A program made the position numbers and the translations under genes. Source: a phage. From it: 64,000 bases of DNA. This document shows positions 1 through 64,000 of this stretch, piece by piece (position 1 is the first letter of the stretch; each line of letters starts with the position of its first letter). Under the pieces are notes generated by a model. That model was not told the origin of the DNA. It ran no database searches and saw nothing but the letters and a program-made list of their open reading frames with translations. Where the stretch lies: sequence record PZ445429.1. One strand, given 5' to 3'.

Positions 1-1317
1 ATGAAAGTCTCTAGAGACTATATTAACACCACAGATGTTATTGACTTTGGTATTGACAAACGATTTTTCCGTCTGCCAGTCTCTAGCATTCTAGCTCAAG
101 AGGGAATTACACCTAATGCTCCTCAGATTGCAATCATTAATGCGCTGGAAGACCCAAGACACCGTTTCGTAACTGCGTGTGTATCACGTCGTGTAGGTAA
201 GTCATTCATCGCATATACACTTGGGTTCTTAAAACTTCTGGAACCCAATGTGAAGGTGCTGGTAGTTGCACCTAACTACTCACTGGCTAACATCGGTTGG
301 TCACAGATTCGTGGTCTTATTAAGAAATATGGATTACAGACTGAACGTGAGAACGCCAAAGATAAAGAGATTGAACTAGCGAATGGTTCTCTCTTTAAGC
401 TGGCTTCCGCGGCGCAGGCTGACTCCGCGGTTGGTCGTTCATATGACTTCATCATTTTTGACGAAGCAGCGATTTCCGACGTTGGTGGTGCAGCTTTCGA
501 TATTCAGTTGCGTCCTACTCTAGATAAGCCAAACTCTAAAGCTCTGTTTATTTCCACACCTCGTGGTGGTAACTGGTTTAAAGAGTTCTACGAGAAAGGA
601 TTTAATGAAACGCTACCTAACTGGGTATCTATTCATGGTACATACCGTGATAACCCACGTGCTGACCTGAACGATATCGAGGAAGCGCGTCGTACTGTTA
701 GTAAAAACTATTTTCGTCAAGAATATGAGGCTGATTTCTCCGTATTCGAAGGTCAGATCTTTGATACCTTCAATGCTATCGAGCACGTTAAAGACCTCAA
801 AGGTATGCGTCACTTCTTTAAAGATGATGAGGCTTTCGAAACATTACTTGGTATCGACGTTGGTTATCGTGACCCTACAGCAGTTCTTACTATCAAGTAT
901 CACTATGATACTGATGTTTATTACGTATTAGAAGAGTATCAGCAGGCTGAAAAGACTACAGCTCAACACGCTGCTTACATACAGCACTGTATAGATCGTT
1001 ATAACGTTGATCGTATATTTGTAGACTCCGCTGCTGCTCAGTTCCGTCAGGACTTAGCATATGAACATGAAATCGCTTCTGCTCCTGCTAAGAAATCTGT
1101 CCTAGATGGTCTGGCATGCCTACAAGCACTGTTCCAGCAAGGTAAGATCATCGTAGATGCTTCATGTACCTCACTGATCCACGCCCTAGCGAACTACAAG
1201 TGGGACTTCCAGGAGGGCGAAGAGAAATTATCACGTGAAAAACCACGTCATGATGCGAACTCTCACCTTTGTGACGCACTACGTTATGGAATTTACTCAA
1301 TTTCCCGTGGGAAATAA
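1..1317 (+). CDS. terL: Terminase large subunit (T5 TerL-like, 438 aa)
   Basis: Full-length ORF from window base 1; Walker B-like DFIIFDEAA; C-terminal nuclease-like region; position immediately upstream of portal gene. Confidence 0.85.
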   Translation: MKVSRDYINTTDVIDFGIDKRFFRLPVSSILAQEGITPNAPQIAIINALEDPRHRFVTACVSRRVGKSFIAYTLGFLKLLEPNVKVLVVAPNYSLANIGWSQIRGLIKKYGLQTERENAKDKEIELANGSLFKLASAAQADSAVGRSYDFIIFDEAAISDVGGAAFDIQLRPTLDKPNSKALFISTPRGGNWFKEFYEKGFNETLPNWVSIHGTYRDNPRADLNDIEEARRTVSKNYFRQEYEADFSVFEGQIFDTFNAIEHVKDLKGMRHFFKDDEAFETLLGIDVGYRDPTAVLTIKYHYDTDVYYVLEEYQQAEKTTAQHAAYIQHCIDRYNVDRIFVDSAAAQFRQDLAYEHEIASAPAKKSVLDGLACLQALFQQGKIIVDASCTSLIHALANYKWDFQEGEEKLSREKPRHDANSHLCDALRYGIYSISRGK

Positions 1318-1431
1318 ATAAGTATAGGATGGGATACTACTCAGTTGGTATCCCATTCCTGCATTTTAAAATCCCCTTTACAAATTCGACATGATTATGT
1401 ATACTATATTCATACAGTTGAGGAGAATACT

Positions 1432-1869
1432 GTGGCAGGAAATGTAAAATATAAACGTGATGCTATATCACTCATGCGAGACGGTATAAAAAGTCAATAT
1501 AAAAAAGCCGATCGCTGCGAAATCTGTGGTTGTGGTGAAGAATTAGAGCTTCATCATTACCATACAGTGTCTCTACTAGTTAAAAAATTTGCTAAAGAAC
1601 TCCAATTGGATTTCACTGACGAAGAAACAGTCCTCTCAAATAGGACGGCATTCTATGAAAGATATAGGCATGAGCTAGTAGATGACACTGTTACCCTTTG
1701 TGTCCACCATCACCAACTATTACATAAGGTGTACACTAAAGAACCTCCCCTTTTCTCTGCTAATAAGCAGAAGGCATGGGTTCTTAAACAAAAGGAAAAG
1801 CTACAGAATCCTCAAGAAAAGACACAAGTCAAGACTGAAACTAAATCAGGATTCGCAAGGTTCTTATAA
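1432..1869 (+). CDS. HNH endonuclease (free-standing, between terminase and portal)
   Basis: CEICGCG...HHYH...CVHHHQLLH zinc/HNH motifs; GAGGAG RBS at 1420-1425 followed by in-frame GTG at 1432 (ORF track begins at 1345 with upstream ATG; true start uncertain). Confidence 0.7.
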   Translation: MAGNVKYKRDAISLMRDGIKSQYKKADRCEICGCGEELELHHYHTVSLLVKKFAKELQLDFTDEETVLSNRTAFYERYRHELVDDTVTLCVHHHQLLHKVYTKEPPLFSANKQKAWVLKQKEKLQNPQEKTQVKTETKSGFARFL

Positions 1870-3086
1870 TGGGTTTAAAAAGCTGGATTACTGAAAAGCT
1901 AAATCCGGGTCAACGTATTATAAGAGACATGGAACCAGTTAGTCATCGCACTAACCGTAAGCCATTTACCACTGGACAAGCCTACAGTAAGATTGAGATT
2001 CTCAACCGAACTGCTAACATGGTTATCGATAGTGCGGCGGAGTGTTCTTATACTGTCGGAGATAAATATAATATTGTCACGTACGCTAATGGCGTCAAGG
2101 CAAAGACTCTAGACACTCTCTTAAATGTACGACCTAATCCATTCATGGATATAAGCACATTCCGTAGACTTGTAGTCACTGACCTACTTTTTGAGGGTTG
2201 TGCATACATCTATTGGGATGGCACAGCACTTTACCATGTCCCTGCTGCACTAATGCAAGTAGAGGCAGATGCCAATAAGTTTATCAAAAAATTCATATTT
2301 AATAACCAGATAGACTATCGCGTAGATGAGATTATCTTTATAAAGGATAACAGTTACGTGTGTGGCACAAACTCCCAAATTTCTGGACAATCTCGTGTTG
2401 CTACAGTTATTGACTCTCTTGAGAAGCGTTCTAAAATGCTTAACTTTAAAGAGAAGTTCCTCGATAACGGCACTGTGATTGGTCTTATTCTTGAGACGGA
2501 TGAAATCCTGAACAAGAAATTGCGTGAGCGTAAACAAGAAGAATTACAACTCGATTATAATCCTAGTACGGGTCAGTCTACTGTCCTGATTCTAGATGGT
2601 GGTATGAAAGCAAAACCGTACTCCCAAATATCCTCTTTTAAAGATCTAGACTTCAAGGAAGATATCGAAGGATTTAATAAATCCATCTGTCTTGCCTTTG
2701 GTGTTCCGCAAGTGTTACTTGATGGTGGTAATAATGCTAACATTCGACCAAACATCGAATTGTTCTATTACATGACTATCATTCCTATGCTGAACAAGCT
2801 GACTAGTTCTCTTACTTTCTTCTTTGGCTACAAGGTTACTCCTAATACTAAGGAAGTAGCTGCACTGACGCCAGATAAAGAAGCTGAGGCTAAACATTTA
2901 ACCTCTTTGGTTAATAACGGTATCATGACTGGTAACGAGGCTCGTGAAGAGCTTAACCTTGAACCTTTAGATGATGAGCAGATGAATAAGATTCGTATTC
3001 CTGCTAACGTTGCTGGTTCTGCAACAGGTGTATCTGGTCAAGAAGGTGGTAGACCGCAAGGCACTGCCGATGGGGATAAAGAATGA
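1869..3086 (+). CDS. Portal protein (T5 pb7-like, 405 aa)
   Basis: Size and position after terminase; start overlaps stop of upstream ORF; conserved order portal-decoration-protease-capsid. Confidence 0.8.
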   Translation: MGLKSWITEKLNPGQRIIRDMEPVSHRTNRKPFTTGQAYSKIEILNRTANMVIDSAAECSYTVGDKYNIVTYANGVKAKTLDTLLNVRPNPFMDISTFRRLVVTDLLFEGCAYIYWDGTALYHVPAALMQVEADANKFIKKFIFNNQIDYRVDEIIFIKDNSYVCGTNSQISGQSRVATVIDSLEKRSKMLNFKEKFLDNGTVIGLILETDEILNKKLRERKQEELQLDYNPSTGQSTVLILDGGMKAKPYSQISSFKDLDFKEDIEGFNKSICLAFGVPQVLLDGGNNANIRPNIELFYYMTIIPMLNKLTSSLTFFFGYKVTPNTKEVAALTPDKEAEAKHLTSLVNNGIMTGNEAREELNLEPLDDEQMNKIRIPANVAGSATGVSGQEGGRPQGTADGDKE

Positions 3087-3673
3087 TTGATTATGATGGT
3101 CTAAAGGCCATTTTTGGTGAAAAGCTGCCAGAATCTCATATCTTCTTTGCTACGGTTGCAGCACACAAGTTCGTTCCAAACTATGCTACTCTACGTAAAG
3201 AGTTTGGAATGACCACTGCACATACCAACCGCAAGGTTTGGAATAAGTTCAAAGAAGCATACGAAGTTACTGCTCCGGTTGTTCCAAACTATGCTACTCT
3301 ACGTAAAGAGTTTGGAATGACCACTGCACATACCAACCGCAAGGTTTGGAATAAGTTCAAAGAAGCATACGAAGTTACTGCTCCGGTTGTTCCGGCTATA
3401 GCTTTCACGAAGAATCTGGCTAAAACTCTAGCTGTTGATACTGGTGCAGCAATTAATCTGGGCGTAACAGTTACTGGTGGTACTGCACCATATACTTATG
3501 CTTGGACTAAAGACGGTTCTCCACTTAGTGGTGTTACTGGCCCTAATTTCAACAAAGCTACAGCTGCTGCAGAAGATGCTGGTACTTACAAAGTTGTTGT
3601 AACGGATAGCAAATCTACTTCCATTACTTCTAATGAGTGTGTAACAACTATCAACCCTGCGCTGGGGGCTTAA
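3083..3673 (+). CDS. Capsid decoration protein with C-terminal Ig-like domain (T5 pb10-like), carrying an internal 36-aa tandem duplication
   Basis: C-terminal Ig-like signature (TVTGGTAPYTYAWTKDGSPLSGVTGPNF...AGTYKVVVTD); position between portal and protease; 196 aa, which is 160 aa without the duplicated unit. Confidence 0.7.
   Translation: MIDYDGLKAIFGEKLPESHIFFATVAAHKFVPNYATLRKEFGMTTAHTNRKVWNKFKEAYEVTAPVVPNYATLRKEFGMTTAHTNRKVWNKFKEAYEVTAPVVPAIAFTKNLAKTLAVDTGAAINLGVTVTGGTAPYTYAWTKDGSPLSGVTGPNFNKATAAAEDAGTYKVVVTDSKSTSITSNECVTTINPALGA
3173..3388. repeat. Perfect 2 x 108-bp tandem direct repeat inside the decoration-protein CDS
   Basis: Unit gttccaaactatgctactctacgtaaagag...gctccggtt at 3173-3280 is repeated identically at 3281-3388; in frame (36 codons: VPNYATLRKEFGMTTAHTNRKVWNKFKEAYEVTAPV x2). 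Confidence 0.95.
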
Positions 3674-3676
3674 TAA

Positions 3677-4309
3677 ATGACAAATGCTGCTATTGACTAT
3701 AACAAGTTAAAATCAGCACCGGTTCATTTAGACGCTTACATTAAGTCTATTGATAGCGAATCCAAAGAGGGTGTTGTAAAAATCCGTGGATTCGCTAATA
3801 CAATTAGTAAAGATCGCGCTGGTGACGTAATTCCTGCTTCGGCATGGAAAACGTCTAATGCACTTGCTAACTACATGAAAAACCCGATTATTCTTTTCGG
3901 CCACGACCATCGTCGTCCAATCGGCAAGTGTATTGATCTTAACCCTACTGAAATGGGTCTCGAAATTGAATGCGAGATTTATGAAAGTTCTGATCCAGCT
4001 ATCTTCTCACTAATTAAAAACGGTGTACTGAAAACCTTCAGTATCGGATTCCGCTGCCTAGACGCAGAATGGGATGAAGCTACTGACATATTTATTATTA
4101 AAGATTTAGAACTATACGAAGTTTCGGTAGTTTCTGTACCTTGTAATCAGGACTCAACGTTCAACCTCGCTAAGAGTATGAATGGCCACGATTACACTGA
4201 ATGGCGCAAATCTTTTACTGCAACAAGTTCTAAGGCTGTCCCAGCTCAAGAACGTAATCTTTCTGAACTAGAAAAACTTGCGATAGCTTTAGGCTACGTT
4301 AAAGAATAA
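3677..4309 (+). CDS. Prohead maturation protease (T5 pb11-like, 210 aa)
   Basis: Size identical to T5 pb11; sits directly upstream of major capsid gene. Confidence 0.75.
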   Translation: MTNAAIDYNKLKSAPVHLDAYIKSIDSESKEGVVKIRGFANTISKDRAGDVIPASAWKTSNALANYMKNPIILFGHDHRRPIGKCIDLNPTEMGLEIECEIYESSDPAIFSLIKNGVLKTFSIGFRCLDAEWDEATDIFIIKDLELYEVSVVSVPCNQDSTFNLAKSMNGHDYTEWRKSFTATSSKAVPAQERNLSELEKLAIALGYVKE

Positions 4310-4326
4310 CGGAGAATTATTTAAAA

Positions 4327-5703
4327 ATGACTATTGATATTAATAAGCTGAAGGAAGAACTTGGTCTGGGTGATCTGGCTAAATCTCTGGAAGGTCTGAC
4401 TGCTGCTCAGAAAGCTGCGGAAGCTAAGCGTCTGCGTGAAGAGCAGGAAGAAAAAGAATTGGCTCGTATGAACGACCTAGTATCTAAAGCTGTTGGTGAA
4501 GACCGTAAGCGTCTGGAAGAAGCTCTGGATCTGGTTAAGAACCTGGATGAGAAGTCTAAGAAGAGCGCAGAACTGTTTGCACAGACTGTAGAAAAGCAAC
4601 AGGAAACCATCGTTGGTCTTCAGGACGAAATCAAGTCTCTGTTGGCAGCTCGTGAAGGTCGTTCCTTCGTTGGTGATAGCGTAGCTAAAGCTCTTTATGG
4701 CACTCAGGATGTTTTCGAAGATGAAGTTGAGAAACTGGTTCTTCTGTCTTATATGATGGAGAAAGACGTATTCGAAACTGAACATGGTAAGGCTCACGTT
4801 AAAGCTGTTAACGGTTCTTCTTCCGTTTCCATGTCTAGCGAAGCATACGAAACTATCTTCTCTACCCGTATTATCCGTGACCTGCAGAAGGAACTGGTAG
4901 TTGGCGCACTGTTCGATGAACTGCCAATGTCCAGCAAAATCCTTACTATGCTCGTTGAACCAGAAGCTGGTCGTGCTACTTGGGTAGATGCTTCCAAATT
5001 CGGTACTGACGAAACTGTTGGTGACGAAGTTAAAGGTCAACTGACTGAAATCAGCTTCAAAACTTACAAGCTGGCTGCTAAATCCTTCATCACTGATGAA
5101 ACTGAAGAAGATGCAATCTTCTCCCTGCTGCCTCTGCTGCGTAAGCGTCTGATCGAAGCACACGCTGTTTCTATCGAAGAAGCTTTCATGTCTGGTAATG
5201 GTACTGGTCAGCCTAAGGGTCTGCTGAAACTGGCTGCTGATGATGGTGCTAAGGTTGTTACCGAAGCTAAAGCTGACGGTTCTGTTCTGGTAACTGCTAA
5301 GACTATCTCCAAGCTGCGTCGTAAACTGGGCCGTCACGGTCTGAAACTGAGCAAACTGGTACTGATCGTATCTATGGATGCTTACTACGATCTGCTGGAA
5401 GATGAAGAATGGCAGGATGTTGCCCAGGTTGGTAACGATGCTGTTAAACTGCAGGGTCAGGTTGGTCGTATTTACGGTCTGCCGGTTGTAGTTTCTGAGT
5501 ACTTCCCAGCTAAAGCTGCTTCCGCTGAATTCGCAGTTATTGTTTATAAAGATAACTTCGTAATGCCGCGTCAGCGTGCCGTTACTGTTGAACGTGAGCG
5601 CCAAGCTGGCAAACAGCGTGACGCATACTACGTTACCCAGCGTGTTAACCTGCAACGTTACTTCGAAAACGGCGTTGTATCTGGTGCTTACGCTGCATCT
5701 TAA
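4327..5703 (+). CDS. Major capsid protein precursor (T5 pb8-like, 458 aa) with N-terminal coiled-coil scaffold (delta) domain
   Basis: 458 aa; N-terminal about 150 aa charged coiled-coil (scaffolding-like), HK97-fold-like remainder; strongly host-optimised codon usage (ctg/cgt/ggt) suggesting very high expression; followed by terminator. Confidence 0.85.
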   Translation: MTIDINKLKEELGLGDLAKSLEGLTAAQKAAEAKRLREEQEEKELARMNDLVSKAVGEDRKRLEEALDLVKNLDEKSKKSAELFAQTVEKQQETIVGLQDEIKSLLAAREGRSFVGDSVAKALYGTQDVFEDEVEKLVLLSYMMEKDVFETEHGKAHVKAVNGSSSVSMSSEAYETIFSTRIIRDLQKELVVGALFDELPMSSKILTMLVEPEAGRATWVDASKFGTDETVGDEVKGQLTEISFKTYKLAAKSFITDETEEDAIFSLLPLLRKRLIEAHAVSIEEAFMSGNGTGQPKGLLKLAADDGAKVVTEAKADGSVLVTAKTISKLRRKLGRHGLKLSKLVLIVSMDAYYDLLEDEEWQDVAQVGNDAVKLQGQVGRIYGLPVVVSEYFPAKAASAEFAVIVYKDNFVMPRQRAVTVERERQAGKQRDAYYVTQRVNLQRYFENGVVSGAYAAS

Positions 5704-5724
5704 TACAGGCTTTTCAGCCGATAA

Positions 5725-5750
5725 GGAGAGCTTCGGCTCTCCTTTTTTAT
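5725..5750 (+). terminator. Rho-independent terminator after major capsid gene
   Basis: GC hairpin ggagagc-ttcg-gctctcc followed by TTTTTT. Confidence 0.75.
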
Positions 5751-5762
5751 TGGGAAAAACAA

Positions 5763-6275
5763 ATGCAAATCATCACTGTTGAAGACTACAGACTATATGC
5801 TAATGCAAAGCGACCTGATATGGAAACTCAGGTTGAGATGATGATTAAAGCTGCCAATACGCTGATTACAAGCCTTCTAGGTATGGATGATGCAGATGCG
5901 GTAGATCAATTAATCACTACAAAACCTAGCCGTAGGAAATATTTCCTGAGTTCTCCCTCAGCCACATCTATTACAAAGATGACTATTAACGAGAATGAAA
6001 TAGACCCGGAACAGTTTAAACTGTATCCTGATGGTGTTATTCTCCTTAAGTTTAATCCTCCTGAAGGATATATGGATGTAGAGTATACTCAAGGTGGTTT
6101 CAATCCAATGCCTGAAGATCTTAAACTGGCAGCATGTCTGTTAGTAGATCACTGGCATAAGCAAGATTATCGTCAAGCCAAGACTATTGGTGGTGAGACA
6201 GTTACGTTTAACAATACTAAGTCTGGTATTCCAGAGCATATTCGTACAATCATCGAAGTCTACAGGAGAGTATAA
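5763..6275 (+). CDS. Head completion / head-tail connector protein (T5 p144-like, 170 aa)
   Basis: Position after capsid gene; size; start ATG embedded in conserved ttattgggaaaaacaaATG element. Confidence 0.55.
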   Translation: MQIITVEDYRLYANAKRPDMETQVEMMIKAANTLITSLLGMDDADAVDQLITTKPSRRKYFLSSPSATSITKMTINENEIDPEQFKLYPDGVILLKFNPPEGYMDVEYTQGGFNPMPEDLKLAACLLVDHWHKQDYRQAKTIGGETVTFNNTKSGIPEHIRTIIEVYRRV

Positions 6276-7042
6276 TGGCTCTTTCTAATCTAGCTAGACA
6301 AATTATTAAAGAGCAGCTAGATACTGCAGGACGATCTGAGAATAATAAGAATACTGTTGTGTATACAGTTGAGACAGGTTTGAAAGATCCTACAAGAGAT
6401 GGTACAGTTGCACAGGTATCTTTCAAATTCTCGAAACCAGTATCACAAGACTTATTAAATGTTAGGACAGCATCTATACTGAAGGCTGTTTCTTATAACT
6501 TAGATCTTTCTGGTGATTTAGGTGCTCTAGAGAATCTAATTCAAGCAACCGCAGGTAAACGTTCCGCCGTTGGTAAAAAACGTTCTACCGGTAGAGTTCA
6601 GGTAAACTTTGGAGATCCTAGAGATACTGAAGATGGCTATTCTGGTGCAGTAACAGGTGCTTCCGGTCGTTTCGTATCGAATAGTAACATGCGTGCTATT
6701 CTTGAGATAGTAGCTAAGGAATACTTAATCAAGGATATGAAAAAAGCAGGGGCACCCTTGAAGTTCAGAACTGGTCGCTTTGCTAACTCCTTAAAGATTA
6801 AAGACGTTATGCTACGTGACGCAGAAACTAGTAAAGGTGCTCCAGAGCTGAATGTGACGTATAACTATATGGTTCGTCCTTACTCTGTGTTCAACCCCGC
6901 AGTTTCTACATATCGAAGACTTTCTCTACGACCTTACCCTGGCGCTCGAAACCCTCAAAAACTTATTGGGGAAGCAATCGCAAAAGCTGCAAGAGACCTG
7001 ATTCACTCTAGATATAAAATCAAGGTTAATCAAGGAACCTAA
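6275..7042 (+). CDS. Tail completion protein (T5 p143-like, 255 aa)
   Basis: Position between head completion and tail terminator genes; translationally coupled to upstream gene (overlapping stop and start). Confidence 0.5.
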   Translation: MALSNLARQIIKEQLDTAGRSENNKNTVVYTVETGLKDPTRDGTVAQVSFKFSKPVSQDLLNVRTASILKAVSYNLDLSGDLGALENLIQATAGKRSAVGKKRSTGRVQVNFGDPRDTEDGYSGAVTGASGRFVSNSNMRAILEIVAKEYLIKDMKKAGAPLKFRTGRFANSLKIKDVMLRDAETSKGAPELNVTYNYMVRPYSVFNPAVSTYRRLSLRPYPGARNPQKLIGEAIAKAARDLIHSRYKIKVNQGT

Positions 7043-7045
7043 TAA

Positions 7046-7531
7046 ATGGATCACAGAACAAGTATTGCACAAGCAGTGGTTGACCGAATCACCACACAAA
7101 TGGATGGTTCACAACCTGACGAGTATTTCAATAACCTTTATGGAAACGTTTCTCGTCAAACTTATAAATTCGAGGAAATCCGAGAATTTCCTTATGTGGC
7201 AGTCCATATCGGAACTGAAACTGGGCAGTATCTTCCCTCAGGCCAACAGTGGATGTTTTTAGAACTTCCAATCCTCGTGTATGACAAAGAGAAAACAGAT
7301 ATTCAAGAGCAACTTGAAAAACTCGTAGCTGACATAAAAACCGTCATTGACACAGGTGGAAATTTAGAATATACTGTTAGTAAACCTAATGGATCGACCT
7401 TCCCATGTAAGGCAACTTATATGAGCATTACCTCAGTAGCTACAGATGAGGGTCTACTGGCCCCATATGGTTTAGCGGAAATAAATGTAACAGTGAGGTA
7501 TCAGCCACCTCGTAGGGCACTTCGCAGATAA
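7046..7531 (+). CDS. Tail terminator protein (T5 p142-like, 161 aa)
   Basis: Size and position immediately upstream of tail tube gene. Confidence 0.55.
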   Translation: MDHRTSIAQAVVDRITTQMDGSQPDEYFNNLYGNVSRQTYKFEEIREFPYVAVHIGTETGQYLPSGQQWMFLELPILVYDKEKTDIQEQLEKLVADIKTVIDTGGNLEYTVSKPNGSTFPCKATYMSITSVATDEGLLAPYGLAEINVTVRYQPPRRALRR

Positions 7532-7557
7532 GTTACAGATTAGGAGAATATAAATAA

Positions 7558-8967
7558 ATGTCTTTACAACTATTACGTAATACTCGAATCTTCGTGTCTA
7601 CGGTTAAGACTGGTCACGATAAGACCAACACGCAAGAGATTCTAGTTCAAGATGATATTTCTTGGGGTCAGGACAGTAACTCAACCGATATTACTGTTAA
7701 CGAAGCTGGTCCGCGTCCAACTCGTGGTTCAAAACGTTTCAACGACTCCCTGAACGCAGCTGAGTGGAGTTTCTCTACTTACATCCTGCCTTACTTAGAT
7801 AAGACTACTAGTAAGCAGATCGTTCCGGACTACATGCTGTGGCATGCTCTTTCTAGTGGTAAGCCTATCAACCTAGATGGCGATACAGGTGCTCACACTA
7901 ACGAAACTAACTTCATGGTTAACTTTAAGGATAACGCATACCACGAGCTGGCAATGCTACATATTTACATCCTTACTGATAAAGCATGGAGCTACATCGA
8001 TTCCTGTCAGATCAACCAGGCTGAAGTAAACGTTGATATCGAAGATATCGGTCGTGTAACTTGGTCAGGTAATGGTAACCAGCTGATCCCTCTGGACGCT
8101 GCTCCATTTGATCCTGATACTGTGGGTATTGATGATGAAACTTACATGACTATCCAGGGTTCTTACATCAAGAACAAACTAACTATCCTCAAAATTAAGG
8201 ATATGGATACTGGTAAGGCATATGACATTCCGATCACTGGTGGTAGCTTTACAATTAACAACAACATCACCTATCTGACTCCAAATATTATGTCCCGTGT
8301 AAACATTCCAATCGGTTCCTTTACTGGTGCATTCGAATTAACTGGTTCTCTGACTGCTTATCTGAACGATAAAGCTCTAGGCTCTATGGATCTGTACAAA
8401 GATCTGATTAAGACCCTGAAAGTAGTTAACCGTTTCGAAATCGCTCTAGTACTTGGCGGTGAATATGATGATGAGCGCCCAGCCGCTGTTCTAGTTGCTA
8501 AGCAAGCCCACGTTAACATCCCAACTATTGAGACTGACGATGTACTTGGTACTTCTGTAGAGTTCAAAGCAATTCCTACTGATCTGGATACTGGTGATGA
8601 AGGTTATCTTGGTTTCTCTAATAAGTACACCAAAACTACTATTGCAAATCTGATTGCAACTGGTGACGGTGGTAAAGCAGCTCCGGTTAAGGTAACAGGT
8701 ATTACTGTTAAATCTGCGGGTGATGCAACTTCCGTCGAGAATAGTGCAACTCTTCAGATGACTGTAGATGTTTTACCTGCCGAAGCTACTAATAAGGAAG
8801 TAACTTGGTCTATTTCCTCTGGTACTGCTGCCACTATTGATGCAACTTCTGGGTTACTAACCGCTGATGCTTCTAAGACTGGTGCAGTTACTGTGAAAGC
8901 TGTAGCTAAAGATGGTTCTGGTGTAGAAGGTACTAAGAGCATTACAGTTACTGCTTCTGGTGGCTAA
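7558..8967 (+). CDS. Major tail tube protein (T5 pb6-like, 469 aa) with C-terminal Ig-like (Big_2) domain
   Basis: Size; C-terminal bacterial Ig-like signature (VTGITVKSAGD...TVDVLPAEATNKEVTWSISSG...VTVKAVAKDGSG); host-optimised codons. Confidence 0.8.
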   Translation: MSLQLLRNTRIFVSTVKTGHDKTNTQEILVQDDISWGQDSNSTDITVNEAGPRPTRGSKRFNDSLNAAEWSFSTYILPYLDKTTSKQIVPDYMLWHALSSGKPINLDGDTGAHTNETNFMVNFKDNAYHELAMLHIYILTDKAWSYIDSCQINQAEVNVDIEDIGRVTWSGNGNQLIPLDAAPFDPDTVGIDDETYMTIQGSYIKNKLTILKIKDMDTGKAYDIPITGGSFTINNNITYLTPNIMSRVNIPIGSFTGAFELTGSLTAYLNDKALGSMDLYKDLIKTLKVVNRFEIALVLGGEYDDERPAAVLVAKQAHVNIPTIETDDVLGTSVEFKAIPTDLDTGDEGYLGFSNKYTKTTIANLIATGDGGKAAPVKVTGITVKSAGDATSVENSATLQMTVDVLPAEATNKEVTWSISSGTAATIDATSGLLTADASKTGAVTVKAVAKDGSGVEGTKSITVTASGG

Positions 8968-8971
8968 TTAA

Positions 8972-9871
8972 ATGTACTACTCTCTAATGAGGGAGTCAAA
9001 AGTTATAGTTGAGTATGATGGCAGGGCTTATCATTTTGATGCCCTGTCAAATTACGATATCAATACGTCCTATGAGGAATTTAAAACTCTTCGTAGGACT
9101 ATCCATCGTAGAACCAACTATGCTGACTCTATTATTAATGCACAAACTCCATCTTCAATATCGCTGGCTATAAATTTTAGTAATACCCTTACTGAAGCTA
9201 ACTTCTTTGAATGGATGGGCTTTGACCGAGAGGGTAACACATTCTTACTACCACTTTATAGTACAAATATTGAGCCAACAATGTTTAATATATACATAGT
9301 TAATAAAGATAATAACTGTGTGTACTTTGAGAATTGCTATGTATCTACTGTAGACTTTTCTCTAGACAAAAGCGTTCCTATCCTAAACGTAGGAATTGAA
9401 TCTGGTAAGTTCTCTGAGGTGTCTACTTTTACTCCTGCTGGTTCTATTGTTCAGGGTGAAGTTATGTCATATAGTCCTCCTAGAGTATCTACCAACAGTA
9501 ATGTTTTACCAGCTCTTTTATCCGCTTCTATGTCATTCCAGCAACAATGTTCTTGGAGAGAAGATAAAAGCGTATTTGACATAAACAAAATATATAATAA
9601 TAAGAGAGCTTATGTTAATGAAATGAATGCTTCGGCAACAATTGCATTTTACTATACTAAGCGATTTGCTGGTGATATGTTTTATAATATTGAACCCGAA
9701 ACTGACATACCATTAACCATCCGAAATGAACATATTTCGATTGACTTTCCTTCAGCACGTATAACAAAACGCCTACAATTCTCGGATATATACAGAGTTG
9801 AATGGGATGTAATCCCTACTGCAGACTCTGATCCGGTAAGAATCGACTTCTTTGGAGAAATAAAGAAATGA
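8972..9871 (+). CDS. Tail protein (T5 p140-like collar/tail-tip protein, 299 aa)
   Basis: Size and position between tail tube and chaperone/tape-measure genes; AT-rich, N/Y-rich. Confidence 0.5.
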   Translation: MYYSLMRESKVIVEYDGRAYHFDALSNYDINTSYEEFKTLRRTIHRRTNYADSIINAQTPSSISLAINFSNTLTEANFFEWMGFDREGNTFLLPLYSTNIEPTMFNIYIVNKDNNCVYFENCYVSTVDFSLDKSVPILNVGIESGKFSEVSTFTPAGSIVQGEVMSYSPPRVSTNSNVLPALLSASMSFQQQCSWREDKSVFDINKIYNNKRAYVNEMNASATIAFYYTKRFAGDMFYNIEPETDIPLTIRNEHISIDFPSARITKRLQFSDIYRVEWDVIPTADSDPVRIDFFGEIKK

Positions 9872-10272
9872 TCAATTTAAAAGATATTACCCTTGAAACT
9901 CGTACTATTGAGCTGGCTTACCCAGGTATGCCTAACTTCAAGCTGCAACTGAACTACATGTCTCGTGCTGCATCTAAGCGTGTTATCTCTTCCGCTAAGC
10001 GTGACGAGTGGGTTAACGGTACTATGATTCAAGTTCAGGACGATGATAAGTTTATTGAAGCTTTCGTTGATACTGCAATTGCTGGCTGGACTGGCTTGAC
10101 GATTGGAGATGTTGAGAAGCTGATGCTTATCGAAACTGAAGCTGATCCTACTACTGAAGTTCCATTTAGTCGCGATAATGCTATCATGCTTATGCAGAAC
10201 TCTGCTGCGTTTGATTCTTGGATCAACCAGACAGTGTTCCACTTAGACACTTTTCGTAGCTCAAAAGCGTAA
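9868..10272 (+). CDS. Putative tail assembly chaperone (134 aa)
   Basis: Acidic small protein upstream of tape-measure gene; the downstream ORF frame is open from 10247, overlapping this stop. Confidence 0.45.
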   Translation: MINLKDITLETRTIELAYPGMPNFKLQLNYMSRAASKRVISSAKRDEWVNGTMIQVQDDDKFIEAFVDTAIAGWTGLTIGDVEKLMLIETEADPTTEVPFSRDNAIMLMQNSAAFDSWINQTVFHLDTFRSSKA

Positions 10273-10333
10273 GCAGTTACTAGATGCTGTTGCCGATTTT
10301 GCTGATAAATGCATTAAATCATCAGCATCTAAA

Positions 10334-10702
10334 ATGACAAAACAACAATATTTAATGCTTTGTGAGTCGCTAGGTATTGAACCTGATCCTAAGGCAATGC
10401 CTGTTGAACTCGAAGATTTTCCACCTATTGTATCTACTAGTATGAATATTTATAACAGTCTTATTGACTGTTTCATACCAGGTGACTTTCCTATTTTTAT
10501 AGGAAAAGACAAAAGTGCACTAGGTGTTTTATTTGATATCTATGGGATTACTGATCCTATAGAGAAAGAGTTTGTTCTACACATCATCAATATATTTGAT
10601 TCGAAAGCTGTAGATGCAGCTCGTAAGAGAGCCGAGAAGCATGGTAAACAAAATGGTCGCACTCCGAACATTAAACCGCATGCTAGATCTCGAGCTCAGT
10701 AA
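10334..10702 (+). CDS. Putative tail assembly chaperone, second part, or hypothetical protein (122 aa)
   Basis: Position immediately upstream of tape-measure gene; reading frame open upstream to 10247. Confidence 0.4.
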   Translation: MTKQQYLMLCESLGIEPDPKAMPVELEDFPPIVSTSMNIYNSLIDCFIPGDFPIFIGKDKSALGVLFDIYGITDPIEKEFVLHIINIFDSKAVDAARKRAEKHGKQNGRTPNIKPHARSRAQ

Positions 10703-10737
10703 AAGTTTCCTCCAATGGGCGTTCCACGATGAGGCTT

Positions 10738-10770
10738 GGCTCTGGGTGATTTGCCCAGAGCCTTTTTTAT
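10738..10770 (+). terminator. Rho-independent terminator before tape-measure gene
   Basis: Hairpin ggctctggg-tgatttg-cccagagcc followed by TTTTTT. Confidence 0.7.
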
Positions 10771-10782
10771 TGGGAAAAATAA

Positions 10783-13700
10783 ATGACTGATAAGCTAATA
10801 CGAGAACTACTTATAGATGTAAAGCAGAAAGGGGCAACCCGTACTGCAAAATCTATTGAGAACGTTTCCGATGCGTTAGAAAATGCTGCTGCCGCTTCCG
10901 AACTGACTAATGAGCAGTTAGGAAAAATGCCCAAAACTCTTTACTCCATTGAGAGGGCGGCGGATAGAGCAGCTAAAAGTCTAACTAAAATGCAGGCTAG
11001 TAGAGGCATGACTGGTATCACCAAATCTATGGATAGTATTGGTGCTAAGTTAGATGACCTTGCTATTGCTATGATCGAGGTATCCGATAAGCTAGAGTCT
11101 GGATTTACACACGTTGGGAAATCTGTTAAGGCGATGGGTAACGATGTAGCTGCTGCAACTGAAAAAGTTCAAGATAGATTATATGATACTAACCGAGCAC
11201 TAGGTAATACTGCTAGAGGCTTTAATGATACAACTACCGCTGCAGGACGTGCTAGTCGTGCAATTGGTAATACTTCTGGTTCAGCACGTGGTGCAACTCG
11301 TGACTTTGCAGCTATGGCTAAAGTGGGTGGTGGTTTACCTCTTATGTACGCTGCTATCGCATCTAACGTGTTCGTTCTACAATCTGCATTCGAACAACTT
11401 AAGATGGGTGACCAGTTAAACCGTCTTGAGAAGTTTGGTACTATTGTTGGTACTCAAACAGGTACTCCGGTACAAACTCTAGCTAGATCTCTACAAGAGG
11501 CTGCTGGTTATGCAATCTCCTTCGAAGAAGCAATGAGACAAGCATCCTCTGCTTCCGCATATGGATTTGATGCTGAACAACTTAATAAATTTGGTCTAGT
11601 AGCTCGTCGTGCTGCTGCTGTTCTTGGTGTTGATATGACTGATGCACTTAACCGTGTAATCAAGGGTGTATCCAAACAAGAAATCGAACTTCTGGACGAA
11701 CTTGGTGTTACTATTCGTCTTAATGATGCTTACGCTGACTACGTTAAACAGTTAAATGCTGCTAACACAGGTATTACGTATAACGTCAATAGTCTTTCCA
11801 CTTTCCAAAAGCAACAAGCATATGCTAACGCAGTAATCGCTGAATCTACTAAACGTTTCGGCTACTTGGATGACGTACTTCGTGCAACTCCATGGGAACA
11901 GTTTGCTGCTAATGCTGATGCTGCCCTGAGAAAGGTTCAACAGGCTGCTGCTAAGTATTTAGGGCCGGTAATTGATTCTATTAACGCAGTATTCTATACT
12001 TCTCAAGCATCTATCTCAGCTTCTGCTGCTAGAGCACAGGAAGAAACTAACCGTCAGATTGACCCAACTAACGTTGGTGCTGTAGCTTTAAGTCTTTCCG
12101 CTTCTGAGGAAGGATATAATAAAGCTCTTGATATGTATAAAGAATCTCTAGAAAAGCGTAATAAGTTAAAAGCTGATCTAGACAAGCGTATGGAACAGGC
12201 TGACTTCTTTACCGCAGGTGCAATTCGTTCTGTGGCTCAAGGTGTTCCGGTAAGTGCTGCGGCTCTTGGTGCTTCGGAGGAAAACAAGAAGTTCGTAGCT
12301 GAAACTGCGGCTATGGCACTCCAAGTAGAACGTTTGGATAAGGAAGTTACTGATTCAACCGATAACTTAGGTGCATGGAAATCTGCATATCAAGCTGCTG
12401 GTGCTGCGGCTGCTAAGGCTAATCCAGAATTTCAGAAGCAGATTAATCTGCAGAAGGATATGAATGACCCTGATGCGGTTTATGACTTTAACTCCGCAAC
12501 TCTGAAAGGACTGACAGAACAGCAGAAAGCATATGATCAGGCTAAGAAAACTGCTAGTGATTTAGCTAACGATATCCAGAACATTGCTCAGAATACTAAT
12601 ACTGCGGCTAAAACTAGTGCATCCCTATCAGATACGATTAAGACTATTGAGTCTCTTTCTGCTGGTACTGGTAAAAATGCTGATGAGTATGTTAAGAGCC
12701 TGAACTTAGGATATAATACCCTTAGTGAGATGAAGACTGCTTCACAAGCTCTTGCTGGTTATGTAAAACTAACCGGTAATGAAACTAAGAATCAGTTAGA
12801 AGTTCAGCAGAAGATTGCCGAAGTGTATAACCAGACTAAGGACAAAGAGAAAGCACAGGAAGCTGGTAGACGTCTGGAAATCCAACAGTTAGAAGAACAG
12901 GAAGCAGCTCTTAAGCGTGTCCTAGAAACTAACAAGGGTAACAAAGCAATCGAAGGTGAGATAGCTAAGATTCAGTTAGAACGTATCAAGATCACTAACC
13001 AGGGTATGGAAGCTCAGAAGAAGGTTAAGGATTATACCGATAAGATTCTTGGTGTTAATCGTGAAATTGCTCTCCTGAATAACCGTACTATGACAGATAC
13101 TCAATATCGTTTAGCTCAGTTGAACCTTGAACTGACTGTCGAGAAAGAAAAGTATGAATGGTACTCCAAACAGGTTGATAAGCATAAGGAAGCTGAACAA
13201 TCAAGACGTGCTCAGGCACAAATTGAACGTGAAATATGGAAGTTCCGTCAGGATCAGCAGATGGAAATGGCTTCTGGACGTGAAAGAGCTCTTAATATTT
13301 CACAGATTAGCAGAAACGTTACGGGGGAATCTCAGAGACTAACCGAACAGCAAGCTCTGTACCAAAGTTTACTGGAAATTACAAAAGGAAATGCACAAGC
13401 TCAGGAAGAGTATAAGCGTAAAATCCAAGAAACTTCGGCAGCTCTAGCACAGCTTAAGATGCAACGTGATGCTCAGATGCAGCAGCAAGTCACTTCTTCT
13501 GTTGGTGGTGTTTACACTCCAACAACTGGACTGGAAGGAGATGATAAAGCAAATATGGATATGCAGAATAGAATGGCATCCTATGACCAGGCTATTTCTA
13601 AGCTGTCTGAACTGAACTCCGAAGCAACTGCTGTAGCACAAAGCATGGGTAACTTAACTAATGCTATGATCCAGTTCTCCCAAGGATCTCTGGATACTAC

Positions 13701-14463
13701 CTCTCTAGTAGCGGCTGGTATGCAAACTGTATCTTCAATGATTCAGTATAGTGTTGGTCAGCAGGTAAGTGCTATTGATGCGGCTATTGCAGCAGAACAG
13801 AAGCGGGATGGTAAATCTGAGCAATCTAAAGCTAAGATCAAGAAGTTAGAGGCTGAAAAGCTCAAGATCCAGCAAGATGCGGCTAAGAAGCAAATCATTA
13901 TCCAGACGGCAGTAGCAGTGATGCAGGCAGCAACAGCTGTTCCGTATCCATTCTCTATTCCTCTGATGGTTGCGGCTGGTTTAGCAGGTGCTATGGCTCT
14001 TGCTCAAGCATCCTCTGCATCTGGTATGTCTTCTATTGGGGACTCTGGTGCTGAGACAGCTGGTTACTTAACTCTTGGAGAGCGCCAGAAGAACGTAGAC
14101 GTTTCTATGTCGGCTAACGCAGGAGAACTTTCTTATATTCGAGGTGATCAAGGGATTGGTAATGCTAACTCTTTCGTACCTCGTGCAGAAGGTGGTAATA
14201 TGTATCCTGGAGTTAGTTACCAGATGGGTGAGCATGGTACCGAAGTAATCACTCCTATGGTTCCGATGAAGGCTACTCCTACTGATGAACTCAAAGGATC
14301 TTCAAAAGGTACATCGGGTAGACCTATTGTGCTGAACATCAGTACAATGGATGCGGCTAGCTTCCGAGACTTTGCTTCGAGCAACAGTGCTGCTTTCAGG
14401 GATGCCGTGGAACAGGCTCTTAATGAGAATGGAACCACCCTGAAATCACTTGGTAATTCTTAA
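10783..14463 (+). CDS. Tape measure protein (T5 pb2-like, 1226 aa)
   Basis: Very long Ala/Gln-rich coiled-coil protein; hydrophobic segment near C-terminus (IPLMVAAGLAGAMALAQA); position upstream of distal tail protein. Confidence 0.85.
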   Translation: MTDKLIRELLIDVKQKGATRTAKSIENVSDALENAAAASELTNEQLGKMPKTLYSIERAADRAAKSLTKMQASRGMTGITKSMDSIGAKLDDLAIAMIEVSDKLESGFTHVGKSVKAMGNDVAAATEKVQDRLYDTNRALGNTARGFNDTTTAAGRASRAIGNTSGSARGATRDFAAMAKVGGGLPLMYAAIASNVFVLQSAFEQLKMGDQLNRLEKFGTIVGTQTGTPVQTLARSLQEAAGYAISFEEAMRQASSASAYGFDAEQLNKFGLVARRAAAVLGVDMTDALNRVIKGVSKQEIELLDELGVTIRLNDAYADYVKQLNAANTGITYNVNSLSTFQKQQAYANAVIAESTKRFGYLDDVLRATPWEQFAANADAALRKVQQAAAKYLGPVIDSINAVFYTSQASISASAARAQEETNRQIDPTNVGAVALSLSASEEGYNKALDMYKESLEKRNKLKADLDKRMEQADFFTAGAIRSVAQGVPVSAAALGASEENKKFVAETAAMALQVERLDKEVTDSTDNLGAWKSAYQAAGAAAAKANPEFQKQINLQKDMNDPDAVYDFNSATLKGLTEQQKAYDQAKKTASDLANDIQNIAQNTNTAAKTSASLSDTIKTIESLSAGTGKNADEYVKSLNLGYNTLSEMKTASQALAGYVKLTGNETKNQLEVQQKIAEVYNQTKDKEKAQEAGRRLEIQQLEEQEAALKRVLETNKGNKAIEGEIAKIQLERIKITNQGMEAQKKVKDYTDKILGVNREIALLNNRTMTDTQYRLAQLNLELTVEKEKYEWYSKQVDKHKEAEQSRRAQAQIEREIWKFRQDQQMEMASGRERALNISQISRNVTGESQRLTEQQALYQSLLEITKGNAQAQEEYKRKIQETSAALAQLKMQRDAQMQQQVTSSVGGVYTPTTGLEGDDKANMDMQNRMASYDQAISKLSELNSEATAVAQSMGNLTNAMIQFSQGSLDTTSLVAAGMQTVSSMIQYSVGQQVSAIDAAIAAEQKRDGKSEQSKAKIKKLEAEKLKIQQDAAKKQIIIQTAVAVMQAATAVPYPFSIPLMVAAGLAGAMALAQASSASGMSSIGDSGAETAGYLTLGERQKNVDVSMSANAGELSYIRGDQGIGNANSFVPRAEGGNMYPGVSYQMGEHGTEVITPMVPMKATPTDELKGSSKGTSGRPIVLNISTMDAASFRDFASSNSAAFRDAVEQALNENGTTLKSLGNS

Positions 14464-14467
14464 TACT

Positions 14468-14497
14468 GGAGGAGGACTTTATGTCCTCCTTTTCTTT
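14468..14497 (+). terminator. Rho-independent terminator after tape-measure gene
   Basis: Hairpin ggaggac-tttat-gtcctcc followed by T-rich run. Confidence 0.65.
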
Positions 14498-14571
14498 ATG
14501 GAAAAATAAAAATTTCTTGATAAAATTTTCCAATCCTATTATAATATTGTTATTAAGAGGAGAAATTAACT

Positions 14572-15186
14572 ATGAGACTACCAGACCCATACACGAACCC
14601 AGAGCTATCAGGGTTAGGTTTTGAAAGCGTTAACTTAGTAGACAATGACCCTATGATTCGTGATGAATTACCTAATGGTAAAGTTAGGGAGGTTAAGGTG
14701 TCTGCTCAATATTGGGGTATTAATATCTCTTATCCAGAATTATTCCCAGATGAATTTGCTAAATTAGACTCATTCATTCTAGATTATAAAAGAACAGGTA
14801 GCTATATTGATGTGTTATTACCACAATATGAAGCTTTTCGAGTTCGTGGTGATACTAGTGCTGTAAATATTCCTGCTGGACAAAAAGGTTCAACAGTTAT
14901 TATGGACACTAAAGGTACACTTCGTGGACTGCCTAAACCAGGCGATTTATTTAAATTGTCCAACCATCCAAAAGTGTACAAAATCACTTCTATCAACATA
15001 GCAGGAAATACTTGGAATATAAGTGTTTATCCTGATCTATTCATTACTACTACGGGTAGTGAGAAACCGGTATTTAATGGTATTCTGTTTAGAACTAAAT
15101 TAATGAACGGAGACAGTTTTGGCTCTACGTTAAATAGTAATGGTACATATACTGGTATTTCACTTTCCTTGAGGGAAAGTCTATGA
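14572..15186 (+). CDS. Distal tail protein Dit (T5 pb9-like, 204 aa)
   Basis: Size identical to T5 pb9; position between tape measure and baseplate hub. Confidence 0.75.
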   Translation: MRLPDPYTNPELSGLGFESVNLVDNDPMIRDELPNGKVREVKVSAQYWGINISYPELFPDEFAKLDSFILDYKRTGSYIDVLLPQYEAFRVRGDTSAVNIPAGQKGSTVIMDTKGTLRGLPKPGDLFKLSNHPKVYKITSINIAGNTWNISVYPDLFITTTGSEKPVFNGILFRTKLMNGDSFGSTLNSNGTYTGISLSLRESL

Positions 15187-18032
15187 AGAAAATTCTTGAC
15201 AGTGCAAGAGAGTATTTAAGAACCAATAATAAAATAAAAACTGCATGCCTTATTACTCTTGAATTGCCAAGCTCTACCGGATCAAGTTCTGCGTACATTT
15301 ATCTTACAGACTATTTTAGGGATGTAATTTATAATGGTATTCTTTACACATCTGGTAAAGTTAAGTCTATAACAACACATAAACAAAATAGAAAACTTTC
15401 CATTGGTAGCCTTTCTTTTACTATCACAGGTACTGCTGAAGATGAAGTATTAAAACTAGTCCAAAATGGTGTATCCTTCCTAGATAGATCCATCTCAATC
15501 CATCAAGCGGTTATTGATGAAGAAGGTAACATTCTTCCTGTAGATCCAGACACTAATGGTCCTTTACTCTACTTCCGTGGTAAAATCACTGGTGGTGGTA
15601 TTAAGGATAACATTGGTACTTCTGGAGTTAGTACATCTGTTATTACATGGAACTGTTCAAACCAATTCTATGACTTTGATAGAGTAAACGGACGTTTCAC
15701 AGATGATGCTGACCATAGGGGACTTGAGATTGTTGCTGGCCAATTAGTTCCATCTAATGGTGCTAAACGACCTGAATATCAAGAGGACTACGGATTCTTC
15801 CACGCTAACAAGAGTATTTCTATTCTTGCTAAGTATCAGGTTCAGGAAGAACGTTATAAGTTACAATCTAAGAAAAAGTTATTTGGTCTTTCTAGAAGCT
15901 ATAGCCTAAAGAAATACTATGAGACTGTAACTAAGGAAGTCGATCTTGATTTTAACTTAGCAGCTAAATTCCTTCCAGTAGTATACGGAGTTCAGAAAAT
16001 TCCTGGAATCCCAGTATTTGCAGATACTGAACTGCATAACCCTAATATCGTATATGTAGTATACGCTTTCTGCGAGGGTGAGATTGATGGATTTCTAGAT
16101 TTCTACTTTGGTGATGTACCAATGATCTGTATTGATCCTAATGATAGTAAGTCTCGTACTTGTTTTGGTACTAAGAAAGTAGCTGGTGATACCATGCAAC
16201 GTATTGCTTCTGGTCAACCAAGCTCTGAACCTTCTGTTCATGGACAGGAATATAAGTATAATGATGGTAATGGCGATATCCGTATCTGGACTTATCATGG
16301 TAAGGCTGATCAATCTGCTGCTGATGTTCTAGTTAACATTGCAAAAGAGAAAGGTTTCTATCTACAGAACATGAATGAGAATGGACCGGAATACTGGGAC
16401 TCTCGTTATAAACTGTTAGATACTGCTTATGCTATCGTTCGCTTTACTATTAATGAAAACAGAACAGAAATTCCAGAAGTTAGTGCTGAAGTTCAAGGTA
16501 AGAAGATTAAGATCTATCATTCAGATGGTAGAGTAACTGCTGATAAGACCAGCTTAAATGGTATATGGCAAACTCTGGACTACCTAACCTCTGATCGCTA
16601 CGGTGCTAATATCACTATCGATCAGTTCCCACTCCAGCAACTTATTCAAGAAGCAGCTATTTTGGATATCATTGATGAATCCTATCAGGTTTCTTGGCAA
16701 CCCTATTGGAGATACGTTGGATGGACTGATGCTGTAGGAGAGAATAGACAAATAGTTCAAATGAACACTATTCTCGATACCTCTGAGTCAGTATTTAAAA
16801 ACGTGCAGGGATTAATAGAGTCTTATGGTGGTGCTATCAACAACTTATCTGGTCAATATAGAATAACTGTTGAGAAGTTCTCAAACACCCCATTAGAGAT
16901 TGACTTCTTAGATACCTATGGTGATCTGGAATTGTCAGATACTACTGGTAGAAATAAATTCAACTCAGTACAAGCCTCTATACTAGATCCTGCATTAAGC
17001 TGGAAAACTAACTCCATTACATTCTTTAACTCTATATTTAAGGAACAAGATAAAGGGTTAGATAAAAAACTTCAACTTTCTTTTGCAAATATCACTAACT
17101 ACTATACTGCGCGTAGCTTTGCAGATAGAGAACTGAAAAAGTCTCGTTACTCACGAACTCTTACTTTCTCGTTACCATATCATTTCATAGGTATTGAGCC
17201 TAACGATCCGATTGCTTTTACATATGGTCGTTATGGTTGGGATAAGAAATACTTCCTAGTTGATGAAGTTGAAAACTCTAGAGAAGGTAAGATTAATATT
17301 ACACTGCAAGAGTATGGTGAGGATGTATTCATTAACTCCGAGCAGGTTGATAATAGTGGTAACGATATCCCTGATGTTAGTAATAACGTACTGCCTCCTA
17401 GAGACTTTATGTATACACCAACACCGGGTGGACAAGTAGGATCTATTGGTAAGAATGGTGAGTTATCTTGGCTTCCTAGCTTAACTAATAACGTTGTTTA
17501 CTACTCCATTGTTCATTCTGGACATGCTGATCCTTACATCGTACAGCAATTAGAAACTAATCCAAATCTACGAATGATCCAAGAAATTATTGGAGAACCT
17601 GCTGGTTTAGCAGTCTTTGAGATTAGAGCTGTAGATATTAATGGTAGACGAAGTTCTCCTGTAACACTATCGGTAGAACTTAACTCTGCTAAAAACTTAA
17701 GCGTCGTTAGTAATTTCAGGGTTACTAATACAGCTTCAGGAGATGCATCGGAGTTTGTAGGACCAGACGTTAAGTTGGCCTGGGATAGAATTCCAGAAGA
17801 AGATATCATTGATGGAATCTTCTACACTCTCGAAATCTACGATAACCTAGATCGTTTATTAAGAAGTGTACGAATTGAAGATCAGTATGTCTACGATTAT
17901 CTACTGATATACAATAAGGCAGACTATGCTCTTCATAACGAGGATGCTCTAGGTATTAATAGGAAGTTACGCTTCCGTATAAGAGCAGAAGGTGATAATG
18001 GCGAGCAATCTGTGGATTGGGCATCTATTTAA
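15183..18032 (+). CDS. Baseplate hub / tail-associated lysin-like protein (T5 pb3-like, 949 aa)
   Basis: Size identical to T5 pb3; start overlaps the Dit stop; conserved order. Confidence 0.75.
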   Translation: MKKILDSAREYLRTNNKIKTACLITLELPSSTGSSSAYIYLTDYFRDVIYNGILYTSGKVKSITTHKQNRKLSIGSLSFTITGTAEDEVLKLVQNGVSFLDRSISIHQAVIDEEGNILPVDPDTNGPLLYFRGKITGGGIKDNIGTSGVSTSVITWNCSNQFYDFDRVNGRFTDDADHRGLEIVAGQLVPSNGAKRPEYQEDYGFFHANKSISILAKYQVQEERYKLQSKKKLFGLSRSYSLKKYYETVTKEVDLDFNLAAKFLPVVYGVQKIPGIPVFADTELHNPNIVYVVYAFCEGEIDGFLDFYFGDVPMICIDPNDSKSRTCFGTKKVAGDTMQRIASGQPSSEPSVHGQEYKYNDGNGDIRIWTYHGKADQSAADVLVNIAKEKGFYLQNMNENGPEYWDSRYKLLDTAYAIVRFTINENRTEIPEVSAEVQGKKIKIYHSDGRVTADKTSLNGIWQTLDYLTSDRYGANITIDQFPLQQLIQEAAILDIIDESYQVSWQPYWRYVGWTDAVGENRQIVQMNTILDTSESVFKNVQGLIESYGGAINNLSGQYRITVEKFSNTPLEIDFLDTYGDLELSDTTGRNKFNSVQASILDPALSWKTNSITFFNSIFKEQDKGLDKKLQLSFANITNYYTARSFADRELKKSRYSRTLTFSLPYHFIGIEPNDPIAFTYGRYGWDKKYFLVDEVENSREGKINITLQEYGEDVFINSEQVDNSGNDIPDVSNNVLPPRDFMYTPTPGGQVGSIGKNGELSWLPSLTNNVVYYSIVHSGHADPYIVQQLETNPNLRMIQEIIGEPAGLAVFEIRAVDINGRRSSPVTLSVELNSAKNLSVVSNFRVTNTASGDASEFVGPDVKLAWDRIPEEDIIDGIFYTLEIYDNLDRLLRSVRIEDQYVYDYLLIYNKADYALHNEDALGINRKLRFRIRAEGDNGEQSVDWASI

Positions 18033-20090
18033 ATGATTTCGAATAATGCACCAGCCAAGATGGTCTTAAATAGTATTATGACTGGATATACTATGGCGTA
18101 TATCCAGCATTCTATCTATACCGACTACGATGTTATCGGTAGATCATTCTGGCTTAAACTTGGCGAAGAAGTGGATAGAAGAGATTTCACTGGAATCGAC
18201 ACTTTCTTTGTTATGATCAATAACTTAACTCCCTCAACTACCTATCAGGTTCAGGGAGCTTTTTATGACTCAATTATTGACTCAGAACTTTTAAATGCAA
18301 AAATTGGTATTAACCTCTCTAATGAAACTAACTTTAAAACAAAAGAGAAGCCAATAATTGTTGCAGCAAGATCTGAGTCAGAACCTGTGGATGTTGGGGT
18401 GGGCGCACCAATAGTTGTTGTGGAAACAACTGGTGAAGCAAGCTACTGTACTATTGAGTTAAAAAGTACAGCCACTGAAGACAGTCCATGGACTAAATAT
18501 TATATTGGGGCTTTAGGTTCTACTATTAAATTTGGTGGAGTTCCTATCGGAGATTATAAGATCAGAATATCTGGTCAAGTAACTATGCCTGATGGTGTTA
18601 CAGTTGATTCTTCTGGGTACTATGAGTTCCCTAATATTCTAACTGTAGCTTATAATTTTGTTCCTCCTACTGCACCTATCGATATTGTTTTTAAAGCTGC
18701 ACGAATTGCTGATGGTAAAGAACGATATGATGTTAGAATTGAGTGGGACTGGGAACGTGGTGCTGGTGCTAACGTTCGTGAATTCTTGGTTACTTACATA
18801 AACTCCGAGGAATATGCTAAAACCGGATGGGCTAAAGCTCAAAAGATAAACGTGGGTGCTGCCAGAGCTGCAACAATTATATCATTCCCATGGAAAGTTG
18901 AACATACTTTTAAGGTATCATCAATTGCCTGGGGACCAAGTAAACAAGATATAACAGAGTCAGCTCCTGTAACGTTTATTCTGAATGAAGATACTCCTCT
19001 AGATAATAGTTTTGTCAATGAGACGGGTATTGATGTTAACTATGCCTTTATTAAAGGCAGCATGAAAGATGGGGAAATCTGGAGACAAACATTCCTAATT
19101 GATGCAGCTACTGGTGCTATTAACATTGGTCTGCTAGATGAAGAAGGTAAAGCACCTATTTCTTTTGACCCTATAAACCGTGTTGTTAACGTTGATGGTA
19201 AAGTAATTACTAGAGATATTAATGCTGCGAACTTTATCATGACTAACTTGTCTGGTAAAGATAACCCAGCAATTTACACTCAAGGTAAATCCTGGGGGGA
19301 TAATAACTCTGGTATTTGGATGGGTATGGATAATACCTCTGCCAAAGCTAAGTTAGACATTGGTAATGCTACACAATGGATACGTTATGATGGTACTACT
19401 CTGCGTATTTCTAGTGGTGTAGTGATTGGAACACCAAATGGTGACGTAGATATTGGAACTGGTTTACAAGGTAAGCAAACAGTATTTGTTTATAAGTTAG
19501 CAACATCTTTACCGGCCAAACCGCTAGAACAAGATTATCCACCTCCTGGTTGGTCAAAAACTCCACCTAACCGTACAGATATGACACAAAATATCTATGC
19601 GACTACAGGTACACTTGACCCAGTTACTAACAAACTTCTTGAAGGTACTAGCTGGTCTGATGTAGTTCAATGGAGTGGTACTGAAGGTACTATAGGACAT
19701 GATGGACAGCGTGGTCCTGGGATGTACTCCATGGGTATTCCTGGATTAGGCGGTTGGGATGATGGACAAGCTAACGCATTCTTTCAAAATAACTTTGGAA
19801 AACCTCCGGTTAAATACGATGTTCTAACACAATTTAACAGTAATGCTCCACAAACAGCATTTACCCGTCAGTGGAACGGAGCTGGATGGATTAACCCTGC
19901 AATGGTTCTTCATGGCAATATGATTGTTAATGGAACTGTTACTGCGGATAAGATTGTGGCAGGAAATGCCTTCTTATCACAAATCGGTGTTAATATAATC
20001 TACGATAGAAATGCTGCGTTATCAGGGAACCCTGAAGCATACTACAAGATGAAGATAGACCTAAATAGTGGGTATATCCATATAAGGTAA
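18033..20090 (+). CDS. Central straight fibre protein (T5 pb4-like, 685 aa)
   Basis: Size and position after baseplate hub; Gly/Thr-rich beta-like repeats. Confidence 0.7.
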
Positions 20091-20095
20091 TTATA

Positions 20096-20518
20096 ATGAG
20101 TACAGAAAACCGAGTTATTGATATTGTTGTTGATGAGAAAGTACCTTATGGTCTTATCATGCAGTTTATGGATGTTGATGACAGTGTATATCCACCAACA
20201 GAAGTTCCTGTTAACTTAACCGGATATTCACTCCGAGGAACTATTAAATCTAGTTTAGATGAGAACGCCGAGGTTCTAGCTAACTTTAAAACTCGTGTTA
20301 TTGATGCTGCTCAAGGTGCTGCTGCAATTAGTCTTTCCGTTGCAGACGTTACTAATATTGGTGAAAAAGCATCTAAAGAACGTGATAAGTATAACCCAAG
20401 ACAACGTTTTGCTGGTTATTATGATATCCTAATGACTCGTGATGTAATTGGCTCTGAAGTCAGTTCTTTCCGTATTATGGAAGGTAAAGTATACATCAGC
20501 GATGGAGTAACTCAATAA
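20096..20518 (+). CDS. Tail collar protein (T5 p132-like, 140 aa)
   Basis: Size identical to T5 p132; immediately upstream of lateral fibre gene. Confidence 0.65.
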
Positions 20519-22557
20519 TGGCACTTAAAACTAAAATTATTGTACAGCAGATTCTGAACATAGATGACACTACAACTACTGCTAGTAAGTATCCTAAATA
20601 TACAGTAGTTTTAGGTAACTCTATCAGTTCTATTACTGCGGGTGAACTGACTGCGGCTGTGGAATCATCCGCAGCTTCAGCTGCTGCTGCAAAAGATTCT
20701 GAAATTGCAGCAAAATTATCTGAAACTAACGCTAGAGACTCAGAAAATAGAGCTGCTATTTACGCTGATTCTTCTGAAGCTTCTGCTACTCAAGCAGCTA
20801 CTTCTGCTACGGAATCTGAGAGACAAGCTGGATTATCTAAGGCTAGCGCTGAAGAATCCGCTGCATCTGCTACAGAAGCCGGCACACACAAAGATGCGGC
20901 TCAGTTAGCTGCTCAAAATGCTGAAAGAAGTAGAGAACTAGCCGAACAAGCTAAAACTGCTGCTCAACAAGCTCAAGTAGCCGCTGAAACTGCACAAACT
21001 GGTGCAGAAACTGCTAAAGAAGGAGCCGATGCTGCTGCAACAACTGCTGGTGAGCATGCTGCTGCTGCTAAGCAATCAGAACTAAACGCTAAGATTTCTG
21101 AAACTAATGCTGCTGGTTCTGCTACTGAAGCTGGCGATAAAGCTATCGATGCTACTACTGAGGCAGATCGTGCTAAAGCTGAGGCAGATCGTGCTACTCA
21201 GGTTGTTGATGGTAAACTTGATAAAGTAGATATTTCTGGTTTTATCAAAGTTTATAAGACGAAAGCAGAAGCTGATGCTGATGTTGCAAACCGTGTTCTA
21301 GACGAAAAGGTTCTAGTCTGGAATCAAACTGATTCAAAGTACGGTTGGTATAAAGTTGCTGGTACTGCTGAAGCTCCTGTCCTAGAGTTAGTAGAAACCG
21401 AGCAAAAACTCGTATCAATCAACAACGTTCATGCAGATGATGCAGGTAACGTACAGATTACACTTCCGGGTGGTAACCCTTCTCTATGGTTGGGTGAAGT
21501 TACTTGGTTCCCTTATAACAAGGATTCAGGTGTTGGTTACCCTGGTGTTCTACCTGCTGATGGCCGTGAAGTTCTTCGTGTAGACTATCCAGATACTTGG
21601 GAAGCTATTGAAGCTGGTCTGATTCCTTCTGTTTCAGAAGCTGAATGGCAAGCCGGTGCAACTCTCTACTTCTCCACTGGTGACGGTTCTACCACATTCC
21701 GCCTACCAGATATGATGCAAGGACAGGCATTCCGTGCACCAACTAAAGGCGAAGAAGATGCTGGTGCTATCAAGGAACAGATCCCCTATATCACTACTGT
21801 TAACGGAATCAGTCCTGCTGATGATACTGGTGCTATTAAGCTTCCTTACGTGGCAATGGTTAATGGTACTATTGTACCAGATGAGAATGGAAACCTTGCA
21901 TTAGGTAACGTTGTTACCAAAAATATATGGGATGGGGTTAATGGGGAAGTTCTGCTACGTGGTGCCTTTGGTTTGGGTGGTGCAGGTATTGCGCTAAATG
22001 AACCTAATTTAGTATCCTTCTTCAAGGCTATGCGTGCCTTTGGTTCTGGTTATTATCGTAATGATACAGGTACTGAGGGCCTACCATCATACTCCGCTGG
22101 ATTCTACTCTAAGACTGGTGATACGCACTCCTTTATCTGTCCACAGTACTCAAGTGGTATTGTTTTTGTTGGTACTATTAATGATAATGTACTTGATGGT
22201 GAATCACCTGTGGTACATACTAATATTCTTTATGGTACTGCAAATAAGCCTGATTTAAATAATGATACTCAAGGAATTCTTGGTATTAGTAAAGGTGGTA
22301 CAGGGGCGACGAATGCAGCAGGTGCAAGGGCTAACATAGAATTAGGAGAAACTAATACACCTAGCTTTGCCGAAGTTGCTGCTAGCTTATATAATGGATT
22401 CAATTCTGGTCTGTTATATATGAGGAATCACGATGCTTCTAGAAACTTAATTTCTTATTCCTCTATTTACAACGAACTTCAATCTGGTGTAGCGAAAACA
22501 ACAATAAGGACTACAAACTCAACCACCGATAAAACAGCCTTCTACCAGTTTGACTAA
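20518..22557 (+). CDS. Lateral (L-shaped) tail fibre protein, N-terminal part (LtfA-like), ending at an in-frame TAA
   Basis: Ala-rich heptad coiled-coil N-terminus typical of T5 pb1-type fibres; ends at TAA 22555-22557; the same frame continues open into the next ORF. Confidence 0.7.
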   Translation: MALKTKIIVQQILNIDDTTTTASKYPKYTVVLGNSISSITAGELTAAVESSAASAAAAKDSEIAAKLSETNARDSENRAAIYADSSEASATQAATSATESERQAGLSKASAEESAASATEAGTHKDAAQLAAQNAERSRELAEQAKTAAQQAQVAAETAQTGAETAKEGADAAATTAGEHAAAAKQSELNAKISETNAAGSATEAGDKAIDATTEADRAKAEADRATQVVDGKLDKVDISGFIKVYKTKAEADADVANRVLDEKVLVWNQTDSKYGWYKVAGTAEAPVLELVETEQKLVSINNVHADDAGNVQITLPGGNPSLWLGEVTWFPYNKDSGVGYPGVLPADGREVLRVDYPDTWEAIEAGLIPSVSEAEWQAGATLYFSTGDGSTTFRLPDMMQGQAFRAPTKGEEDAGAIKEQIPYITTVNGISPADDTGAIKLPYVAMVNGTIVPDENGNLALGNVVTKNIWDGVNGEVLLRGAFGLGGAGIALNEPNLVSFFKAMRAFGSGYYRNDTGTEGLPSYSAGFYSKTGDTHSFICPQYSSGIVFVGTINDNVLDGESPVVHTNILYGTANKPDLNNDTQGILGISKGGTGATNAAGARANIELGETNTPSFAEVAASLYNGFNSGLLYMRNHDASRNLISYSSIYNELQSGVAKTTIRTTNSTTDKTAFYQFD

Positions 22558-22611
22558 AATGGTCAATTTAGTGCTCAGAAAATAAAAATTGGTGCTAACT
22601 ACGCTTTTACA

Positions 22612-23580
22612 ATGGAAGGAGGTGAGCGAAACAATCTTGAGCTTTATGCCGGGGCTAGTGTTCCTTTGGATGATTGGGCTAACTTTACTAGGTATAACTG
22701 GTATAATGATATGTCAATATCCGGTGCTGTTAGATCTGGTTCAGACAAGATTAAATGTCATCGTTTAAGAGTTTATAGTCCTAGTATTGATGGGGCGGAC
22801 TTTGATTTCTATCCAACAGGCTACCATAAAGCGCGTGCATTTAATGCTGGCACTGTGGGTAACATTCATGGTTGGGGTATTGAGCAGTACGATAGTGGTA
22901 ATGGAATTCCATTCAATTCAGTGAGTACAACTAACAATAACGCATCATTCAGTCCGGTAGTCGCGGGAGGCACTTCAACTCCAAACGGTTATAACATACG
23001 TTTCGCAATTGGTATGTTGTCCCCGGGCGCCGCTGGATGGTCCAGGACAATACTCAAGCTGCTAGGTGATAACGATAAACATAGAGGATTTGAATTTAAC
23101 GTAGATGGTAGTTTAGGAACATGGGCAAACGCGCCCGGGGATATGTGGGGAGTTGGTTATGATTTTGCAAAAAACCCAACTTCAGACCGTGACTTAAAGA
23201 AAGAAATTATTTACACAGATGGAAAGGAAAGTTATGACCGTGTTATGCAGTGGTTGCCTACTATGTTTAAATATAAGTGGGGCGATACTCAACGTTATGG
23301 TCTTATAGCCCAGGATCTTGCAAAAATAGATCTTCAATATGTAAAAATCGTACCTGGCTCTCCAGTTTTTGAAGACGTAATTGGAGTTGACACGGATGGT
23401 AACGAATATGTGGATCGTCAAATTGAAACCGATAGAGCTGATGACACACTTGCTCTTGATAGTAACGTTATTCTAACGGATATGGCTTGTGCTATGGTGT
23501 ACATGGGTAATAAAATGAATACTTTAGAACAAGAGTTAGAACAACTCAAACAAGTTGTAGCTGCCTTAACTCCAGTATAA
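22612..23580 (+). CDS. Lateral tail fibre C-terminal part with intramolecular chaperone (peptidase S74-like) domain; same frame as upstream fibre ORF
   Basis: C-terminal chaperone signature (DRDLKKEIIY...YGLIAQDL...coiled coil QELEQLKQVVAALT); frame open from 22558; the annotated ATG at 22612 may not be the true start. Confidence 0.6.
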   Translation: MEGGERNNLELYAGASVPLDDWANFTRYNWYNDMSISGAVRSGSDKIKCHRLRVYSPSIDGADFDFYPTGYHKARAFNAGTVGNIHGWGIEQYDSGNGIPFNSVSTTNNNASFSPVVAGGTSTPNGYNIRFAIGMLSPGAAGWSRTILKLLGDNDKHRGFEFNVDGSLGTWANAPGDMWGVGYDFAKNPTSDRDLKKEIIYTDGKESYDRVMQWLPTMFKYKWGDTQRYGLIAQDLAKIDLQYVKIVPGSPVFEDVIGVDTDGNEYVDRQIETDRADDTLALDSNVILTDMACAMVYMGNKMNTLEQELEQLKQVVAALTPV

Positions 23581-23627
23581 AAAAAGTATAATAGGGGGCT
23601 TATGAAAGCCCCTATAAAGGTAATAAA

Positions 23628-25394
23628 ATGTCTAGACAATTAATGCCAAAAAGTGGGGCTATGGCCCCCTATGTTGTTGTTAACAGAGATGCGGCGGTTG
23701 CTGGTGTTTTCTCTGTTGATGGGGAGGCTGGTGCTGTTGTACTAACCTCTAAATATCTACAGCTTACAAAATATACTACTGATAAGACTGCTACTGACGC
23801 ATCTATTAATAGTATTAACGAATCAATAGGTAATATCAATACTGCTATTGGCGGTATTAACACTAACCTAGGTACGAAGGCGGCAAAAGGTGCTAATAAC
23901 GATATTACAGAATTAAACGCACTGACTAAGGCTATTACTATTGCTCAGGGTGGTACAGGTGCTAGCACCTTATTAGAGGCAAAAACAGCTTTACAAATAG
24001 ATCGTTTAAGACAGCAGGATAATGGTACCTTTATTACGTCTCCTGATGGAAAATATTCTTTATTCGTTTATAATAGCGGAGACTTTGGATTAATCAATAG
24101 TTCTACCGCTGCCGTCCAGGCCATGAAAGTGCAGTTCGGTGGAACAGGGGCTTCTGATGCTAAAACAGCAAGAAAAAATCTAGATGTTCCTGTAGGGGCT
24201 ACTGCTGTACCTATTCCTCCTAACAGTAATGTTCTTGGTTTTATTGGTGCTACCGGGCAAAGTGGTTACTACTCTTCAGGTAACCTAATTACCTTTGGTC
24301 CTCCAGTAGACGAGGATTGGTGGACTTTTAATTTTCACTGTCATAGTACAGATATTGATGGCTTCGCCCAATACGGTATATTGAAGGCGGTAGGAAAATC
24401 TGGAAGCTCATGGCTTACTATACTAAACGGTACTGGTAACTGGTTGCCGTGGCAAAAACAATTTAACGGTCAGTCTACCGTTCCTATTACAAATGGAGGG
24501 ACAGGAGCTACTACAGTGGCTAAGGCAAGAGAGAATCTCTTAGTAGACCAGGTAGATAGAGCGGGGGAACAATCAATGCTTTGGGCTCCGGATAAAGATA
24601 CCTATTTCTTTGTATATGCTGCAGGAGATTGGGGTGTCTACGATAAGTCTGCTGCTATTAGAAAACCTCTACCTATTGCTTCGGGAGGTACAGGAGGTAC
24701 AGATGTTAATACTGCCCGTAATAACTTATCTCTTGGCACACGTCAGCAAGTAATTTTCGACTCAGTATACCTGCCTGACTATAAAGGAGGGGATTGGTCG
24801 TATGGTTATGGTTGTAAAATTAATGGGGGTGCTCTATCTAGTTGGTCTTCTAGGCCTGTAGCTGTTAGCGTAGATGGTAACACTACTGATGTAGCTGTAG
24901 GTATTGCCAAAGTAACTATTCCTGGAAAGGGATACGCTTGTAACGTTGATGGTATCCTATGGGGGGATGGCACTTCTGAACTGGATATAATGACAGGTGC
25001 TTCCAGATTCTATTTCCATAGTGATGGGGGAGCTAGAGCATCTAACTGGATTAACGTTTCTGATATTAGAACTAAGTCTAATCTTACTAAGATCGAAGAT
25101 TCTCTAAGTAAGGTTAAGCTGTTATGCGGCTATACTTACCAGAAACGAACTAATATTGATGACCCTGAAAGCAAAGATTATTCTATGGAAGCAGGTATTA
25201 TTGCTCAGGATCTCCAGAAAGTATTACCTGAAGCTGTATACCAAGTAAGCCAAGACGGTTATCTTGGTGTTAGTTATGGTGGTGTTTCTGCTCTTCTAGT
25301 TAGCGCTGTTAACGAACTTAATGGGATTGTTGAGCAACAGAGGCAAGAAATTGATGAACTCAAGGAATTAGTAAAACAACTACTCACTAAGTAA
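23628..25394 (+). CDS. Second lateral tail fibre protein (LtfB-like, 588 aa) with C-terminal intramolecular chaperone domain
   Basis: Repeated GGTGA(T/S) fibre motifs; C-terminal chaperone signature (IRTKSNLTKIED...YSMEAGIIAQDL...EIDELKELVKQLL). Confidence 0.7.
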   Translation: MSRQLMPKSGAMAPYVVVNRDAAVAGVFSVDGEAGAVVLTSKYLQLTKYTTDKTATDASINSINESIGNINTAIGGINTNLGTKAAKGANNDITELNALTKAITIAQGGTGASTLLEAKTALQIDRLRQQDNGTFITSPDGKYSLFVYNSGDFGLINSSTAAVQAMKVQFGGTGASDAKTARKNLDVPVGATAVPIPPNSNVLGFIGATGQSGYYSSGNLITFGPPVDEDWWTFNFHCHSTDIDGFAQYGILKAVGKSGSSWLTILNGTGNWLPWQKQFNGQSTVPITNGGTGATTVAKARENLLVDQVDRAGEQSMLWAPDKDTYFFVYAAGDWGVYDKSAAIRKPLPIASGGTGGTDVNTARNNLSLGTRQQVIFDSVYLPDYKGGDWSYGYGCKINGGALSSWSSRPVAVSVDGNTTDVAVGIAKVTIPGKGYACNVDGILWGDGTSELDIMTGASRFYFHSDGGARASNWINVSDIRTKSNLTKIEDSLSKVKLLCGYTYQKRTNIDDPESKDYSMEAGIIAQDLQKVLPEAVYQVSQDGYLGVSYGGVSALLVSAVNELNGIVEQQRQEIDELKELVKQLLTK

Positions 25395-25395
25395 A

Positions 25396-25432
25396 AGAAA
25401 ACCCCAGTGGATTGTCCACTGGGGTTTATTAT
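25396..25432. terminator. Bidirectional terminator at the convergent junction of late (+) and early (-) blocks
   Basis: Perfect 10-bp stem ccccagtgga/tccactgggg with 2-nt loop, A-run on the left and T-run on the right. Confidence 0.8.
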
Positions 25433-25695
25433 TATCTACTTCCGGCAATAACACCTAAATTAAATACTGCTAACATAGCTCTGAGTGTAGGATCTTCAGA
25501 CTTACTACACAATTCGACAAAAGCGTCTTCATCCCAATGGATTACATTACCTTCACGGTCTACTTTAAGAACCACGTTATTCAGATTAGGTTCAGCAACT
25601 GCTACATGATAAGTATTTGACTGCTCAAAATTACCTACCATATTAAGATCTGAATAATTATTTACTTCCTGAGCTTCCAAAGCCGCCTTCTCCAC
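25432..25695 (-). CDS. Hypothetical protein (87 aa; possibly 70 aa from internal Met)
   Basis: ORF downstream of dut; overlaps the dut stop by 38 nt if the longest start is used. Confidence 0.4.
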   Translation of the reverse strand: MEKAALEAQEVNNYSDLNMVGNFEQSNTYHVAVAEPNLNNVVLKVDREGNVIHWDEDAFVELCSKSEDPTLRAMLAVFNLGVIAGSR

Positions 25696-26104
25696 GATCA
25701 GTCTCCTCTAGTTCGTCAACGATTTCAAAATGATGAGTTGAGTAGTGTGGTAGTACTACTAGCTGACAAAGTCTCTCGAAATTCTCCAGAGTTTGCATTT
25801 CAGAACCGTAGTTAAACAGGTTCATCTTAATAGTACCACGGTAGTCTGAGTCGATCACTCCTGCGGTATTTGCGATCATTAGTTTACGCTTACCTAAAGA
25901 GCTGCGAGGAACTACCAGACCAAACCAACCTCGCGGAATTTCCACCGCGACACCGGTGTCGATCATAAGGGATTTGCCTGGTGCAATAGCACGTAAATCT
26001 GCTGCAAGGTTAGTACCAAAGAATGCACGCAGATCCATACCTGCGGCATCATCAGAACCAATCTTCGGCATGCAATCTGGATGAGTTAGTTTAATTTTAA
26101 TCAT
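25658..26104 (-). CDS. dut: dUTP diphosphatase
   Basis: dUTPase motifs (AAGMDLRA, RSSLG, ANTAGVIDSDYRG, C-terminal GGFGSSG). Confidence 0.85.
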   Translation of the reverse strand: MIKIKLTHPDCMPKIGSDDAAGMDLRAFFGTNLAADLRAIAPGKSLMIDTGVAVEIPRGWFGLVVPRSSLGKRKLMIANTAGVIDSDYRGTIKMNLFNYGSEMQTLENFERLCQLVVLPHYSTHHFEIVDELEETDRGEGGFGSSGSK

Positions 26105-26976
26105 TGTCCTGCGATCTCCAAAATATCTTTCGTAAACTTATCTAATACGTCTTGACCCACAGCAGCAATAGCATCTACACAATAGGTCGGCAAATCAACC
26201 AGAATCAAGTTTCGGAAAAGCAACTCCTCCGATGCGTTCAGATTCTGTATATACTTCTGTTTTCCAGGCAGAGGGAGTTGATCAATAATATCCAGAACAT
26301 TACCAAATTCACGGATAATGTTATAACCACGTTTTGCACCAATGCCCTCAACACCACGGATGTTATCACCGAGATCTCCCATAATTGCTTTCAGAGAGAT
26401 AAATTGGTCAACATCATCAACGTTATGGTGTTCATACATATCACGAAGATGGTACTCACGACGTGTGGTGAAGGAGAAGCGAGAAACTCGATCAGTTAAT
26501 AGAGTATCCCAGTCACCATCAGTAGAGATCAGCCAAACGTGATCATATAAATGACCAATGAGCTTAACAATATAAGCTGCCATATCGTCTGCTTCTACAC
26601 CACGAATAGTGAAAGTTGGGAATGTGGTTTCACACAACTCGAAAGCATCACGAAGATACTCGAAGAACTGTTCATCTAGTGCTTTCTCTTCTTCTGTACG
26701 TTGAGCATACTTTTCATCACGGTTCCCTTTGTAATCAGGAAGATGCTCTAAACGGAATACAGACTTTCCTTTATCACCGAGAACGATTGTGGTTCTAGCT
26801 GAATAGGATTTTGCGAGAGATTGAATTGTAGAAACATAACTTGATGCGAATGGTTTCTTACTATTATTATGTTTGAAGCGGAAGCCCAAGTTAGTTCCAT
26901 CAACAATCATTAGGTTGCGACGAGAAGCCAGCTCAGCTTCTTCCTCTTCAATAAATTTTCCCCAGGATTTACTCAT
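26101..26976 (-). CDS. Flap endonuclease / 5'-3' exonuclease (T5 D15-like, 291 aa)
   Basis: N-terminal LMIVDGTNLGFR and acidic metal-binding clusters typical of FEN/5'-nuclease; 291 aa as in the T5 exonuclease. Confidence 0.85.
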   Translation of the reverse strand: MSKSWGKFIEEEEAELASRRNLMIVDGTNLGFRFKHNNSKKPFASSYVSTIQSLAKSYSARTTIVLGDKGKSVFRLEHLPDYKGNRDEKYAQRTEEEKALDEQFFEYLRDAFELCETTFPTFTIRGVEADDMAAYIVKLIGHLYDHVWLISTDGDWDTLLTDRVSRFSFTTRREYHLRDMYEHHNVDDVDQFISLKAIMGDLGDNIRGVEGIGAKRGYNIIREFGNVLDIIDQLPLPGKQKYIQNLNASEELLFRNLILVDLPTYCVDAIAAVGQDVLDKFTKDILEIAGQ

Positions 26977-27458
26977 TATTTAATTAAGTCCTCAACAGAT
27001 GCGTGATGTAACCACGGTTCGAATAACCCGATTACGATTTCCATGTCTTTCTTATTTAACACCATATGGGTGCGACTCATTAAGTTGTCAACCATCGGGT
27101 CTGAGCTATCCAAAGCAATTAACCACTGTCCTCTGTCTTTCTTGAATATTAAGGCTGGTTTGGAGTTCATCTGTTCACCTTCACGGGAACACTGCTGCCA
27201 CCACTTCTCTAGAGTGGATTCACCAACGTTAAATAAATTACTTGATATGTTATCATCTTTATACCACTTAACTTCGAAGCAGTATTTACTAATGTGTCCG
27301 CTTTGTGGTGGAAGGTAGATGTCACCCTTCAGTCCATGGCTCTGGCCAAAAGCACCAGAGCCTGGAACACGTTCCCACTCAAGACCTGTACGTTCACGCA
27401 GTATATCTCTTACCTGATATTCACCACGTTTACCTTTCTCTCTACTATCTACGGCCAT
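26976..27458 (-). CDS. PD-(D/E)xK nuclease-like protein (Holliday-junction-resolvase-like)
   Basis: Ordered E...D...EVK motif (GEYQV, GDIYL, FEVKW) reminiscent of Hjc-type resolvases; sits beside SbcCD-like genes. Confidence 0.45.
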   Translation of the reverse strand: MAVDSREKGKRGEYQVRDILRERTGLEWERVPGSGAFGQSHGLKGDIYLPPQSGHISKYCFEVKWYKDDNISSNLFNVGESTLEKWWQQCSREGEQMNSKPALIFKKDRGQWLIALDSSDPMVDNLMSRTHMVLNKKDMEIVIGLFEPWLHHASVEDLIK

Positions 27459-27461
27459 GTT

Positions 27462-29300
27462 TTATTCTAAGTAGGAAAATCCTTCTGCATCTTTTTTGAC
27501 AGTAATCTTATGGGCTAATGGATGCGTATGCCCATGAGAAACAATGATAGAGTTCAGACTATCTTCCTCATTTAATAGTTCAACAAGAGTATCAAGTCCT
27601 TTCGTATCAATAAAGCTAATAACTTCGTCAAGGAATAGAAGATTAATATTAACTTTGCTGATAGATGTTAACAGCATTCGAATTGCCAACAGAGTTGCTA
27701 GGTTAATTCTACTCTGCTGACCAGTAGAGCAGTTCTCCATACTGGTACGGTTTCCATCATTGAAGATTACTACTTGTAATTTAGTTTCATCAAGCTCAAA
27801 TCCAAGTGCGAACTTACCACCAGTCATAATAGAAAGATATTTATTAATCAATTCCTCAAATACTTTCACACTATGCTCTAGTTTATATCCTACCAGATTT
27901 TTCAATGCAGCTATCAGAATATCAAGATCAGCGACAGCTTCTGATACTCCATCCAGTTTGGACGTTATCTCAGACATTTCTGCCTCAGCTTTCTCAATCT
28001 GTTCTAGTTTCGCTTTATACTTTGCATTGGCTAACTCGACATTTGCATTATGCTCTTTGGCAATTGCAACTTTAGAACGTCCATCTGCGATTTCCTGTTC
28101 TAATTGTCGGATTTGCACCTGTAGGATTTGCACATTGAGTTCTTCAAAAGAAGCATCACTCATTGAATTTTTGAACTCGCCCCTAGCTGCTATTGCCTTA
28201 TCCAAAGCATCCTTAGCTCTAGTATACGCAGTGTACTCGACTTGTTCTTTCTTCAACTGCTCCAATGTAGCTTCAAGAGATTGTTTCTCTTTAAACAGAG
28301 GATCATATTCTGTTCTAGCCATATCCATTGCTTTTTGAGCAGCAGTTGTATCAAGATGCGTACCACAAGTAGGACATTCAGTATTTGAAGCCTCTTGCTT
28401 AAACTTCTGATAACGTTTCTTGACTTCTCCCGCACGTGAGGTAACAATCGTTAAGTCACGCGTAACACTTGAGATCTCTTCAGATTGGTCAGTGGGCGCA
28501 GGGAAATTTTTGAAAGGCTCGAAAGATTGTTCGGCAACTTGTACAGCTTTGTCCAAATTACGGAGTTTAGTAATATTAGCCTCTTGTGACTTGGCTAATG
28601 CCGCCTTAATTTTCGATTCAGTAAGTTCTTGTGCTAACGGTTCTTCATCAAATTCTGGAACTTCAACTGGCTCCTGTAAACTTCCGAGATTACCTTTTCC
28701 ATTGAGGATCTTCGTAATTACGGCCATCTGGCCTTGCAAGTTACTTAACGTACTTGCCACTTCTTTACGATCAGCCTTAATAGTTTCTGACATCTCTTTA
28801 TACTGTTCCTGATTGAACAGATTAACAAGAAAAGCTTTACGTGTTGCATCAGTTGCTTTGAGGAAGTCTAGATTGGAACCAACAGATTGATAGATTAGTT
28901 TAGTGAATGTTTGGAAGTCACCACCCATAATCTCTTCAATCATCTTGTACGTTTGAGTTGCTGTGTGTCCACTGATATCTTCTCCATTCTTAATCAGTGT
29001 AACCTTAGCAGTTGATTTAACTACTTTATGCAATTCATACTCATCTTCATCTTTCGAGAAGTAAGCATGCATATCATACTCTTTCTTCGGAGAACCCCAA
29101 GAGAATAGGGCGTCCTTCTTGATACCACGTGAGTTCTTGTTATAAAACAATTCCTCAATAACAGTAGCAATAGTAGACTTCCCTAGACCGTTTCCTCCGA
29201 TTAACTGAGTAACTGGATTCTTATCGAAATGAATTACGATATCCTTACCGTAAGACATAACGTTGCTGAATTTTAGTGTCTTAATTATAATCTTTGACAT
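27462..29300 (-). CDS. SbcC/Rad50-like recombination ATPase (T5 D13-like)
   Basis: Walker A GGNGLGKST; long coiled coil with CPTCGT zinc hook; C-terminal LLFLDEVISFIDT Walker B/D-loop. Start placed at ATG 29300 (MSKIIIK) rather than ORF-track 29375 to avoid a 95-nt overlap. Confidence 0.8.
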   Translation of the reverse strand: MSKIIIKTLKFSNVMSYGKDIVIHFDKNPVTQLIGGNGLGKSTIATVIEELFYNKNSRGIKKDALFSWGSPKKEYDMHAYFSKDEDEYELHKVVKSTAKVTLIKNGEDISGHTATQTYKMIEEIMGGDFQTFTKLIYQSVGSNLDFLKATDATRKAFLVNLFNQEQYKEMSETIKADRKEVASTLSNLQGQMAVITKILNGKGNLGSLQEPVEVPEFDEEPLAQELTESKIKAALAKSQEANITKLRNLDKAVQVAEQSFEPFKNFPAPTDQSEEISSVTRDLTIVTSRAGEVKKRYQKFKQEASNTECPTCGTHLDTTAAQKAMDMARTEYDPLFKEKQSLEATLEQLKKEQVEYTAYTRAKDALDKAIAARGEFKNSMSDASFEELNVQILQVQIRQLEQEIADGRSKVAIAKEHNANVELANAKYKAKLEQIEKAEAEMSEITSKLDGVSEAVADLDILIAALKNLVGYKLEHSVKVFEELINKYLSIMTGGKFALGFELDETKLQVVIFNDGNRTSMENCSTGQQSRINLATLLAIRMLLTSISKVNINLLFLDEVISFIDTKGLDTLVELLNEEDSLNSIIVSHGHTHPLAHKITVKKDAEGFSYLE

Positions 29301-30258
29301 ATTTAGCAGCTCTAGCCAAGATTCTATCAATGTCGTCTTGAGACAGCTTTTCAACTTCACGGAAGTAAAGCTCAAGCTCGCCTAACATATCAAGATCAAC
29401 AAGATTTAACTTAGCATCTTTAGTAACTCGATGGTTAATCTTTTTATCTAAGAGATCAGAATCTTTAATAGACTTTAACTGAACGACGTCACCAGTGACT
29501 TCATAAATTACACGGTCATAGTCACTAGGCTCCATTTCCTCACCAACTCCGATTGTTTTACGAATCAGTTGTGGTAAGTCACCAAGTTCAATCCATTCTA
29601 CTTTTAATGTGTCGGTATCAATGATAAAACAACCATTTGTACCTTTTGTTCGTTCTCTATGGAACGATGTAGTTAATGGAGATCCTGGATAAAGAAGTCT
29701 AGTAGAACCAACAGTTTGACTATTAGTATAAGAATGTAAATCGCCAGCAATTACAGTGTCATAACAGTTATACCTCGTTAGATCAATCTCTGGTTTTACA
29801 TGTGGAGGGATTTCACCACGAACATGCGTGAAACATAGTTTTGACTCAGATGGTTTCCACTTTGGTTTGTGGATTTCATCATAAGGGATAATATCAAATT
29901 CAGGAGAACGATATGGTTTAGTAATGACTTCCCAATTTCCGTTTGTTACTTTATTAATAACTCCTGCATAATGATACAGACATGAAATAGTTTTAGTTAA
30001 CATTTCATGGTTCCCAGTGAAGATCTTGCCTGAATGGTCAAGTCTTGACATGAACTGTTCAAGAAGTTCTATTTCTTCCGACGATGGGTCGGCAACATCA
30101 AGAATATCACCACCAGCAATATGCAGATCACAGTTATGATTATGGAATATGTCATTTAACCGTTCTCCTAGCATCAGGAAGCGACGTTTCTGCCATTCCT
30201 TTGGAACTTTATCTTGTCCTAATTTGATATGATGATCAGCACTAAATAGTATTCTCAT
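29281..30258 (-). CDS. SbcD/Mre11-like nuclease (T5 D12-like)
   Basis: Calcineurin-like phosphoesterase motifs (FSADHH, GDILD, GNHE); partner of SbcC-like gene. Confidence 0.8.
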   Translation of the reverse strand: MRILFSADHHIKLGQDKVPKEWQKRRFLMLGERLNDIFHNHNCDLHIAGGDILDVADPSSEEIELLEQFMSRLDHSGKIFTGNHEMLTKTISCLYHYAGVINKVTNGNWEVITKPYRSPEFDIIPYDEIHKPKWKPSESKLCFTHVRGEIPPHVKPEIDLTRYNCYDTVIAGDLHSYTNSQTVGSTRLLYPGSPLTTSFHRERTKGTNGCFIIDTDTLKVEWIELGDLPQLIRKTIGVGEEMEPSDYDRVIYEVTGDVVQLKSIKDSDLLDKKINHRVTKDAKLNLVDLDMLGELELYFREVEKLSQDDIDRILARAAKYVKDYN

Positions 30259-30297
30259 AAGTTAAAAAGAAAGGGAGCCGTAGCTCCCCTTGGTTTA

Positions 30298-31071
30298 TTA
30301 GTCGTCCAGATCGCTAGCAGCTTCAGCGTCGATGCCTTTCTGAGAACCAGCATCTCCACCAGACTTAGCGTCACCGCCGTCTTGCTTCTCACGACCTTCC
30401 ATGAAGGCGAGAATAGCTTCTTTCTGCTCTTCATAGGACGGAACCGGGTAGGTTTCTTCCAGAGAAGGAACTTTTTCGAACTTGATGAACTCACCAGTAT
30501 CATCACACATAGCTTCACCAAGGATATCAACATCAGCGGCGTGCAGTTTAGACTCAGCACTGGTAGGATCTTTCAGTTTCATCTGGAACTGCATTGCTGC
30601 GATCTGCTGTACATCGTACTCAGTATCGAAGCCTTTACCTTTCTTCTCGATAGAAATATCGATATCGAATGGATCTGCCAGTTCAAGCTGCTTCATGATA
30701 GACTGGATGCCTTTCAGGATAGTAGCTTTAACTTCCATAACTTTCAGTTTGTTATCGGAACGGTCGATAACGAAAGCAATGTAGTTTTTCTTCGGTTTCA
30801 GCGGAACACGATTACCATCTTTGTCCAGCTCTTTCTCGAAGAAGCCCATTTCGTGAATCGGGTCAGCTTTACCGCGAACGAAGCTCTCTTTAGTACGGTT
30901 GAAACGCAGGCACTCAAACGGAGCTGCATTACCATCTTTGTTAGTCAGCCAGTAGACATAACGTGGAAGAACACCAGAAACGATACGAACACGAGTTACA
31001 CCGTTGTTGAATTTCAGGAAGTCGATTTTATCGTTAGAACCGCCAGTAGTTTCGCCCCAAGACTTAGCCAT
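30298..31071 (-). CDS. Hypothetical protein with acidic C-terminal tail (possible ssDNA-binding protein)
   Basis: 257 aa; C-terminus DAGSQKGIDAEAASDLDD resembles acidic tails of SSBs; host-optimised codons; an overlapping 101-aa ORF (30255-30560) is disregarded. Confidence 0.45.
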   Translation of the reverse strand: MAKSWGETTGGSNDKIDFLKFNNGVTRVRIVSGVLPRYVYWLTNKDGNAAPFECLRFNRTKESFVRGKADPIHEMGFFEKELDKDGNRVPLKPKKNYIAFVIDRSDNKLKVMEVKATILKGIQSIMKQLELADPFDIDISIEKKGKGFDTEYDVQQIAAMQFQMKLKDPTSAESKLHAADVDILGEAMCDDTGEFIKFEKVPSLEETYPVPSYEEQKEAILAFMEGREKQDGGDAKSGGDAGSQKGIDAEAASDLDD

Positions 31072-31426
31072 ATTTTATTTCCTCTTTAAAGATTATCTTC
31101 GATTTATTGATTGCAATAAGTGGGTTAGTGTCGATTACAGAACGTGGTATCCATATGGGGACATATTGCATGTCCAAACTCGGATCGTTTGTAAACTTAT
31201 ATTCGGCATAATTTCGTAGACTTAGAATTCCTAGATATTCTGCCAGTTGTCTATTAGACAATTTGTAAGGGTTATCAACAATAGTTGATTCATTCAAGAT
31301 GAATGAAGAACCGACCAGTAACTGGTGAGCATCAGGCTCTGCAAGCATTCTATTAAATAGCTTGACAATCAGGTCGGAGTTTCCTCTAGCTAAGAGGTAA
31401 ATTCTCTCGTAATCAAAGAATTTCAT
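31064..31426 (-). CDS. Hypothetical protein (120 aa)
   Basis: ORF preceded by two tandem promoter-like elements and a gagaga RBS-containing leader. Confidence 0.5.
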   Translation of the reverse strand: MKFFDYERIYLLARGNSDLIVKLFNRMLAEPDAHQLLVGSSFILNESTIVDNPYKLSNRQLAEYLGILSLRNYAEYKFTNDPSLDMQYVPIWIPRSVIDTNPLIAINKSKIIFKEEIKYG

Positions 31427-31446
31427 TTTTGTCTCTCATCAATTTA

Positions 31447-31495
31447 TGTATATATTATACATTAAATCGGGAGGATTTGACAAGTACAATTTTTA
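31447..31495 (-). promoter_or_regulatory. sigma70-type promoter (TTGTCA, 18 nt, TATAAT) for gene 31064-31426
   Basis: On - strand: -35 at 31478-31483, -10 at 31454-31459; A-tract upstream. Confidence 0.55.
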
Positions 31496-31547
31496 TTTTT
31501 CTGCTTCGGACTTTCTTATCAATCCGAAACTTTCTCTCTCAAATTTA

Positions 31548-31595
31548 TGTGTATATTATACAATAATTATGAGCAGTTGCCAAATGCAATTTTAC
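31548..31595 (-). promoter_or_regulatory. Second tandem sigma70-type promoter (TTGGCA, 17 nt, TATAAT) immediately downstream of the HNH gene
   Basis: On - strand: -35 at 31578-31583, -10 at 31555-31560; downstream leader near-duplicate of the one at 31427-31460. Confidence 0.5.
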
Positions 31596-32122
31596 TTATC
31601 TAAGTCCTCACGTCGGCAAATATATCCTTTGAATAGTTCTTGCCTGGAATCCATACCTAGATGCTGTGCTCTAAGTTCGTTAGCTTTATTTATAGCTAAC
31701 TCTAATTCTTCATAAGGGAATAACCCACCATATATTTTAACACCTATACAGTTAGTTATTTCTACTTTCCATTTAGAAGAGTTAGTATCCCAGTGTATAC
31801 CTAAGTATCCCGAAGTACTTCTAGTGTTTCTGTTTCTGCAGTTTTGCTGATGTGTGATCTCTCGCAAGTTATTCCATCTATTATCCCATCTTATACGATT
31901 AATATGGTCTATCTCTTCAGGAAACCTGCCTTCCATGTATAGGAAGGCTAGCCTATGCGCAGGATAAGATATTTTATCTATTTTTATATAGACATAACCA
32001 TTAGAATTACGAGACCCCGCAATACTTCCTTTCGCAGCTCTACCTTTAGCTACTCTACGAGTAAAATCACCTGTATCTGGATTATACTCGAAAAGTTCTT
32101 TGAGCTTATCTTGTGTTATCAT
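31592..32122 (-). CDS. HNH homing endonuclease with AP2-like DNA-binding domain
   Basis: HNH region (YPAHRLAFLY...IDHINRIRWDNRWNNLREITHQQN) plus AP2-like segment (GYLGIHWDTNSSKWKVEI...YGGLFPYEELELAINKANE). Confidence 0.75.
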   Translation of the reverse strand: MITQDKLKELFEYNPDTGDFTRRVAKGRAAKGSIAGSRNSNGYVYIKIDKISYPAHRLAFLYMEGRFPEEIDHINRIRWDNRWNNLREITHQQNCRNRNTRSTSGYLGIHWDTNSSKWKVEITNCIGVKIYGGLFPYEELELAINKANELRAQHLGMDSRQELFKGYICRREDLDK

Positions 32123-32123
32123 T

Positions 32124-33470
32124 TTATGCCTTAAATACTTCCTGGGCTAATCTAACTGCTTTCTCCGGAGTCATAGTAATAGTTTTCCACGCATTATTGC
32201 GATACACGGCCATACGTCCAGAAGCCTGTCTTAAACCAGTACCTCCTTTCATAATTAAATCTACAACAATCGGATCTAGTTTTCCGTCAACAATACGTTG
32301 AACGCGACCTGCTAGCTGTTCTATGAGAGATTCATTATTAATGAGACTTCCCATTATTAAACAAGACAGCTCGTTAAGAGAGATACCTTCTGAGAAGATA
32401 CTCTGAGCTGCTGCAAGTACACATGGTCCGCCCTCCGCTACATCTTTCTGGATCCTTAATCGATCATCTAAAGGAGTTGCACCTATAATCTCATGGGTTG
32501 TAACACCACGTTGTGCGAGAGCTTCTAGTATTGTTTGAATTAATTCTGTTCTATCACTTACAAAGAGAACCTTATGCCCCATAGACACATATAAATGAGC
32601 TAGATTTATAATAGTTTCCCGATATTCAGGATGATTATATACATCGTTAGCCCGTAGTGCCCACGGTACGTTCTGGTTTCCTGATAACTCAACAGGCACG
32701 GAGTACCTATGGATTGTGGGTGGAACAGTGTTATTAACAGGTGGGCTAAAGATCTTATATCCAAAGAAATCTTTGAACATAACTTGTAAGCCATCTTTAC
32801 GTTTTAACGTGCCTGATAGACCGATCTTGTAGCGAGCACACGAGATCTCTAGGAAATTAGTGAAAGTTGTAGCCACACAGTGGTGAACTTCATCAACTAT
32901 AACAGTACCGAACACCTTAGAAAGATTATTCGCATGTTTGTTCACTGTTTGTATATTACTGACCACGATTGGTGGATCAATATTATACTTCCCAGAACCT
33001 ATAATACCAGGCTCGAACCCAAACCATTTACGAACTTCTGCAGCCCACATTTCACGAATGGATGTGTTAGTGCAGATTACCAGAGTTTTCTGACCAAACT
33101 TATACGCAAGAGCTAGAGCTAAGATAGTTTTACCAAATCCAGGCTTACCATTGATAATACAAGTATCATCACACTCTTCATATATAGGAAGCTGATCTTC
33201 TTCACGTAGCTTGAACTGAGGTTCTGGTATTTCTACCGGAGCTAACGTGCGTTTATCAACTAATTCGTATTTTACTCCCTTAGCCTCTAGTAAATCCAGA
33301 CGCGTAACGGGAATCCACTTAATCTCTTTAGCAACAACACCACTATTCTTATACATAATAGGGTATTTACTAGTCATTGTCTCGATGTGATAAGTGGTTT
33401 GTTTACTACAGTAATCCCAGAGTTCATCATCGGGCTTGAAATAGGCTTTATTAGATATAACAACCTTCAT
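32124..33470 (-). CDS. SF2 ATP-dependent DNA helicase (T5 D10-like, 448 aa)
   Basis: Walker A GKPGFGKT, DEVH box (VIVDEVHH), helicase C-terminal motifs. Confidence 0.8.
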   Translation of the reverse strand: MKVVISNKAYFKPDDELWDYCSKQTTYHIETMTSKYPIMYKNSGVVAKEIKWIPVTRLDLLEAKGVKYELVDKRTLAPVEIPEPQFKLREEDQLPIYEECDDTCIINGKPGFGKTILALALAYKFGQKTLVICTNTSIREMWAAEVRKWFGFEPGIIGSGKYNIDPPIVVSNIQTVNKHANNLSKVFGTVIVDEVHHCVATTFTNFLEISCARYKIGLSGTLKRKDGLQVMFKDFFGYKIFSPPVNNTVPPTIHRYSVPVELSGNQNVPWALRANDVYNHPEYRETIINLAHLYVSMGHKVLFVSDRTELIQTILEALAQRGVTTHEIIGATPLDDRLRIQKDVAEGGPCVLAAAQSIFSEGISLNELSCLIMGSLINNESLIEQLAGRVQRIVDGKLDPIVVDLIMKGGTGLRQASGRMAVYRNNAWKTITMTPEKAVRLAQEVFKA

Positions 33471-33964
33471 AATTTTATTCTAAGTCTAGGAATTTCAGGC
33501 TCCTCTTGATGGACTTGGTAAATAACAGGGCTATTATTTACCAGAATATAGCTTATATAAGCTGGAACATAGGATAGTACGAATGGATATGGAACTTTGG
33601 CCACATAACATTGATACTTTCCATTATAAATTCTTGCAGAATGCAGAACTTTAGACGTGATAACATCATAGAACGTAGTTTTCTTCCAATTAATAAGATT
33701 TCCATCAGAATCTATGAACTGGCTACGCTTTGACCCAACTAATTGGGACAACATTGATATTCTACCACGAATAGGATAGAGCTTATAAGGTAATTCTTTC
33801 CGCTTCTCGAATAGGTCTAACCTACGTTGAGAGAATGTGCCAGGCAACTTCCTGTTATCTAGCACATATTTATTATATCTTGTTGTAATTACGGAATAAT
33901 CACCTTCCTGCTCAATTGATACAAACGCCCGTAAAGCATATACGGGCAATTTGAAATCAAGCAC
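33467..33964 (-). CDS. Hypothetical protein (165 aa)
   Basis: ORF between DNA polymerase and helicase genes, overlapping stop/start. Confidence 0.5.
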   Translation of the reverse strand: MLDFKLPVYALRAFVSIEQEGDYSVITTRYNKYVLDNRKLPGTFSQRRLDLFEKRKELPYKLYPIRGRISMLSQLVGSKRSQFIDSDGNLINWKKTTFYDVITSKVLHSARIYNGKYQCYVAKVPYPFVLSYVPAYISYILVNNSPVIYQVHQEEPEIPRLRIKL

Positions 33965-36524
33965 CTAAAATCCTTTTCACATTATCCAGATCTTTACATA
34001 CAGCAATAAACTTATCATCCTTGTACTTGCTGTGGTCTGGGTGCTCTTTATCCATTGCAACTAACTTCTTATACTCGAAATCTGCATCGAGTAATACACC
34101 CTTAACATAACGAGTATATTCATCATCATCAATACAAGCGATTGATGGGTGCTGTTTCTTCATCTTACCACAAGAGTAGTCGCGAGAACCACCTTTCTCA
34201 GAATCAGAATCAATACCGATTGGGCAGCCAGGGATACTAATACCACGATCCTTCTGGATGTTACGAATCAGAATCTCGTTATACTGATCGATCAGATCTT
34301 CACGTACAATGGCAACCACGGAGTCGTGAACCAACATGACGATCTTCATCTCTTTTCCTAGACCCAGTGACAGGATTTCTTCATCAGCATCAATAGCACC
34401 TAACAACAGGCTATCAGAAGATGCAGACTGAATGATTGCGTTAAATCCAGAACGGATTTCTTCACCCTGAACACCACGATCTTCGGAATGGATGTTGTGC
34501 AGACGACGCTTACGACCAAAGTGACTATAGATGAATCCAAAGTTCTTGATCTGATCGTGGCACTTATCAATCCAACGCTTAAGCTGAGGGAACTGACCGA
34601 AGTAAGTTTCGATATAGTCCTTAGCATCTGCAACGGTACATTCAACAAACGGTTCGCCTGTCTTAGCAGCCTGTTCCAGAAGAGCTTCGTTAACAGAATG
34701 AGCTACTTTCGCTGGGCCAGAACCATACAGAATACCGAAGGTAATTGCCTTAGCAGCCTGACGCAGAGCTGGGAACAGCTTTTTAACATCACGTGGTTCA
34801 CAGGTCAGTTTAAATACCATGTGTGCGATGTTTGAGTGGAAGTCAGGGTATTTATCCGGCTCATTCTTCATGTTGATAAATACTTGTTGCATGTTTCTGT
34901 CACCAGACAGTACAGCAGCGTAATAAACTTCCGCAGTTGTTAAGTCCCATGCGATTACACGATATCCAGGGGGAGCTACTACACAACCCTTGATAATAGA
35001 TTCATCACGTGGTAACTGTTGCAGGTTTAGCTTACCAGAAGAACTCAGACGACCAGAAGTAGTCATGTGTTCGTGGAAACCGGTACGAATGCAACCATCT
35101 GCATCGATGCTCAGAAGAATCTTCTCAACATAAGTAGAGATCAGCTTAGTCAGCTTACGAATCTCTAGCAGAGTTTTAGCAATCGGGTGCTGAGTAGCCA
35201 GTTCATTCAGAGCTTCTGCATTTGTAGAATCTGCACCTGTATCCGTCAGTTTACCAGTTGGAGTCAAACCAACATAATCAAACAGAAGAACACGGAGTTG
35301 CTTAACAGAGTTCGGGTTAAACGCTTCGTTCTGATTCTTCTCCAGCTGAACGACTTCTGGATAAGTATACAGCTTCTCACGAGCCATATTTAATCGATGT
35401 GTCAACTGATACTGAGCTTCTTTCAAGCGATCAACGGAAATCGGTACACCACGATCTTCAACACGTTGCAGGAATACACAACCAGGCATCAGAACTTCGT
35501 AGTATAGACTGCAAAGCTTTTCGTTCTTCTCAATTTTTGGTAAGAAGAAGTTATGCAGACGCAGAGTAGCATCGGTATCTTTTGCAGCATATGGCCACAT
35601 AATATCAAAAGGAATCAGATCATAGCTGAAATCCTCTTTTTTGATCTTATGTGCCTTGCAATAATCATCCTTGAACTTATCCAGTTCAAAGTCATAATCG
35701 CCCATGTCAGTATACTTCATAGCCAGAGATTTCAAGCCGTGAGTACCACGACGTTCATCAAGAACATAGTGTTGCAACATGGTATCATGAAGTCTACGCT
35801 CTTTATGTGCTTTCTCGAAGGAAAGTCCTAGATGATAGGAGTAAAAGTGCATATCGAACTTCAAGTTATGAAAAACGATCTGATGATTCTTGCTATCCAG
35901 AATTTTCTGGAGATAATGTACAGCTACTTCGGTAATGCTGTCAGAGTCAATATAGACACCCTGATACTCTTGGTGAGACATAGAAACACCAAGAAGATAA
36001 CCATCACGAGCATACAGAGCTGAGGTTTCGGAGTCGAATGCGATAGGTCCGATAACCATATTATACACCATCTTGATGTATTCTTCAGCTTCATCTGGAT
36101 CAGTAATAGGACGATAATCACCAGCTTTTGCAATCTTCTCACGACCATTAATAATGTCATGAATACTTTCAACAGTTGCATCGAAAACTGGTTTCATTTC
36201 AGGTTTAAAGTGTAGCTGAGCTGGACTAATACTTGCAATCCAGTTGGCATAGCCTCCATGCTCTACACGTTTACCAGTATAATCACCGATACCTTTCTTA
36301 CCTGCGAAATACAGGAAAGGTTCAGCACCAACTAGTACAACAAAATCGTAATCGTTCGGATCGAACGGGTTATCTGGAGTTCCGATTGTAATATGCTTTT
36401 TCAGCAAACGGCCAGATAACTTCTCGTTACACATATGGAATACATCAACTTCCTCACCATAAAGCTGGAAGTGTTTATCATAACGAGTGTTATTTAGAGC
36501 TTTATCAACTACTGCAATTTTCAA
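33957..36524 (-). CDS. DNA polymerase, family A (T5 DNA polymerase-like, 855 aa)
   Basis: 855 aa; 3'-5' exonuclease motifs (FDSETSAL) and family A polymerase motifs (YGSGP, finger/palm region); same size as T5 polymerase. Confidence 0.9.
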   Translation of the reverse strand: MKIAVVDKALNNTRYDKHFQLYGEEVDVFHMCNEKLSGRLLKKHITIGTPDNPFDPNDYDFVVLVGAEPFLYFAGKKGIGDYTGKRVEHGGYANWIASISPAQLHFKPEMKPVFDATVESIHDIINGREKIAKAGDYRPITDPDEAEEYIKMVYNMVIGPIAFDSETSALYARDGYLLGVSMSHQEYQGVYIDSDSITEVAVHYLQKILDSKNHQIVFHNLKFDMHFYSYHLGLSFEKAHKERRLHDTMLQHYVLDERRGTHGLKSLAMKYTDMGDYDFELDKFKDDYCKAHKIKKEDFSYDLIPFDIMWPYAAKDTDATLRLHNFFLPKIEKNEKLCSLYYEVLMPGCVFLQRVEDRGVPISVDRLKEAQYQLTHRLNMAREKLYTYPEVVQLEKNQNEAFNPNSVKQLRVLLFDYVGLTPTGKLTDTGADSTNAEALNELATQHPIAKTLLEIRKLTKLISTYVEKILLSIDADGCIRTGFHEHMTTSGRLSSSGKLNLQQLPRDESIIKGCVVAPPGYRVIAWDLTTAEVYYAAVLSGDRNMQQVFINMKNEPDKYPDFHSNIAHMVFKLTCEPRDVKKLFPALRQAAKAITFGILYGSGPAKVAHSVNEALLEQAAKTGEPFVECTVADAKDYIETYFGQFPQLKRWIDKCHDQIKNFGFIYSHFGRKRRLHNIHSEDRGVQGEEIRSGFNAIIQSASSDSLLLGAIDADEEILSLGLGKEMKIVMLVHDSVVAIVREDLIDQYNEILIRNIQKDRGISIPGCPIGIDSDSEKGGSRDYSCGKMKKQHPSIACIDDDEYTRYVKGVLLDADFEYKKLVAMDKEHPDHSKYKDDKFIAVCKDLDNVKRILGA

Positions 36525-36586
36525 ATTTAGTCTCCTTTTGGTAAGTAAGTATAACTTCAGTGTTTCTTCTCTAACTTACCAATATA

Positions 36587-37477
36587 TTATACCAAATCTT
36601 TGAGCGATTCGGCAACTAAAATTTCAATACGTTGAGCCAACATATCGATCTCTTCTTTATTTAAGTCACCTGGGTCTTTGCCTTCTGGAAGAAGGAAGTT
36701 ACCAACTACAGGTGTTAAACGTGTTTTTGTACGAATTAGCTTCGCTAGTGCTTGGGCAGCTTTATTACCAGAGGCATCATTATCTAGCAAGATAACAACT
36801 ACTCTTACTCCAGCAATAATGTAAGGACTAAACTTATCCGCAATGTTATCAGATGTAAACTGATGTGTACCAAAGCAGCAAGAAGCATAATCTACACCAT
36901 TGTCTTCTAGATTTAACATATCAAAGATACCTTCAACTAGAACAAGAACTGGTGTATTATATCGTACAGGGAAAATCGGTGGTGAAACTTGTTTTGGTTT
37001 TACTAAGTATTTAGGAGGGGCAGAACTGTTTATAGAACGTCCCAGGAATAGGATATTGCGTCCAACAGCATCTGTTATTGGGAATACAATTCTGCCTTCC
37101 CAGTCTGCTTGATGTTGGAAAGCAAAATATTTCTTCAAGGTCTTAGAACTGATACCTCGGAAATCACCTTCGAAAAGGTAAGCAGATTCAGGAATTGCAA
37201 GATTCGTAGATCCATTCCTAATCTCTGAAATCTTTTTACGTACTTGTGACAATCTTGGGGACTGTCTGTACTGAGTCTCATTAAAATAATGGTAAATGCT
37301 CGGTATTCCTCTACCGAAGCCACAGCTCAAGCAATGCATAATACCTGATTCAGGATCAATACGCAAGCTTGGGTGTTTATCATCATGATCTGGATTGAGA
37401 CAACAGATGAGGATGTCCCCACCTGTGTCTTTGTATTCAATGCCTTTCAGATCAAGTAGTTCTGTTATTCTACTCAT
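36587..37477 (-). CDS. DNA primase (DnaG-like; zinc-binding plus Toprim)
   Basis: CxxC..HxxC zinc motif (CCLNPDHDDKHPS...CLSCGF); Toprim-like acidic motifs (LVLVEGIFD, LLDNDASG). Confidence 0.7.
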   Translation of the reverse strand: MSRITELLDLKGIEYKDTGGDILICCLNPDHDDKHPSLRIDPESGIMHCLSCGFGRGIPSIYHYFNETQYRQSPRLSQVRKKISEIRNGSTNLAIPESAYLFEGDFRGISSKTLKKYFAFQHQADWEGRIVFPITDAVGRNILFLGRSINSSAPPKYLVKPKQVSPPIFPVRYNTPVLVLVEGIFDMLNLEDNGVDYASCCFGTHQFTSDNIADKFSPYIIAGVRVVVILLDNDASGNKAAQALAKLIRTKTRLTPVVGNFLLPEGKDPGDLNKEEIDMLAQRIEILVAESLKDLV

Positions 37478-38997
37478 ATATCGCTGGCCTGTTCACCTGT
37501 TGAATTTTCAGCTTTGTCTTTCTTAGCACGTTTAGGTTGAGCTGGTTTATCCTTTTCAATAGGAATAACGAACTCAGCTTCCATTTGCGCAATATCTTCC
37601 ATTGCTAGGTTGGTAGTGTTATCCATTCGCAGAGTTTCCCAGTTCATCTTAGGCATAAACTTCACACTATCAGAGGAACGAGTCTTAACGAAGTCAAACA
37701 TAATAGCACCTTGACCATTATCAGCTTTTGCAGCATTAAGATTAGCAGCCATATCTGCGGAATCAAGAATCCCTTTAGACATACGCGTTCTACCATCTTG
37801 GTCAATCTGGTAAGGAGCAACACCAGCCACGTTATGTTTCTGGCAGATAGATTTGAAAGACGAACTAACGACCATCTGTTCTTTCCAGTCATACATGTCA
37901 ATGGTCTTTGAATCTGGAAGTCTTGTTTGGTTAATATAGTCTAGAAGAGCTACAGTAACCTTATCACCATATTTAGCAACTAGTTTATTTAATTCTACGT
38001 CAACCGTCGTAATAGACAGTTCAGGATCGTAAACGATGATCATAGGAGTGTGAAGCTCATAGCCTTCAAGGAGTTTACTTTCCATATCATAGAAGTCACT
38101 CATTTTAGCCATAGTGTATTGCTTAACGAAGTTATCGAAAAGCTCTTCACCCCCATTAAACATCCTAGCCCTAGTTCTGGCTAATCTCAACAGAGCAGCA
38201 CCTTCAAGAGTGTTATTACGCATTGCTAATGCAGATACTCCAGCTAACATAGCCAGATTACGTCTAAACACTTCGTGCTCTTTCATCTCAATTGAGAAGT
38301 ATGGAGCAATGTCTCCATTCAAATATTGCTGAACCTGTATGTTTGAACAGATAATGGATTTACCAGTACCACGCCAACCACCAAGCAGTAACGTTTCTGT
38401 GCGAGCTAAACCAATTTGAGCGTCGAACTCATTACAAATACCAAGAGCGATCAAGTTCAGTTTGGTATCTTCTTCTCTCTGGAAAATACGCATTGTGTCT
38501 GCGTTGAATACCTTTCCAGTATTCGTTACTTTCTCTTCTAATTTTAAGTGAAGGGAGGCAACTCGGTTGAGAATTTCTCCCTGATCCAGCATTGTTAAAT
38601 CTTGAAGCACGTCTGTTTCTAGAAGTTTCAGGAATAGATCCTGTGTATATTCGGCTTCTAGGACTTCAAGCGCCTGTTCCATGCTCACTTCTGGAATTTG
38701 AGTGTTAGCTAAGACGACAAGAGCTTGAGAAAGGCGGGCGTTCCTATTGGCCTCAAGCATCAGTGCGTCAATGGACGGCATTGCGTTATATTTCTTATAA
38801 TAATTCTGGACGGCTTGGTAAATTGAGGAGAAAGCGTCATTAAAATGATCTTTATGCAGTTTTGAGAATGTTTCCAATGCTATTTGCTTCTGTTCAGAAG
38901 CGAGAAGCATCTTCAACACTACAGCTTGCACGTTAAACAAGGTCATTCTCCTTTGCACGCTTTCGTGCCTTCTAAATGCAAAAAGGGGAAGGAGCAT
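37474..38997 (-). CDS. Replicative DNA helicase (DnaB-like)
   Basis: RecA-like core with Walker A LLGGWRGTGKS; 507 aa; coupled to primase gene. Confidence 0.65.
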   Translation of the reverse strand: MLLPLFAFRRHESVQRRMTLFNVQAVVLKMLLASEQKQIALETFSKLHKDHFNDAFSSIYQAVQNYYKKYNAMPSIDALMLEANRNARLSQALVVLANTQIPEVSMEQALEVLEAEYTQDLFLKLLETDVLQDLTMLDQGEILNRVASLHLKLEEKVTNTGKVFNADTMRIFQREEDTKLNLIALGICNEFDAQIGLARTETLLLGGWRGTGKSIICSNIQVQQYLNGDIAPYFSIEMKEHEVFRRNLAMLAGVSALAMRNNTLEGAALLRLARTRARMFNGGEELFDNFVKQYTMAKMSDFYDMESKLLEGYELHTPMIIVYDPELSITTVDVELNKLVAKYGDKVTVALLDYINQTRLPDSKTIDMYDWKEQMVVSSSFKSICQKHNVAGVAPYQIDQDGRTRMSKGILDSADMAANLNAAKADNGQGAIMFDFVKTRSSDSVKFMPKMNWETLRMDNTTNLAMEDIAQMEAEFVIPIEKDKPAQPKRAKKDKAENSTGEQASDI

Positions 38998-39012
38998 AGC
39001 CCCCTCCCCTTA
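38978..39012 (-). terminator. Rho-independent terminator downstream of D5-like gene
   Basis: GC-rich hairpin aagggga...tcccctt with A-run on + strand (U-run on - strand transcript). Confidence 0.55.
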
Positions 39013-39028
39013 GGTTTAATTTACCAGA

Positions 39029-39796
39029 TTATTCAGCAGCCGCAGCTTTTGCATCCAGTTTAGCACGCTTAGCAGCACCATCATAGTCCTTAGCAACCAG
39101 ACCACGACGAGACAGCATAGATTTAACACCGCGCTCAGACTTACCAGTTTTCTCAGCAACTTCTGCAACAGTCATAGAAGCCAGATCCAGACCTTCTAAC
39201 AGATCTTCACGAGTCTTAGCACTTGATGTTTCCTGTACCGGCATAGCAGCGATACGACCTTCACGAAGCAGGCTCAGAGCTTTACCACGGATCTGCTTAA
39301 TATTACGACCGAAGTGAGCAGCGATAGCTTCAATAGTAGCACCAGCAACAACCTGATTAACGAAATCAGTTTCTTCGTCAGGAGTGAAGGAACGAACAGC
39401 AGCAGCTTTTTCAGTTGGCTTAACAGAAGCGGTCATTTCCAGACTCAGGATCTTACCCTGTACCTGCTTAGCACCGAACTGACCACCAGCTACAGCAGCA
39501 GCGATTTCAGCGTAAGTATACTGACCAGCATGAGCGTTCAGGAAATCAACTAGTTCAGCTTCCTGCTCAGGAGTCCACGGGGATTTCTGTACTTCGTTAG
39601 CTTTCTGTACTTCGAAACCTTCTTTACGCAGCTTAGAGCCAACAGAGCGAGCGGTAACGTCTTTGCCAGTCTCGGTAGCCAGTTCAGCAGCGATAGCAGC
39701 TACTTGTTCTTGAGAGATTACAGCAACACCCAGAGCAGTGGCTTTTGCTTTCAGAGACTCGGTTACACCTTCTACGTTCCAGTTCAGTTTAGACAT
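39029..39796 (-). CDS. DNA-binding protein with four tandem HTH-like repeats (T5 D5-like)
   Basis: 255 aa, Ala-rich, four repeats of roughly 35-aa modules; host-optimised codons. Confidence 0.5.
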   Translation of the reverse strand: MSKLNWNVEGVTESLKAKATALGVAVISQEQVAAIAAELATETGKDVTARSVGSKLRKEGFEVQKANEVQKSPWTPEQEAELVDFLNAHAGQYTYAEIAAAVAGGQFGAKQVQGKILSLEMTASVKPTEKAAAVRSFTPDEETDFVNQVVAGATIEAIAAHFGRNIKQIRGKALSLLREGRIAAMPVQETSSAKTREDLLEGLDLASMTVAEVAEKTGKSERGVKSMLSRRGLVAKDYDGAAKRAKLDAKAAAAE

Positions 39797-40571
39797 TATT
39801 ATTTTTCTCCAATAGTTCTTTAATCGACAGGATTTCTATCCCATTCGTTTCGGCTTTCTTATAAGATGAGGAAGAACGTTTTGATTCATCCTCACAGATT
39901 AGGTATTTGACGTCTTTGGTAACGGACTTCTTGACCGTATATCCTAGACTTTCTAAATAGTTTGTTGCATCCGTTCGATTTGCAAAGTCTTGCAAAGATC
40001 CGGTAATACAGACCGTGATTCCATTTGGCTGGGCAACTAAATCATCTGTAATGATGATATCAGCTTTAGCACCTCGAATACCAGTTGAGAATTTCCACGG
40101 TAGTTCAATAACATCCTTGCCTTGTGGGGAATTTAGCCAGGTTTTGTAATTTTCTCCAGCCTTGCCGTCAGCCTTCACATCGTGGAAGCTAGTGCAATTT
40201 TGGGACAGTTTCTTTGCTGCAACCTCTCCAATAAGAGGAATTCCTAAAGAACCGAGAACTGAACCAAAGTCAATGTCTCCGCGAACCTTAGTATTTAACT
40301 CGCTAATCAACTTAGCGGCAACCTTGCTACCCACAGCTCCTACCAAATCTTCTTCGGTCAGGTAAAACAGTTCTGAGATCTTAGTCAGCTCCAGCTTCTC
40401 AATAGTTTTCGGGCCAAAGCCCTTTAACTTCATTTTTGTGCAGAAGTTCTCGATTAACTTACTTGATTGCGCTGGACAGTTGGACTTATTCCTACAGAAT
40501 AATTGCCCGTTGACAAGATCTAGCTTAGAACCACAAGAGGGACATTGTGTTGGAATTTCGATTTTCATCAA
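39789..40571 (-). CDS. ligB: NAD-dependent DNA ligase, subunit B (zinc finger / HhH / BRCT part)
   Basis: N-terminal C4 zinc finger (CPSCGS...CRNKSNC), HhH region (KLKGFGPKT), C-terminal BRCT-like segment (ITGSL...YLICED). Confidence 0.75.
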   Translation of the reverse strand: MMKIEIPTQCPSCGSKLDLVNGQLFCRNKSNCPAQSSKLIENFCTKMKLKGFGPKTIEKLELTKISELFYLTEEDLVGAVGSKVAAKLISELNTKVRGDIDFGSVLGSLGIPLIGEVAAKKLSQNCTSFHDVKADGKAGENYKTWLNSPQGKDVIELPWKFSTGIRGAKADIIITDDLVAQPNGITVCITGSLQDFANRTDATNYLESLGYTVKKSVTKDVKYLICEDESKRSSSSYKKAETNGIEILSIKELLEKNNNV

Positions 40572-40591
40572 ATTTCTTCCTTATCAATTTA

Positions 40592-40632
40592 TATAAATAT
40601 TATAGCAAGTATTTAAGCATTTAGCAACTACA
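40592..40632 (-). promoter_or_regulatory. sigma70-type promoter (TTGCTA, 17 nt, TATAAT) for ligB-side operon
   Basis: On - strand: -35 at 40622-40627, -10 at 40599-40604; A-tract upstream. Confidence 0.6.
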
Positions 40633-40770
40633 ATTTTAACTAACTTTGCTTACCCTCGCCATAACTTTCTATCCCTCAACTGAATGATAATAGTATATAC
40701 CTAAGCGGCGAAAATGTCAATAACCACTTTATAATTCCGACATGGTAAACGGGTAGCAAAGGGTTACGAA

Positions 40771-41745
40771 TTAGTCGTATACTCGCTCTACTATACAAGG
40801 GATTACACCACCAGCACGAATCACTCGAATCTGGCAACCGATCTCTAAATCGAGAGCGTTAATATAATCAACGTTATTAAGAGTTGCTTTAACGATTGTG
40901 GCATCATCAATAATCACCGGTTCGAAATAACCAACTGGAGTTACTTTACCAGAAGCCCCTACTTGCCATTCAACTTTAACAAGTGTGGTAATTTCGCCTT
41001 CTTCATCCTCTTTAATAGCAAATGCACCACGAGGAAATTTATTAGTCCAACCTTCACGGAAGAATTTGTTGTTATCATTAATACGAACAACTTTACCATC
41101 TGTCGGAATCCATTTAAAGAAGGAACGAACATTAATAACTGTCAAGAAGTTCTCATTCTCTAGCCAAAGCATATCTTTTAAATAGGCTTCTGTAATACCG
41201 ACTGTTTCCGCTGAACACTGGATACCATATGCAACGAAGATTAAACCACCTTCACCAATACGTTGCATGAAATCATCACTATCTTTTAGGTTAATAGCAC
41301 CAGAAGCATAGTTACGTTTGTTCTCTACTTCTTTAGTAATGAGAACTTCACCAGTGATTTGAGTTGGTACTTTTTGGGAAATAGTTTTGGGGATGTTCAG
41401 CATTTTAACATTATGCGTTACATCATTCCCTAGAATACCGTTACCACGAGTTAACGCTTGAACAAACTCACCATTAATATATAATAGAGAAATCGCACAA
41501 CCATCTAACTTATCAGTTTCAACCTGACCAAGTGGGTTGAATGGAGCTTTATCACCACGATCGTAATAGACTTTCTGCAAAGAATACATACGATACAAAT
41601 GAGGGATATCACCTTTCGGTCCGATTTCTTCCTCTAGTGGGAATCTTTTAATCAGACGATCATATTCTTCATCGGAAATAAGACTCATTCCCTGGTAGTA
41701 CGCTTCTTGACAACGTTTAATAAAGTCTTTTACATTATTCATCAT
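40771..41745 (-). CDS. ligA: NAD-dependent DNA ligase, subunit A (adenylation / OB part)
   Basis: Adenylation-domain KxDG motif (KLDGCAISL), NAD-ligase N-terminal helix (EYDRLIKRF). Confidence 0.75.
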   Translation of the reverse strand: MMNNVKDFIKRCQEAYYQGMSLISDEEYDRLIKRFPLEEEIGPKGDIPHLYRMYSLQKVYYDRGDKAPFNPLGQVETDKLDGCAISLLYINGEFVQALTRGNGILGNDVTHNVKMLNIPKTISQKVPTQITGEVLITKEVENKRNYASGAINLKDSDDFMQRIGEGGLIFVAYGIQCSAETVGITEAYLKDMLWLENENFLTVINVRSFFKWIPTDGKVVRINDNNKFFREGWTNKFPRGAFAIKEDEEGEITTLVKVEWQVGASGKVTPVGYFEPVIIDDATIVKATLNNVDYINALDLEIGCQIRVIRAGGVIPCIVERVYD

Positions 41746-41953
41746 CTGCGATTTCCATTTTGAGTTCTTTACTATACTGTGCAGCCATACCAGCTAAATC
41801 AGCAGCTTCTTTCAACCACGCATCTTTGTACGCTTTCTGGTTTGGAGTGCCGATACTATCCTGGTAATTGATTCTTGCTATGGAGAGCAAATTAAGTTTT
41901 GCTTGAATCTTTGGAAGTGTTATTGTCATTGCCATAATTGATCCTCTCATCAA
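41735..41953 (-). CDS. Hypothetical protein (72 aa)
   Basis: Small ORF with RBS-containing leader downstream of promoter. Confidence 0.45.
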   Translation of the reverse strand: MMRGSIMAMTITLPKIQAKLNLLSIARINYQDSIGTPNQKAYKDAWLKEAADLAGMAAQYSKELKMEIADDE

Positions 41954-41957
41954 TTTA

Positions 41958-41998
41958 TATAAATATTATATATGAAAACTGAGTCGAAAGCAAGTACA
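41958..41998 (-). promoter_or_regulatory. sigma70-type promoter (TTGCTT, 17 nt, TATAAT)
   Basis: On - strand: -35 at 41988-41993, -10 at 41965-41970; conserved leader with GAGAGGA-type RBS. Confidence 0.6.
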
Positions 41999-42020
41999 TT
42001 TATAAAGAAAAAGCCAAGAA

Positions 42021-42329
42021 CTAGACATTCTTGGCTTTGAGTTCTTCAGCTCGTTTCTGTACTTCATGCAAGACCTCTGATTCACTGAGGATTTGCGTAA
42101 AAGCGTAGAATAGCTGTGATGTAGTTTCTAGGGTATAAGGAAAAGAGAAGCCGGATTTCGTTGGAAACCACTCTCCAGTAATATCTTGGAGCCAGTAACG
42201 AATTCCCATGTATAGATTCCCACGAAATTCAGATACGGTTAGTCTTACTTGTTCCCCCTCCTTCTCCCAAAGCATGATGGACTGGTCGTCAACGTGTCCT
42301 TCATAGTTTTGATTTACCTGATCGCTCAT
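42021..42329 (-). CDS. Hypothetical protein (102 aa)
   Basis: ORF with flanking hairpin; no recognisable motifs. Confidence 0.45.
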   Translation of the reverse strand: MSDQVNQNYEGHVDDQSIMLWEKEGEQVRLTVSEFRGNLYMGIRYWLQDITGEWFPTKSGFSFPYTLETTSQLFYAFTQILSESEVLHEVQKRAEELKAKNV

Positions 42330-42344
42330 TTACATATCCCAAAT

Positions 42345-42370
42345 ACACAAAAAGCCCCATATAGGGGCTA
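42345..42370 (-). terminator. Rho-independent terminator
   Basis: Hairpin agcccc-atata-ggggct with A-run on + strand (U-run on - strand). Confidence 0.6.
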
Positions 42371-42379
42371 ATTGGTTTC

Positions 42380-42676
42380 TTATCGGCCTACTGGAGAAGC
42401 ACGATCTAACTCTGACTGGAGGCTCGTCACACGGCGAACTTTCGCAACAGGAATGAAACGGAAGCTATCATTAGTACGAGAGAAAACGAGGATTTCATCT
42501 TCTTTCGGCTTACGGATGCGCTCACGTTTAATACGCTCAGCCAGGTATTTATCCTGAGCTGGATCAAATTCCATCGTACCCTGAAGGTACGTGGTTCCTT
42601 TCTGACGAAGTTTTTCGTAATGAAGATAAAACTCACCAAATTTTTCGCATTGAGCAATAATTTCAGCTTTATTCAT
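42380..42676 (-). CDS. Hypothetical protein (98 aa)
   Basis: ORF between terminator and upstream gene. Confidence 0.45.
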   Translation of the reverse strand: MNKAEIIAQCEKFGEFYLHYEKLRQKGTTYLQGTMEFDPAQDKYLAERIKRERIRKPKEDEILVFSRTNDSFRFIPVAKVRRVTSLQSELDRASPVGR

Positions 42677-42712
42677 AACTGTATTCCTTGTGTTGGTGGA
42701 TTTATCTAAGAA

Positions 42713-43123
42713 TTACTTAGTGATAGCTCGGATAGCTTCTGCCAGATGAGCAGCTGCTTTACCGGTCAGCTTGTCGATGATTGCGTCGTCCAGGAAGTCC
42801 GGGGCTAAGCCAGCATCAGAGAATGCAGAGCGAAGATCGGAGTGAGCCTGAGCTTTGGAAGTACGAGAACCACCAGAAGCTTTTTCTCCAGTAGATGCGC
42901 TTGATTTAGAAGTAGAGCCAGCAGCTTTCTTGATATACAGACCTGCTTTGGTCAGCTTCATACGGAAACCGTTCGGAGTTACACCATTTTCCTGAGCAAT
43001 TTCGCTAACAATTTCCATGCTAACGCCCGGACGCTCATCTTCTGGGAATTGCTCCATACGAGCAACGTAGTCGGAAGACATTTTTTCGAACAGTTCATCA
43101 GTCCACTGAGTTGGAGTAGTCAT
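42713..43123 (-). CDS. Hypothetical protein with HTH-like module resembling D5-like repeats (136 aa)
   Basis: Segment VSMEIVSEIAQENGVTPNGFRMKLTKAGL resembles the repeats of the 39029-39796 protein; Ser/Ala-rich linker. Confidence 0.45.
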   Translation of the reverse strand: MTTPTQWTDELFEKMSSDYVARMEQFPEDERPGVSMEIVSEIAQENGVTPNGFRMKLTKAGLYIKKAAGSTSKSSASTGEKASGGSRTSKAQAHSDLRSAFSDAGLAPDFLDDAIIDKLTGKAAAHLAEAIRAITK

Positions 43124-43230
43124 ATTTTTCGATTTCCTTAATTAAGAATTAAACAGAATAGTTCTTTCAAACTATGAGAATATTATATCAAGAATTACAG
43201 GATTAAGCAACTGAAATTTTTCAGTAACTG

Positions 43231-43485
43231 CTACACATCTAGTTCAACGATCTCCCAATCGTCGGCCAGAGCTTCGTCTAGAGTTAGCTCAGTGGTTTTC
43301 CACGATGCATCGTCTAGCGTGAGTTTAGTACGCCCATCTTTAGACCACCACCAAGTAAATTCTATAATGTCGTTATTATCAACATCTACTTTGATGATAG
43401 TGGTAGAATAAGTATTATTTTCCCAGCTATCTCGCTGGAGATATTTTACGTCTCCAGCTTTTAACAGATCAGTTAGTTTACTCAC
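43231..43485 (-). CDS. Hypothetical protein (84 aa)
   Basis: Small acidic ORF. Confidence 0.4.
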   Translation of the reverse strand: MSKLTDLLKAGDVKYLQRDSWENNTYSTTIIKVDVDNNDIIEFTWWWSKDGRTKLTLDDASWKTTELTLDEALADDWEIVELDV

Positions 43486-44182
43486 GGCGTTTTCCTTTCT
43501 CTTTATCGAGTTTCAGTGCAGCTTTAACAGCTTCATTAACCAACGTGATAACTTCTTCACGGCTCCATTTAAAGCCAAGAGCTTTAACATCAACTCCCAG
43601 CTTTTCCAGATGTTTAACAGAAGCTAATTCGTAGTGCATATAGTGAACGTTCTGTTGTTTACCTTCTGATAACAACCAAACACGATAGCAACCAACTGGG
43701 TTAGTCATTGCTTTCTTGATTTCACCAATACACTGATAGCCAGGAACCCAAACAAGTTCACCAACTTCAAATTCCTCTGCCATTGCATCATCAGGAATCA
43801 ATGGAGGATTCAATGGATCAACAATATCATTTAAACGAAGCAGAGCACCGTAACGTTCTAGAACAGATTTAATCATCGCTACAGAACGATAATTACGATC
43901 AGCGATTTCTTCAAAAGAATCACCAGAAAGATACTGTTCAATTACGTTTGCAAGCTCAACACCTTCAATCAGTGTTCCGCGCTTCTTCTTTTTCATTTCC
44001 GCAACTTGAACCTGACGATCTCTCCATTCCTCGATCATTCGTTCCATAGTTGGGTTAGAAGAAACGCCGAGCATTTCACATGCTGCTTTCTTAGTACCAC
44101 CATTCTCTAGATGTTCAATAACCTTTTTAAAGGTTTCATCAGGGATTTCATGGATAAGTTTCTTTCTACGAGAACCAGCCAT
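43478..44182 (-). CDS. Hypothetical protein with HTH-like segments (234 aa)
   Basis: HTH-like GGTKKAACEMLGVS near N-terminus; basic C-terminus. Confidence 0.45.
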   Translation of the reverse strand: MAGSRRKKLIHEIPDETFKKVIEHLENGGTKKAACEMLGVSSNPTMERMIEEWRDRQVQVAEMKKKKRGTLIEGVELANVIEQYLSGDSFEEIADRNYRSVAMIKSVLERYGALLRLNDIVDPLNPPLIPDDAMAEEFEVGELVWVPGYQCIGEIKKAMTNPVGCYRVWLLSEGKQQNVHYMHYELASVKHLEKLGVDVKALGFKWSREEVITLVNEAVKAALKLDKEKGKRRE

Positions 44183-44206
44183 ATTTAAACTCCTCTCTCA
44201 AATTTA

Positions 44207-44247
44207 TGAATCTATTATACAGAAAAATTTTTCTGAAAGCAAATAAA
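44207..44247 (-). promoter_or_regulatory. sigma70-type promoter (TTGCTT, 17 nt, TATAAT)
   Basis: On - strand: -35 at 44237-44242, -10 at 44214-44219; leader with GAGAGAGGAG RBS before ATG 44182. Confidence 0.6.
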
Positions 44248-44250
44248 TTT

Positions 44251-44484
44251 TTACGATTCTTTGAGCAAAGAAGCAAGTTCAGCATAGACTTTATCTAACT
44301 CAAAGCCAATGCGAAGAGACACACGAGTCTTCCGTTGTTTAAGTAACCATATGGAGACGTTAGGGATGCCAGCGAGACGAGGTGGTACAACCCTACATAG
44401 TTTCTCCGCAGTATCGTAAACAGAAGTTTTACGTTCTTTTACGGGAAACTTCCTTGTTTCCCACTTTTTATTCTTCGCTGTCAT
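44251..44484 (-). CDS. Hypothetical basic protein (about 77 aa from internal Met)
   Basis: ORF overlapping the 3' end of the large helicase gene; start placed at MTAKNKK. Confidence 0.35.
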   Translation of the reverse strand: MTAKNKKWETRKFPVKERKTSVYDTAEKLCRVVPPRLAGIPNVSIWLLKQRKTRVSLRIGFELDKVYAELASLLKES

Positions 44485-47380
44485 TTCTAGCCCCCAATTC
44501 AGCAAGAGCTTCCTCATGCATCTGACGTTCTTCATCTGTCATAAACTTAACTGGAATCGGCATACATTCGATCTTACAGTAAGTTCTGTACCAGTCCACA
44601 ATCTTTTCCGTATCCAGATCTTTACCGATACCCATCATGCCAAGATACATACGAGCATATTTTGGGTTAGCGCTCTGACCTGTCTTAAGGAAGAAATCCT
44701 TCTTCTTATTCTTAAGAGCTTCGATAAACGGTTTGATTGTTACGTTTGAACACTTTTTAATATCTTCCCAGAACATGTCGTGCATCTTATGGAAGAATGC
44801 AGCTCTATCGTTTGGTTTATCCTTAATATACTGTTCAACGTGTTCCACTATTACATCTTTAATAGAATCCAGATGATAATAGCGAACCAGAAGTAACTTG
44901 GCTTCATAGGCATCTGCATGACGTGGTGCGCAATATTCAGGAGTTGAGTGCAAAATAGCTTTGATTCGCTCTTCTATATACTCTTTGCCTGCACCTTCGA
45001 TAGTTCCCCAGCTTTCGCTGAAAATATCGATAGTTGCACCCTGATCAAGCAGATAATAACGCAAAGTACTAGTATAGTTTCTAGATTCCAGCTCACGACG
45101 ACGTGCGTACAGTTGTTGGGCTAACTCAATCCAACCTTCGTCAATATTATATTGCTCGGAACCCGCAGAAAATCCACTCGTAGATTTATCAATAAAATAA
45201 TAAATGTTCTGAGCACCACGGTCGCGCCTGATTGCTTGGAAACGCATGTTTGGCGCTTGGTTTGAGGTTCTAGTGATTACGAATACGTTATCAAAATAGT
45301 TAAAGTCAACACCACTAGTTACAGATGGACTACATAACAAACAATCAATCTGTTGATCAATTAGCTCATTAGTTGTATAATCCAGAATACGTCGGATATC
45401 TATATCAGACGTAGAGTTTGAGTGAATTTCTTTAACCAACGCACCAGTATTACGACGTAACGCCATTCCCTTTTCATTCAGTTCATCTGGTCCACAGTCA
45501 GATACTAGGATTGACTTCTCACCCATCTCTAGAGATGTTTGAAGTGCAACCCAAATACTGGATTCGTCAGGGAATTCATAAGCGTGAGCTTTCGCCAGCA
45601 TTTTACGGTGATGATTATAGAATGCAACTGGTTTATCAAAATCAATCAAAGAACCATAGGCTTCAATCGTTTCTGCACTGATATCACCATCAGATAAGAT
45701 AACAGTTTTAGCAGTAATAAGGATATCACGAAGAACCTGAATACATTCACGACGGTTTTTAACAACCGGAGCGAATAACAGATCATTCATTACTGCGTCA
45801 CATTCATCAATAAAGATCGTATCAATCTGACCCACAAAGCTCTTGAACTTATGGATAGAGTGAATAGTTGAAGACATACGATCAATAGCACCACGTTTGA
45901 AGTTCAGCATATCAACTGACTTATCATACTGGCCAGCACCGAATTTCTTCGCGTTAGAAGATACAAGTGCCCTAGTATTTGTGATTGCAATAAAGTTTCC
46001 TGGAAGAACACCTGCATCTAGCCACTTAGTTACTGCTGTAGTTTTACCCGTACCAAGACTTGCCTTAACAAATGTTAAATGTCCTTTTGGGGGTACAATG
46101 TTAATTTTCAGGTACGGAACTTCTGGTGGAGAATCTGTGTCTAGACGTTTTAATGGTACACCTTTTAAGTTTGGTGGAATCTCACGTTTGGAGTTATTTA
46201 CAAAGGCTTTGAGAGCCTGCTTACGACCATTATTAAAGTAATCTTGAATATTACGACTATTATCTTTAGTCGCAATATACTCAGATAAAGCTGGTTTAAT
46301 CTCACGTTCTAACCACGTAAAGTCAACACCATCTTCTAACGCTCTGTGATAAAGTTTTGGGATAATACGCAGGTACACTCCATCCTCAGCTTCTTCTAGT
46401 TCGCTGATGGTTTCTTCCACTTTATCAGATGCAGCCTTCTTGCCTTTAATTTGATCAAGTAAGGAGTAGAACTCTTCTTTAAACTCACCTCTAGTTGTTT
46501 CAAAGTCAACTAGGTTATTAGGTAGATTCACCTTCGAACCCTTAACATATACAAGACGTGGTTTATTCTCCGCTTTAAACGGATCGACTATATCATCATC
46601 AAATAAGGGATCTGCGAAATAGTGAAGCTGAACAGAAGAATAATAAGCTAAGTCAGCAATATCAAAACCATACTTTTGCTTACTACTGTCATTGATAGAT
46701 GTAAATAAGAACTTTAACTGTCCCTGCGTTACCTTGACATTAGATTCTAGCATTAAGTGCATTCGGATACCTGGTTTTAATCCAGCCGAAGACGATGCAT
46801 GGGCAATAAACCCTGCATCAAGAGGAAACATATCCTCACTAATACTATTCAACATCTTAATAATATGACGTGCCATGCCAACAAGATTAAACTTGTCATA
46901 GCCACCAGTATCTACAATACCATCCACGTCCATAGCAATAATATGACTAGGATTGGATACATTAAAGTTTCCTCTGGTACGACGCACATTATCTTTTGGA
47001 GCTAAACATTTACCACGAATAGCTACAATATGCGGGTCTTTGGTAAGACGACGCATGATAGGTAACATTTCAGCAAGGTTTTGCGGGTCAAGTTCTTCAA
47101 GTACATCAAATTTGAAGGGCATGGAAGCTGGTTTACCTTCTGGATGCTCTTTAGAGAATCGCTTTGCAAAGGTGTAATCTTCCACTTTGATCTCTTTCCA
47201 GATGCCAGTGGCTTTATCTCTGGAAAATCCTGCGTGACCTTGTAGGATTGAGAACACAACAATACTCCTATGTTGGTTATTCGGATATCTTTCTTTAGGA
47301 CTATTCAAAAGAATAGAACAACTATTACTACCATTTACACAAACATTAATCATCATCAAGCAGTATGAATAAGTTATCAT
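44468..47380 (-). CDS. Large SF2 helicase-like protein, origin-binding-protein-like (970 aa; true start uncertain)
   Basis: Walker A SLGTGKTT and DExD-like FIDECD in the central region; N-terminal about 50 aa Cys-rich and atypical, so the real start may lie downstream. Confidence 0.6.
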   Translation of the reverse strand: MITYSYCLMMINVCVNGSNSCSILLNSPKERYPNNQHRSIVVFSILQGHAGFSRDKATGIWKEIKVEDYTFAKRFSKEHPEGKPASMPFKFDVLEELDPQNLAEMLPIMRRLTKDPHIVAIRGKCLAPKDNVRRTRGNFNVSNPSHIIAMDVDGIVDTGGYDKFNLVGMARHIIKMLNSISEDMFPLDAGFIAHASSSAGLKPGIRMHLMLESNVKVTQGQLKFLFTSINDSSKQKYGFDIADLAYYSSVQLHYFADPLFDDDIVDPFKAENKPRLVYVKGSKVNLPNNLVDFETTRGEFKEEFYSLLDQIKGKKAASDKVEETISELEEAEDGVYLRIIPKLYHRALEDGVDFTWLEREIKPALSEYIATKDNSRNIQDYFNNGRKQALKAFVNNSKREIPPNLKGVPLKRLDTDSPPEVPYLKINIVPPKGHLTFVKASLGTGKTTAVTKWLDAGVLPGNFIAITNTRALVSSNAKKFGAGQYDKSVDMLNFKRGAIDRMSSTIHSIHKFKSFVGQIDTIFIDECDAVMNDLLFAPVVKNRRECIQVLRDILITAKTVILSDGDISAETIEAYGSLIDFDKPVAFYNHHRKMLAKAHAYEFPDESSIWVALQTSLEMGEKSILVSDCGPDELNEKGMALRRNTGALVKEIHSNSTSDIDIRRILDYTTNELIDQQIDCLLCSPSVTSGVDFNYFDNVFVITRTSNQAPNMRFQAIRRDRGAQNIYYFIDKSTSGFSAGSEQYNIDEGWIELAQQLYARRRELESRNYTSTLRYYLLDQGATIDIFSESWGTIEGAGKEYIEERIKAILHSTPEYCAPRHADAYEAKLLLVRYYHLDSIKDVIVEHVEQYIKDKPNDRAAFFHKMHDMFWEDIKKCSNVTIKPFIEALKNKKKDFFLKTGQSANPKYARMYLGMMGIGKDLDTEKIVDWYRTYCKIECMPIPVKFMTDEERQMHEEALAELGARNDSEE

Positions 47381-47746
47381 ACCTCAGTGCTGCGCTCTCT
47401 TAACTCTTATCCAGATCAGAACCTAGGTCATTGGCCGCTAAGCCGATTCTGATTGCCCTCACTATCCTATTGGTAGGTGGCTACTGGACGTGTCACCATT
47501 CGCTGCTCTTTTCGTTCGCACCCCCATATAAAACTCTGCCTATATAACGAGCTAAATATGCACGGTTTGGATTTACCTTTCCGAATTCAGGGTACGCAGA
47601 TCACTTAATTGATAATTAACTAATGCAGTATAAACACTAGTAATAGTTAAAACAACCCTTAATGGGGCAGCCTAACTGTTCCGTATTGCGGATTGTAAAC
47701 AAGAAAAATTAGCAAAATCAATTTTTACTAATGTCTCTCAATTCAA

Positions 47747-47787
47747 TATAAATATTATATCAAGATTTTGAGCATCCTGCAAGTAAA
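47747..47787 (-). promoter_or_regulatory. sigma70-type promoter (TTGCAG, 17 nt, TATAAT) about 370 nt upstream of the helicase-like gene
   Basis: On - strand: -35 at 47777-47782, -10 at 47754-47759; A-tract upstream. Confidence 0.5.
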
Positions 47788-47873
47788 ATTTTTCCGAAGG
47801 TGCTATCAGTGTCTTTGAGCACAGAGAAAACCGAGCCAAAATGACTCGGTAATCAGGATTGGACTAATGAAAA

Positions 47874-48269
47874 TCAATCATCATTTAGGCCTGGAACATA
47901 GATCCCAATGCGATTTAATTTACCTTTAGCTTCTTCGAGAATATCTTCGGTGTACTCCCAAATATCATCTTCTACTTGCAAAAGATAAGGGGATTCACCA
48001 GTTTCGGGGTCACGTGTAATGGCTAAGCCACGTGGATGGAATATAGAGAAGTTGAGGGCAACAATCAAGCCCATACTGGACAATTCATTCCAGTCAGCTT
48101 CCCAACCATCATCTTCATCTTCGTCCACAAAGACACCTACACTAGGGTCTGTTACAGAAGTAAACGGAAATGTTACACTAACCTTGTCAACCCCCAACCA
48201 ACGTGCAAGGAGCCCTTCAGCACGCTCTACCAAACTAGGATCTATCTGACGCCAAAATACTTGTTCCAT
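47874..48269 (-). CDS. Hypothetical acidic protein, paralog B of tandem pair (131 aa)
   Basis: Shares motifs with adjacent ORF (WNELSSMGLIVALN, ETGESPYLLQV, IGIYVPGL). Confidence 0.55.
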   Translation of the reverse strand: MEQVFWRQIDPSLVERAEGLLARWLGVDKVSVTFPFTSVTDPSVGVFVDEDEDDGWEADWNELSSMGLIVALNFSIFHPRGLAITRDPETGESPYLLQVEDDIWEYTEDILEEAKGKLNRIGIYVPGLNDD

Positions 48270-48278
48270 TCTGCCTCC

Positions 48279-48707
48279 TTAAGCAGTTAAACCTGGGATC
48301 ATATACCCTAAACGACGAAGTTTCTGAATCCCCTCATTTACTTCTTCGGGCGAATATGACCAGCCCTCACGTTCATTTACCTGGAAAGCAGGAGCTTCAC
48401 CAGTGCGATAGTTTACAATAAGACGGTGATTTGCAGGCATAAACAGCTTATGGTTCAAGGCAAAAACCAGACCCATTTCATCGAGTTCTTTCCAGTCTAC
48501 AATTTCTTCTACTCCCTCACCTAAATCCACGCTAACTCCAATACATGGAGCTTCCTCTAGTGGGCCTTTAAAGGATAGGAAGATATCGTTATTCTCACAC
48601 CAAATCTTAAGCAGATTGATGGTTTCATTATACATACCATTAGGGAGAGAACGCCAGAAGTTGAGGAGCATAGGGTTTACCTCTTTCATGAAAAGATTAT
48701 CGAACAT
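48279..48707 (-). CDS. Hypothetical acidic protein, paralog A of tandem pair (142 aa)
   Basis: Shares motifs with adjacent ORF (WKELDEMGLVFALN, RTGEAPAFQV, LGYMIPGL). Confidence 0.55.
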   Translation of the reverse strand: MFDNLFMKEVNPMLLNFWRSLPNGMYNETINLLKIWCENNDIFLSFKGPLEEAPCIGVSVDLGEGVEEIVDWKELDEMGLVFALNHKLFMPANHRLIVNYRTGEAPAFQVNEREGWSYSPEEVNEGIQKLRRLGYMIPGLTA

Positions 48708-48709
48708 AT

Positions 48710-49249
48710 TTACACCTTAAGTTTCTGAAGAGCCTTACACATTTCAAGATCTGGACTAAACTCCAGCATATAGCTGATAGCATTTAAATCTTGAAGGTTT
48801 ATTCCAGTCCTGCCATTTACAATAACAGTAGGGAATTGGTACATCATAGCACCAGCATCATCTAGGACACACCAATGCTTGAGCTTATATTTTTCGACGA
48901 AACGTAAAACAGAATTACCCCGAGATAAACCACCTCCAGTAAAATCTGTTGTACCAAGGAAACGATCGATCAAACCGAGTCCGGTCATAATCTGAACGTT
49001 CTCCATTTCATTTCGTACAGAAAACCATGAAGAGACCCCAACAATCATTATTGGGGAGGGTTTAAGAAAGTTCTGAAAAGCCTGGAGTAATGGCTTATAA
49101 ACCCAATCACTGCCAAAGAACAGCTTTTCACTGTCTGGAGCATGATGGTGAGAGATGCTCGAATTGAGCACCCCATCAATATCCAGGAAAATCACAGGAG
49201 TATTACTTATTTCCACTAGTAGCATCCCACGTCCAGACTTTAACTTCAT
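48710..49249 (-). CDS. HAD-superfamily phosphatase-like protein (possible nucleotidase)
   Basis: HAD motif I FLDIDGVL near N-terminus; alternative start at Met 49225. Confidence 0.55.
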   Translation of the reverse strand: MKLKSGRGMLLVEISNTPVIFLDIDGVLNSSISHHHAPDSEKLFFGSDWVYKPLLQAFQNFLKPSPIMIVGVSSWFSVRNEMENVQIMTGLGLIDRFLGTTDFTGGGLSRGNSVLRFVEKYKLKHWCVLDDAGAMMYQFPTVIVNGRTGINLQDLNAISYMLEFSPDLEMCKALQKLKV

Positions 49250-49388
49250 CAGTAAAAGGAACCGGAACCTTCAATTCACCTTTACCCCACATAACAGATA
49301 GGAACAGAGAATAAATGGTAATCATACCGATTAGGTTGACAAACCATACTAGACCTTTCCAGATACCCTTAAAAATCTTCTTCACCAT
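49203..49388 (-). CDS. Small membrane protein (about 61 aa from internal Met)
   Basis: Single predicted transmembrane helix (GLVWFVNLIGMITIYSLFLSVMW). Confidence 0.4.
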   Translation of the reverse strand: MVKKIFKGIWKGLVWFVNLIGMITIYSLFLSVMWGKGELKVPVPFTDEVKVWTWDATSGNK

Positions 49389-49551
49389 ATTCTCCCTCCT
49401 TAATAAGGAACTCTTTCCATTCTGCTGTATCCTCATAGATAACGCAGAAATCATCACTCTTCCATGAGAAGTCATCGGTAGCAAATTCGAAACGGTAGCA
49501 CCAACTACCGTCCGGCCATACTAAAAGATCACACATGCTCTTGCGGTGCAT
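49369..49551 (-). CDS. Hypothetical small acidic protein (60 aa)
   Basis: ORF overlapping the end of the SIR2-like gene and the start of the membrane-protein ORF. Confidence 0.35.
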   Translation of the reverse strand: MHRKSMCDLLVWPDGSWCYRFEFATDDFSWKSDDFCVIYEDTAEWKEFLIKEGEYGEEDF

Positions 49552-50380
49552 AAATAGTTCCTTCCATAAAGGCTTCTACTTGACCAATGAAATGCTTGTT
49601 ACCAAAAACTTCGGCAGCTCCAGCACGCCATACAGTAACACCACGTTTCTCATACTCAAGCTGTTCATCATAACGAACTTGAGGATTAACAACCATCATC
49701 TTAGTTCCACGACATACAGCAGGAAATAATTCCCAGTTGAAGTTGATAACTTGGTTGCTACAACCCACCACAATAACCATGTCATTGCTAGTAAGAGTAT
49801 CAAACAGGTTGATTTGACCCATGTACCACGGAGCCGTCTCACCAAAGAATGTTACGTTTGGTTTTACCCATTCGTAATCCTCAGGGGCAATCGCAGTATA
49901 CCCAACATCTTCGATGATTTGGTTGCGACCCTGACGATAGATCACCTCTTTCAAGTACCCGTGAGCGTGAATGATTTCATCACGAGGGATACCAGCACGT
50001 TCCAGAAGGTCATCAACGTTAGTAGTGAAGTTCTTCACGCTATCCGCACCATAACGCTGGAACCATTCTGCAATTCGCAGATGGGCAATGTTAGGCTCAA
50101 CAGTCTGTAATTCCTGACGACGCATGTTGTAGAACTCATGAGTCTTGAGATATAGATCGTTACCATCTTCATCAATGCCAGGGAAACGAGCACTGAAGTA
50201 GTTAGGATCATCTTCACCACAGAAGCGACGGAAGCCAGCTTCAAAGTTAGGCAAGCTACATACTTCCTCTAGATCGTACTCATCCCACAAGGATTTCCCA
50301 CTAGCAGTATCAGTACGGAATGCACGGATACCACTATCAACACTTAAACCAGCACCACTAACAACGATTAGTCTACGCAT
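49529..50380 (-). CDS. SIR2 (sirtuin)-family protein lacking the zinc-ribbon cysteines (283 aa)
   Basis: Sirtuin Rossmann motifs GAGLSVDSGIRAFR and NVDDL...HAHG plus VVVGCS...VVNPQ; no CxxC...CxxC zinc module detected. Confidence 0.65.
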   Translation of the reverse strand: MRRLIVVSGAGLSVDSGIRAFRTDTASGKSLWDEYDLEEVCSLPNFEAGFRRFCGEDDPNYFSARFPGIDEDGNDLYLKTHEFYNMRRQELQTVEPNIAHLRIAEWFQRYGADSVKNFTTNVDDLLERAGIPRDEIIHAHGYLKEVIYRQGRNQIIEDVGYTAIAPEDYEWVKPNVTFFGETAPWYMGQINLFDTLTSNDMVIVVGCSNQVINFNWELFPAVCRGTKMMVVNPQVRYDEQLEYEKRGVTVWRAGAAEVFGNKHFIGQVEAFMEGTIYAPQEHV

Positions 50381-50574
50381 TATACGATTCCTTGCTTGAA
50401 TCCTTCGATGATATTTTGGAGCAGAATTGCTTCTTCTGGGCGAACCTTCTCTTGCTTAATAAGCATATCCAAACCAGCAATACAGGTAGCTACTCCAGCA
50501 TTATACCCAGCATTCCACTGCTCCATGAGCATATTTTCTAAATTACTTTTTAGATTCTGATTCAAGAAGTCCAT
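50380..50574 (-). CDS. Hypothetical small protein (about 64 aa)
   Basis: ORF upstream of SIR2-like gene; start placed at MDFLNQN. Confidence 0.35.
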   Translation of the reverse strand: MDFLNQNLKSNLENMLMEQWNAGYNAGVATCIAGLDMLIKQEKVRPEEAILLQNIIEGFKQGIV

Positions 50575-50746
50575 AAAGTTTTTCCTCCAATTCCATAATA
50601 CGATTTTCGTAAGAAGCACGCAGCTTCTCGATGGACAAAGCACGAACTGTAACTTCATCTGAATTGATCGCTAGCTGAGCTAGATCTTCTGTTTCCATAC
50701 GTCCGTTGTAAATTAAGCGATATTTGAGATGTTTTACGTTTTTCAT
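50543..50746 (-). CDS. Hypothetical small protein (67 aa)
   Basis: Charged coiled-coil-like ORF. Confidence 0.35.
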   Translation of the reverse strand: MKNVKHLKYRLIYNGRMETEDLAQLAINSDEVTVRALSIEKLRASYENRIMELEEKLYGLLESESKK

Positions 50747-50755
50747 TCTTGTTCC

Positions 50756-51037
50756 TTAGTTCTGTACTGTAAACTCATTCTTATCACAGTGAGCATAATA
50801 ATACCCATACATACGATAAATTTTCACAGCCTTAGTAGACCCCTTCGATTCTTCATAATCGATCCAGAGCCACTTGTCTTTACCTACATAATGTACCCGA
50901 AACTTCTTAACTTTCTTATCATTCCATGTTGCAACAACACGACGATAATCAAATCCGCCCAACCAATCTAGAGCCTTACGTTCTTCACTAGGCTCTCCAA
51001 GATGGGAAACATCTACTTTAGGAAGCAATTCGCTCAT
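50756..51037 (-). CDS. Hypothetical protein (93 aa)
   Basis: First ORF after promoter at 51060-51096; leader with GAGAGGAG RBS. Confidence 0.5.
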   Translation of the reverse strand: MSELLPKVDVSHLGEPSEERKALDWLGGFDYRRVVATWNDKKVKKFRVHYVGKDKWLWIDYEESKGSTKAVKIYRMYGYYYAHCDKNEFTVQN

Positions 51038-51059
51038 AGCTTTCTCCTCTCAAATTTAT

Positions 51060-51096
51060 AAATCAATTATACATAAGTTTTAGCTAGAAAGCAAAT
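51060..51096 (-). promoter_or_regulatory. sigma70-type promoter (TTGCTT, 17 nt, TATAAT)
   Basis: On - strand: -35 at 51089-51094, -10 at 51066-51071. Confidence 0.6.
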
Positions 51097-51097
51097 A

Positions 51098-51130
51098 AAA
51101 TAAAAGCCAGGTCGACTAGCAACCTGGCTG
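51098..51130 (-). terminator. Rho-independent terminator downstream of nrdD
   Basis: Hairpin agccaggt...acctggct with A-rich run on + strand (U-run on - strand). Confidence 0.6.
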
Positions 51131-51135
51131 ATTCA

Positions 51136-53010
51136 TTATTTAGCGCGAATGTCCTGATGTTTCACTCGACCCATAACCTCATGTTGTTTACCTGGGTTAA
51201 ACGGACGAGCACCTGGATTTCCAAGATAGCCACAAACTCGACGAGTTACCTCAAGAGTCTCAGGATCATGGTTGCCACAAATAGGGCATTTGAAACCATC
51301 CTCAGAAGCTATAGTTTCACCCAAGAACCCACATTCCCCACAAGAGTCTACTGGAGTATTAATACCGAAGTAATGAACTTTACTTGCAGCATAGTTAATA
51401 ACCCATTCCAGTGCATCAGGGAATCGTTTCATATCCGGTAATTCCACATAGGAAATGCACCCACCAGAAGCAATAGGAGTAAAGTTAGACTCATAATCAA
51501 ACTTCACATTTGGAGCAACCTTACGTTCTACATCAAGGTGATGGGAATTAGTGTAATATCCTTTAGCCAGAATATCTTCATGCTCTGGGAAATACTCACG
51601 GTCTAGGCGACAGAAGCGATCACATAGAGATTCAGATGGTGTAGCATACAGACTATACCCTAATTGAGTCTCTTCCTTCTTCTGATCAGCACGATCACGC
51701 ATGTATTGTAGCACACGTTGAACGAACTTGATACAAGACTCAGACATTGTATCTACATCTTTACCAAACATGAGTTGCAACATTTCGTGGCAGCCAATAT
51801 ATCCTAGGGATACAGAAGCACGCTTGTAGAAATGATCAAATACATATTCATCTGGCCCCAGACGTAATCCAAAGGCTCCTGACATATAGAGGATGGGCGC
51901 AGCTTTAGCTTGAATGTATTTTAAGCGATCAACTCTCCACTCCAATGCTTTTAACGCGGTATCCACACGCAGCTCAAGCAGATCGAAGAATAGATCAATA
52001 TTTCCTTCCGCTTCGATAGCGATTCGAGGAAGGTTTACGGAAACAACGCCTAAGTTGTTACGACCAGAAGTTTCACCATCTTCCGCAGCAGCCAGGAATG
52101 AACGACAGCCCATAGAGACTTTGTAGCCCCCCGTAACTTCTACAACCTTATCATAACTGATGTAGTCAGGATACATACGTTCAGCAGTACATTTCATAGC
52201 TAACTTCTTGATATCATAGTTAACATCACCAGGTTTCATGTTTACGCCCTCACGCAAAACAAATACCAGTTTAGGGAAGATAGCTGTACGTTTATTGATA
52301 CCCAAACCATCCATACGTACTTCTAGTATTGCTTTCTGTACAAGACGTGCTTCCCAAGAAGTTCCTAGACCAAAACCAAAGGTAATAAACGGACTTTGAC
52401 CATTAGAGTTGAACATCGTATTGATTTCATACTCCAGGCCCTGACAGGCATCGTAAACTTCTTTCTCAGTCATTTCCGTAGCCATTACAGATGCTTTAGC
52501 TTCATCCTTAGTCCAGCGCTTTGCAAACGCATGATTCTTATCATAAGACTTACGAACATAAGGAGCCAATACTTCATCTAATCGGTCCACAGAAGTACCC
52601 CCATATTGATGTGAACTAACCTGAGTGATAATCTGAGCTGTGATAGCAGCCGCAGTAGTAATAGAGTTTGGTGTACTGATTTCAGCATTACCAACCTTCA
52701 TACCATTCTTCAACATATCTTCCAAAGCAACCAGGCAACAGTTAGTCATACCTAACGCAGCGTAATCAGCATCATGGAAGTGAATATCACCAATCATGTG
52801 AGCATTTCGAATCTGGATTGGCATTTCTTCCAGAATCAGATATTTACTCAATTCCCCTGCAAGCATATCCCTTTGTGTAGGGAAACGTTCTGAGGGCTTA
52901 TTGGCATTATTAAACAGCAGCTCTTCATCTGCTGAACCTTCGATAATTTCTTTGCAGTTTCGAATCAAGGACTGCATTCCTTTATACTTTAGTTCTTCAT
53001 TGCGATTCAT
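51136..53010 (-). CDS. nrdD: Anaerobic ribonucleoside-triphosphate reductase
   Basis: C-terminal zinc ribbon (CGECGF...CPICGN) and glycyl-radical motif (RVCGYLG); 624 aa. Confidence 0.85.
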   Translation of the reverse strand: MNRNEELKYKGMQSLIRNCKEIIEGSADEELLFNNANKPSERFPTQRDMLAGELSKYLILEEMPIQIRNAHMIGDIHFHDADYAALGMTNCCLVALEDMLKNGMKVGNAEISTPNSITTAAAITAQIITQVSSHQYGGTSVDRLDEVLAPYVRKSYDKNHAFAKRWTKDEAKASVMATEMTEKEVYDACQGLEYEINTMFNSNGQSPFITFGFGLGTSWEARLVQKAILEVRMDGLGINKRTAIFPKLVFVLREGVNMKPGDVNYDIKKLAMKCTAERMYPDYISYDKVVEVTGGYKVSMGCRSFLAAAEDGETSGRNNLGVVSVNLPRIAIEAEGNIDLFFDLLELRVDTALKALEWRVDRLKYIQAKAAPILYMSGAFGLRLGPDEYVFDHFYKRASVSLGYIGCHEMLQLMFGKDVDTMSESCIKFVQRVLQYMRDRADQKKEETQLGYSLYATPSESLCDRFCRLDREYFPEHEDILAKGYYTNSHHLDVERKVAPNVKFDYESNFTPIASGGCISYVELPDMKRFPDALEWVINYAASKVHYFGINTPVDSCGECGFLGETIASEDGFKCPICGNHDPETLEVTRRVCGYLGNPGARPFNPGKQHEVMGRVKHQDIRAK

Positions 53011-53032
53011 TATACCCTCCTTCTCTAACTAA

Positions 53033-53072
53033 GACTACTATTATAACTCATTCGAAGGCGGATGTCAACAAT
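53033..53072 (-). promoter_or_regulatory. Consensus sigma70 promoter (TTGACA, 17 nt, TATAAT) for nrdD
   Basis: On - strand: -35 at 53063-53068, -10 at 53040-53045. Confidence 0.65.
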
Positions 53073-53112
53073 ATTTTACTATAAAGTTCTGTAACATGAT
53101 CTGAGTCAAAAA

Positions 53113-53150
53113 ATTTTATTTGCCAACCTCTACTAAAAATAGTATAATCA
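53113..53150 (+). promoter_or_regulatory. sigma70-type promoter (TTGCCA, 17 nt, TATAAT)
   Basis: -35 at 53120-53125, -10 at 53143-53148; A/T-rich upstream. Confidence 0.55.
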
Positions 53151-53253
53151 CGCATCCGTGTACGCGATATAAAATGATTATCTAGTACCATACATCTCCC
53201 AATAAAAGCAAGCAAATTTTTTATTTAAATGCAATATCATAGGCTTATTTAAA

Positions 53254-53291
53254 ATTGTAGTTGCTTTCTCCCGTATATATTGGTATAATAT
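53254..53291 (+). promoter_or_regulatory. sigma70-type promoter (TTGCTT, 17 nt, TATAAT) for phoH block
   Basis: -35 at 53261-53266, -10 at 53284-53289; aaaatt upstream element. Confidence 0.6.
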
Positions 53292-53362
53292 ATTTGTAAG
53301 TTGATAAACAAGATCTTTTTGTTGATCCTCTGTTAGCGAAGTACACTATAGGAGTGTTATTT

Positions 53363-54115
53363 ATGGGAAAAGCACGTCAAAAAAGAGAGAACCGCAATGG
53401 TTCAAGAAAGCGTGGCAACAAGTATGAGAGTAACGTAATTCAAGCAGATTTCTCTGGTGATTACGCCAATCCAGTTGCTAAATCCCTAGTTGGTAAAAAC
53501 CGTGAGCAAAAATCATATATCAATATGATCAAGAACAACACAGTGACTGTGGGTATTGGTGAACCAGGTACTGGTAAAACCTTTATTCCGTCCGTTCTTG
53601 CAGCTCAGGAACTCGTAGACATTCACTCAGATATTGAGCAAGTGATCCTCGTGCGTCCGAACGAACCTCTAGGTAAATCTCTTGGTATGCTCCCAGGTGA
53701 TCTGGCAGAAAAGCTAGAGCCTTGGTTGGAACCAATAGCCGATGGCATGAAATGGGCAATCGGTGATCACGCCTACAAAGGATATGTCGAACGTCAGAAA
53801 ATTAAATTCCTGGCTATCGAACATGCCCGTGGCCGAACTTTCAACAACTCCTATGTAATTGTCGATGAAGCTCAGAATATCTCCGTTGAAGCAATGATCT
53901 GTCTTTTGACCCGTGTAGGACAAGATTGTCGTTTAATTATCTGTGGAGATATAGCTCAGAAAGACATCAAGGGTGATTCAGGTCTAGCACTTCTTATGGA
54001 AGTCTATGAGAAGTACGAAAACTCTCCTTTCTCTATGATCGAACTGATCGACAACGTTCGCTCACCAGAGTCTAAAGCATTCTACGATATCTTTAAGGAT
54101 ATGGGGAAGGTGTAA
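53363..54115 (+). CDS. phoH: PhoH-like ATPase
   Basis: Walker A GEPGTGKTF; Walker B VIVDEAQN; RBS taggag then ATG 53363 (ORF track starts at GTG 53354). Confidence 0.85.
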   Translation: MGKARQKRENRNGSRKRGNKYESNVIQADFSGDYANPVAKSLVGKNREQKSYINMIKNNTVTVGIGEPGTGKTFIPSVLAAQELVDIHSDIEQVILVRPNEPLGKSLGMLPGDLAEKLEPWLEPIADGMKWAIGDHAYKGYVERQKIKFLAIEHARGRTFNNSYVIVDEAQNISVEAMICLLTRVGQDCRLIICGDIAQKDIKGDSGLALLMEVYEKYENSPFSMIELIDNVRSPESKAFYDIFKDMGKV

Positions 54116-54116
54116 T

Positions 54117-54359
54117 ATGGGAAACGTCGTACATCTGCACCGCAAAACTAAGATCCACCGTACTTCATTGAGTGCTGCTAATATGATTACACGTAAGGAA
54201 GGGGAAGAAAGTCCTAAGACTACCCTAGCGTGGAAAATTGTAGCCTCTAATCCAAATCGGCCTTTCAACTATAATGAACTGAGTACTTCTATAGACATTC
54301 TTATGGCTAAGGAAATACGACAGAAACTAACTGATATGACCGATAAACTTAAATGGTAA
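54117..54359 (+). CDS. Hypothetical protein (80 aa)
   Basis: Small basic ORF followed by an imperfect hairpin and T-run. Confidence 0.45.
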   Translation: MGNVVHLHRKTKIHRTSLSAANMITRKEGEESPKTTLAWKIVASNPNRPFNYNELSTSIDILMAKEIRQKLTDMTDKLKW

Positions 54360-54482
54360 GACAGACGAGCCTGGGTATGAAAATATCCGGGCTCTTTTTA
54401 TCTGTAAAATTGTACTTGCTAAATGACTGAGAATAAAGTAAACTATTTCCTAAATCCTGATAACTACAAAAAGGAAAGCCAA

Positions 54483-56813
54483 ATGAGCCATCGCATCGAA
54501 AAAGTAATTAAACGTGACGGTACTGTTCAGGACTTTGCTCCTGAAAAACTCAATGATTGGGCTGCATGGGCATGTAAAGATACTGACGTAAGTTGGTCTG
54601 CCGTAGTTATGGCTGCCCTGAAAAATCTACCCAAAGGTGTTGTAGATTCCGATACACTCCAAGATGTGTTAATTAAAGCTGCTGAAGGTCTTATCAAAGA
54701 CAATCCAGCATATGATACTGTAGCAAAGGAATTACGTCTTGCGCAGATGCGTAAACGCCTCTATGATTCCTTCGAACCACCTTCTCTACGTTTCTTCCAC
54801 GATCATATGGTTCGTGTCGGCGCTTGGGAAGACATGAGTGCATGGATTAGCGATGATCAGTTTGACGCTCTGAACCAAGTTATTGATCATGATCGCGATC
54901 GTTTATTCACCAGTGGTGGACTGAAACAGTTCTTCGACAAGTATTCCCGTCGTAATATTGCAACTGGTGAAATTTATGAAACCCCGCAGTTTGCCTACAT
55001 GGGTATGGCAATGGCGATGCTATCTCAACCTAACTGGACAATTCTCGATGCAATCGACCTCTACAACGCAATGTCACTCCATAAAATCAACGTGCCGACT
55101 CCACCTCTCGTGGGTCTTAGGAGCAGCGACCGCGGTTTTGCTTCTTGTTGTCTTGTTGATAGTACTGATACCCTCGATTCAATCGACACAGCCGAGCACA
55201 TCGTCTTCAAAATGGTCGCAGCCAGAGCGGGAATCGGGTATCATCTTGAAAGCCGATCAATTGCTGATCCGGTGCGAAATGGGGCATTCCCGCATTCCGG
55301 AAAACTGCCATATTATCGACACATTGACCGATCAGTAAAAGCTAACACTCAGCAAACCCGTGGTGGTTCTGCTACTGTGTCTTACCCATACTTCGATCCT
55401 GAAATCATTCAGTTGATGCAGGTTAAGCAGCAACGTGCTACAGACGAGAATAAAATCGATAAGATGGATTACTCTCTGAGCTTTAACAACCTTCTGTTAA
55501 AACGTTACCTGAAAAATGAAGATATTACGCTAATGTCCTACTTCTACGCACCAGAAGTTCATGAAGCGTTTTATGGCGAAGATGAGGCTAAGTTTGAAGA
55601 AATCTACGTGGCAGCGGAGAAACGTGTGGCATCTCTTACAAAGATCGACCACGAAGGAAAAACAATTCCAGCAGCTCCTAGAATCTCTGCAAAAGAAATC
55701 CTAGATACTTGGTTACGTATCCGTATGGAAACAGGGCGTATGTATGCTCATCACATTGGTGAATCTAACCGTCATGGTAACTTCCTTGACCCGATTCGTA
55801 TGACCAACCTTTGTGTTGAAATTACTCAGCCAACCCGTCCATTCCATCACATTACGGAGCTGTATAAGACCCAAGATCAGTTAGACGATATGCGTCCAGA
55901 AGATATTGGTGAAGTATCTCTGTGTAACTTAGGTGGTGTTGTACTAGGTCGTATGGAATCTCTGGCTGAATGGGAGAAAACTTGCTACATTCTTCTGAAA
56001 TTCGTTGATACAATCATCGAGATTCAGGATTACCCATTCCCAACTATGGAGTACACGGCTAAGAAACGTCGTAACGTTGGTATTGGTCTGATGAACGCAG
56101 CAGGTGCAATGGCAGCAGAAGGTTTGGCTTACGAAGGTGTTGAAGCCCGTAACTGGATTCACCGTGAAGCTGAAAAGCTGTCCTACTTCCTACATAAAGC
56201 CTCTGTACGTCTGGCTAAAGAACAAGGTGCATGTGACTGGTTTAATCGTACTAAGCCTTCGCAAGGAACTCTGGTAATCGACACGTACAAGAAAACTGTT
56301 GATGAACTGGTAACTGTAGGTCTAGAAATGGATTGGGAATCTCTGCGTGCAGATATTCTGAAATATGGTATGCGCAACTCTGTTCTGACTGCTCAGATGC
56401 CAGGTGAAAGTTCCTCTGTACTGCTAGGTGTTACTAACTCTATCGAACCGCCCCGTAAGATCGTATCTATCAAGGGTAGTGCAGTGAATAAAGTAATTGC
56501 AATTGCTCCAGGTGCAACTGATTGGGATACATTAATGAGCTATAAACTGGCTTATGATGTAGATCGTATCGAGTGGATCAAATGGGTAGCAACCATGCAG
56601 AAATTCTTCAGCCAGTCTATCAGTACGAATATGTACTATGACTACACCAAGTTCGAGAATGAAATCATTCCCGGCCCAGTAGTAGTTCGTGACTTTATGA
56701 CTGCTGTTAAGTACGGTTGGAAAACTTGGTACTACGCTAACTTCAACACTGAAAATGGTGGTGGAGCTGGTGAAGAAGCAGCAGGTTGTGCATCAGGTGG
56801 TTGTAACCTATAA
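54483..56813 (+). CDS. nrdA: Ribonucleoside-diphosphate reductase, alpha subunit
   Basis: N-terminal ATP-cone (VIKRDGTVQDF...LNDWAAWA); class I RNR large-subunit active-site region; start chosen at MSHRIEK after AAAGGA RBS (ORF track starts 54423). Confidence 0.9.
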   Translation: MSHRIEKVIKRDGTVQDFAPEKLNDWAAWACKDTDVSWSAVVMAALKNLPKGVVDSDTLQDVLIKAAEGLIKDNPAYDTVAKELRLAQMRKRLYDSFEPPSLRFFHDHMVRVGAWEDMSAWISDDQFDALNQVIDHDRDRLFTSGGLKQFFDKYSRRNIATGEIYETPQFAYMGMAMAMLSQPNWTILDAIDLYNAMSLHKINVPTPPLVGLRSSDRGFASCCLVDSTDTLDSIDTAEHIVFKMVAARAGIGYHLESRSIADPVRNGAFPHSGKLPYYRHIDRSVKANTQQTRGGSATVSYPYFDPEIIQLMQVKQQRATDENKIDKMDYSLSFNNLLLKRYLKNEDITLMSYFYAPEVHEAFYGEDEAKFEEIYVAAEKRVASLTKIDHEGKTIPAAPRISAKEILDTWLRIRMETGRMYAHHIGESNRHGNFLDPIRMTNLCVEITQPTRPFHHITELYKTQDQLDDMRPEDIGEVSLCNLGGVVLGRMESLAEWEKTCYILLKFVDTIIEIQDYPFPTMEYTAKKRRNVGIGLMNAAGAMAAEGLAYEGVEARNWIHREAEKLSYFLHKASVRLAKEQGACDWFNRTKPSQGTLVIDTYKKTVDELVTVGLEMDWESLRADILKYGMRNSVLTAQMPGESSSVLLGVTNSIEPPRKIVSIKGSAVNKVIAIAPGATDWDTLMSYKLAYDVDRIEWIKWVATMQKFFSQSISTNMYYDYTKFENEIIPGPVVVRDFMTAVKYGWKTWYYANFNTENGGGAGEEAAGCASGGCNL

Positions 56814-56822
56814 TAAAAACAA

Positions 56823-56850
56823 GGAGATCTTCGGGTCTCCTTTTTTCTTT
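56823..56850 (+). terminator. Rho-independent terminator after nrdA
   Basis: Hairpin ggagatc-ttcg-ggtctcc followed by TTTTTTCTTT. Confidence 0.75.
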
Positions 56851-56854
56851 GAAA

Positions 56855-56891
56855 TTTTACTTGCTAATCGCTACCAGATTTGCTATAATAT
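56855..56891 (+). promoter_or_regulatory. sigma70-type promoter (TTGCTA, 17 nt, TATAAT) upstream of HNH and nrdB
   Basis: -35 at 56861-56866, -10 at 56884-56889; aaatttt upstream. Confidence 0.65.
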
Positions 56892-56913
56892 CTCTATATT
56901 AAGGAGATATACT

Positions 56914-57432
56914 GTGAAACCTCAACTAACAAAAGAATTTCTAGAGAAATATCTAGAACTCAGAGAAGATACTCTCTATTGGAAGCCAAGAGAGACTAAT
57001 AAAGGTGGATTTAATACTAGATTTGCTGGAAAACCTGTAGGAGCCGTCAATGGAAATGGCTACCTATGCTTCCGACTTAACGTGGAAGGTTATAGATGGG
57101 AATTAAGAAATCATGTAGTAATCTTCTGTCTCTATTATGGATATTACCCAACTAAGACAGTAGACCATAAAGATACAAATAAACTTAATAACCATCCTTT
57201 AAATCTACGAGAATCAACCGATGCTGGTAATGCCCAAAATAGGGGAGCCGGTAAAAACAATACCCATGGACATAAAAACCTAGAGCCTCTTAGTTCAGGA
57301 AACTGGAGGGTTAGGATAACACACAACGGTACTGTTTACAGATCTTCCGCAATGCCTCTAGAAAAAGCTCTAGAACATAGAGATATTAAACTTAAAGAAT
57401 TTCATGGCGAATACGCTAATAATGGAGAATAA
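56914..57432 (+). CDS. HNH homing endonuclease with AP2-like domain, inserted between nrdA and nrdB
   Basis: HNH region (VDHKDTNKLNNHPLNLRESTDAGNAQN) plus AP2-like (GNWRVRITHNGTVYRS...LEKALEHRD); AAGGAG RBS then GTG at 56914. The ORF-track ATG at 56755 lies inside nrdA and the terminator and is rejected. Confidence 0.7.
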   Translation: MKPQLTKEFLEKYLELREDTLYWKPRETNKGGFNTRFAGKPVGAVNGNGYLCFRLNVEGYRWELRNHVVIFCLYYGYYPTKTVDHKDTNKLNNHPLNLRESTDAGNAQNRGAGKNNTHGHKNLEPLSSGNWRVRITHNGTVYRSSAMPLEKALEHRDIKLKEFHGEYANNGE

Positions 57433-57435
57433 TTA

Positions 57436-58581
57436 ATGACAACCTTACTAAATCTGAACTGGAATCCTGATTCTGAAGAGCTATTTCTCGGAGATGCCCT
57501 GGGAGTAGCAGACTATGTTCGTGTTGCTCATCCAGAGCTAGAACGACTCGCACTATTACAGAGGAGCCAGTTTTGGACTGAAACTGAAATCAGTCTAGAA
57601 AGTGACAAAAAGCAATGGCCTAATCTTCCAAGAGAAATACAAGAAATCACTCTGCTGAACTTAGCTTGGCAGGTTCAAACAGATTCTTTCATTAGCCGTG
57701 CTCCTGAAGCAGCTATTATGCCGCTTGTAAGCCGTCCTGAATTGGAGGGTATGCTCAAGCAGTGGAGCTACTTCGAAGATCTGCACAGCCGTGCGTATAG
57801 TAATATTATTCGTAACGTTCTGACTGATCCAGCAGAATTTATTGATTCTGTAACTAAAAACCAAGAAGCATTTGCACGTATCGCAGATTCTGTTGAACTG
57901 TTTGATGAATTGTATCTGTTAGGTCAGTATTTCCTTGCAGTACGTGATCATCGTGGTGATAATACTTATCCAGAAACTGAGTTCCCTGAAGTTAAACGTG
58001 AAACTCAGGCTAAGCTGTTAGATGCTTACTTTGCAATCTACGGTCTGGAAGCAATGCAGTTCTACGCATCCTTTGCATGTACCTTTGCTCTAGCAGAGAA
58101 CGATATTCTGCAAGGTATTGCTAAGAACCTGCAATTAATCGCTAAAGATGAAGCTCTACATACTCAAATGTCTAAAGCTATCATCCAGATTATGTTTCAG
58201 CAATTTGATAAAGATCTGGTAGATGAAGCATTAGCTAAAGCACCAACACAACTCCTAAAAACTCTGAAAACTGAGATTGAATGGGGTCATTTTATCTTTA
58301 AAGGCCGTAGTCTGATTGGTTTGAACGCAGAACTGCTTGAAGAATACCTTTACTTTGTAGGACGTAACGCATTTATGCACATTGGTGTAGAATGGCCAAG
58401 CCACTTACCTGTAATTACTAAGAACCCTATTCCGTGGATCATGAACTGGTTGGATACTACATCTTTACAACCTGCTCCGCAAGAGATTCAGATTGGCGCA
58501 GCATATCGTGTAGGTCAAGTCACAGAAACATCTATGGATACTCTGAAAGATCTTGGCAACGAATTTGAGGGTATGTTCTAA
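57436..58581 (+). CDS. nrdB: Ribonucleoside-diphosphate reductase, beta subunit
   Basis: Ferritin-like di-iron / tyrosyl-radical protein; 381 aa; follows nrdA. Confidence 0.85.
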   Translation: MTTLLNLNWNPDSEELFLGDALGVADYVRVAHPELERLALLQRSQFWTETEISLESDKKQWPNLPREIQEITLLNLAWQVQTDSFISRAPEAAIMPLVSRPELEGMLKQWSYFEDLHSRAYSNIIRNVLTDPAEFIDSVTKNQEAFARIADSVELFDELYLLGQYFLAVRDHRGDNTYPETEFPEVKRETQAKLLDAYFAIYGLEAMQFYASFACTFALAENDILQGIAKNLQLIAKDEALHTQMSKAIIQIMFQQFDKDLVDEALAKAPTQLLKTLKTEIEWGHFIFKGRSLIGLNAELLEEYLYFVGRNAFMHIGVEWPSHLPVITKNPIPWIMNWLDTTSLQPAPQEIQIGAAYRVGQVTETSMDTLKDLGNEFEGMF

Positions 58582-59111
58582 TGATAGCAGCAATCTATGC
58601 AACTGGGCCGAATGGGGAGTTCGGCCTCAATGGTAAACTCCCTTGGGGTTCTTTCAAAGAAGAACTAGATATCTTCTATGCTACTTTGGATTCTCTAGCA
58701 CCTGACAATATTATTGTAGGAGCAGGAACTTGGTTAGCATTCCCTGAGACTCTGCAAAAAAGAATACTAGGAGATTCTGACCTATTTATTTATGCAAATA
58801 GACCACTACCTAACTCTGTAGGATCAGCCACACGCATAAGTAATATTGGATATAGTCTGCCTGATTTCCTCAAGGAAGAAGTAACTGTAGTATTAGGAGG
58901 AGCAACTCTGCTTCTTGAAATGTACGTCAATAATCATCTAGATATGGCGTATGTATCTACTATTACTTCAGCCACACCATTATCTGCTGATGTACATCTG
59001 CATCATCATATTACTTTAACTAATTCAATGGCAACTAGAATGGACTATGTGGCAGGACAGAATGCAGATAAAACGCTTTCATTCTTACAAGAATTGGTGA
59101 TATTTAAATGA
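58581..59111 (+). CDS. Dihydrofolate reductase
   Basis: N-terminal [21 protein letters not shown] and VVLGGATLL motifs; 176 aa; coupled to thymidylate synthase. Confidence 0.8.
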
Positions 59112-59962
59112 AGCAATATATTGAAACTGGAAAACGTATTCTTGAAGAGGGTGTATGGGTAACGAATCCTAGAACAGGGGTTCGTTGCCTAACCATTATT
59201 GATGCAGACTTTACCTTTAACGTAGGAGCAGGAGAACTGCCGCTAGTAACTACTCGTAAAGCATTTGCTAAACAAGCAATAATGGAAATGATCGGATATC
59301 TCCGTGGGTACGACTCAGCAGCACAATTCCGCGCTATTGGTGTTAATACATGGAATGCTAATGCAAATGAAAATATTGCCTGGCTAGGTAATCCATTCCG
59401 TAAAGGCGAGGATGATATGGGACGAGTCTATGGTGTTCAAGGACGTCATTGGACTAATTCTGATGGTATGGTATTTGATCAGTTAGCCAAAGTCTATCAT
59501 AATTTGAAAAGAGGGATTGACGATCGTGGAGAAATTTTAACTTTTTGGAACCCTGGGGAATTTCGTAAAGGATGCCTACGTCCGTGTATGCATACCCATC
59601 AATTCTCTATTTTAGGTGATACACTATACCTAAACTCTTTCCAGAGGTCTAATGATTTCTTGCTGGGCCAAGTATTTAATATGGTGCAATGCTATGCACT
59701 TCTAGCTATTATGGCACAGATTACAGGTCTTAAGCCAGGTATTGCTCGTCAAAAGATTATTAATCTTCATATCTATGAAGATCAGTATAATGTTCTGATG
59801 GAGCACAAGCAATTCGATCGTGAACCTTTTGCACCTCCTACTTTAGAAATCAATCCAAATATTAGAACTTTGGATGATGTATTAACGTGGGTAAGTAAGG
59901 ATGATTTTACTGTTCGTGGCTATGAACACCATCCTGCTATTGCATATCCATTTACGGTGTAA
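59108..59962 (+). CDS. thyA: Thymidylate synthase
   Basis: Active-site Cys region ([12 protein letters not shown]), folate-binding motifs; 284 aa. Confidence 0.85.
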
Positions 59963-59965
59963 CAT

Positions 59966-60319
59966 ATGTTAATTATACTATTATTTGTCATATTCTTTCT
60001 AAAACATTTTATGGCCGATTATCCACTCCAAACACCATATATGCTAAGAAAGACGCATAAAATAGGGTGGAAACTTCCATTATTAACCCATTCGCTAGTA
60101 CATGCTGGATTAACATTTGCAATTCTAATCCTATTCACATCACCAGGAATGTCTATAGCTTTAGCTATTATGGAATTAATTCTACACTTTATTATAGATT
60201 ATTGGAAAGCACAACGCTGTAAATACGCTATAAGCGATGCTAAGTTTTGGATAGCTTTAGGATTTGATCAGTTACTGCATTATCTGACATACGCCCTAAT
60301 AATCTTGATTATAATCTAA
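59966..60319 (+). CDS. Hypothetical integral membrane protein (117 aa)
   Basis: Three to four hydrophobic helices (LIILLFVIFFL, LTFAILILF, IALAIMELILHFII, ALIILIII). Confidence 0.5.
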   Translation: MLIILLFVIFFLKHFMADYPLQTPYMLRKTHKIGWKLPLLTHSLVHAGLTFAILILFTSPGMSIALAIMELILHFIIDYWKAQRCKYAISDAKFWIALGFDQLLHYLTYALIILIII

Positions 60320-60323
60320 TTCA

Positions 60324-60350
60324 AATAGCCCTTCGGGGCTATTATATTTA
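60324..60350 (+). terminator. Rho-independent terminator
   Basis: Hairpin atagccc-ttcg-gggctat followed by T-rich run. Confidence 0.6.
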
Positions 60351-60352
60351 AA

Positions 60353-60389
60353 TTTCATTTGCTTACTGAGTGAAATTCAAATATAATAT
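60353..60389 (+). promoter_or_regulatory. sigma70-type promoter (TTGCTT, 17 nt, TATAAT)
   Basis: -35 at 60359-60364, -10 at 60382-60387. Confidence 0.6.
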
Positions 60390-60417
60390 ACTTCTAATTT
60401 GACAGAAGGATTTAATA

Positions 60418-60996
60418 ATGACAGCCATAGTAGCATTTAAATATAAAGATAAAGTATACTTAGCTGGTGATCGTATGGGTTCTAATGGCTATACGAAACT
60501 GCTGGTTAAAAATCCGAAAGTATTCAAAATCTCTGATGATTTGTACTTCGGATACACTAGTTCCTTCTACATGGGACAATTACTAGAGCATAGCTTTACT
60601 GTACCACCACGTTTAGCAGATATTTCTGATGATAAATATTTATATACGGAAATAGTACCTAAATTACGTGATATGTTTAACCAGAAAGATTTTGGCGAAA
60701 AGAAAAATGAAAAATATGCTGAACCTAATCTGGGACAATTTATTATGCTCTACAAAGGAAGAATCTTTATTTTCCAATCTAATGCTTCTATTCTAGAAGT
60801 TGAATATGCCGGTGTAGGCTGTGGAGGAGAAGATGTACTTTCCAGTATTCGTACAGGTTTAGCTATTGCGGATTGTCGAGCCACAGATTTAGATGTAGAT
60901 GATATATTTGAAATCATTGATCTGGCTTTTACGCATTGTGCAGATTATATGTGTGGTGTATCTTCTCAACATGATGTTTTAGTAATTGGAGAATAA
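60418..60996 (+). CDS. HslV/proteasome-beta-like Ntn-hydrolase (192 aa)
   Basis: N-terminus MTAIVAFKYKDKVYLAGDRMGSNG parallels HslV [23 protein letters not shown] (Thr directly after initiator Met); later GVGCGGEDV aligns with the HslV GSGG segment. Confidence 0.55.
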   Translation: MTAIVAFKYKDKVYLAGDRMGSNGYTKLLVKNPKVFKISDDLYFGYTSSFYMGQLLEHSFTVPPRLADISDDKYLYTEIVPKLRDMFNQKDFGEKKNEKYAEPNLGQFIMLYKGRIFIFQSNASILEVEYAGVGCGGEDVLSSIRTGLAIADCRATDLDVDDIFEIIDLAFTHCADYMCGVSSQHDVLVIGE

Positions 60997-60998
60997 AT

Positions 60999-61268
60999 AT
61001 GTCTATTCTTTTATCTGCTTTAGAAGCAAAACAAAATACTATTGCTAGCATTAAAAAGGAAGTAATTGACCTAGAATCACTTATTGCCGTAGAGATTGAC
61101 AAAGCTATTAAAGATAAAGAATTTAATTGTCACATCCAGGGATTAACTGAATACTCAGAAAACGCTAGAAATAGCGTCATGCAAAAACTTAGCAAACTAG
61201 GTTATGTTGTAGAAGCTAAGTATGAACAGCGTGAAGGTTTTTGGCTTGAAATTGATTGGAGCAAATAA
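60999..61268 (+). CDS. Hypothetical protein (89 aa)
   Basis: Small coiled-coil-like ORF, overlaps start of RNase H gene. Confidence 0.45.
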   Translation: MSILLSALEAKQNTIASIKKEVIDLESLIAVEIDKAIKDKEFNCHIQGLTEYSENARNSVMQKLSKLGYVVEAKYEQREGFWLEIDWSK

Positions 61269-61744
61269 TGTCGGTTTTCCACATATATACAGATGGTGCA
61301 TGTAAAGGCAATCCTGGTTTAGGTGCGTGGGGATTCGTTGTCTATAATGATAATGATGATCGTATTGGCTCTAAATCTGGCTTCAGCCCTAAAACTACTA
61401 ATAACGAAATGGAACTTACTGCAATTGTAGAAGTTCTTCGTTGGTCTACTAAGAAAGATAATCGTCCAGTAATTATCTACACTGATTCTGCTTACTGCAA
61501 AAATGGTATGGAAAGCTGGATGTGGTCTTGGCAGAAGAAAGGCTGGAAGAAGGGAGATGGTGAAACTCCTCTTAATCTAGAACTCTGGCAAGAAGCATTT
61601 AAACTAACTCAACAGTATATTAACTTCCATGATACCAATCCAACCTTTGTTAAGGTTAAAGGTCACTCAGGTATTCGTGGTAATGAAGAAGTTGATGCTC
61701 TATGCAATACTGTAATTACTGAGCAAGAACTTGCTGAGATGTAA
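61256..61744 (+). CDS. rnhA: Ribonuclease H
   Basis: RNase HI motifs (IYTDGACKGNPG, EMELTAI, YTDSAY, HSGIRGNEEVDAL). Confidence 0.85.
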   Translation: MEQIMSVFHIYTDGACKGNPGLGAWGFVVYNDNDDRIGSKSGFSPKTTNNEMELTAIVEVLRWSTKKDNRPVIIYTDSAYCKNGMESWMWSWQKKGWKKGDGETPLNLELWQEAFKLTQQYINFHDTNPTFVKVKGHSGIRGNEEVDALCNTVITEQELAEM

Positions 61745-61758
61745 TAAATAATTTAAAA

Positions 61759-61795
61759 ATTCACTTGCTTAAAGCCCTCGAATTTAGTATAATAT
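61759..61795 (+). promoter_or_regulatory. sigma70-type promoter (TTGCTT, 17 nt, TATAAT)
   Basis: -35 at 61765-61770, -10 at 61788-61793; aaaaattcac upstream; GAGGAGG RBS downstream. Confidence 0.65.
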
Positions 61796-61820
61796 TCGTA
61801 TTGAAAGTGAGGAGGGCTTT

Positions 61821-62099
61821 ATGCGAATTTACAACTCAAATTCATTAGGATTTAAACCTTTGAGAAAACGCGCACAATCTCCGCGTCAGATCAGAAAGGC
61901 AAATATTGGTGAGCCAGAAACTAGGCTTCCACCACCTCCGGAGCAGCGTCTAGTTTATCTAGATGAAGAATTAGCCGAAAGGGAACGCAAAGCTCAAGAA
62001 GAAATTGAGCGCAAGAAACTGTGTACTGCTCCTGCATATAACAAGGGTGGTTATCAGTACGTTTCCAGTGAGGAACAAGCTAAGATGATCGGCAGATAA
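61821..62099 (+). CDS. Hypothetical protein (92 aa)
   Basis: Basic, Pro-rich central PPPPEQR; own promoter and RBS. Confidence 0.5.
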   Translation: MRIYNSNSLGFKPLRKRAQSPRQIRKANIGEPETRLPPPPEQRLVYLDEELAERERKAQEEIERKKLCTAPAYNKGGYQYVSSEEQAKMIGR

Positions 62100-62109
62100 T
62101 TTTTAAAAA

Positions 62110-62146
62110 ATTCATTTGCTAAACGCTTCAAAATTTCGTATAATAT
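62110..62146 (+). promoter_or_regulatory. sigma70-type promoter (TTGCTA, 17 nt, TATAAT)
   Basis: -35 at 62116-62121, -10 at 62139-62144; aaaaaattca upstream. Confidence 0.65.
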
Positions 62147-62182
62147 ATCTCATAAATTGATCAACAAAAAGGAAAACAAATA

Positions 62183-62698
62183 ATGGCTAAGCAGAAAAAC
62201 GCAAAAACTCAGGCAGCTCCGGCAGTTAAAACTTTCGCTCAGACCGAAGCCAATCGTAAGGCTCGTCTGGAACGTCATCTGCGTAAGCATCCTACTGATG
62301 CTCAGGCTCAGACTGCCCTGAAGTCTGCGGCTCCGGTTCGCCAGAAGCCGAAGGCCAAGAACTCTACTCGCGCAACTGCTAAGCAGGTTGTGTTCATCAA
62401 GGGTGAAGGTCATAAGTCTGTACCGGTAACTCTGAGCTTTAACGGCGGTGCTGAGATGTTCGCCCGCAACGGTATGGCTCTGAAAGACTACGAAAAAGCA
62501 GTCAATCAGAAGCGTAAGCCAATGGCTGACGTAATGCGTGAATCCCGTGGACAGTTTGGCTCCGTTAAACCGAATATTTTCGGTGTAGAGTATAGCCGTG
62601 ACAACGTTCGCGCTCTGTGCTACGGTATCGGTATTAAGTTTACTGGTGCTTCTGATCGTAAATCCGCTAAACCTACTCGTAAGCGTAAAGCGAAGTAA
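62183..62698 (+). CDS. Hypothetical highly basic protein with host-optimised codon usage (171 aa)
   Basis: Lys/Arg/Ala-rich; codon usage biased to ctg/cgt/ccg/gct, unlike AT-rich neighbours. Confidence 0.55.
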   Translation: MAKQKNAKTQAAPAVKTFAQTEANRKARLERHLRKHPTDAQAQTALKSAAPVRQKPKAKNSTRATAKQVVFIKGEGHKSVPVTLSFNGGAEMFARNGMALKDYEKAVNQKRKPMADVMRESRGQFGSVKPNIFGVEYSRDNVRALCYGIGIKFTGASDRKSAKPTRKRKAK

Positions 62699-62759
62699 TG
62701 ATTGATGGGGCGAAAGCCCCATATACTAACTCTTTCTCTGACTAATTAAGGATATTTTT

Positions 62760-62975
62760 ATGTTCTCTAAGAAACCACGTTCCGTTACTGAAATCGTTGC
62801 TTCCTTTACCACTATTACTGATGAACTTCAAGCTCGTATTGAAGCTGACCAGAAAACTGCTGCTGATATTCAGAAACAGCAGGAAGAACTCGCTCTGAAA
62901 CTGGCTGAAACCAATAAGAGTGAAAAATCTGCTCAAACTATTAAGGAAAATATCCTTAAACTGCTGGGCAAGTAA
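62760..62975 (+). CDS. Hypothetical protein (71 aa)
   Basis: Charged coiled-coil-like ORF between two GNRA-type hairpins. Confidence 0.45.
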   Translation: MFSKKPRSVTEIVASFTTITDELQARIEADQKTAADIQKQQEELALKLAETNKSEKSAQTIKENILKLLGK

Positions 62976-62984
62976 TTTAAATCA

Positions 62985-63008
62985 GGGGGCGAAAGCCCCT
63001 CTTATTTG
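62985..63008 (+). terminator. Putative terminator or structured hairpin
   Basis: Hairpin aggggc-gaaa-gcccct followed by cttatttgg; near-identical hairpin ggggc-gaaa-gcccc at 62706-62722. Confidence 0.45.
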
Positions 63009-63016
63009 GAGAAACT

Positions 63017-63229
63017 ATGCGTAACTTCGTTGCAAAGAATGATTTTAACCGTGCTAGCACTCACAAGTCTGCTAGAGACTACACTCGTCTTTCTAAACAT
63101 GAGCTTCTAGAAGAAATCATGGAAGAAAACTGGGATGTTAGTGAAAATGGAACAGACCTGTTTGAAGAAGAGGAACTTCCTCTGAAAGACCCCAAACAGT
63201 GGGAGTCTATTAAAGAGACAGCTCTTTAA
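63017..63229 (+). CDS. Hypothetical acidic protein (70 aa)
   Basis: ORF with RBS ggagaaact before ATG. Confidence 0.45.
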   Translation: MRNFVAKNDFNRASTHKSARDYTRLSKHELLEEIMEENWDVSENGTDLFEEEELPLKDPKQWESIKETAL

Positions 63230-63259
63230 TAGTTTTCTACAACAATAAAGGACATAATT

Positions 63260-63961
63260 ATGAAATTCAAGCCCTTTGGTATGCTGGACATTGAATCTCT
63301 AGGTACTCCAGGAAATTGCGGTACTACTCATATTGCAATGCCTTCTTTCGCTTTTGTAGCGATGCACGGAATTGATAAAGATCCTGATCTGGTATTCGTT
63401 ACTCTAGACGTTCAAGATCAGCTTAATGCGGGTGCTAAGGTAACTGCCTCTACTATTGCATTCTGGATGGATCAAGCTAAAAACAGTCCATCTGCGCTCC
63501 ATATTATGGAGGCTCTAAATGGTCGTAATCCTAAACTGATTGCCTTCCGTGATGGTAAGCATCACTGCACTAATGACGTAGGCTCTAATTATGCTGCCTT
63601 CTCTATGGCTCAGAACATTATGGAATTGTCTCTAGGAGATAATGCTCTGTATTACGGCAATGGCCCAGAGTTTGATATGACAATCTACTCTGCAAATACG
63701 TTCCATGCCGGAACCCATGAAGAAATAGTTCCGTGGAAATTCTGGAACTTAGGTAACGTTCGATCTTTCCGTAATCAGTGGATGCAAGCTGGTTATAGCT
63801 ATAAAGATCTAGAAGCCGAAGGTGCTAGCTGGGCAAAAGCTAAAATGGAAAAGATGGACACCATTCGTTATGGAATCTATCCTGTGAAGCATGATCCAGC
63901 ATTCGATGCTTTAGTTGAAAGTTATTGTGTAGCCGTCATGATCGAAAAAATCAAAATTTGA
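63260..63961 (+). CDS. Hypothetical protein, possible DEDD-type exonuclease-like (233 aa)
   Basis: N-terminal LDIESLGT resembles DEDD motif I and C-terminal HDPAFDA resembles motif III; motif II is not clear, so the assignment is weak. Confidence 0.35.
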   Translation: MKFKPFGMLDIESLGTPGNCGTTHIAMPSFAFVAMHGIDKDPDLVFVTLDVQDQLNAGAKVTASTIAFWMDQAKNSPSALHIMEALNGRNPKLIAFRDGKHHCTNDVGSNYAAFSMAQNIMELSLGDNALYYGNGPEFDMTIYSANTFHAGTHEEIVPWKFWNLGNVRSFRNQWMQAGYSYKDLEAEGASWAKAKMEKMDTIRYGIYPVKHDPAFDALVESYCVAVMIEKIKI

Positions 63962-63993
63962 TTTGCTTTCAGCTCCAAAATTCTGTATAATAT
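63957..63993 (+). promoter_or_regulatory. sigma70-type promoter (TTGCTT, 17 nt, TATAAT)
   Basis: -35 at 63963-63968, -10 at 63986-63991; at the window edge. Confidence 0.55.
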
Positions 63994-64000
63994 ATTCATA

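Follow-up and report, generated by a model that had tools for sequence, protein, structure and literature searches.

Known relatives of the protein considered here are the peptidase HslV, the 20S proteasome's beta subunits and BPH (Betaproteobacteria proteasome homolog). HslV (ClpQ; PDB 1m4y, 1g3i, 1e94) is the peptidase of bacterial HslUV, in which the AAA+ ATPase HslU is its partner. At the position termed the pore loop HslV has 'merely a short linker', and BPH has an elongated loop (PMC5777263; PMC8665760). BPH (PDB 5ovs, 5ovu), the best structural analogue, has no unfoldase. Removal of its initiator methionine was shown by mass spectrometry and the protein bound epoxomicin, yet it did not proteolyse model substrates in vitro (PMC5777263), so that the term protease is unproven even for the closest unfoldase-free relative. 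Two further groups, AAH and PPH, come from the survey of Fuchs, Alva and Lupas (2021). AAH proteins have a compact group I architecture, with helices H1-H4, no propeptide and no S12/H5 extension, and are distributed over Actinobacteria, alphaproteobacteria and many phages, whereas PPH, also a phage-borne group I homologue, has about 140 residues and lacks helix H2 (PMC8665760). Actinobacteria are without HslV/HslU (Table 1 of PMC8665760). Phage proteasome homologues have been catalogued but never characterised.

We analysed a 64,000-nucleotide stretch of phage DNA (PZ445429.1), referred to as the window, which contains a gene of this kind on its plus strand. The open reading frame starts with ATG and stops with TAA, and the protein begins with MTAIVAFKYKDKVYLAGDRMGSNG, Met-Thr first, and contains GVGCGGEDV. 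A propeptide is absent, the threonine following directly on the start codon.

60418..60996, + strand: peptidase coding sequence with its stop codon, 192 aa; proteasome-like Ntn threonine hydrolase of the T1 family
60406..60410, + strand: putative Shine-Dalgarno-like AAGGA, 7 nt 5' of the peptidase ATG

There is very little doubt that the gene encodes a proteasome-family (MEROPS T1) Ntn threonine hydrolase. This is already known as a sequence finding: the gene is named in RefSeq/GenBank, its family is a PHROG and phage proteasome homologues were described in 2021. The identical gene is called 'peptidase HslV family' in RefSeq (BOX13_gp099), and other depositors have used 'proteasome subunit-like protein', 'HslV family peptidase' or 'protease', the product being hypothetical in most records. 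As a sequence finding, our analysis adds nothing to the existing annotation. A literature search for experimental studies of any member of the clade found none, returning genome notes and the 2021 survey only.

Family, fold and active site

The initial annotation, made from the sequence alone, had read the gene as an HslV/proteasome-beta-like Ntn hydrolase and had proposed a profile search and a structure prediction as checks. Both were run. The profile search returned the proteasome family and no other. The Pfam Proteasome profile (PF00227) scored 38.5 bits (E 1.2e-9), its gathering cut-off being 22.4, and covered the full length of the protein, residues 2-189 falling on profile positions 5-188 of 189, while PHROG 1040, 'peptidase HslV family', matched with an E-value of 1.9e-21; both matches lie well outside what chance would give. 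All 40 relatives that we sampled are detected by PHROG 1040, and 9 of the 40 by Pfam at E <=1e-3. When a family profile built from 18 homologues was run against the PDB, with matches taken up to E ~0.1, it recovered HslV, bacterial, archaeal and eukaryotic 20S beta subunits, BPH and nothing else, the top match being HslV from T. maritima (1m4y, E 4.9e-6).

The structure prediction gave the proteasome-type Ntn fold. The AlphaFold2 model, calculated on the alignment of the 18 homologues, has a pLDDT of 89.7 and a pTM of 0.87 and runs through strands, H1 (residues 50-59), H2 (71-89), further strands, H3 (137-153), H4 (160-177) and a terminal strand. The predicted structure is an alpha-beta-beta-alpha sandwich of the proteasome type, with helix pairs flanking the sheets. 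In a Foldseek comparison with the PDB the top 50 matches listed were all HslV, BPH or 20S proteasome subunits, each with a probability of 1.00, and the best TM-score, 0.70, was to BPH from Cupriavidus. Similarity to connectase, a ligase within the proteasome-type superfamily, was much weaker. The Pfam, PHROG and PDB profile matches and the model therefore all agree on the family. Unlike the 20S beta subunits, the phage peptidase has no alpha partner, no propeptide and no C-terminal helix H5.

The likeness to HslV in particular is a different matter. Here the proposed membership of the proteasome family stands, and a specific relationship to HslV does not, the protein being about equally far from HslV, BPH and the 20S beta subunits. 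A scan of NCBIfam at E up to 1 gave no match to the HslV equivalog models; the matches obtained were all sub-threshold, to the bacterial beta subunit (14.7 bits vs 191.9), to the archaeal beta subunit (12.6 vs 224) and to one unrelated model. The pore loop of the model, between the end of H2 at residue 89 and a strand beginning at residue 108, has 18 residues and a net charge, counted from the sequence, of 0. This loop sets the peptidase apart from HslV with its short linker; a long pore loop is what it has in common with BPH, which lacks an unfoldase. With no HslV equivalog match, a long pore loop and no partner unfoldase in the 107 kb of a close relative or at the 160 related loci described below, the peptidase is not an HslV ortholog. 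The pocket for the HslU C-terminal tail in HslV of E. coli and H. influenzae is made by Phe54, Phe57, Gln114 and Lys80 (PMC6429459), and the residue-level alignment of the peptidase to E. coli HslV is reliable up to position 41.

The local resemblances to HslV that had been pointed out were borne out. The HMM alignment pairs residues 2-49, the proposed HslV-like N-terminus, with residues 1-49 of T. maritima HslV, and GVGCGGEDV does fall on the GSGG loop, 'yagvGcGgedvl' being paired with 'aaiGsGgpyal' of HslV and Cys replacing Ser. The positions of the active-site elements and of the pore loop are as follows.

60421..60423, + strand: codon of Thr2 (Thr1 after Met removal), presumptive N-terminal nucleophile, paired in the alignment with Thr1 of both HslV and M. 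tuberculosis PrcB
60469..60471, + strand: codon of Asp18, equivalent to proteasome Asp17, in an 'aGD' motif aligned to HslV and PrcB
60517..60519, + strand: codon of Lys34, equivalent to proteasome Lys33, in 'pKvFk' aligned to HslV 'rKVrk'
60550..60585, + strand: signature G45-Y-T-S-S-F-Y-M-G-Q-L-L, containing the counterpart of the oxyanion-hole Gly47, and where helix H1 starts
60685..60738, + strand: long loop of residues 90-107 (KDFGEKKNEKYAEPNLGQ) at the 'pore loop' position, between H2 and the next strand
60817..60825, + strand: G134-C135-G136, equivalent to the G-S-G loop (Ser129 position) of the proteasome and HslV, aligned to GSG of HslV and PrcB

The threonine after the initiator methionine had been put forward as the nucleophile, and its conservation is in keeping with this: the Thr, together with the equivalents of Asp17 and Lys33 and the oxyanion glycine, is invariant across the family. 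An alignment of 40 diverse relatives, each 27-74 % identical to the window protein, shows no variation at T2, D18, K34, G45, S49, F50, G106, G134 and G136; T2, D18, K34 and G45 are also invariant in the alignment of 18 relatives. The role of the oxyanion-hole Gly47 in the proteasome mechanism is summarised in PMC8665760. Signature positions T47, M52, G53, Q54 and L56 are at least 90 % conserved among the 40 relatives. The SF(R/Y)MGQLL motif, at the rim of the active site, is family-specific and without counterpart in HslV or the proteasome, and may point to a different substrate or partner.

The cysteine at the Ser129 position is unusual. Relatives mostly have Cys or Ser at this position (135), rarely Ile or Ala. 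This substitution, and the presence of an orphan peptidase-like subunit in a virulent phage, might be taken to indicate a decoy whose catalysis is irrelevant and which binds or blocks host HslU or HslV to inhibit host proteolysis. Against such a role, position 135 alternates between Ser and Cys in the family, and Thr1, Asp17 and Lys33 are strictly conserved in thousands of relatives, those from bacteria without HslUV included, which would not be expected of a mere binder. The pattern of active-site conservation argues for a catalytically competent peptidase, and we consider a decoy very improbable.

Distribution of the family

The family is large. We found 6,704 cluster representatives, at 50 % identity, with E <=1e-3 and 836 with E <=1e-30; nearly all of 150 listed representatives match from residue 1 and have about 180-190 aa. 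The pattern G[YF]T[STD]SF[RY]M occurs in 389 viral contigs and in the genomes of 418 bacterial species. The best 80 of these 418 bacterial carriers are mostly Streptomyces, Azospirillum, Mesorhizobium, Devosia and Rhizobium, together with Polyangiaceae and Paraburkholderia. The carriers are thus mainly Streptomyces and other actinobacteria and, in second place, alphaproteobacteria such as the four other genera, and they include a few Bacillales. In 25 bacterial N-termini the threonine comes straight after an ATG, GTG or TTG start, and the relatives at 160 viral and bacterial loci have about 180-186 aa. Of 26 related clusters in a viral structure library (E <=1e-3), two are already named, as 'HslV ... 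peptidase subunit' and 'Proteasome beta type-2 subunit'.

These proteins form a separate, large and phage-rich clade, PHROG 1040, and are most probably what Fuchs, Alva and Lupas (2021) grouped as AAH, an assignment made on taxonomy and distribution, length and architecture rather than by direct comparison to the published AAH reference sequence, WP_035979212. We also considered PPH and rejected it: the peptidase has 192 aa and a confidently predicted H2 at residues 71-89, and its relatives are too long.

Genomic setting and expression

The 3.5 kb around the gene are 100 % identical to Salmonella phages 118970_sal2 and 100268_sal2, T5-like siphoviruses of the genus Epseptimavirus (Demerecviridae). 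The whole window is 95-98 % identical to 118970_sal2 (NC_031933), except for one short, more divergent stretch. In the window thy is followed in turn by the gene of the DUF3307 membrane protein, the hairpin, the promoter, the peptidase gene, orf89 and rnh. In T5 the order is thy, annotated promoter and rnh, and in DT57C td is followed directly by rnhA. Window positions 60320-60417 are homologous to the thy-rnh intergenic region of T5, and the hairpin and the promoter are common to both.

59966..60319, + strand: DUF3307 membrane protein (Pfam PF11750, 46.4 bits), 5' of the hairpin and promoter
60324..60343, + strand: hairpin AATAGCCC-TTCG-GGGCTATT with an A/T-rich tract after it; conserved between thy and rnh of T5
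60359..60387, + strand: promoter TTGCTT-N17-TATAAT, ending 30 nt 5' of the peptidase ATG; homologous to the annotated thy/rnh promoter of T5
60999..61268, + strand: orf89, 89 aa, starting 2 nt after the peptidase stop; probably co-transcribed with it
62183-62698, + strand: DUF7022 gene (266 bits), downstream of the peptidase
63260-63961, + strand: gene with an Rv2179c-like 3'-5' exoribonuclease domain (31.9 bits), labelled 'exonuclease' in RefSeq

The motif TTGCTT-N17-TATAAT is present in eight exact copies in the window vs 0.03 expected, all of them co-oriented with the local genes.

41965-41993, 43182-43210, 44214-44242 and 51066-51094, - strand: copies of the promoter motif
53261-53289, 60359-60387, 61765-61793 and 63963-63991, + strand: copies of the promoter motif

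Between 51 and 53 kb the motif changes from the minus to the plus strand. One copy, that at 44214 (TTGCTTTCAGAAAAATTTTTCTGTATAAT), seems very close to the classic strong T5 promoter PN25. A generic sigma-70 scan missed this whole class of promoters, since TTGCTT and TTGACA agree at only 3 of 6 positions, and the copies were found by a direct search for the motif. The hairpin could possibly be, from its sequence, the terminator of the upstream thy/DUF3307 transcript; a strict terminator scan did not call it at 60324..60343. With a genuine phage promoter on one side and rnh on the other, the peptidase gene and orf89 are presumably co-expressed with the genes of nucleotide metabolism.

A copy of the gene at >=90 % identity is found in about 124 of 441 phage records that share the surrounding region, and over 100 phage records have it at 99-100 % conservation. 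In the 20-kb stretch of T5 that was examined, tblastn found no peptidase homologue, and in Epseptimavirus 1-19 a different small ORF stands in its place, with orf89 kept. The peptidase gene is thus dispensable accessory cargo, absent from T5 and many T5-like phages. Such absence might suggest a chance ORF or a decaying remnant without function. That reading is refuted by the significant full-length domain, the promoter and Shine-Dalgarno sequence that the gene has of its own, its near-identity across the phage records that carry it and the thousands of cluster representatives in the family, and we give it practically no weight.

The neighbouring orf89 has no family in Pfam or NCBIfam and is absent from T5 and DT57C; its PADLOC matches are weak (AbiEii, E 0.0095) and probably due to chance. 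Phage 1-19 keeps orf89 without the peptidase, which argues that orf89 is not a dedicated partner of the peptidase. The DUF3307 gene is a second accessory gene in the thy-rnh slot, and is absent from T5, DT57C and phage 1-19. Further upstream, the window carries another ORF that is absent from 118970_sal2.

56755-57432, + strand: HNH-type homing-endonuclease-like ORF, between nrdA and nrdB

Its region is an insertion relative to NC_031933, at about 56892-57426, and it occupies the site of T5 hegH, a putative H-N-H endonuclease. The window is therefore from a near relation of 118970_sal2 rather than from 118970_sal2 as such, and NC_031933, 97-98 % identical overall, served as a close proxy for the content of the whole genome.

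Partners and mode of action

The initial annotation had noted that no HslU-like ATPase is adjacent and had suggested that the protein might pair with a host unfoldase or act alone. The first point is correct, the neighbours being thymidylate synthase, the DUF3307 membrane protein, the 89-aa ORF and RNase H. The annotation shows no AAA+ unfoldase in the vicinity of the peptidase gene, nor in 107 kb of NC_031933, a 114-kb genome with 97-98 % identity. To look for a conserved partner we called ORFs at 160 related loci and grouped them from an all-against-all BLAST, and found no conserved ATPase neighbour. The only genes that recur beside the homologues are, in temperate phages, those for portal, HK97 prohead protease and terminase and, in some lytic phages, PhoH-like ones. 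One large 'cluster' of neighbours was dismissed as an artefact of antisense ORFs in high-GC genomes.

One way in which the peptidase could work is by hijacking a host unfoldase, with HslV-like rings docking on host HslU (or ClpX or ClpA) and redirecting ATP-dependent proteolysis. The hosts, Salmonella and E. coli, possess HslU, the annotation of the relative holds no unfoldase over the 107 kb covered and the best PDB profile match of the family is an HslV; an orphan ClpP-like subunit in a close relative and a ClpP-like neighbour in phage 121Q would also suit a parasitism of host ATPases. However, the family is abundant in Actinobacteria, which lack HslV and HslU, so dependence on HslU is unlikely as its general mode. 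An action independent of HslU is more likely than a pairing with the host's HslU, and we regard the hijacking of a host unfoldase as unlikely overall.

The explanation that we favour, with moderate confidence, is that the protein is an active Thr1 peptidase that forms rings like those of BPH and HslV and works without a dedicated unfoldase. The gene would be transcribed from a T5-type promoter of its own, orf89 and RNase H belonging to the same unit. Methionine aminopeptidase clips a Met that stands ahead of Thr, and the host enzyme would be expected to remove Met1 and so expose the threonine as nucleophile, with no need for propeptide cleavage. Asp18 and Lys34 would complete the catalytic triad and Gly45 would be the counterpart of the oxyanion-hole glycine, with Cys135 at the site of the Ser that elsewhere positions the amino group of the Thr. 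By analogy with BPH and HslV we infer stacked homo-oligomeric rings with the active sites inside. The substrates would probably be peptides, unfolded proteins or specifically recognised proteins, cleaved without a dedicated AAA+ unfoldase, and the pore loop of residues 90-107 may join in their selection, as has been proposed for BPH. As accessory cargo that phages can do without, the gene probably brings a conditional benefit, which might be the removal of particular host proteins or the recycling of peptides. If the protein is indeed an active, unfoldase-independent peptidase with defined targets, this would supply a function for several thousand sequence clusters in phages, Streptomyces and alphaproteobacteria, and would add a proteolytic tool to those known for phage takeover or counter-defence. 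Both carriers and non-carriers of the gene are plentiful among T5-like phages and genetically tractable, which makes them a convenient system.

It is also conceivable that the peptidase is a specialised, non-degradative Ntn enzyme, such as a site-specific processing peptidase, an amidase or a ligase, possibly without a closed chamber. The family-specific GYTxSF(R/Y)MGQLL motif at the active-site rim and the lack of a conserved unfoldase partner at the 160 loci would fit such an enzyme, as would the absence of bulk proteolysis by BPH in vitro (PMC5777263) and the suggestion that several of the new homologues may form non-ring assemblies (Fuchs et al., PMC8665760). The similarity to the ligase of the superfamily, connectase, is much weaker than that to the proteasome proteins, which weakens this reading. 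We think a specialised enzyme of this kind rather unlikely, although it deserves some weight beside the favoured ring-forming peptidase.

A more specific proposal is that of a weapon for counter-defence or host takeover, in which the peptidase, perhaps together with the orphan ClpP-like subunit, would destroy, soon after infection begins, specific proteins of the host, immune effectors for instance, by means of a parasitised host ring ATPase or a nearby PhoH-like ATPase. If true, it would be the first functionally defined viral protease of the proteasome family, but we hold this reading to be improbable. A PADLOC scan for defence systems returned nothing for the peptidase.

PhoH-like P-loop ATPases lie within 6 kb of a peptidase homologue in about six lytic phage lineages, and in two loci (L032, L043) the PhoH-like gene directly adjoins the homologue. 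This proximity may reflect only shared early-gene modules.

L004 1110-1895: PhoH-like gene near the peptidase homologue
L171 4288-5073: PhoH-like gene near the peptidase homologue
L005 6310-7588: PhoH-like gene near the peptidase homologue
L173 14839-15591: PhoH-like gene near the peptidase homologue
L007, L009-L013, L025, L032, L043: further loci with a PhoH-like gene

In some Aeromonas and Vibrio phages a second, divergent Ntn or 'HslV family' gene stands immediately 3' of the ortholog. It encodes either 294-295 aa, with a C-terminal extension, or 114 aa, and in one contig there is a tandem duplicate.

L004 4570-5454, L006 4145-4489, L171 6568-7455 and L069 5454-5999: second Ntn genes and tandem copy

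The second paralog is, from its sequence, possibly of the PPH/RPC kind, and hints at hetero-oligomeric assemblies in those Aeromonas and Vibrio phages. A tblastn search of the window with the Aeromonas/Vibrio paralog gave no match, and we rejected a second Ntn subunit as a general partner: across the 160 loci two copies occur only in the Aeromonas/Vibrio lineage and in the one tandem.

ClpP-like genes were seen in two settings. The close relative NC_031933.1 encodes an orphan ClpP-like 'ATP-dependent protease' subunit of 199 aa, without a Clp ATPase, and in jumbo phage 121Q a ClpP-like gene lies two genes 5' of the proteasome-like gene.

NC_031933.1 21960-22559 (L167, outside the window): ClpP-like gene
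L005 2565-3173: ClpP-like gene

In 121Q a Sir2-like gene lies just 3' of the proteasome-like gene, and in the T5-like phages studied here two Sir2-like genes are found about 10 kb from the peptidase.
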